IMG/VR virus record: IMGVR_UViG_3300009678_000043
Span: 1 to 25,047 of that record
Origin: a virus
DNA length: 25,047 nt
Direction: 5' to 3' (one strand)
Position numbers and translations under genes: made by a program. Positions 1 through 25,047 of this stretch are shown in pieces; within the stretch, counting starts at the first letter, position 1; each line of letters starts with the position of its first letter. The notes beneath the pieces are model-generated. The model was not told the origin of the DNA, ran no database searches, and was given only the letters and a program-made list of their open reading frames with translations.

Positions 1-123
1 CGGGCTGGTGTTTGGCGTCGCTGCCCAGATGGTCCGGAACGATCCGGATCTCGACGCGGCGTGCTACATCGTCGAGTCGCAGAAGAAGATTGTCCATCGC
101 GCGAGTGGCAGCTTTTACCGCGC
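1..123. repeat. Terminal overlap, copy 1 (identical to 24925..25047)
   Basis: Direct comparison: cgggctggtgtttggcgtcgctgcccag...gcttttaccgcgc occurs at both window ends. Confidence 0.95.
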
Positions 124-1231
124 GATCTCGGCCGAGGCGTACAGTAAGCACGGGTTCAACGCCTCGATGGTGATTTACGACGAGCTCCACGCGGCCCCGG
201 ATCGGCGGCTCTATGACGTGCTGTCCACGTCGATGGCGGCGCGGAAGCAGCCGCTCCTGCTCGTGATTTCGACCGCCGGCTACGATCGCCATTCGATTCT
301 CTGGGAGCTCTATTCGCACGCGAAGAAGGTCCAGGAGACGCCCGAGATCGATCCGTCGTTTCTCCCGATCCTCTACGAAGCGCCCGAGGACGCCGACTGG
401 ACGAAAAAGCGCGTCTGGCAGAAGGCCAACCCGGCGCTCGGCGATTTCCGATCGCTCGAGGAGATGCAGACGATGGCGGCGCGAGCGAAGGAGATCCCGG
501 CGCAGGAGAACAACTTCCGCCGGCTGTACCTCAACCAGTGGACGGAGCAGGCGTCGCGCTGGATCCAGATGCCGACGTGGGACGCCTGCCTGACGCCGCG
601 GCCGAGTCTCAAGGGCCGCCGCTGCTACGTCGGGATGGACCTGAGCACGACGACCGACTTGACCGCGCTCGTCGCCGTCTTTCCCGACGAGACGGGTTTC
701 GACGTCCTGGCGCAGTTCTTCGTCCCGGCCGCGCGGATCAACGAGCGCAGCCGGCGCGACCACGTCCCGTATGACGAGTGGGCGCGGCAAGGCATGATCA
801 CGGCGACGCCGGGATCGGTCGTGGACTATGAGGCGATCCGCACGGTGCTCCAGGGCTGGGCCGCGGAGTACAGTCTCCAGCAGATCAGCTTCGATCCGTG
901 GAATGCGACCGACCTGGTGACGCGGCTCCAGCAGCAGGACGGGTTACTCTGTCTCGCGATGCGGCAAGGCTTCGCGTCGCTCTCGGCGCCGACGAAGTCG
1001 CTGGAGCAGGCGATTCTCGGGCGCCGGCTGCGCCATGACGGGCATCCGGTGCTCCGGTGGTGCGTGAGTAACGTCGCGGTCGAAGGCGACCCAGCGGGCA
1101 ACCTAAAGCCGTCCAAGACCAAATCGACCGAACGTATCGACGGCGTCGTGGCGCTCATCATGGCTGTGGACCTGATGAACCGCCAGGCGAAGGTGACCAC
1201 GCCGAGTTATCAAATGCTGGTGGTCGGGTGA
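2..1231 (+). CDS. terL: Terminase large subunit, C-terminal three quarters (continues from 24548..24924 across the circle junction)
   Basis: The ORF is open from the window edge to TGA 1229-1231, in the same frame as the ORF starting at 24548. Motifs: Walker B-like MVIYDELH, ISTAGY coupling motif, and a nuclease-domain acidic motif YVGMDLSTTTDLTAL ... RIDGVVALIMAV. These are typical of Terminase_1 / HK97-type TerL. Confidence 0.9.
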   Translation, partial: GLVFGVAAQMVRNDPDLDAACYIVESQKKIVHRASGSFYRAISAEAYSKHGFNASMVIYDELHAAPDRRLYDVLSTSMAARKQPLLLVISTAGYDRHSILWELYSHAKKVQETPEIDPSFLPILYEAPEDADWTKKRVWQKANPALGDFRSLEEMQTMAARAKEIPAQENNFRRLYLNQWTEQASRWIQMPTWDACLTPRPSLKGRRCYVGMDLSTTTDLTALVAVFPDETGFDVLAQFFVPAARINERSRRDHVPYDEWARQGMITATPGSVVDYEAIRTVLQGWAAEYSLQQISFDPWNATDLVTRLQQQDGLLCLAMRQGFASLSAPTKSLEQAILGRRLRHDGHPVLRWCVSNVAVEGDPAGNLKPSKTKSTERIDGVVALIMAVDLMNRQAKVTTPSYQMLVVG

Positions 1232-1407
1232 AACCGCGCGGGCGCCCGCGGCTGGCCGCGAATGACGACTCGGTGAGCGTGCACTTCCGGTTGCCGGCGA
1301 AGCAGTACGACCGGACACAGAAACAGGCCGACCAGGCCCGGATCCCGCTGTCCGAGTGGTTACGAAAAGCTGTGGAGCGTGCCTGTCGCGAGAAGGCGAA
1401 GGTCTGA
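1228..1407 (+). CDS. Small ribbon-helix-helix (CopG/Arc-like) protein, 59 aa (below the ORF-track length cutoff)
   Basis: GTG 1228 overlaps the terL stop (GTGA). Translation: VKPRGRPRLAANDDSVSVHFRLPAKQYDRTQKQADQARIPLSEWLRKAVERACREKAKV. This fits an RHH pattern: a beta strand (VSVHFRLP) followed by two helices. By hand count, most third codon positions are G/C. Confidence 0.55.
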   Translation: MKPRGRPRLAANDDSVSVHFRLPAKQYDRTQKQADQARIPLSEWLRKAVERACREKAKV

Positions 1408-1438
1408 CCTACCCTGTCAGACCGCAAAGGGGGACGGA

Positions 1439-1612
1439 ATGATTTCGACGCTCATCTCGGTCGTGATTGTGCTCGTGATCCTCGGCCTCGCCGTGTATCT
1501 CATCGAGACGTACATTCCCATGCCTAACCCGTTTCGGGTCGTGATTCGGGTGGTGATCGTGATCGGGCTGCTGCTCTGGCTGGCTCGGCTCGCCGAGTTG
1601 TGGAGTTTTTAG
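1439..1612 (+). CDS. 57-aa two-transmembrane-helix membrane protein (holin-like size and topology; function unknown)
   Basis: ATG 1439 is preceded by AAAGGGGGA. Translation: MISTLISVVIVLVILGLAVYLIETYIPMPNPFRVVIRVVIVIGLLLWLARLAELWSF. Two hydrophobic helices flank a YIPMP turn. From memory it resembles the short Thivi_2564-type membrane protein family (unverified). Confidence 0.7.
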   Translation: MISTLISVVIVLVILGLAVYLIETYIPMPNPFRVVIRVVIVIGLLLWLARLAELWSF

Positions 1613-1640
1613 GATTTCTGTGGCCGTAATTCGCTGACCT

Positions 1641-3524
1641 GTGGTGGGTAGTGCTTCACTGCCTGCCGTGGATCTCGCCTATTCCCTCTTAGAAATTAAA
1701 GCGGTCGATCCGGCGGCGCGGCGGTTCTCCGGGATTGCCAGTACGCCGGAGCTCGACCGGCACGGGGACTCGGTCGATCCGGCGGGCGTCAGCTTCCGGA
1801 ACCCGGTCCCGCTGCTGTTCCACCACGACACCCGGCAACCGATCGGGCGGGTCACGCTCACGGCCACGGCCGCGGGGATCCTGTTCGACGCCACCTTGCC
1901 CACCGTCGAGGAGTCGGGCGTCCTCAAGTCGCGCGTCGATGAAGCCTGGCAGTCGATCAAGGCCGGGGTGATCTCCGGCGTCTCGATTGGGTTCCGGATC
2001 CTCGGCGACGCGGTCGAGTACGCCGGGAACGTCCGCAAGATCCTCAAATCTGAAATCTGCGAAGTCTCGCTCGTCACCATTCCCGCGAATGCGAACGCTT
2101 CCATTCTGAGCGTCAAGGCGCTCGTCCAGAGCCACAAGGGGCCGATCATGAAACAGACAGCCGCGGAGCACATCGAAGCATTGGAAAACAAACGGGCGGC
2201 GCTCGCGGCCCGGATGGTGACGATCATGGAAGGGACCGCCGAGGACGGCGCCACGCTCGGCGACGAGCCGGCGGCGGAGCACGACGGGCTGCGCGACCAG
2301 GTCAAGAGCATCGACGCGGACTTGGGCCGGTGGCGCGAGCACGAAGCGTTGCAGATCACCAAGGCGGTCCAGGTGCCCGCGCCGGCGCCGGGCGTCATTC
2401 GTCCCTACTACGCGCCCGTGTCCGTGCGGCCGAACGTCCCGCCCGGCATCAAGCTGGCGCGGTTTGCGATCGCCAAGCTGGCGTCGAGGCTCGAGGGCTG
2501 CGACGCCGCGGTGTACGCCGAGAAGCGGTGGAACGATTCGACGCCGGAAGTGGCGCTGGCCATCAAAGCGGCCGTCGCGGCCGGGAACACGACCGACGCG
2601 ACCTGGGCGAAGCCGCTCGTCAACGCGGCCATTGTCGAAGACTTCCTGCCGCTCCTCAGCGCCGCCACGATCGTCGGCAAGATCCAGGGGCTGAAGAAAG
2701 TCCCGTTCAACGTGCAAGTCCCGGCGCAGACGGCCGGCGGCACGTACAACTGGGTCGGGGAGCTCAAGCCGAAGCCGGTCACGTCTCTCGCGTTTGCGAT
2801 GGAGACGCTGGGGTTTAACAAGATCGCGGCGATCGTCGTCCTCTCGCAGGAGCTCGTCCGGTTCTCCAACCCGTCCGCCGAGGCGCTCGTCCGCGACGAC
2901 ATGGTCAAGGGGATCGCGGCGTTCATTGACGGCCAGTTCATCAACCCGGCGGTGGCCGCGGTCGCGGGCGTCAACCCGGCCTCGATCACGAACGGCGCCC
3001 CGACCGCCGCGGGCACGGTCTCGCCGCTCGCGGACATCCTGGCATTGATCGCCCACTTCTCGACGAACAACATCCCGGTCGAGGGGCTAACGTTCCTGCT
3101 CTCGCCGGGAAACGCGCTGGCGCTGTCGTTCCGGACCAACTCGGACGGCTCGCCGGAGTTCCCGGGGATCGGGATCAACGGCGGCTCGTACAAGGGGCTC
3201 CAGTTCATCACGTCGAACGCGCTCGGCGCGAACGTGGTGGCGCTCCAGCCGGCGCTCATCCTCTTCGCCGACGATGGCGGCGTGACGATTGACGCGAGCA
3301 CGGAAGCGTCGCTCCAGATGGACAGCGCGCCGATGTCTCCCGTGGACGCGACCACGGTCTACGCCTCGATGTTCCAGATGAACGCGGTCGCCTTGCGGGC
3401 GGAGCGGTACATCACCTGGAAGCGCGTCGGGACCAACTCGGTGAAGTACCTGACGGCGGTCGCGTGGCCCGGGCCGTCCGGGACGACGGTGACGGTCGAG
3501 GGCGGATCGCGGAAGAAGGACTAA
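1641..3524 (+). CDS. Fused HK97-family prohead protease + coiled-coil scaffold (delta-like) + HK97-fold major capsid protein, 627 aa
   Basis: The N-terminus has S78/U35 prohead protease motifs (LLFHHDTRQPIG with the catalytic His, GVSIGF with the catalytic Ser). Residues about 170-235 are a Glu/Ala-rich coiled coil (MKQTAAEHIEALENKRAALAARM). The remainder resembles Phage_capsid. There is no stop between the domains. The 5' start is uncertain (GTG 1641, 1644 or 1668). Confidence 0.85.
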   Translation: MVGSASLPAVDLAYSLLEIKAVDPAARRFSGIASTPELDRHGDSVDPAGVSFRNPVPLLFHHDTRQPIGRVTLTATAAGILFDATLPTVEESGVLKSRVDEAWQSIKAGVISGVSIGFRILGDAVEYAGNVRKILKSEICEVSLVTIPANANASILSVKALVQSHKGPIMKQTAAEHIEALENKRAALAARMVTIMEGTAEDGATLGDEPAAEHDGLRDQVKSIDADLGRWREHEALQITKAVQVPAPAPGVIRPYYAPVSVRPNVPPGIKLARFAIAKLASRLEGCDAAVYAEKRWNDSTPEVALAIKAAVAAGNTTDATWAKPLVNAAIVEDFLPLLSAATIVGKIQGLKKVPFNVQVPAQTAGGTYNWVGELKPKPVTSLAFAMETLGFNKIAAIVVLSQELVRFSNPSAEALVRDDMVKGIAAFIDGQFINPAVAAVAGVNPASITNGAPTAAGTVSPLADILALIAHFSTNNIPVEGLTFLLSPGNALALSFRTNSDGSPEFPGIGINGGSYKGLQFITSNALGANVVALQPALILFADDGGVTIDASTEASLQMDSAPMSPVDATTVYASMFQMNAVALRAERYITWKRVGTNSVKYLTAVAWPGPSGTTVTVEGGSRKKD

Positions 3525-3528
3525 GTCC

Positions 3529-4818
3529 GTGGCGTTGCTCGACCGATTGCGGGCGGTGTTCTCGCCGGGGCCACGGGCGCCGGCGGCGGGCACGGGCGGC
3601 TACTGGCCCGTGGTGCGCGAGTCCTACACCGGCGCCTGGCAGCACAACGACGAGATCCGCCTCGAGACGGCGCTCGCCAATCCGGTCGTGTTCCGCTGTG
3701 TGTCGCTGATTGCGTCCGATATTGGGAAATTGCCGCTCCGGCTCGTCGCCGTCGATGCCAACGGAATCTGGCACGAGACGACGAGCCCGGCGTTTTCGCC
3801 CGTGCTCCGGAAGCCCAACAGCTACCAGACGACTGGGCAGTTGCTCGAAACCTGGATGATCTCAAAACTGCTGTACGGCAACACGTACGTCCTCAAGGAT
3901 CGGGATGCGCGCGGCGTCGTGACGGCGCTGTACGTGCTCGACCCGTGCCGCGTGAAGCCGCTCGTGTCGCCGGACGGCGCCGTCTACTACGAGCTCCAGA
4001 CCAACGAGCTCGCCGGCATCGTCGGCAACGTCCTGGTCGTGCCCGCGAAAGAGATCATCCACGACCGCTGGAACTGTGCGTTCCATCCGCTCGTGGGCCT
4101 CTCGCCGCTCTACGCCTGTGGCGGGGCGGCCAGCCAGGGGCTCGCGATGCAGGCGGCCAGTACGACGTTCTTCTCGAGCGGCGGCCGGCCGTCCGGGATG
4201 CTGATTGCGCCGACCGAGATCGATCCGCAGACCGCGCAGCGGTTGTCGGAGACGTGGCACGCGCTCGGCGCCGGCAAGACGGCGATTGTCGGGAACGGTA
4301 TGAAGTACGAGGCGGTCGGCTCGTCGGCCGAAGAGTCGCAGTGGATTGAGCAGGCGGGCTGGACGGCAAAAACCATCGCTGGCTGTTTCGGCGTCCCGAT
4401 CTCGATGGTCGATTCGTCGCAGCAACCGCCGTACGCCAACAGCGAAGCGTCCGCGCTCCAGTACCACAGCCAGTGCCTCCAGACGCATCTGACCGCGATC
4501 GAGGTCGCGCTGGACTTCGGCCTGGAGCTCCCGGCGCCGTACGGGACCGAGTTCGATCTCGACGACCTCATCTGGATGGATACCGCCACCAAGACGAAGG
4601 CGGCGCACGACGCGATCGGGGCCGGCGCGATGACGCCGAACGAAGCGCGGCGGAAGTACTTCGGCCTCGGCCCGGTGCCGGGCGGCGACACGCCGTACCT
4701 CCAGCAGCAGTACGTCTCGCTCGAGGCGCTCGCGAATCGCGATCTCGGCGTCACGGCGCCCGCTCCCCCGGTGAGTCCCGTTTTGGCCACGGAGACGCCG
4801 GACGGGGAGGCGTCGTGA
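3529..4818 (+). CDS. Portal protein (HK97 / Phage_portal family)
   Basis: 429 aa. GTG start 4 nt after the capsid stop. Typical portal N-terminal region (NPVVFRCVSLIASDIGKLPLRL ... LRKPNSYQT ... LLYGNTYV) and a conserved C-terminal region. Confidence 0.85.
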   Translation: MALLDRLRAVFSPGPRAPAAGTGGYWPVVRESYTGAWQHNDEIRLETALANPVVFRCVSLIASDIGKLPLRLVAVDANGIWHETTSPAFSPVLRKPNSYQTTGQLLETWMISKLLYGNTYVLKDRDARGVVTALYVLDPCRVKPLVSPDGAVYYELQTNELAGIVGNVLVVPAKEIIHDRWNCAFHPLVGLSPLYACGGAASQGLAMQAASTTFFSSGGRPSGMLIAPTEIDPQTAQRLSETWHALGAGKTAIVGNGMKYEAVGSSAEESQWIEQAGWTAKTIAGCFGVPISMVDSSQQPPYANSEASALQYHSQCLQTHLTAIEVALDFGLELPAPYGTEFDLDDLIWMDTATKTKAAHDAIGAGAMTPNEARRKYFGLGPVPGGDTPYLQQQYVSLEALANRDLGVTAPAPPVSPVLATETPDGEAS

Positions 4819-5162
4819 CGCTGACCTATTCGCGCGTCACGCTCGCGGGGCCGCTCTGGACGACGGCGGAAGTCAAAGCGATCCAGTTACGGATCACCGA
4901 CGCCGCGCACGATGCGGACGTGGACGAGAAGTTGGCGACCGCGCAGGAGGCGGTCTTGGCGTACCTCGGGCCGGCGGCCGATGCGACCTGGACGCCGGCG
5001 ACCGCGCCCGAGGCCGTCAAGCACGCGATCCTGCTCCTCACCGTCCACTACTACGAACATCGCGGCGACGACTTCACCGGCCAGACCAACCGCCAGGACG
5101 CCGTCATTTGGAAGGAGCTCCAGAACCTGCTCGCGCTGTATCGCGATCCGGCGCTGGCGTAG
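4815..5162 (+). CDS. Head-tail connector protein (gp6-like, DNA-packaging/QLRG family)
   Basis: GTG 4815 overlaps the portal stop (GTGA). Motifs AEVKAIQLRITDAAHDADVDEKL ... AVKHAILLLTVHYYEHRGD match the gp6-like connector pattern. The upstream part of track ORF 4473..5162 lies out of frame inside the portal gene. Confidence 0.8.
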   Translation: MTLTYSRVTLAGPLWTTAEVKAIQLRITDAAHDADVDEKLATAQEAVLAYLGPAADATWTPATAPEAVKHAILLLTVHYYEHRGDDFTGQTNRQDAVIWKELQNLLALYRDPALA

Positions 5163-5164
5163 CG

Positions 5165-5455
5165 ATGGGGATCGGATCCTACCGGCATCTCGTGACGCTG
5201 GAACATCCCGCGGTGACACTCGATCCGCCGACGTGGTACTGCCAGGTCATGCCCTCGTCCACCGCGGCGCTCGACGGGCTCGCGGCGTTCTTTATTCGCG
5301 GCCGGTACCATCCCGGCATCAACCTCGAGACGCAAGTGATCTTCGAGGGCCGCACGCTGCAAGTGCAGAGCGTGGCGGACCTCGACGAGCGCCACGTCGA
5401 GATCCAGATCACCGCGGTCGAGGTCGTCGGCCGGCTCGGTAAGGCGGCGCCCTGA
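5165..5455 (+). CDS. Head closure / head-tail adaptor protein (SPP1 gp16-like, Phage_H_T_join)
   Basis: ATG 5165. Pattern YRHLVTLE ... FFIRGRYHPGINLETQVIFEGRTLQVQSV ... EIQITAVEV is characteristic of the family. The position after the connector also fits. Confidence 0.75.
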   Translation: MGIGSYRHLVTLEHPAVTLDPPTWYCQVMPSSTAALDGLAAFFIRGRYHPGINLETQVIFEGRTLQVQSVADLDERHVEIQITAVEVVGRLGKAAP

Positions 5456-5886
5456 TGGCGACGACCGAACTCAAGATCATCGGCCTCGAGCAACTGCGGG
5501 CGGATCTCAAGCGGTTGCCGGAGGATCTCACGCGCGAAGCGGCCGTGATCGTCCAGGCGACCGCGGACGCCATGGCGGTGGACGTGATCGGCCAGTACGC
5601 CGTCAAGACCGGCAACCTCCGATCGCATGTGCGTGTCGAGACGACCTCGGACGTCGTCGGCGGCATCACGTCGAAGGTCGTGAGTCGCGCCCGGCACGCC
5701 TACATTTACGAAACCGGCGGCGAGGGGCGCGAGCGCCACTGGAAGAAGAACGGGAAGAGTACCGGCGTCATGCCGGCGAAGAAAATCTTTGCGCCGGTCG
5801 CGCCACTGCGGCGCCGGATCATGGAAGCGGCGCTCATCGAGATCGTTCGGCGGGCCGGCCTGACTGTCACAGGCTCGGCCACATAA
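5455..5886 (+). CDS. HK97 gp10-like tail-completion/neck protein
   Basis: The ATG overlaps the previous stop (TGATG). 143 aa. The N-terminal LEQLRADLKRLPEDL ... TGNLRSHV pattern and the position before the major tail gene both fit. Confidence 0.7.
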   Translation: MATTELKIIGLEQLRADLKRLPEDLTREAAVIVQATADAMAVDVIGQYAVKTGNLRSHVRVETTSDVVGGITSKVVSRARHAYIYETGGEGRERHWKKNGKSTGVMPAKKIFAPVAPLRRRIMEAALIEIVRRAGLTVTGSAT

Positions 5887-5919
5887 CGCATTGACAGCCA
5901 GGTTTTAGAGGAGACGCAC

Positions 5920-6546
5920 ATGCCCGCACCAGCCGCACCAACCAACAATCCCGGCACGCACGGGAAGGAAGGCGTCATCGCCGCGAAGCTCAACGCGGGC
6001 GATGCCTACGTCGCGATCGGGAACATCTCCGAGTACAACCTCTCGATGGCGACCGACAAGGTCGAGACCACCAGCCTCGGCGACACGAACAAGCGGTACG
6101 TCGTCGGGCTCAAGGATCTGTCCGGCACGTTTACCGCGTTCTGGGATCGCCTCGACGACATCCTCTTCGACCTCGCTGACTCACCGACCGGCTGCTTTAT
6201 CGCGGTCTACCCGTCCACCGGCTCAAACGTCGGATGGGAGGGCCCAGCGTGGGTCGATGCCTCCATCAAAGGCGGCGTGACCTCGGCGGTCACGATCGAC
6301 GGCACGTTCATGGCGAACGGCGCCTGGACGCGGGCCTCGATGGTGGTGGCGACGGGCGCGACGGGTGTCGGCAGTCCCGGCGGGTTCACGCCGCCTGGGG
6401 CGATGGCGCCGACCAATCTCGCGGCCATGTCGGGCGTCACGGCGTCTCCGGCCTCGGCCTGGACGACGGGCCAGTACGTCCGGCTCGGCAACGGGTCCAA
6501 TGCGTACTGGAACGGCACGGCGTGGACGGCCGGGATCGCACCCTAG
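5920..6546 (+). CDS. Major tail protein (TP901-1/phi13-like) with a C-terminal extension
   Basis: GAGGAG lies upstream of ATG 5920. Core motifs: IGNISEYNLSMATDKVETTSLGD ... GLKDLSGTF. There is a C-terminal Gly/Ala/Thr-rich extension of about 68 aa ending in YWNGTAWTAGIAP. Confidence 0.75.
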   Translation: MPAPAAPTNNPGTHGKEGVIAAKLNAGDAYVAIGNISEYNLSMATDKVETTSLGDTNKRYVVGLKDLSGTFTAFWDRLDDILFDLADSPTGCFIAVYPSTGSNVGWEGPAWVDASIKGGVTSAVTIDGTFMANGAWTRASMVVATGATGVGSPGGFTPPGAMAPTNLAAMSGVTASPASAWTTGQYVRLGNGSNAYWNGTAWTAGIAP

Positions 6547-6555
6547 GTCGGCGTC

Positions 6556-6822
6556 GTGGCGACGGTCGGGTCTCAGCGGGTCACCTTCCAAGGCGCCGCG
6601 GCCGTGGTCCGGCTCGGCTATCAGCGGGCCGCACGGCTCGGCGCCTGGACGATCGACGGCGGCTGGATCTCGGCGGCGGTCGAGGACGTGGACGGCTTCC
6701 GCATCACCCAGTCGCCCTTGACCCTCGAGATCCAGTACGCGGACGGGGCGCCCACGTATCGGGCGCTCGCGGACGTGACCGTCTCCGGCGGCCGGCTGAC
6801 CGGCCGGGTCTACAAACCCTGA
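6556..6822 (+). CDS. Hypothetical structural-module protein, 88 aa
   Basis: GTG start. Strong G/C third-position bias by hand translation. It lies between the major tail gene and the chaperone genes. Confidence 0.6.
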   Translation: MATVGSQRVTFQGAAAVVRLGYQRAARLGAWTIDGGWISAAVEDVDGFRITQSPLTLEIQYADGAPTYRALADVTVSGGRLTGRVYKP

Positions 6823-6832
6823 AAGGGCACCC

Positions 6833-7234
6833 ATGGGATCGCGCTATCGGAAACAGGAAGAAGTCCGTCTCGACCTCACCGGCGGCGATTGGCTGCTGGT
6901 CCGGAAGCACTTGACGGCCGGCGAGGAACGCGACGCGCACGCGAAGGTCATCAAAGCCGGGACGATGCGATCGGGCGAGAAGCCGGAGCTCGACCTCGAG
7001 CACCTCGGGATCGCGCAGGCGGTGTCCTATCTGCTCGACTGGTCGATTACCGACGCCGACGATAAGCCAATCAAGATCCGCGACGCCTCGTATCCGTTCG
7101 TGTTTGCGGCGCTCCGGAACCAAACCCCGGAGTCGCTGCGCGAGATCCTCGAGGCGATCCAGGCGCATGACAGTGCGATGACCGAGGCGCGGGCCGAGGA
7201 AAAAAAACTCCCGGCTGGCGTGAGCGCACCGTAA
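6833..7234 (+). CDS. Tail assembly chaperone G (zero-frame product)
   Basis: 133 aa. It sits immediately upstream of the tape measure gene and contains the slippery A-run near its 3' end. Confidence 0.75.
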   Translation: MGSRYRKQEEVRLDLTGGDWLLVRKHLTAGEERDAHAKVIKAGTMRSGEKPELDLEHLGIAQAVSYLLDWSITDADDKPIKIRDASYPFVFAALRNQTPESLREILEAIQAHDSAMTEARAEEKKLPAGVSAP

Positions 7235-7356
7235 GCGACCTGTATATCTGCCGGATCATGGGCTGGACGTATGACGACCTGCTCGATCTCCCCGTGGACG
7301 TCTACAGCGTCCTCGTGGAACAACTAAGCGCCGAAGCGGCGAAGTCCCGGAAATAA
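6833..7356 (+). CDS. Tail assembly chaperone GT (product of a programmed -1 frameshift at 7201..7207), about 174 aa
   Basis: After a -1 slip on A_AAA_AAA, the -1 frame is open from 7207 to TAA 7354-7356: TPGWRERTVSDLYICRIMGWTYDDLLDLPVDVYSVLVEQLSAEAAKSRK. It ends 1 nt before the tape measure ATG at 7358. Confidence 0.6.
7201..7207 (+). promoter_or_regulatory. -1 ribosomal frameshift slippery heptamer A_AAA_AAA
   Basis: The A run spans 7200..7207. Zero-frame codons are GAA AAA AAA CTC. The canonical X_XXY_YYZ geometry sits in the G gene 27 nt before its stop. Confidence 0.6.
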
Positions 7357-7357
7357 C

Positions 7358-10225
7358 ATGGCCCTCTCTGCCACCTTCACGGCGAACTTCTCCAGCTTTT
7401 ATGACGCTGTAGACAAGGCCGAAGTGAAGTTGAAAGACTTCGGCGCCGGCGCCGAGAAGGCGGGCCAGCGGCTCAACGCGATGGGGAACCAGTTCTCCGG
7501 CGTCAAGATCATCCAGGACGCCACCTTGATGGTCAAGGCGATCGAGGACATTGGCGGCACGAGCAAGCTCACCGAGAAAGAGCTGGCCAAGCTCGGCAGT
7601 ACCGCGAATGAAGCGGTCGCTAAGATGAAGGCGCTCGGCATGGACGTGCCGAAGGGGCTCCAGAAGATCGCGGACGAAACCAAGAACGCCGGCAAGGCGA
7701 CGACCGACTGGATGGGGACGCTCACGAAGGTCGCGGGCGCGGTCGGGATCGCGTTCTCCGTCGATGCGGTCGTGGGGTTCGTCGGCTCAGTGTTCGATGC
7801 GGCGGACGCGGTCAAGGATCTCGGGAATCAGTGGGGCTTCTCGACGCAGGCGGTGCAGAAGTGGACGGGCGCGGCGCGTGATTCCGGTGTCTCGACCGAG
7901 TCGCTCGGCAAGAGTGTGCAGAACGTAACGGCGAAACTGACCGAAGCGGCGCCACTTTACGACGCGCTCCTCAAAAACATCGGGCTGTCTGGTGACGCGC
8001 TCCGCAAGATGAAGAGCGAAGACGCCTACAAGGAAGTCCTGAGGGCCCTGACCGCGGTGAAGGACGAAACCCTCCAGTACGACATGGCGCTCGCGATCCT
8101 CGGGCCGTCTGCGAAAGAAGTGATCGGCGGGATCCGGGACGGGCTCGTGGAGGCGACAGACGCCCAGATCACGATGTCCGACGAGACGATTAAGCGGCTC
8201 GCGGCGGCCAAGGACGCCTGGGGCAAGCTCAAAGACAACGTCATCACGTATTCCGGCGAGATGCTCGCGGCGGTCATGGATGCGGGCGAGAAGATGACAC
8301 GGTCCTGGACGAGTTTCTTTACGTATGCGGCGGCCGGCCTGCGTGACGTGATGGGCGGCTCGCAAACGCTCGCCGGGCTGCTGCGCGCGGAAGCGGCGCT
8401 CGAGGCCGTCGCCAAAGCAAATAAAGCCGTCGCGGATACCTCAGTGACGGCGGCGTCGCGCGGCGCCCTGATGGCGGGCGGGATGGAGACGGAGGCCCAG
8501 ATCGCGAAGCGGTTAGCGGACGAGAAAGAACGCCTCAGAAAAGCGGAGGCCGCCCGCACGAAGGCGCTCGAAGACGCGAAACGGATCGAAGAAGCGTATA
8601 CGCGCGAGCTCAAGAAGCACGACGACGCCCTCGATGCCCTCGTGAACAGTTTCGGCGGCGCGGGCGGGTCCGGCGCGATCGGGAAGGCGAACGATTACAT
8701 TGCCGCCTTGCGGATGGCGATCCCGATCGAGCAGATGTCGGCGAAAGCCAAGCTCGACATTCACAAGGCGATGGACGAGGCGATCGTCTCCTACCAAGCC
8801 GCGGGCCAGATGGCGCCGAAGGTCATGTACGACATCTGGCTCGCGACGCGAAACGCCACGGAGGGCGTGATCGAGTTTTCGTCCAAGTGGAAGAACTTCA
8901 CGGACATCGTGAACACGACGCCGATCGATCTCGGGAAAGGGTTCCAGATGGCCCCGCCGCCGGAGCTCACGCCGTGGAAGGACGCCTTTACCAGCTTCGC
9001 GGACACAATCCCGGCGATCTTTGAGAAAGCGATGTCGGCCCGCGGCCCTGGGATGGCCAAAGGACTCGGGGCGCAGGTAACGGAGGGGCTCAGCGCGACG
9101 ATCGCGTCAGCGATCGCGAAGGGGATGGAGGGTACGGACGCCCAGAACAATATGGCGGCGGGGATGGGCGTCGGGATCGTCGTGTCGATGTTCAGCGAAG
9201 TGTTCCGCAACATTGTCGAGGCGCGTGGGGCCGCGGAGGGGTTCCAACGGGCGCTCGCCGAGATGACGCGCGACATGCACGCCGATATGGTGGGGCCGAA
9301 TAGCCCGTACGAGGACTTCGAGGATCTCGAAGCGGCGGCCAACGCGCTCGGCCTCACGTTCGTGGATGTCTGGAATCCGGACGGCGTCACCACGTTCGGC
9401 CACCACTTGCAAGAGCGCATCAACGAGTTTGAACTCCTTCGGAAGGCCGCCGAGTTTCAGGCGCAAGCGCTGGACGAGGTCACGGCTGTGGCGGAGAAGT
9501 ACGGGTTTACGCTCGCGGAGCTCGGGCCGGCGATGCAGCGGCAGGAGCTCGACAAACAGGCGCAACAACTCTTCAAGGACTGGGAGCTCCTCAACGCCGC
9601 CGGCATTGACACGGTCGCGATTACGGAACGGATGGCTGAGGCGGTCAATGACTACGTCGGCGATGCGCTCTCGATGGGGATCGAGATTCCCTCGGCGATG
9701 CGGCCGATGTTGGAATCCTTCGTTAAGGCGGGGACACTACTTGATGAGAACGGCGAGATCATTACCGATCTCGAGGATTCAGGGATCTCGTTCGCGATGA
9801 CGATGAGCGAGGGCTTTACCCGGCTGATCGACAAGGTCGGTGAACTCACGGACGCCATTTCCCGCGGGTTAGGCTTGGCGATCGAGAACATTCCGCAACC
9901 AGAGGTCACTGGCACGGTGCGCTGGCATGTGGAAGGGATTCCACAAGTCAACGATCGGCCTGGGGGCGGCGCGGCGCCGGAGTACGCCAAAGGCACAGAC
10001 GGGTTTAAGAACTTCGGCGCCGGCACGCCGGTGATACTCCACGGCTGGGAGGCGGTCGTGCCGCGTGACCAGGCGAATGCGACGGTCACGGGCGGCGGCG
10101 GCGCCGCGGCGCTCGGCGGCGGGATGATGACCGTGATCGTCGAGGCCGATGGCCGGCAGATTTCGCGGATCGTCGCGCCCTACCTCCCCGGCGAAGTGCG
10201 GCGGCTCGGGCTGGCGCGGGGGTAA
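7358..10225 (+). CDS. Tail tape measure protein, 955 aa
   Basis: It is the largest gene and follows G/GT. It is alpha-helical and Ala/Glu/Lys-rich, with a hydrophobic Gly-rich stretch (AAGMGVGIVVSMF) and a typical C-terminal end. Confidence 0.85.
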   Translation: MALSATFTANFSSFYDAVDKAEVKLKDFGAGAEKAGQRLNAMGNQFSGVKIIQDATLMVKAIEDIGGTSKLTEKELAKLGSTANEAVAKMKALGMDVPKGLQKIADETKNAGKATTDWMGTLTKVAGAVGIAFSVDAVVGFVGSVFDAADAVKDLGNQWGFSTQAVQKWTGAARDSGVSTESLGKSVQNVTAKLTEAAPLYDALLKNIGLSGDALRKMKSEDAYKEVLRALTAVKDETLQYDMALAILGPSAKEVIGGIRDGLVEATDAQITMSDETIKRLAAAKDAWGKLKDNVITYSGEMLAAVMDAGEKMTRSWTSFFTYAAAGLRDVMGGSQTLAGLLRAEAALEAVAKANKAVADTSVTAASRGALMAGGMETEAQIAKRLADEKERLRKAEAARTKALEDAKRIEEAYTRELKKHDDALDALVNSFGGAGGSGAIGKANDYIAALRMAIPIEQMSAKAKLDIHKAMDEAIVSYQAAGQMAPKVMYDIWLATRNATEGVIEFSSKWKNFTDIVNTTPIDLGKGFQMAPPPELTPWKDAFTSFADTIPAIFEKAMSARGPGMAKGLGAQVTEGLSATIASAIAKGMEGTDAQNNMAAGMGVGIVVSMFSEVFRNIVEARGAAEGFQRALAEMTRDMHADMVGPNSPYEDFEDLEAAANALGLTFVDVWNPDGVTTFGHHLQERINEFELLRKAAEFQAQALDEVTAVAEKYGFTLAELGPAMQRQELDKQAQQLFKDWELLNAAGIDTVAITERMAEAVNDYVGDALSMGIEIPSAMRPMLESFVKAGTLLDENGEIITDLEDSGISFAMTMSEGFTRLIDKVGELTDAISRGLGLAIENIPQPEVTGTVRWHVEGIPQVNDRPGGGAAPEYAKGTDGFKNFGAGTPVILHGWEAVVPRDQANATVTGGGGAAALGGGMMTVIVEADGRQISRIVAPYLPGEVRRLGLARG

Positions 10226-10230
10226 CGGGG

Positions 10231-11313
10231 ATGCTGCTCTATCTGGACTCCTTCGATCATTACGTGACGGCCGATGTGCTGGAGAAATGGACTACGGGGG
10301 CCGCGGGCGGCACGGGCTCCACGATTACCATTCAGCCCACGAGTGGGCGGCGCGGGTCGGGCGGGTGGCGGTGGGTGACTGGAACGTTGCCGTCCTCGGC
10401 CGTCGGCGGATTTCTCCGGCGCACGGTGACGCCCGCCGATGCGACCGCGATCCTCGGCTTTGCTTTCCGCGCGAGTGGCGTCCCAGGGGCGGCCGGGTAC
10501 GGCATCGCGTGGATTGATCACAGCGGATCGCCGCAGGTCACGGTTCGGCTGAACCAGGACTTGACGATCTCCGTGGTGCGGGGCGGCCCCGCGGGCACGA
10601 CCCTCGGGACGACGTCGGCCGTCCTGACGGTGGATACCTACGCGTACCTTGAACTGAAGGTCATGATTGCGAATACGGGCGGGACCGTCACGCTCCGCGT
10701 CAATGGCGCCACGGTCCTCGGCCCCGTCACCGGCGACACGCAAGCCACCGGGTCGGCGGTGTGGACGGGGGCCGCGATCGGCCATCCTTCAGGGGTGTCC
10801 AACGCCACCACGACGACGTCGCGGAACGTGGACTTCGATGATGTGTACGTCGGCGACGGCAGCGGCGCCGCCCCGTGGAACACGTTTCTCGGTGATTGCC
10901 GGGTCGATGCGCGGGTCCCCACTGCGCCGGGCGCGACGACCGGCTGGACGCCGTCGGCGGGCGCGAATTGGCAATGTGTCGATGAGGCGGCGCCTAATGA
11001 CGACACCGACTATACGACTGCCGCGGCCGTGAGTCTCACCGACACGTTTGCGGCGGCGGCGGCGGCGCCGGTGGCCGGGGCCACGATCTACGGCGTCCAG
11101 CATTGTCTGAGTGTCCGGAAGACCGATGCGGGCGTGTGTACGATCGCGCCGGTCATCCGCCACAGCGGCACGGACTATCCCGGGGCGGCGATCAGTCCGG
11201 GCACGGCCTACGCCTACGGCCTGCAAATCGCGGCCACCAATCCGGGGACCGCCGCGGCGTGGACGGAGAGCGACTTCAACGCCGCCGAGTTCGGCTATTC
11301 GCGGATCACGTAA
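10231..11313 (+). CDS. Tail-tip structural protein (position of distal tail protein; possible jelly-roll/LamG-like fold)
   Basis: 360 aa, immediately after the tape measure gene. It is beta-rich and Gly/Thr/Ala-rich. The function is assigned from position only. Confidence 0.6.
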   Translation: MLLYLDSFDHYVTADVLEKWTTGAAGGTGSTITIQPTSGRRGSGGWRWVTGTLPSSAVGGFLRRTVTPADATAILGFAFRASGVPGAAGYGIAWIDHSGSPQVTVRLNQDLTISVVRGGPAGTTLGTTSAVLTVDTYAYLELKVMIANTGGTVTLRVNGATVLGPVTGDTQATGSAVWTGAAIGHPSGVSNATTTTSRNVDFDDVYVGDGSGAAPWNTFLGDCRVDARVPTAPGATTGWTPSAGANWQCVDEAAPNDDTDYTTAAAVSLTDTFAAAAAAPVAGATIYGVQHCLSVRKTDAGVCTIAPVIRHSGTDYPGAAISPGTAYAYGLQIAATNPGTAAAWTESDFNAAEFGYSRIT

Positions 11314-11323
11314 AGGCGACGTT

Positions 11324-12874
11324 GTGGCGGACGCGCGGATTACCCAGGCCGTCATCGAAACCCTGACGGCGACGACGCCGATTCCCGGCCGGGTCTCGCA
11401 ATACGTCGTCGAAGTGCTCAGTGCGTCGGCCCCGCCCGTCACCGCGCCGCCGGTCTATGTCATCAGCATCGGCGAGGTCGAGGTGGTCCCGCTCCTCGCG
11501 ACGTTCCGAATCCAGGAAACGATCGACGCGCCGGACACGATGATCGCCGACGTGTTCACCGTGGGCACACCCTTCGTCCGCTTCTCGCTCGGGCAACCCG
11601 TGGTCGTGACCGAGGACGGCGTCCGGATCTTCGGCGGCGTCGTCACCGGGATCCGCGAGCAGGGGCTGACCGGCCCCAGTGCGACCGATCTGGTGGTCGA
11701 GATCCAGGCGACCAGCTACGAACTCTCCGCGGCCCGCCGGGTCATCACCGCGGCCATTAGCCAGGATGGGGCCGAGACCATCGGCGCCGCGTTCGCGATG
11801 CTCGTGACCGACTACTACGCCGAGGTCGGCGTGTCGCTCCATCCCAGTCAAGTGGCGGGGCCGGCGCTGCCGGCCGCGACCTTCACGCGCACGCGCGGCG
11901 ATGCGGTCAATAAGCAACTGGCGTCGTCGGTCGGCTACCTGCAGTCGATTGACTTCGAGAACCGGCTGCGCGCCTGGGCGCCAGGCGACATCCTCGCGCC
12001 GGCCGCCTATGACGAAACCGTCAACCCAGAGATTTTGATGGGCGACATCACGGTCGAGCGGCAACTCCAGAACGGGTACGCCAATCGGATCATCCTGGTC
12101 GGCGATCCCATCCCGGTGCCCGATCACAAAGATTCCTACACGGGCGACGGCGTCAATGCCACCTGGCCCGTCACCTATACCGTGACCGGGCCGTTCCCGT
12201 ATTTCGTCGATGGCGCGGTCGCGTTCGGAGTGGTGGAGTATCCGGCCACGAGCACGACCGAATCGATCGGCGGCGTGGAAGCCCCGCCCGGGTTTCTGTG
12301 GGAATACGATCCGATCGCGCTGACGATCCATCGCCGCGGCGGGCCGGTCGCCGCCGGCGTCGCGTTCGACTTCCGGTACCACGGCCTCTTCATCCCGGCG
12401 GGGACGGCCGAGGACGCGGGCGAGATCGCGATCTACGGCCTCTGGGAGCACGTCGAAGCGGTCACGGCCGTGATCACGGACGTCTCGGCACAGGGCTATG
12501 CGGAGGCGCTCCTGGCCGCCAAGATCGCGAGCAAGGACGAGATCGTCCGGCTCCAGACCCGGGCGCTTGGCTTTCACCCGGGGCAGACGATGACGATCGA
12601 TTCGTTCTCGCGGGAACTCGGCGGCGACTACCTGATCACCCAGGTCGATACCGGGTCCGAGAGTGGCGGGATCCTGCTGGTGCGATCGATCACCGCCTCG
12701 AAGAGTCAGAACAACACGCACGACTGGCGGCGCGTCTATCAACAGTGGGCGGGCGCCGCGGCGAGCGTCGGCGGGACACCGGGGATCTGGTTCGGCGGCG
12801 GGGACATGGCCGATCTCGTCGCGCGGTCGGGCGTCGCACGATCCGGCGCGACGCGCAGCGGCTACATGGGATAG
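11324..12874 (+). CDS. Tail-tip / baseplate hub-like protein, about 516 aa
   Basis: GTG 11324 is preceded by AAAGG. The upstream part of track ORF 11111..12874 overlaps the previous gene out of frame. Position and size fit a tail-associated hub or host-specificity protein. Confidence 0.6.
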   Translation: MADARITQAVIETLTATTPIPGRVSQYVVEVLSASAPPVTAPPVYVISIGEVEVVPLLATFRIQETIDAPDTMIADVFTVGTPFVRFSLGQPVVVTEDGVRIFGGVVTGIREQGLTGPSATDLVVEIQATSYELSAARRVITAAISQDGAETIGAAFAMLVTDYYAEVGVSLHPSQVAGPALPAATFTRTRGDAVNKQLASSVGYLQSIDFENRLRAWAPGDILAPAAYDETVNPEILMGDITVERQLQNGYANRIILVGDPIPVPDHKDSYTGDGVNATWPVTYTVTGPFPYFVDGAVAFGVVEYPATSTTESIGGVEAPPGFLWEYDPIALTIHRRGGPVAAGVAFDFRYHGLFIPAGTAEDAGEIAIYGLWEHVEAVTAVITDVSAQGYAEALLAAKIASKDEIVRLQTRALGFHPGQTMTIDSFSRELGGDYLITQVDTGSESGGILLVRSITASKSQNNTHDWRRVYQQWAGAAASVGGTPGIWFGGGDMADLVARSGVARSGATRSGYMG

Positions 12875-12887
12875 AAGGGGAGCAGAT

Positions 12888-13382
12888 ATGCCAATCACGC
12901 GGACGGTGATGGTCGATGACGACGGCTCCGGTACCACCGGAACGATCCTGAACAATGCGTGGTTGCAAACGATCTACAACCAGATCGACGGCGCGGCCGG
13001 CGCCTGGACGGATGTGGCCTTTGATGCGGCCAACTACACCGCGGCGGCCGGGACGTGGACGGTCGCGGCGGGGTTTCAATCAGTCCTGCGCTATCTGGTC
13101 GCGCCGGGGCCGCGGATCGTGTTCGTCACCTTCTCCCTGGGCGGCAATACCACGATCTCGGCCTCGACGGCGTATCTCGCGATCACGTGTCCGGGGATGC
13201 CGGCGCCGCTCGCCGCCTCACAATCTACCTTCGCGTATTGGATTGTGAGCGGGCTGGGCGTGGGCGTCTGTAGCCCGACAGCCCCCTCGATCCAGTTGGC
13301 GCGGGATATTTCCGGGACGCCGTTTCCCGCGCAAACGAGCGGGATCACCTATCTGCAAGGCGAAGTCTTTTACCGCTACTGA
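12888..13382 (+). CDS. Putative tail fibre / receptor-binding protein, 164 aa
   Basis: ATG 12888 follows GGGGAG. The N-terminal DDDGSGTTGTILNNAWLQTIYNQID motif is common at the N-termini of phage fibre proteins (from memory). It is the last large gene of the tail module. Confidence 0.55.
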   Translation: MPITRTVMVDDDGSGTTGTILNNAWLQTIYNQIDGAAGAWTDVAFDAANYTAAAGTWTVAAGFQSVLRYLVAPGPRIVFVTFSLGGNTTISASTAYLAITCPGMPAPLAASQSTFAYWIVSGLGVGVCSPTAPSIQLARDISGTPFPAQTSGITYLQGEVFYRY

Positions 13383-13395
13383 CCGGGAGGATCGG

Positions 13396-13680
13396 ATGGC
13401 TGCGCCATTTCCGCCACAAGGTAACCAGACGCCGCACACGGAACGGCCGCTCAAGATCTACGCGGAGCAATATCTGGCCGCGGCGCCGCTCCCAGTGGGG
13501 ACGTCGGTCGAGATCGTCCCGCCGGGGTATGAGGACGGCCGGCCCAGGGTGTATCTGCCGGGCGGGCCGAAGGACCTCCATGAGACCGACTGGGTCATCT
13601 CGAACCGCTACACCGGGGTGCCGGTCGAAGTCATCTCAGCGGAAGAGTTCGCGGAGCGGTTTGGACCGGCCAGCGAGTAG
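13396..13680 (+). CDS. Hypothetical protein, 94 aa (last gene of the late operon)
   Basis: ATG 13396 follows GGGAGGA. High G/C third-position bias. No recognisable motif. Confidence 0.6.
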   Translation: MAAPFPPQGNQTPHTERPLKIYAEQYLAAAPLPVGTSVEIVPPGYEDGRPRVYLPGGPKDLHETDWVISNRYTGVPVEVISAEEFAERFGPASE

Positions 13681-13695
13681 AAAACCCGTGATTCT

Positions 13696-13710
13696 ATTCA
13701 CGTATTGTTC
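13696..13710 (+). repeat. Arm-type direct repeat ATTCACGTATTGTTC, copy 1 (P arm candidate)
   Basis: A perfect 15-mer repeated at 13925..13939. The two copies flank the tRNA-derived core. Confidence 0.6.
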
Positions 13711-13758
13711 CCGCTCGGTCAGAAACGTGCAAAAACCTTAGGGAAAACGCAGTTTACG

Positions 13759-13808
13759 CCGCGTTCGCAACGCGGAGGTCGCGAGTTCGAGCCTCGCGCC
13801 GTCCACCA
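13759..13808 (+). other. attP core: 3' 50 nt of a tRNA-Ala(CGC) gene (anticodon arm, variable loop, T arm, acceptor 3' strand, CCA)
   Basis: Anticodon arm CCGCG-TTCGCAA-CGCGG (anticodon CGC), variable loop AGGTC, T arm GCGAG-TTCGAGC-CTCGC, then GCCGTCC-A-CCA. T at position 70 fits the Ala G3:U70 identity pair. No matching 5' acceptor strand or D arm lies upstream, so this is a fragment and not a gene. Confidence 0.75.
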
Positions 13809-13916
13809 ACAAAATCCCCGAAACAACCAATGAATCCGGGCCTAAATCAAGGGTCCGGTGTGCGCAGCCGCGCTCGCTCCCAACGCCGTTAAACGCCACC
13901 TTTCGCCGCCTTTCTG

Positions 13917-13949
13917 CACGTTTCATTCACGTATTGTTCACGTAGATTT
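13917..13949 (+). repeat. Three tandem 11-bp units (CACGTTTCATT, CACGTATTGTT, CACGTAGATTT) containing arm repeat copy 2 (13925..13939); P' arm candidate
   Basis: CACGT recurs at 13917, 13928 and 13939, one helical turn apart. The block overlaps the last codons of the minus-strand gene 13927..14277. Confidence 0.55.
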
Positions 13950-14277
13950 CCAACGGGCGCCCGCAGCCGGGACAGTGCGTGTAGTGGTTCTCGCGCGGCC
14001 CGCCGTTGATGAACGCGAACGCGCGGTCGCAGGCCGTGTCCCACTTGTCGGTTTCGTCGAGGAACGACTCGTCGCGCGCCCAGCGGCACGGCGGCGCGGG
14101 CGCGGTCAGCCGGTCGATCGCAAGGTTTGCCTGGCGGAGCGTGTGCTGGAAGCCGGCACGCTCTTTCGACAGCCGGTCGATCTCCGTGAGGGCGGCGCCG
14201 ATGGCGGCAGCAACATCCTCATTCCCGCCGCAGCAAAGTTCAGAGAAGCTCCGCAGCGTCTCGCGCCAGTCGCTCAT
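13927..14277 (-). CDS. Hypothetical coiled-coil protein with a C-terminal Cys/His cluster, 116 aa (paralogue of the next gene)
   Basis: The ATG overlaps the upstream stop (ATGA). Contains AALTEIDRLSKERAGF and LAIDRLT motifs, then HYTHCPGCG. Confidence 0.65.
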   Translation of the reverse strand: MSDWRETLRSFSELCCGGNEDVAAAIGAALTEIDRLSKERAGFQHTLRQANLAIDRLTAPAPPCRWARDESFLDETDKWDTACDRAFAFINGGPRENHYTHCPGCGRPLEIYVNNT

Positions 14278-14519
14278 CGCGTCTCCTTCGGCGCGTTCAC
14301 CGCGTCCGCGAGAATCGAGCGCACCGTGCCGAGATGCGTCCGATCTTTGTTTGCAAGGGCGAGATGAATCGCCTCACGCAACCTGTCAATCTCCGTCAAC
14401 CCCACGCGCTCGCGCCACGTCAGCCGGTCGATCTCCGCCAGGGCGGCGTCGAGATCGGCCTTGATCATTGCCCGGTGCGTCTGAAGCCATTCAAGCCGGT
14501 TCTCAAGATCCGTCATCAC
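14274..14519 (-). CDS. Hypothetical coiled-coil protein, 81 aa
   Basis: The ATG overlaps the integrase stop (ATGA). Contains AALAEIDRLTWRERVGLTEIDRLREA. Confidence 0.65.
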   Translation of the reverse strand: MMTDLENRLEWLQTHRAMIKADLDAALAEIDRLTWRERVGLTEIDRLREAIHLALANKDRTHLGTVRSILADAVNAPKETR

Positions 14520-15574
14520 GCCCTCTTTCTCAGTCGCGGGGCGCCGACCATCGCCAGCTGGTCCTCACGCCGCGCCTCCGCATAGATCCGGAGCAGCATC
14601 TCCGGGTGCTTCCAGTTCCCCTGCTTCTGGACGGCGCTAATCGGGGAGCCTTTCTCGAGCAAGTACCGGGTCGCGCCCGTGCGCCGGGTCGCCCAGTGGA
14701 ACGTCAGCCCGCCCTGGCGGCGCCCGTAGCGGAGCCCGGCCTTGGTACAGAGATACTCGAACCGCTGACGGACGGACCCGACCCAGTCCCGCGGGTTGCT
14801 GGCGCGTCGGAACTTCGAAAAGTAGTACCGCTCGTCCGTCCGCTCGATCTCTTTCAGGACGGCCAAGGCGCGGGCCGAGAGGGCCGTCTCGTAGGCGTCC
14901 CCGCTCTTGGCGTGCTTGACGTACAGCCAGTGGCCGTCATGCTCGCTCCGCTCGAGGTCGAGCAGGTCGCCCAGGCGGATCATGGTGTCGATGCCGAGGA
15001 TGATGATGGCCCGGTCCTGGGCATCCTCGCAAGCGTCAAGGAGCTTCGCCTCTTCGGCCGGCTGGAGGAGGCGGCGCTTGATGGGCGGCGCCTTCAACCG
15101 CTTCAGCCCGACAATAGGGGAGACCGTCAGGTACTTCGGGACGGCATCGCGCAGCATCCCCTTTAGGAGATCCACCTCGCGATTCACGGTCCGCGGCTGG
15201 ACTTTGCGCGCGGCGATGTACGTGCGGACGCGGTCGGCGTCGAGGTTCGACAGCAGGTCGTGCCCAAAGAAGATCCGCAGCGGCTTGAGCATCTCGAGCT
15301 CGCGTCGCGCGCCACGGCGGAGCGCGATCACATCCCGGGCGTAGGCGTCGGCATAGGCGCTGAACCGCACCATCGCCGGGCCGTTGGGTAACCGTTTCAC
15401 CTTCTGCTCGGCGACCTCGAGCATCCGGCGCTGATAAGCATCTTTCGCTAGGCGCTTGGCATCGGCGCGCTGGGTGATCGTGTCGCCGAGGAGAATCGGT
15501 GTCCGCTCTCGCTGCTTGGTCGTCTCGAGGTAGAGCCACCAGTACTGCGAGTCGGGGCGCTTAAAGATCCCCAT
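14516..15574 (-). CDS. int: Tyrosine integrase (phage integrase family)
   Basis: Starts MGIFKRPDSQYWWLYLE, with the ATG overlapping the upstream stop (TGATG). Catalytic signature: TMIRLGDLL (Arg), FHWATRRTGAT (His/Arg box), NWKHPEMLLRIYAE (His and the Tyr nucleophile). Adjacent to the tRNA-derived attP. Confidence 0.9.
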   Translation of the reverse strand: MGIFKRPDSQYWWLYLETTKQRERTPILLGDTITQRADAKRLAKDAYQRRMLEVAEQKVKRLPNGPAMVRFSAYADAYARDVIALRRGARRELEMLKPLRIFFGHDLLSNLDADRVRTYIAARKVQPRTVNREVDLLKGMLRDAVPKYLTVSPIVGLKRLKAPPIKRRLLQPAEEAKLLDACEDAQDRAIIILGIDTMIRLGDLLDLERSEHDGHWLYVKHAKSGDAYETALSARALAVLKEIERTDERYYFSKFRRASNPRDWVGSVRQRFEYLCTKAGLRYGRRQGGLTFHWATRRTGATRYLLEKGSPISAVQKQGNWKHPEMLLRIYAEARREDQLAMVGAPRLRKRA

Positions 15575-15774
15575 CAACCGAACGCCTTCCAGATGAGCGT
15601 GATGACACCAGCGAGCGTCATCCCGACCATCCACTTGAGGACCGCTAGATCTGTGCGAATCGCCGCGACCTGACGCTCATAGTCGGCCAGTTCTTCGGCG
15701 GCTTTTTGGGCCAGGGCCAAGTCGGCCCCCGCATTCACGAGGGCATCTTCTAACGCACCGAGTCGCAGGCTCAT
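15574..15774 (-). CDS. DUF1640-like coiled-coil protein with a C-terminal membrane anchor, 66 aa
   Basis: Translation: MSLRLGALEDALVNAGADLALAQKAAEELADYERQVAAIRTDLAVLKWMVGMTLAGVITLIWKAFG. The LKWM-x-G...L..K.F tail is the DUF1640 signature as I remember it. Confidence 0.6.
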   Translation of the reverse strand: MSLRLGALEDALVNAGADLALAQKAAEELADYERQVAAIRTDLAVLKWMVGMTLAGVITLIWKAFG

Positions 15775-16061
15775 CGTCTTCTCGTTTCCTTTCTGGTCTT
15801 CTTCGTCTTCGGCCGCGGTCGGCGTCGCCGCGTGGGCGCGGTCGTTTCGACGGAGGCTTTGCCGCCCGTCGTGGCCATCACATCGAGTCGGGTCGCCGCG
15901 TGGAGGTGCTTGGCGTCACGGAGGACAGCGTCCGCCTGAGTGCGCATCACGCTTCGCTGTATCTGCTCGAGCACCTCGCGCATCCGCCGGGTGGTCTCCT
16001 GCATGTACTTGTTGGTCTCAGCGAGGTCCCTCAACATCTCTTCGATCTCGGCTCGTGTCAT
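15771..16061 (-). CDS. Hypothetical coiled-coil protein with a highly basic C-terminal tail, 96 aa
   Basis: ATG 16061 is preceded by GAGGGA. Starts MTRAEIEEMLRDLAETNKYMQE and ends ...TRRRRPRPKTKKTRKETRRR. The track version (start 16223) would begin upstream of the predicted transcription start. Confidence 0.6.
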   Translation of the reverse strand: MTRAEIEEMLRDLAETNKYMQETTRRMREVLEQIQRSVMRTQADAVLRDAKHLHAATRLDVMATTGGKASVETTAPTRRRRPRPKTKKTRKETRRR

Positions 16062-16216
16062 TCGGCTTTCCCTCGTTTGGCTTTGCGGGCCTTCGCCCAC
16101 CGCCGGCCGACGATTTTCCGCGCATGGGCCGTGCGTTCTGCAGATGTCGTGTTCGCCCACCTGGCGCGCGCGAGTGTCGCCGCGGCTTCGTTCTTGGGTC
16201 GGGTCTTCGTTTCCAT
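16058..16216 (-). CDS. Small basic protein, 52 aa (not in the ORF track); first gene of the integrase operon
   Basis: Hand translation: METKTRPKNEAAATLARARWANTTSAERTAHARKIVGRRWAKARKAKRGKAE. Its stop overlaps the next ATG (ATGA). The ATG lies exactly 6 nt after a TATAGT -10 box. The ARARWA...ARK...RWAKA pattern recurs in small phage and plasmid proteins (from memory). Confidence 0.5.
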   Translation of the reverse strand: METKTRPKNEAAATLARARWANTTSAERTAHARKIVGRRWAKARKAKRGKAE

Positions 16217-16222
16217 GGCGCA

Positions 16223-16251
16223 ACTATACATGCGCTAGTACGGCGCGTCAA
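16223..16251 (-). promoter_or_regulatory. Sigma-70-like promoter TTGACG-17-TATAGT driving the minus-strand integrase operon (leaderless geometry)
   Basis: On the minus strand the -35 TTGACG is at 16251..16246. The spacer is 17 nt. The -10 TATAGT is at 16228..16223. TGCGCC then precedes ATG 16216. Confidence 0.6.
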
Positions 16252-16285
16252 ATAGGGGCGATAACCGGCGGTGACGTTTGTCCGA

Positions 16286-16314
16286 TTGACAAATCGAGAT
16301 ACCGGAGGTATACC
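16286..16314 (+). promoter_or_regulatory. Sigma-70-like promoter TTGACA-17-TATACC for the low-GC cassette, with palindrome GGTATACC over the -10
   Basis: -35 TTGACA at 16286..16291, a 17-nt spacer, -10 TATACC at 16309..16314. The perfect 8-bp palindrome at 16307..16314 is a candidate RHH operator. Confidence 0.55.
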
Positions 16315-16324
16315 TAGGGGCTCT

Positions 16325-16462
16325 GTGATTAAGCAAATGATTAGCTTCACGATTCCCCAGCGGCACTACCTCATCCGCGAAGCCAAGCGCCTGGGCATCT
16401 CGCTCGCCGAACTCGTGCGTCGCATCATTGACCGCCACATCGAACTCAAGAAGGACGCCTGA
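16325..16462 (+). CDS. Ribbon-helix-helix (CopG/Arc/MetJ-type) DNA-binding protein, 45 aa
   Basis: Translation: VIKQMISFTIPQRHYLIREAKRLGISLAELVRRIIDRHIELKKDA. This is a classic RHH layout: beta strand ISFTIP followed by two helices. The start is GTG 16325 or ATG 16337. Confidence 0.7.
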   Translation: MIKQMISFTIPQRHYLIREAKRLGISLAELVRRIIDRHIELKKDA

Positions 16463-16463
16463 G

Positions 16464-17324
16464 ATGGGAGCGACTGTGTTGACTGATCACCGCGTTGCCG
16501 AGTTTGCGCCCGCCGGCCAGATGACCGAAGCGCAGTACACCGTTGAGCGTCAGCGGATCCGGGCGACCTATGGCGACACCGCGACGGAGCACACTGGCGC
16601 CTTCGACCAAGACTTAGCCCGATTGATTTTCCGGTCGAAGTGGTCTGACTCAAAACTAGCGAAGCATGAAGGCAAGACAGAACGCTGGGTCAGGTACCGG
16701 ACTACGTTCGGGGCCTTTTTGGATTTTGGAACCACGGTTCCAATTCCCAAATCCTGCACTGAGCGGCGCTTCCGTGAGTTCTGGGACCGGACGGATCCAA
16801 ACGAAACCAATGTGCGGATCCGCTTCCGCGAAGTCGCGCGATTAATGGAAGAGAAATTGAGTTTATCGAAGCCACCTACCAATAAACCGAAGGTCGCAAA
16901 GGTGATTCTCGAGGACTTTGCCGATGGGAAATGGCATCGGCTCACCACGATCGTGGCCGGCGTCCAGGCCAAGGAGCCGCAGGCCACGGAAGGTGATGTT
17001 AAGGCCGTGCTCTTTTCGATGTGCAAGACCGGCGCACGTCACACCGCAGCAGAACGCCGCAGAGGAGGCGGCAATAGTTGGAGTTACCGGATCGTCCGCG
17101 GAGTCGGACGGAAGGTTGATGTTGATGTCTTAGTTCATGAACTGGGTCCGATCGTTCAGGCACTGAAAGTCGAAGGCCGTAAACACATCGCGGAAGCCTC
17201 ACCAGCGGCGATCGCGAGTTTGGCCAAACAACTGGAAGTCATCCTCGAACGCTTGACCCATGAAGATGCCCGGCTCTTTACCCGCCCGGCAAAGAAGGAG
17301 AAGTCTGATGGAACCATCGTTTAA
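16464..17324 (+). CDS. Uncharacterised DNA-binding protein with a ParB-HTH-like segment and a C-terminal winged-helix-like segment, 286 aa
   Basis: ATG 16464 lies 1 nt after the RHH stop. SDSKLAKHEGKTERWVRYRTTFGAFL resembles the ParB/KorB HTH. KWHRLTTIVAGV...GDVKAVLFSMCKTGARHTAA...WSYRIV looks winged-helix-like. The region is visibly lower in GC than the backbone. Confidence 0.7.
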   Translation: MGATVLTDHRVAEFAPAGQMTEAQYTVERQRIRATYGDTATEHTGAFDQDLARLIFRSKWSDSKLAKHEGKTERWVRYRTTFGAFLDFGTTVPIPKSCTERRFREFWDRTDPNETNVRIRFREVARLMEEKLSLSKPPTNKPKVAKVILEDFADGKWHRLTTIVAGVQAKEPQATEGDVKAVLFSMCKTGARHTAAERRRGGGNSWSYRIVRGVGRKVDVDVLVHELGPIVQALKVEGRKHIAEASPAAIASLAKQLEVILERLTHEDARLFTRPAKKEKSDGTIV

Positions 17325-18177
17325 ACTCGTGAAAGCGGACGTCGTGCCGCTGACCCATGAACTCGCTGTCGAGTTCCGTGAAATGACGCCCTCGCCCACG
17401 GAGCGTGATTTCAATCCCGCGCGCTTGAAGATGCTTCAGCAGAAAGCCGCGGCCAACCAACTCTTGACCTTTCACTGGGCGAAGGCCCGGATGGACGGCA
17501 AGATGCTCCGCGTCAACGGCCAGCACAGCTCGATCATGCTCGCCGAATTGAATGGCGGCTTTCCTGATGGGCTGCAGGTCCATATTGACGAGTACGTCGT
17601 CGATGGGCCGGGAGGCTTGGCGCTGCTCTTCCGGCAGTTCGATGACCGCAAGTCGGGCCGATCAACCGCGGACATCTCCGGGGCGTATCAGAACCTGGTG
17701 ACGGCGTTGCAGGGCGTCGCCAAGCCGGTCGGCAAGCTCGGCGTGGAGGGCATCACCTGGTACAACCGCAACATTGAAAACGTCGAGACGCCGCTCGGCG
17801 ACGAGCAGTACACCCTCTTCAATCAGAGTCTGACCCAGCAGTTCCTGCTCTGGTTGAATGAGATCTTCAGCATCAAGACCCCGGAGCTCCGGAAGGTGCC
17901 GGTGGTGGCCGCGATGTACGGGACGTTCCTCAAGAATCCCGAAGAGACGCGGAAGTTCTGGGCCGAAGTCGCGCGCGGGGGCAAGGAGTACGAAGACAAC
18001 GCCCCGAGTACGATTCTCGATGCCTGGCTGAAGTCCATCAAGGAAGAGAAGCTCGAGCTCAAGCCGGGCGAGTACTTCCGCGGCTGCGTCTACGCCTGGA
18101 ATGCCGCGCGTGATGACAAGCAGATCAAGGAGATCCGCTACGACCTGAAGCGGGTCACGCAGACGATCGCGGATTGA
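17308..18177 (+). CDS. Uncharacterised ParB/sulfiredoxin-fold-like protein (GQH motif), 289 aa
   Basis: ATG 17308 follows AAGGAGAAG and overlaps the upstream gene by 17 nt. The N-terminal ERDFNPARLKMLQQKAAANQLLTFHWAKARMDGKMLRVNGQHSSIMLAEL matches the ParB N-domain/DGQHR layout, but with N and S replacing the canonical D and R. The rest is helical with no motif I recognise. Confidence 0.7.
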   Translation: MEPSFKLVKADVVPLTHELAVEFREMTPSPTERDFNPARLKMLQQKAAANQLLTFHWAKARMDGKMLRVNGQHSSIMLAELNGGFPDGLQVHIDEYVVDGPGGLALLFRQFDDRKSGRSTADISGAYQNLVTALQGVAKPVGKLGVEGITWYNRNIENVETPLGDEQYTLFNQSLTQQFLLWLNEIFSIKTPELRKVPVVAAMYGTFLKNPEETRKFWAEVARGGKEYEDNAPSTILDAWLKSIKEEKLELKPGEYFRGCVYAWNAARDDKQIKEIRYDLKRVTQTIAD

Positions 18178-18194
18178 ATCGACTGAACGAAGAA

Positions 18195-18228
18195 AGCGCC
18201 CGCGCAGTCTGGGAACTGCGCGGGCGCT
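18195..18228. terminator. Bidirectional intrinsic terminator hairpin between convergent genes
   Basis: 13-bp perfect stem AGCGCCCGCGCAG / CTGCGCGGGCGCT with an 8-nt loop. On the minus strand it is followed by TTTCTTCGTT. Confidence 0.75.
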
Positions 18229-18231
18229 CCC

Positions 18232-18474
18232 TCACCAAAACATCGCCGTCGTCACAACCTGGGCGACGGTGAAGAGCGTCTCGAACGGCAACCGCGGGGG
18301 GATCTCCCGTCGCCGCCGGCGCGTCGGCGTCGTAAGGCAATTAGTGATGAGCAGCTTTACGGCGGCGTACCGCGCGGGGAGGTGGCGCCTCAGGTGCGCC
18401 AAGCCGCGTGTGAGGGTCTCTAGTTCGGCGTCCCGCGGCAGGCTTGGGAACTCGACTGGACGCAGAATCTGGGC
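18232..18474 (-). CDS. Probable true 3' portion of the repressor gene, in the +1 frame relative to 18341..18898
   Basis: By hand count about 83% of codons here end in G/C, against about 49% for the cI-frame reading of the same bases. The peptide QILRPVEFPSLPRDAELETLTRGLAHLRRHLPARYAAVKLLITNCLT... looks protein-like. The stop at 18232-18234 lies 3 nt from the terminator hairpin. There is no canonical start codon near the point where the bias begins. Confidence 0.5.
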   Translation of the reverse strand, partial: AQILRPVEFPSLPRDAELETLTRGLAHLRRHLPARYAAVKLLITNCLTTPTRRRRREIPPRLPFETLFTVAQVVTTAMFW

Positions 18475-18898
18475 GCTCGATGAGCGTGTGGAGTGTGCGG
18501 ACGAGGACGCGGACGGCGTCGAGGGTGGCTCGGTGGCGGTCGAACTCTTCCCAGAGGCGATCGACGGAGTTCTCGATCCGCGGCCGAGCGCCTGGCCGCG
18601 GAGTGCGACGAGTTTCAACATGCAACCCTCCTGACATTGCCGGTTTAGTGAGAGGGAGCGACTCACTCCGATCTGCAAACAGCGCGTCCAAATCACACTC
18701 AAAGTACTCCGCCACCCGATCGATCAAGTTCAGGCGAATCGCACGTTTCCCCGTCAAGACCTGGGAAATCCAAGCGTCGGATTTGCCGACCCCTTTCGCG
18801 AGATCGCCTTGTCGCTCGCCACGTTCACGCAGGCGGGCAAGGATGTTTTTGCGTAGGAGATCGAGAGTTCGACTGGGCACAGGCCGTCTATACCCCAT
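18341..18898 (-). CDS. cI-like immunity repressor (XRE-family HTH); the reading frame is probably broken near 18470
   Basis: N-terminal HTH: LRKNILARLRERGERQGDLAKGVGKSDAWISQVLTGKRAIRLNLIDRVAEYF. It is divergent from a Cro-like gene. The last 45 or so residues of this frame are Arg/Pro/Ala-rich and low complexity, with poor third-position bias. Confidence 0.75.
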   Translation of the reverse strand: MGYRRPVPSRTLDLLRKNILARLRERGERQGDLAKGVGKSDAWISQVLTGKRAIRLNLIDRVAEYFECDLDALFADRSESLPLTKPAMSGGLHVETRRTPRPGARPRIENSVDRLWEEFDRHRATLDAVRVLVRTLHTLIERPDSASSRVPKPAAGRRTRDPHTRLGAPEAPPPRAVRRRKAAHH

Positions 18899-18978
18899 GA
18901 GCCTACCGTAACTGCTAGTGACTTTCTACGCTTTTTTAACCAATTTTGCGACTTGCCACCGTCGGTGAAAAAGAGGGC

Positions 18979-19009
18979 TTGACAAAGGTTATTCACCGGT
19001 CGTTATTAT
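18979..19009 (+). promoter_or_regulatory. Early rightward promoter (TTGACA, 17-19-nt spacer, GTTATTAT -10 region) for the Cro-like gene
   Basis: TTGACA at 18979..18984. Overlapping -10 candidates GTTATT, TTATTA and TATTAT lie at 19002..19009. The GTG start at 19019 is only about 3-5 nt from the expected transcription start. Confidence 0.55.
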
Positions 19010-19018
19010 TCCGCTATC

Positions 19019-19240
19019 GTGAAAACTTCCAGTCGTCAGCGCCTGCGTGCGTGGCTCAAAGCCGCGCGGCGGACGCAACGGTCCTTGGCCGACGAGCTCG
19101 GCGTCACGCCGCCCTATATCGCCATGCTCATCGCGGGGGACCGCACGCCGTCGCTCCGTGTGGCCAAACGGCTCCAGGAGATCACCGGGATTCCAGCCAC
19201 TGAGTTTGTTCACGCCCTCAGCCAACAGAGGACTGCGTAA
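19019..19240 (+). CDS. Cro-like HTH regulator (YdaS/Cro type), 73 aa
   Basis: RTQRSLADELGVTPPYIAMLIAGDRTPSLRVAKRLQEITGIP matches the Cro/YdaS-type HTH pattern. It is divergent from the repressor. Confidence 0.75.
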   Translation: MKTSSRQRLRAWLKAARRTQRSLADELGVTPPYIAMLIAGDRTPSLRVAKRLQEITGIPATEFVHALSQQRTA

Positions 19241-19461
19241 TGCGAATGGCGAAAATCGACAGCCCGTACCTGACGGCGAAGGAGGCGGTCGAGTACCTCA
19301 AGCTCGGCTCGCTGAACGCGCTCTACCGGCTGGTCAATCAACACCGGCTCCCCACCTGTCGCCGTGGCCGCCTGTACTTGTTCGACAAGCGCGAGATCGA
19401 CATCTGGCTCCACGGCTTCAGCAGCGAGATCGAGATGGTCCGGGCGAAGCGCCGGGCGTGA
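19240..19461 (+). CDS. Excisionase/AlpA-type helix-turn-helix protein (HTH_17-like), 73 aa
   Basis: YLTAKEAVEYLKLGSLNALYRLVNQHRLPTCRRGRLYLFDKREIDIWL is the typical MerR-like excisionase-family pattern. The ATG overlaps the previous stop (TAATG). Confidence 0.7.
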   Translation: MRMAKIDSPYLTAKEAVEYLKLGSLNALYRLVNQHRLPTCRRGRLYLFDKREIDIWLHGFSSEIEMVRAKRRA

Positions 19462-19473
19462 CAGGAGGGGAGT

Positions 19474-19662
19474 ATGCAAGGGCTCGATCACTTGCCGCCG
19501 CCGATCCTGATTTGTCGTCCGGCGCAGACGCCGCAGCCGGACGTGAGTCGCCAGTGCCTCATCTGCGGCGCGGCCGTCCAGCCGCCGCCGGGATGGTGCG
19601 GGCAGTGCTCGCCGATCTGCCTGCTCTGCTATCTCGTCCATTACGTGCCGCCATGTCACTGA
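19474..19662 (+). CDS. Small Cys-rich protein, 62 aa
   Basis: Strong RBS AGGAGGGG. CLICG...WCGQCSPICLLC...PPCH. High G/C third-position bias. Confidence 0.6.
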   Translation: MQGLDHLPPPILICRPAQTPQPDVSRQCLICGAAVQPPPGWCGQCSPICLLCYLVHYVPPCH

Positions 19663-19811
19663 GGCGCTGGTGGTGCCGGCACAAGACCTTGATGCGGGTG
19701 AAGGCGTCCGGCGTCTGGTGCTGGCGCTGCGTCTGTGGCTACCAGGTGCCGATCGTGATTCGGACGGCGGAAGAACAAGCGCGGGCATCGGCGCTCCTCG
19801 GGCGGGCGTGA
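19653..19811 (+). CDS. Small zinc-ribbon-like protein, 52 aa
   Basis: Translation: MSLRRWWCRHKTLMRVKASGVWCWRCVCGYQVPIVIRTAEEQARASALLGRA. High G/C third-position bias. The stop overlaps the next ATG (TGATG). It is the only credible part of track ORF 19047..19811. Confidence 0.45.
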   Translation: MSLRRWWCRHKTLMRVKASGVWCWRCVCGYQVPIVIRTAEEQARASALLGRA

Positions 19812-20107
19812 TGTGGATTGCGATCGTCTTGTCGTTTCTGTCGTTCTGTGTCGCGCTCTGGGCCGTCTGGATCGCGATTGCCGCGGCGATCAAGAACCAG
19901 GCGCTCGAGCTGCGGATCGTCCAGGTGCTCCAACGCGCCGAAGACGAAGAGGTCGCGCGGACCACGGCGCTCGAGCTCCTCGACGCCGTGATGCTCAAGC
20001 GGACGGAAGAGCTCAAGGCGGCGACGGCGAAGATTGAGGCGCTTCGCCGGCACTACGAAACCTCGATCGCGATCGACGCGCCGCTCGGGTCGAAGCGGGT
20101 CCAGTGA
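19811..20107 (+). CDS. N-terminally membrane-anchored coiled-coil protein, 98 aa
   Basis: MWIAIVLSFLSFCVALWAVWIAIAAAI, followed by a charged helical region. Confidence 0.6.
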   Translation: MWIAIVLSFLSFCVALWAVWIAIAAAIKNQALELRIVQVLQRAEDEEVARTTALELLDAVMLKRTEELKAATAKIEALRRHYETSIAIDAPLGSKRVQ

Positions 20108-20120
20108 AGGAATTCTCAGA

Positions 20121-20729
20121 ATGCGAGCACGTCTCTTGAAACCGGGGTTCTTTACCAATGAGCGGTTAGCCAAGCTCCCGGTCCGCGCCCGCTTGTTATT
20201 CGCCGGGTTGTGGTGTCTCGCCGATCGGGAAGGGCGCCTGGAATATCGGCCCCAACGGATCCGCGCCGCCATCTTTCCGTACGAGCCGCGGGTCAAGATC
20301 GACGCCCTCATTCGTGCCTTGGAACTTGAGGAATTCGTCAAAAGGTATACCGTCGCGCACACTCCGTGCCTCGCGTTACCGCGCTTTGTACAACATCAGT
20401 CGCCACATCCGCGAGAACCAGAGAGCAAACTGCCGGCCGAGCCGTGTACTTTCCCGGCCTCGTCCTTGCCTGGCCCAGCGGTAGCGGTACCTAGATCCGG
20501 TAAAGATCAAGATCAAGAGATCACCGCTTCGCGGTCCGTGCCCTTTAAGGTCTACGCCGCAATTGCCGGACGCCTCCTCAAACAGACCGAAGACCTCGAC
20601 CTCGCACCCAGCGACCTCGCCGAAGAGTTCAAGAGAGCGTGCGCTAAGGAAGGCCTCGACTACCACGCGAGCATCGTGCAGCAAGCCATCGACGCCGCCC
20701 AGGCCATCCGCGGCCGGAGACGCGCATGA
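20121..20729 (+). CDS. Replication-associated protein (replisome-organiser-like N-terminal domain), 202 aa
   Basis: MRARLLKPGFFTNERLAKLPVRARLLFAGLWCLADREGRLEYRPQRIRAAIFPY is a conserved N-terminal pattern of prophage replication/organiser proteins (from memory; family name uncertain). Confidence 0.6.
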   Translation: MRARLLKPGFFTNERLAKLPVRARLLFAGLWCLADREGRLEYRPQRIRAAIFPYEPRVKIDALIRALELEEFVKRYTVAHTPCLALPRFVQHQSPHPREPESKLPAEPCTFPASSLPGPAVAVPRSGKDQDQEITASRSVPFKVYAAIAGRLLKQTEDLDLAPSDLAEEFKRACAKEGLDYHASIVQQAIDAAQAIRGRRRA

Positions 20730-20941
20730 CGGACAAGGCGCCACGCTTCAACGACGACGCCGAATGCGACTGGTGTGACGGCCGCGGCTGGTGGGACATG
20801 GAGTACCCGACGCGCGAAGAGGATCCGACCTGGGGCCAGAAGTTTCGATCGGAACGCTTCCCCTGCGAGAAGTGCAAAGGCACAGGGTACGCCCGGTTCG
20901 ATCCCGCGGATCTCAGCGCCCGCACGAGGAGCGAACGATGA
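20726..20941 (+). CDS. DnaJ-type CxxCxGxG zinc-finger protein, 71 aa
   Basis: CDWCDGRG and CEKCKGTG repeats. ATGA overlaps at both ends. Confidence 0.65.
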   Translation: MTDKAPRFNDDAECDWCDGRGWWDMEYPTREEDPTWGQKFRSERFPCEKCKGTGYARFDPADLSARTRSER

Positions 20942-21618
20942 CGCGATCCGAGACCATCAACGAGCTCGCCGCCGCGCTCGCGAAGGCGCAAGGGGAGATC
21001 CTCGCCGCGAAAAAGGACTCCGAGAACCCGCACTTTCGCAGCAAGTACGCGGATCTCGGCTCCGTCTGGGACGCCATCCGCGCCGCGCTGACGAAGCACG
21101 GGCTCAGCGTCGTCCAGTCGCCGCGGCTCCTCACGACGCACGAGACCGTCTGGTTCGTCGAGATTGAAACCACGATGCTCCACGAGTCGGGGCAGTACCT
21201 GAGTGACGTGCTCGCGATGCCGCTTCCGGCGCCGACGCCCCAAGGCGTGGGCAGTGCCTGTACCTATGCCCGACGGTACGCCCTGGCCGCGTTTGCCGGC
21301 GTGGCCGCCTCCGGCGATGACGACGACGCCACGGCCGCGAGCTTGCCGCCTGCGGTCATCCGGCCAAACGACGCGCTCGAGACCGTCACGGTCAAGGTGA
21401 TCAAAATCGTGAAGCGGCCGATCAGTAACGGCAAGGAAAAGTTCATCATCGCGGCCGACGACGAACAGAAGTACGGGACGTTCTCACTGACGCACGCGAA
21501 CGAAGCGAAAGCCGCGAACGCCGCGGGTCACCCCGTCGAAATCACGTACAAGACCACGCAGTACGGCCGCGACATCGTCGCCCTGGCCGATGCCACGGTC
21601 GAGGAGCCGCCGCTATGA
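20938..21618 (+). CDS. erf: ERF-family single-strand annealing recombinase, 226 aa
   Basis: INELAAALAKAQGEILAAKKDSENPHFRSKYADLGSVWDAIRAALTKHGLSVVQ ... ACTYARRYALAAFAGV is the ERF signature. Confidence 0.85.
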   Translation: MTRSETINELAAALAKAQGEILAAKKDSENPHFRSKYADLGSVWDAIRAALTKHGLSVVQSPRLLTTHETVWFVEIETTMLHESGQYLSDVLAMPLPAPTPQGVGSACTYARRYALAAFAGVAASGDDDDATAASLPPAVIRPNDALETVTVKVIKIVKRPISNGKEKFIIAADDEQKYGTFSLTHANEAKAANAAGHPVEITYKTTQYGRDIVALADATVEEPPL

Positions 21619-22016
21619 AGCGAAGCCTGCTCGTCGCGCTCCTCACCGTCGCCGGCTGCGGCGATACGATCGTGAACAACCTGCCGCCCACGGCGCCGAC
21701 GCCCCCGCCGGCCGTCGTCAAAACCGTGATCGAGTTCCGCGTCCAAGGCAACGCCTCGAGCGTCCGGGTCCGCTACTCCAGCCCGCTCGACGGGCTCGTC
21801 CAAGTGGTGACGAGCCTCCCGTACTTCAACAGCTTCTCGACCGAGGCGAGCTCGATGTTCCTGTCGCTCGAGGCGGCGCCGCTCACCTATCCCACGATCA
21901 TCACGAACCCGTTTCTGTCGGTGCAGATCGTCGCCGGCGGCACGATGTTTCGCGAAGCGACGAGTAATGATTTCTTCTTCGTCCCGCTCCAGGCGTCGGG
22001 GACGTGGCGGCGATGA
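21615..22016 (+). CDS. Lipoprotein, 133 aa
   Basis: Signal peptide MKRSLLVALLTVAG|C with lipobox VAGC. The mature part is beta-rich. Confidence 0.7.
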   Translation: MKRSLLVALLTVAGCGDTIVNNLPPTAPTPPPAVVKTVIEFRVQGNASSVRVRYSSPLDGLVQVVTSLPYFNSFSTEASSMFLSLEAAPLTYPTIITNPFLSVQIVAGGTMFREATSNDFFFVPLQASGTWRR

Positions 22017-22408
22017 TGGCCGATCGCGCGGCGTGGACGAAGCACGTCGGCGGGCTGGTGGCGCCGCGCAGTAAGTACGGCGCGAAGCCGATGGTCGTCG
22101 ATGGGATCCGCTTCGATTCGACGAAGGAAGCACGACGGTACAGCGAGCTCAGGCTGCTCGAGAAAGCCGGGCTCATCCGCGATCTCGAGATGCAACCGCG
22201 CTTCCCGCTTGAGGTCGTCGAACGCTGGCGCCCGCATGGCACGGTCAAGACCTGCGGGTACTACACTGCTGACTTCCGGTACGTGGACGCTGAGACCGCC
22301 GCCGTCATCGTCGAGGACGTGAAGTCTGGGCCGACGAAGACGGCGGCCTATCGGCTCCGAAAGAAACTCGTCGAAGCGATTCACGGCGTCCGGATTGTCG
22401 AGGTCTGA
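22013..22408 (+). CDS. DUF1064-family protein (putative Holliday-junction resolvase/endonuclease)
   Basis: SKYGAKPMVVDGIRFDSTKEARRYSELRLLEKAGLIRDLEMQPRF ... YTADFRYVD ... VEDVKS ... YRLRKKL matches the DUF1064 pattern. Confidence 0.75.
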   Translation: MMADRAAWTKHVGGLVAPRSKYGAKPMVVDGIRFDSTKEARRYSELRLLEKAGLIRDLEMQPRFPLEVVERWRPHGTVKTCGYYTADFRYVDAETAAVIVEDVKSGPTKTAAYRLRKKLVEAIHGVRIVEV

Positions 22409-22504
22409 ATGCGCGACGGACAGGAACACAAGCTGCCGGGCCTGGTGCTGCTGATTATGCTGGCGGCGGCGGCCGGCTTGTGGGTCTTGATTTGGGTGCT
22501 GTGA
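22409..22504 (+). CDS. Possible 31-aa single-TM peptide
   Basis: Translation: MRDGQEHKLPGLVLLIMLAAAAGLWVLIWVL. The ATG abuts the previous stop (TGAATG) and its stop overlaps the next ATG (TGATG). Too short for certainty. Confidence 0.35.
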   Translation: MRDGQEHKLPGLVLLIMLAAAAGLWVLIWVL

Positions 22505-22692
22505 TGTACCGGCCCCCTCCGGCCCTGATCCAAGCGCGCCTCGATCGCAAGGTGTGCATCTGGTGCGGATCGCACCCGGTCATCGATTGGCCGTACATCT
22601 GCGCCGACTGTCAACGCGACCTGGCAGAAGCGGACGCACGACGACGCCAGAACACGCATCCAGAGGCGTCCCTATTTCCCCCGAAGGAGTGA
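22504..22692 (+). CDS. Small zinc-ribbon protein, 62 aa
   Basis: CIWCG ... CADC pairs. Confidence 0.6.
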   Translation: MYRPPPALIQARLDRKVCIWCGSHPVIDWPYICADCQRDLAEADARRRQNTHPEASLFPPKE

Positions 22693-22695
22693 CCC

Positions 22696-22896
22696 ATGAC
22701 CGATGACAAGCGACTCGACCGCCCCGAGAACGAGCTCCCCCGTCCCGAACGCGCCAGCCTGGAAGAACTGCGCGATTGGGAACAAGTGCAAGTCAACGAG
22801 ACCGATTCGACGGAACGGCTCAAGGTCGCCGGCGGGTTCCTGTATCGGACCATCGTCGGCTCGGCCGTGGCCCTGGTGTTCGTGCCCGACGAGTAG
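22696..22896 (+). CDS. Hypothetical protein, 66 aa
   Basis: RBS AAGGAG. Acidic N-terminus and hydrophobic C-terminus (IVGSAVALVFV). Confidence 0.6.
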   Translation: MTDDKRLDRPENELPRPERASLEELRDWEQVQVNETDSTERLKVAGGFLYRTIVGSAVALVFVPDE

Positions 22897-22900
22897 GCGA

Positions 22901-23098
22901 ATGCCGGCCGATCTCCCGGTGTGGCTCAAGTGTCCGGGCTGCAAGCTGGTCTGGCACGCCGCCACGATTCGGCCGGGGACGTACTGGGCGAAGGGCTCGA
23001 CGCCGGAACGGGTGGCGCTCGAGGTCCATTGTCCCCGCTGCCAGCATCGGCCGCCGATGGAGCAAGCGGAGGTCCGTGAGTTCGAGGTCGATGCATGA
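22901..23098 (+). CDS. Small zinc-ribbon protein, 65 aa
   Basis: CPGC ... CPRC. High G/C third-position bias. ATGA overlap with the next gene. Confidence 0.6.
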   Translation: MPADLPVWLKCPGCKLVWHAATIRPGTYWAKGSTPERVALEVHCPRCQHRPPMEQAEVREFEVDA

Positions 23099-23322
23099 CG
23101 GGACCGATTCCGAAGGTGACGTGCCCGATCTGTGGCGGCGAGTACGCCCGCCGCCTCAACGGGACGCCGTACGCCCACACCTGCCACGATGGCCAATCGC
23201 CGCCGTCGGTGGCGAAGCGTCGTCGCTGCGGCCGGTGCGGGCTGTTTCTGTCCAGCACCCCGACCGTCCACTGCCCCAAATGTCAGACCGTCTGGGCGGC
23301 GCTCTCGGCGAGGACGCATTGA
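23095..23322 (+). CDS. Small zinc-ribbon protein, 75 aa
   Basis: CPICGG ... CGRCG ... CPKC. Confidence 0.65.
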   Translation: MTGPIPKVTCPICGGEYARRLNGTPYAHTCHDGQSPPSVAKRRRCGRCGLFLSSTPTVHCPKCQTVWAALSARTH

Positions 23323-23612
23323 GCGCGTTCCTCTTCGTCCTCGGCGTGTTTGCGGCGACGGCCACGACGGATGTCTTGAGCTCGCATTACCTCTTAGCGG
23401 ATCCGGCGTTTCAAGAAGTCGGCTTTAGTCCGTTCTCGAACCGGACGGCGAATACCGCGGTGAAGCTCGGCCTGGGCGGCGTCACGTCCTACGCCTTGTA
23501 TCGCGTCTACGAGAAACGGCCGCGGGTGGCGTGGGTGCTAACGGTGGTGCTGCTCGCGGTCGAAGCGATCGCCGTGTTCCGGAACGTGCGGTTCATCGAG
23601 CAAAGGAAGTGA
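23319..23612 (+). CDS. Three-TM membrane protein, about 97 aa (holin-like topology; function unknown)
   Basis: TTG 23319 overlaps the previous stop (TTGA). Hydrophobic segments: SAFLFVLGVFAATATT, VKLGLGGVTSYALY, VAWVLTVVLLAVEAIAVF. It is the only credible part of track ORF 22776..23612. Confidence 0.55.
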   Translation: MSAFLFVLGVFAATATTDVLSSHYLLADPAFQEVGFSPFSNRTANTAVKLGLGGVTSYALYRVYEKRPRVAWVLTVVLLAVEAIAVFRNVRFIEQRK

Positions 23613-23869
23613 TGCCGGCACTAATACTGGTACCGCAAGCTCAGACGACGAAGCGAAGTGCGATAGGAACGGCTCAAATGTTCCTACATAACCGGATCTG
23701 CGAGTGTGGGTCCTGGGTACAAGATCACTCGAGCGACTCTCTGATCAAGGCGGGGTTTTTAGAGGCAGTGGTTCGCGCGCTGCGATGGTGCCCAGTAAGT
23801 CCGCCCGTCGCCTGCCGCCGATTCCGGCCTGTCACGTTTAAGGTCACTCGAGAGAAACAGGCCAGATGA
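23612..23869 (+). CDS. Hypothetical protein, 85 aa, in a lower-GC island
   Basis: ATG follows AAGGAAG and overlaps the previous stop (TGATG). Its stop overlaps the HNH ATG (ATGA). Third-position G/C is only about 60% by hand count, so coding status is less secure. Confidence 0.4.
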   Translation: MPALILVPQAQTTKRSAIGTAQMFLHNRICECGSWVQDHSSDSLIKAGFLEAVVRALRWCPVSPPVACRRFRPVTFKVTREKQAR

Positions 23870-24201
23870 TGCCGGATCGTGCCCCGCACTTCTGCGTCGT
23901 GCCTGGCTGCCCCGAGCTCGCCACCAAGCGCCGCTGTCGCACGCATAGCGTGGCGCGCGAACACGAGCGCCCCAACTACGCCACCCGCCGCTGGTACCGC
24001 ACCCCCCCCTGGCGCGCCCTACGCGCCCAGATCCTACGGGCCCAGGGGTACCAGTGCGCCGAGTGCAAACAGGTGGTCGCCGCCCTCGAGATCGATCACA
24101 TCGCGAAGCATGACGGGGATCCGCGACGCTTCTGGGACCGCGCCAACTTACAAGCGCTCTGTCGGAGTTGTCATCAACGCAAGACGCAACGAGGAGAATG
24201 A
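23866..24201 (+). CDS. HNH endonuclease (terminase-associated, HK97 gp74-like)
   Basis: CAEC ... EIDHIAKHDGD ... NLQALCRSCHQRKT gives the HNH motif plus Cys pairs. It sits just upstream of the packaging genes. Confidence 0.85.
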   Translation: MMPDRAPHFCVVPGCPELATKRRCRTHSVAREHERPNYATRRWYRTPPWRALRAQILRAQGYQCAECKQVVAALEIDHIAKHDGDPRRFWDRANLQALCRSCHQRKTQRGE

Positions 24202-24422
24202 TGGCGAAGGAACCTCCTATCACGATGGCGGAGATCCTCGAGGCGATGCGCCGCTACGGCGGGTCGTTCATCGTCGCGTGGGCACAGCTCTATATCGTCG
24301 CAGACGTGAAGAATCAAACACGGTTAGAACTGGCGTTTACTGACGAGATCATTCGGTATGAAGAGATCGTGCGACAACATCGGGCGATCCAGAAACGTGG
24401 CGAGATCCAGGAGCCTGGGTAA
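24198..24422 (+). CDS. Small conserved phage protein, 74 aa (occupies the usual terS position but shows no terS features)
   Basis: ATG ATG at 24198/24201 follows GAGGAG and overlaps the HNH stop. MAEILEAMRRYGGSFIVAWAQLYIVADVKNQTRLELAF resembles a recurrent small phage protein of unknown function (from memory). Confidence 0.6.
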   Translation: MMAKEPPITMAEILEAMRRYGGSFIVAWAQLYIVADVKNQTRLELAFTDEIIRYEEIVRQHRAIQKRGEIQEPG

Positions 24423-24465
24423 ATGGAAACATGGCGAGATCCGGAGACATGGGACGAACCTGGGT
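24398..24465 (+). repeat. Direct repeats TGGCGAGATCC (24398, 24432) and CCTGGGT (24414, 24459) upstream of terL
   Basis: A perfect 11-mer occurs twice, 34 nt apart, and each copy is followed by CCTGGGT. The block spans the end of the 74-aa gene and the 125-nt gap before terL. Confidence 0.5.
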
Positions 24466-24547
24466 GGATGGGGGGAGTCAAAAAGTTGAAAGTGGACACT
24501 CGCGCAAACCACCCCGGCCACACGTAGAGCTTTTGCCTAGGTGAACT

Positions 24548-25047
24548 ATGCCTGACTCCCCGGTGATCGAGATGAAACGCGATCGTCGAGGGGCGTGGAA
24601 CCGGAACGCACCCACTCGCCACGATGGCCCGACGCAGCCGCCGGCGCCCCCGCAAGACCCGATCGCCTTCATTAACCGGCTGACCCATACCAAGGGCCAA
24701 TTCGCCGGCCAGACGTTCCGTCTGCGGCCCTGGCAGATCCGGATCTTGAAGCGGCTGTTCAAGAAACGGCGCGATGGGCTGCGCCAGTACCGGACGTGCC
24801 TGCTCATGCTCGCTAGGAAGAACGGCAAGACGGAGCTCGCCGCGGCGATTGCGCTGTACGGCTTACTCGCGGACGGCGAGATGGGCGGCGAAGTCTACTC
24901 AGCCGCCGCGGATCGTGACCAGGCCGGGCTGGTGTTTGGCGTCGCTGCCCAGATGGTCCGGAACGATCCGGATCTCGACGCGGCGTGCTACATCGTCGAG
25001 TCGCAGAAGAAGATTGTCCATCGCGCGAGTGGCAGCTTTTACCGCGC
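24548..25047 (+). CDS. terL: Terminase large subunit, N-terminal part (runs off the window end; continues at 124..1231)
   Basis: ATG 24548 directly follows an in-frame TGA (24542-24544). FRLRPWQIRILKRLF ... LLMLARKNGKTELAAAIALYGLLADGEMGGEVYSAAADRDQAGLVF gives a Walker A-like KNGKT. It is absent from the ORF track because there is no stop in the window. The joined length is about 535 aa. Confidence 0.9.
   Translation, partial: MPDSPVIEMKRDRRGAWNRNAPTRHDGPTQPPAPPQDPIAFINRLTHTKGQFAGQTFRLRPWQIRILKRLFKKRRDGLRQYRTCLLMLARKNGKTELAAAIALYGLLADGEMGGEVYSAAADRDQAGLVFGVAAQMVRNDPDLDAACYIVESQKKIVHRASGSFYR
24925..25047. repeat. Terminal overlap, copy 2 (identical to 1..123)
   Basis: Direct comparison with the window start. 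Confidence 0.95.

What the first reader, a model, noticed from the sequence alone, without database searches (positions are those of the whole stretch)
16286..18228. Low-GC three-gene cassette (RHH + double-HTH protein + ParB/Srx-like GQH protein) between the integrase operon and the repressor: candidate undescribed prophage accessory or defence module
Seen in sequence:
- The stretch is visibly AT-richer than the backbone (many A/T-ending codons).
- It has its own TTGACA-17-TATACC promoter, with a perfect GGTATACC palindrome over the -10.
- It ends at a 13-bp-stem hairpin.
- Its three genes are tightly coupled (a 1-nt gap, then a 17-nt overlap).

The third protein has the layout of a ParB N-terminal/sulfiredoxin fold (ERDFNPARL...LRVNGQHSSIMLAEL). 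That layout recalls the DGQHR (DndB) and DGQQR (DUF262/GmrSD) motifs, but N and S replace the conserved D and R. The second protein combines a ParB/KorB-like HTH with a winged-helix-like C-terminal region.

None of the three genes is needed for a lytic or lysogenic cycle. The integrase/repressor junction is a classic moron and defence-gene hotspot in temperate phages. I do not recognise this gene trio as any named defence, TA or partition system.
Basis: partly seen in the sequence, partly recalled or inferred. Interest (0 to 1): 0.72.

Follow-up and report, generated by a model that had tools for sequence, protein, structure and literature searches.

The report
Split ParB-like module with internal site
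Two of the three genes form a widespread, unannotated phage gene pair that looks like a ParB DNA-segregation protein split into two proteins, with its parS-like DNA target site hidden inside the first gene; there is no evidence that it is a defence system.

Summary
The window is a complete, circular ~24.9-kb temperate phage genome. The cassette lies between the integrase operon and the repressor.

The conserved unit is a pair, not a trio. g2 (286 aa) sits next to g3 (289 aa) in 45 of 52 related loci, mostly phage early regions. The small ribbon-helix-helix gene g1 recurs only in the closest relative.

- **g3:** its AlphaFold model has a ParB/sulfiredoxin-fold N-domain. It belongs to a large family (1,856 clusters at 50% identity) that Pfam, NCBIfam and PADLOC all miss.
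- **g2:** it carries a ParB/Noc-type DNA-binding domain, a winged helix and two C-terminal helices.
- **New site:** a perfect 16–24-bp palindrome lies inside g2's coding sequence at the same position in 33 of 40 homologues. Its sequence differs between loci, and it is single-copy per locus.
- **Covariation:** two g2 residues, homologous to ParB R173 and G201, track two half-site bases. They follow the published ParB/Noc recognition rules, with at least 11–14 independent switches.

Best reading: a ParA-less, split ParB–parS-like switch acting in cis on phage DNA. Its biological role is unknown, and no evidence supports defence. It is a new variant of a known kind.

The parts
16286..16314 (+). 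Promoter-like site: TTGACA, 17-nt spacer, TATACC. The GGTATACC palindrome (16307-16314) overlaps the -10 and is a candidate operator for the g1 RHH protein.
   Evidence: Read directly. Not listed by the consensus scan because the -10 lacks the final T. Its function is inferred.
16223..16251 (-). Divergent promoter-like site TTGACG-17-TATAGT, facing the leftward integrase operon.
   Evidence: 10 of 12 consensus matches.
16337..16462 (+). g1: a 41-aa ribbon-helix-helix-like protein. It is a lineage-specific local regulator and not part of the conserved module.
   Evidence: Pfam RHH_1 E = 0.014, below the family cut-off. It is conserved only in the closest relative, L056. Other loci have unrelated upstream genes.
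16464..17324 (+). g2: a 286-aa protein. Residues ~45-107 form a ParB/Noc-type DNA-binding domain, residues ~142-212 a winged helix, and residues ~220-266 two long C-terminal helices.
   Evidence: - AF2 model pLDDT 79; Foldseek finds winged-helix matches.
- Pfam HTH_ParB matches 21 of 41 family members and KorB matches 7 of 41.
- The family profile aligns to the Noc DNA-binding domain, 6y93.
16726..16743 (.). parS-like palindrome TTGGAACC-AC-GGTTCCAA, with imperfect extension to 16718-16751. It lies inside g2, in the codons for F-G-T-T-V-P-I in the loop after the HTH. It is the only copy in the genome.
   Evidence: -: 0.02 copies expected by chance.
- The position is conserved in 33 of 40 homologues.
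- It covaries with g2 residues 73 and 101.
17308..18177 (+). g3: a 289-aa protein. Residues ~1-118 form a ParB/Srx-fold domain. Its motifs are SPTER (R33), RVNGQHS (residues 68-74, nt 17509-17529) and FRQFDDRKSGR (D112, R118). The rest is an all-helical domain.
   Evidence: - AF2 model pLDDT 90.7; Foldseek matches.
- Invariant residues across the diverse family.
- Family size.
18195..18228 (.). Hairpin with a 14-bp stem between the convergent g3 and repressor genes.
   Evidence: A U-rich tail follows it only on the - strand.

Best explanation
g2 and g3 form a two-protein derivative of a ParB-parS system that has no ParA.

**Proposed mechanism**
1. A g2 dimer uses its ParB/Noc-type DNA-binding domain to recognise one palindrome (16726-16743). 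The palindrome is embedded in g2's own reading frame.
2. g2's winged helix and C-terminal helices recruit g3.
3. g3's N-domain has the ParB/Srx nucleotide-binding fold with an altered phosphate motif (NGQHS in place of GERR or DGQHR).
4. The complex marks a single locus on the phage chromosome. It acts there as a nucleotide-gated switch or clamp working in cis. Its most likely job is to regulate or organise phage DNA early in infection, as the orphan ParB-like proteins KorB, BisD and Noc do on their replicons.
5. In this phage the pair sits under its own promoter with a lineage-specific RHH regulator (g1).

**What rests on computation here**
- The two folds.
- The site and its conserved position.
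- The covariation between g2 residues and site bases.
- The tight g2-g3 linkage.
- The absence of ParA.

**What is inferred**
- Physical g2-g3 contact.
- Nucleotide binding by g3.
- Clamp or switch behaviour.
- The biological role.
For: **g2-g3 linkage**
- g2-like and g3-like genes are adjacent on the same strand in 45 of 52 non-redundant loci from MAGs and viral contigs.
- The gap is at most 100 nt in 39 of 42 loci.
- No other neighbour is conserved.
- One database protein (P0136) fuses g2's C-terminal helices to g3.

**g2's DNA-binding domain**
- HTH_ParB and KorB profile hits occur across the family.
- The family profile aligns with the Noc DNA-binding domain from the HTH through ITERHARAL.

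**The site**
- Perfect palindromes with 7-12-bp arms occur at the same codon position in 33 of 40 homologues. The chance per locus is 0.5-5%.
- The sequences differ between loci while the peptide changes to keep the DNA symmetric.
- There is one copy per locus and one per complete genome.

**Covariation**
- The g2 residue homologous to ParB G201 / Noc R186 tracks the innermost half-site base. G goes with A in 11 of 11, R with C in 17 of 17 R-bearing loci (a further C-site locus has K), and W or F with G in 3 of 3.
- The residue homologous to ParB R173 / Noc Q158 tracks position -6. Q goes with A in 20 of 20 and R with G in 7 of 9.
- Fisher p is 8e-9 and 4e-9. At least 11-14 independent changes map on the tree.
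- Three or four predictions made from the protein alone were then confirmed on newly fetched DNA.
- The rules match those measured for ParB and Noc (PMC7383237).

**g3**
- Invariant R33, R68, G71, D112 and R118 lie in the N-domain.

**No ParA**
- The complete genome has no gene with a Walker-A motif of the ParA type.

**Precedents for ParA-less ParB-like switches on mobile elements**
- KorB (PMC11790492).
- BisD (PMC12409273).
- Phage ParB proteins lacking a DNA-binding domain that activate a partner enzyme (PMC13229309).
Against: - g3 has no sequence-level hit to ParBc or any other Pfam family.
- g3 lacks the GxxR arginine (S74). Its best PDB fold E-value is only 6.5e-3.
- The g2-g3 contact rests on synteny and one possible fusion, which could be an assembly frameshift.
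- 5 of 40 homologues lack a clear palindrome.
- This window's own residue 73 is E, an exception to the R-with-G rule.
- Short g2 forms in alphaproteobacterial MAGs lack both the DNA-binding domain and the site. The domain-site pair is therefore not indispensable to g3.
- The position between integrase and repressor also fits a moron.
- The biological role has not been tested.
Confidence: 0.55

Rival explanations
1. Prophage defence or superinfection-exclusion module. The cassette would be expressed from its own promoter in the lysogen and block incoming phages, with g3 acting as a DGQHR/DUF262-like NTPase sensor.
For: - It lies between integrase and repressor, has its own promoter-like site and has low GC.
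- The g3 fold resembles the DUF262 N-domains of SspE and GmrSD and also DndB.
Against: - No PADLOC hit even at E <= 1.
- No nuclease or other effector domain; g3's C-terminal half is all-helical.
- In related phages the pair sits inside the Cro-side early operon next to recombination genes.
- Its neighbours are early, replication and recombination genes, not defence genes.
- A cognate cis site inside the module points to action on the element's own DNA.
Confidence: 0.12
2. Origin plus initiator, as with lambda O. The palindrome would be a replication origin placed in the linker-coding part of the initiator gene g2, and g3 would be an accessory or loader protein.
For: - The site lies in the codons for the linker between g2's N-terminal DNA-binding domain and its C-terminal domains.
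- In other phages the pair sits among replication and recombination genes.
Against: - There is a single palindrome, with no iterons or AT-rich unwinding tract.
- The genome has a separate replication-initiator-like gene at 20034-20729 (PHROG 16167, E = 6e-36).
- The recognition code is that of ParB/Noc.
Confidence: 0.12
3. True partition centromere that borrows a ParA from the host or another element, stabilising an extrachromosomal form of the phage.
For: ParB-type DNA-binding domain with a single parS-like site.
Against: - No ParA in the complete genome or among the neighbours in about 50 loci.
- The phage has an integrase.
- No match in 72,556 plasmids.
Confidence: 0.07
4. g2 is just an autoregulatory DNA-binding protein, acting as a roadblock at its own intragenic site. 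g3 would be a functionally separate enzyme or activator of an unlinked partner, like the phage ParB proteins that activate T-dioxygenases.
For: - The site is downstream of g2's start, so binding there could block g2-g3 transcription.
- Phage ParB proteins without a DNA-binding domain can act as enzyme activators (PMC13229309).
Against: - No conserved third gene lies nearby.
- Strict g2-g3 adjacency across very diverse contexts.
- The possible fusion protein P0136.
Confidence: 0.12

Closest known systems
ParB-parS and Noc-NBS (chromosomal ParB family)
   Same: - g2's HTH and following helix align with the Noc/ParB DNA-binding domain, including GKS(Q/R) and (T/S)E-x-RF, which corresponds to ITERHAR.
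- The site has the same 16-bp dyad geometry.
- The same two specificity contacts apply: R173/Q173 with base 1 and G201/R201 with base 6.
- g3's N-domain has the ParB nucleotide-binding fold.
   Different: - The functions are split over two polypeptides.
- There is no ParA and no ParA-binding motif.
- g3 has NGQHS in place of GERRxR and gets no PF02195 hit.
- The site lies inside a coding sequence and is single-copy.
- g2 carries an extra winged helix.
KorB-OB (RK2) and BisD-bisS (ICEclc): ParA-independent regulatory ParB-like CTP clamps on mobile elements
   Same: - They are ParB-like proteins encoded on mobile elements.
- They load at a few palindromic sites and act on the element's own genes, with partner proteins KorA or BisC (PMC11790492, PMC12409273).
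- 7 of 41 g2 family members hit the KorB domain profile.
   Different: - KorB and BisD are single proteins with the N-terminal domain and the DNA-binding domain together.
- CTP binding is shown for them and is untested here.
- They use several sites, placed near promoters.
Phage DUF6551 and DndB-like (DGQHR) ParB/Srx proteins
   Same: - Similar size (~270-300 aa) and layout: a ParB/Srx N-domain followed by a helical domain.
- The motifs align in order: TER with QR, RVNGQHS with VLDGQHR, and FRQFDDRKS with FLGRDxRR.
- They are phage-encoded.
- DUF6551 fusions bind CTP or ATP (bioRxiv 10.1101/2025.10.10.680097).
   Different: - The profile-profile match is not significant (E = 0.0055, probability 6.6%, N-terminal 90 residues only).
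- D is replaced by N and R by S in the motif.
- There are no dnd genes nearby.
pNOB8 AspA-ParB-ParA (archaeal three-part segregation; recalled from memory, Schumacher et al. 2015)
   Same: A separate site-specific DNA-binding adaptor recruits a protein that carries a ParB N-domain.
   Different: - AspA is a small winged-helix protein, not a ParB DNA-binding domain.
- That system includes a ParA.
- This comparison was not tested here.

Membership tests
ParB/Srx fold superfamily (g3) | The alpha/beta N-domain fold, with a strand-Gly-helix nucleotide loop. | tested here: met
   - AF2 model pLDDT 90.7.
- The top PDB matches are all ParB/Srx proteins, though weak (E = 6.5e-3 to 1).
- 29 BFVD matches have E <= 1e-3, and they include phage proteins annotated as ParB-like, DndB-like or GmrSD-N.
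ParB/Srx fold superfamily (g3) | Sequence match to Pfam ParBc (PF02195) or a clan member. | tested here: not met
   No Pfam hit at E <= 1 for g3. No ParB-related hit in 44 diverse family members.
ParB/Srx fold superfamily (g3) | GxxR phosphate-binding arginine. | tested here: not met
   The motif is N70-G71-Q72-H73-S74, and S74 is nearly invariant. R68 and R33 are invariant and could substitute; that is an inference.
ParB/Srx fold superfamily (g3) | Nucleotide binding or hydrolysis. | not testable with these tools
   Needs DRaCALA or ITC on purified protein.
Canonical ParABS partition system | An adjacent ParA (Walker-type ATPase). | tested here: not met
   None in the complete 24.9-kb genome. 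None among about 250 neighbouring ORFs in 50 loci.
Canonical ParABS partition system | N-terminal domain, HTH domain and C-terminal domain in one polypeptide. | tested here: not met
   The DNA-binding domain is in g2 and the ParB/Srx domain is in g3.
Canonical ParABS partition system | ParB-type HTH DNA-binding domain. | tested here: met
   - HTH_ParB matches 21 of 41 family members (best E = 5.6e-4). The window's own copy gets no hit.
- The family profile aligns with the Noc DNA-binding domain, E = 0.03.
- Contact residues follow the ParB/Noc code.
Canonical ParABS partition system | A cognate palindromic parS-like site. | tested here: met
   Computational only. The site at 16726-16743 is conserved in position and covaries with g2 residues 73 and 101. 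Binding has not been measured.
DndB / DGQHR domain | The DGQHR motif and linkage to dnd genes. | tested here: not met
   The motif is NGQHS. There is no NCBIfam or Pfam hit and no dnd genes nearby.
DUF6551 (PF20188) | A profile match. | tested here: not met
   No Pfam hit. hhalign against a 24-sequence DUF6551 alignment gives E = 0.0055, probability 6.6%.
DUF262/GmrSD, SspE, BrxU | The DGQQR N-domain plus a DUF1524/HNH nuclease domain. | tested here: not met
   No Pfam or PADLOC hit. The C-terminal half is all-helical, and the diverse alignment shows no invariant residue typical of a nuclease site.
Known anti-phage defence systems (PADLOC-DB 2.0) | A match to any system component. | tested here: not met
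   No family at E <= 1 for any of the three proteins.
Ribbon-helix-helix (g1) | An RHH_1 profile match. | tested here: inconclusive
   E = 0.014, 15.7 bits against a cut-off of 20.5. The sequence pattern is compatible.

The most novel reading that the evidence does not exclude
A previously unrecognised class of phage genome-marking system.
- It is a ParB split into a site-reading subunit (g2) and a nucleotide-switch subunit (g3).
- It loads at a single parS-like site hidden in g2's coding sequence and works without ParA early in infection.
- Dozens of natural, mutually orthogonal site-protein pairs have been generated by repeated use of the same two-residue recognition code known from ParB and Noc.
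Probability: 0.45. Interest if true: 0.78.

Novelty: new variant of a known kind. Interest (0 to 1): 0.66.

Why it matters
1. **A blind spot in current surveys.** g3 stands for about 1,850 protein clusters at 50% identity that no profile library names. Published surveys of the ParB-CTPase fold were seeded with PF02195 and other ParB profiles, none of which matches g3, so they would miss it.

2. **A natural replicate of a laboratory result.** The g2 family repeats the ParB/Noc specificity-switch experiment in nature. The same two contact positions change together with the same two bases at least 11-14 times independently. This allows a direct test of how DNA-binding specificity evolves.

3. **A test of the clamp model.** With the DNA-binding domain and the nucleotide domain in separate proteins, one can ask whether ParB-type clamps need covalent linkage.

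4. **Possible tools.** The roughly 25 distinct site-protein pairs could serve as orthogonal DNA-labelling tools of the ParB/parS kind.

5. **Annotation.** The position of a cassette between integrase and repressor is not enough to call it a defence module.

Tried and rejected
**Searches that found nothing**
- Pfam, PADLOC, PHROGs and NCBIfam on the three proteins gave nothing usable.
- Sequence searches of PDB with g3 profiles gave only chance hits.
- tblastn of g2 and g3 against 50,697 deposited phage genomes and 72,556 plasmids found no match.
- Source names for NCBI and JGI members were all 'hypothetical protein'.

**Ideas tested and dropped**
- g3 as a DUF6551 member was rejected: hhalign probability is only 6.6-22%.
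- A conserved third gene was rejected: clustering of all neighbours within 6 kb found none.
- More copies of the palindrome or its half-sites (an iteron or centromere array) were not found.
- Direct repeats around the cassette were only chance-level pairs.
- RNA-hairpin and attenuator readings of the palindrome remain possible energetically. They do not explain the covariation with the DNA-contact residues.
- A toxin-antitoxin reading of g1 was dropped: the BrnA hit is E = 0.098 and g1 is not conserved with the pair.

**Tool failure**
- The search for related loci with the most diverse alignment failed. It was repeated with the closer alignment.
Full report
**1. The observation**

The three ORFs are as described.
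- g1 is 16337-16462 (41 aa), g2 is 16464-17324 (286 aa) and g3 is 17308-18177 (289 aa).
- g1 and g2 are separated by 1 nt; g2 and g3 overlap by 17 nt.
- Independent public gene calls on at least 10 contigs of the same phage, from several samples, give the same three products.

The other features are also present, with some qualifications.
- TTGACA (16286-16291), a 17-nt spacer, TATACC (16309-16314) and the GGTATACC palindrome are all there. A consensus scan does not list the site, because the -10 lacks the final T. It finds instead a divergent TTGACG-17-TATAGT on the minus strand, facing the integrase operon.
- The hairpin at 18195-18228 has a 14-bp perfect stem (-32 kcal/mol). It has no U tract on the plus strand and a U-rich tail on the minus strand. 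It may therefore chiefly terminate the convergent repressor gene.
- The cassette is the lowest-GC 1.9-kb stretch (58.6% against 64.7%). Only g2 has atypical third-position GC (0.63); g3 has 0.83, like the backbone.

**2. Context**

- The window has a 123-bp exact terminal overlap. It is therefore a complete, circular assembly of ~24.9 kb.
- It encodes a large terminase, a fused prohead protease-capsid, a portal, a tape measure protein, an integrase (-), an HTH repressor (-), Cro and HTH_17 genes, a replication-initiator-like protein, ERF, a Holliday-junction resolvase and an HNH endonuclease.
- It has no ParA-type Walker-A gene and no tRNA.

**3. What is conserved**

- No profile library names g2 or g3.
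- g3 has 493 relatives in the word-indexed search. A full profile search finds 1,856 representatives at 50% identity. None has a Pfam domain or a name.
- g2 has only 13 detectable relatives by direct search. HMM searches of the DNA around g3 homologues tell a different story: in 11 MAG loci, 37 viral contigs and 7 other contigs, a g2-like gene lies immediately next to g3 in 45 of 52 non-redundant loci. It lies upstream in 44 of them; in L045 the order is reversed.
- The gap between the two genes is at most 100 nt in 39 of 42 loci.
- Clustering of all ORFs within 6 kb finds no other conserved neighbour.
- g1 recurs only in the closest relative, L056. Elsewhere the upstream gene is unrelated.
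- The unit is therefore a pair, g2-g3, and g2 evolves much faster than g3.

**4. Where the pair sits elsewhere**

- In L016, L059 and L018 it lies inside the Cro-side early operon. In L017 it heads a rightward operon that ends in an integrase.
- Its neighbours include DUF3799/PD-(D/E)XK nucleases, AAA_24 (Sak4-like), RecT, YqaJ, SSB, NinB, RusA, methylases and XRE regulators.
- In some alphaproteobacterial MAGs it is a short or frameshifted remnant next to housekeeping genes or IS elements.
- No defence genes recur nearby.
- There is no match in deposited phage genomes or plasmids, so the family is known only from metagenomes.

**5. g3**

- With a 43-sequence alignment, AlphaFold gives pLDDT 90.7.
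- Against PDB, the best matches are Noc, ParB-CDP/CTPγS, sulfiredoxin, PadC, SbnI, SerK, Pfu-392566 and SspE. All are ParB/Srx-fold proteins, although the E-values are weak (from 6.5e-3).
- Against BFVD, 29 matches have E <= 1e-3 (best 7e-8). They include phage proteins of similar length annotated as ParB-like nuclease, DNA-sulfur-modification-associated (DndB) or GmrSD N-terminal, alongside many unnamed ones.
- Across a diverse 44-member alignment the invariant residues are R33, R68, G71, D112, R118 and F217. N70, H73 and S74 are nearly invariant.
- The motifs fall where ParB boxes I-III fall in the fold: strand 65-70, G71, helix 72-79, then strand 90-98 and helix 100-115. This mapping is inferred.
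- The motif order aligns with a DUF6551 protein (TER with QR, RVNGQHS with VLDGQHR, FRQFDDRKS with FLGRDxRR). The profile-profile score is not significant, so g3 is not a DUF6551 member.
- The C-terminal half is all-helical, with no recognisable nuclease motif.

**6. g2**

- AlphaFold gives pLDDT 79. The model has an N-terminal helical domain with an HTH (residues 22-132), a winged helix (142-212) and two long helices (220-266). Foldseek finds only generic winged-helix regulators.
- In a 41-member alignment, 21 members hit Pfam HTH_ParB and 7 hit the KorB domain.
- The family profile aligns with the Noc DNA-binding domain (6y93). The alignment runs from the HTH (WTQEELAKKEGKSQ.WV against LTQEALAQRLGKGQSTI) to LTERRFR against ITERHAR.
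- One database protein, P0136, carries g2's C-terminal helices fused in front of a g3 domain.

**7. The new finding: an intragenic parS-like site**

- The inverted-repeat scan showed a palindrome inside g2: TTGGAACC-AC-GGTTCCAA at 16726-16743. It is unique in the genome, with 0.02 copies expected by chance.
- In homologues, a perfect palindrome with 7-12-bp arms lies in the codons for the loop directly after 'FGRFLxF' in 33 of 40 full-length g2 genes. For random windows of the same locus the chance is 0.5-5%.
- The sequences differ between loci, for example TTTATCACCACGGTGATAAA, TTTACGCCAACTGGCGTAAA and TTTAGCACACCTGTGCTAAA. The encoded peptide changes accordingly (ITTVI, TPTGV, STPVL). Selection therefore acts on the DNA symmetry, not on the peptide.
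- Each locus has a single copy.

**8. Protein-DNA covariation**

- The residue after 'TE' (window R101) aligns with Noc R186 / ParB G201 and tracks the innermost half-site base. G goes with A in 11 of 11, R with C in 17 of 17 R-bearing loci (one further C-site locus has K), and W or F with G in 3 of 3.
- The residue in GKS-x (window E73) aligns with ParB R173 / Noc Q158 and tracks position -6. Q goes with A in 20 of 20 and R with G in 7 of 9.
- Fisher p values are 8e-9 and 4e-9. On a tree built without these segments, each character changes at least 11-14 times.
- I predicted the base from the protein for five further homologues and then fetched their DNA.
  - L057 (W, G), L058 (G, A) and L059 (G, A) fitted.
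  - L056 (W) has an imperfect palindrome with a CGG|CCG centre.
  - L060 has no clear site.
- These are the rules measured for ParB and Noc: R173 reads guanine 1, Q173 reads adenine 1, G201 goes with A6:T, and R201 reads C6:G (PMC7383237).
- If the central 2 nt are equated with parS positions 7/-7, the site has parS/NBS geometry.
- I take this as strong computational evidence that g2 binds this site in the ParB mode.

**9. Mechanism**

- The best-supported reading is a ParA-less, split ParB-parS-like module. g2 reads the site, g3 supplies the ParB/Srx nucleotide-fold subunit, and the complex acts in cis at one locus of the phage chromosome.
- Comparable orphan ParB-like switches on mobile elements regulate genes at a distance: KorB (PMC11790492) and BisD (PMC12409273).
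- Phage ParB proteins that lack a DNA-binding domain act through partners (PMC13229309).
- A recent survey shows the fold binding CTP, ATP or GTP in many orphan, element-borne forms.
- The g2-g3 contact, nucleotide binding and the biological role are all inferred.
- The rivals are defence, an origin plus initiator, partition with a borrowed ParA, and a simple autoregulator with an unrelated g3. All are less well supported and are listed with tests.

**10. Verdict**

- The fold calls were right. The 'trio' and 'defence' readings are not supported.
- This is a new variant of a known kind: an unannotated, large, phage-borne family with a split architecture and an intragenic, rapidly diversifying parS-like site.

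Noticed in passing
window 1-123 and 24925-25047: An exact 123-bp terminal direct overlap. The contig is a circular assembly, so the window is a complete ~24.9-kb temperate phage genome. The large-terminase ORF spans the junction.
   Followed up: partly
window 1641-3524: A single 627-aa ORF combines a prohead serine protease (Peptidase_S78) with a major capsid domain (Phage_capsid).
   Followed up: no
window 16223-16251 (- strand): Promoter-like TTGACG-17-TATAGT facing the leftward operon (96/150-aa ORF, 66-aa ORF, integrase). It is divergent from the cassette promoter, so the RHH protein g1 could control both.
   Followed up: no
window 18195-18228: The hairpin folds better on the minus strand and has a U-rich tail only there. 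It is probably the repressor gene's terminator rather than, or as well as, the cassette's.
   Followed up: partly
L001 4640-6785: A 63-kb contig carries a ParB_N protein (422 aa) and a DUF6551 protein (296 aa) directly upstream of its own g2-g3 pair. That makes two ParB-fold modules in tandem.
   Followed up: partly
L005, L007, L008, L011, L012, L013, L014 (alphaproteobacterial MAGs): These loci have short g2 forms with only the winged helix and C-terminal helices (no ParB DNA-binding domain, no palindrome). Some have an XRE-HTH gene upstream. g3 is frameshifted in L011-L014. They look like decaying or domesticated copies.
   Followed up: partly
L045 7932-9765: The gene order is reversed (g3 then g2), matching the N-domain-then-HTH order of canonical ParB. 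The palindrome is still inside g2.
   Followed up: no
window 16464-17324, residue 73: This phage's own g2 has Glu at the ParB-R173-equivalent position although its site has G at position -6. That is an exception to the R-with-G rule; the next residue, R74, may take over the contact.
   Followed up: no
half-sites across loci: Sites come in two spacing classes: a 2-nt centre, or a 1- or 3-nt centre. The half-site distance therefore differs by 1 bp between relatives, which is unexplained for a rigid ParB-type dimer.
   Followed up: no
window 18341-18898: The repressor gene also has low third-position GC (0.61), like g2. The immunity region and g2 may share a foreign origin.
   Followed up: no
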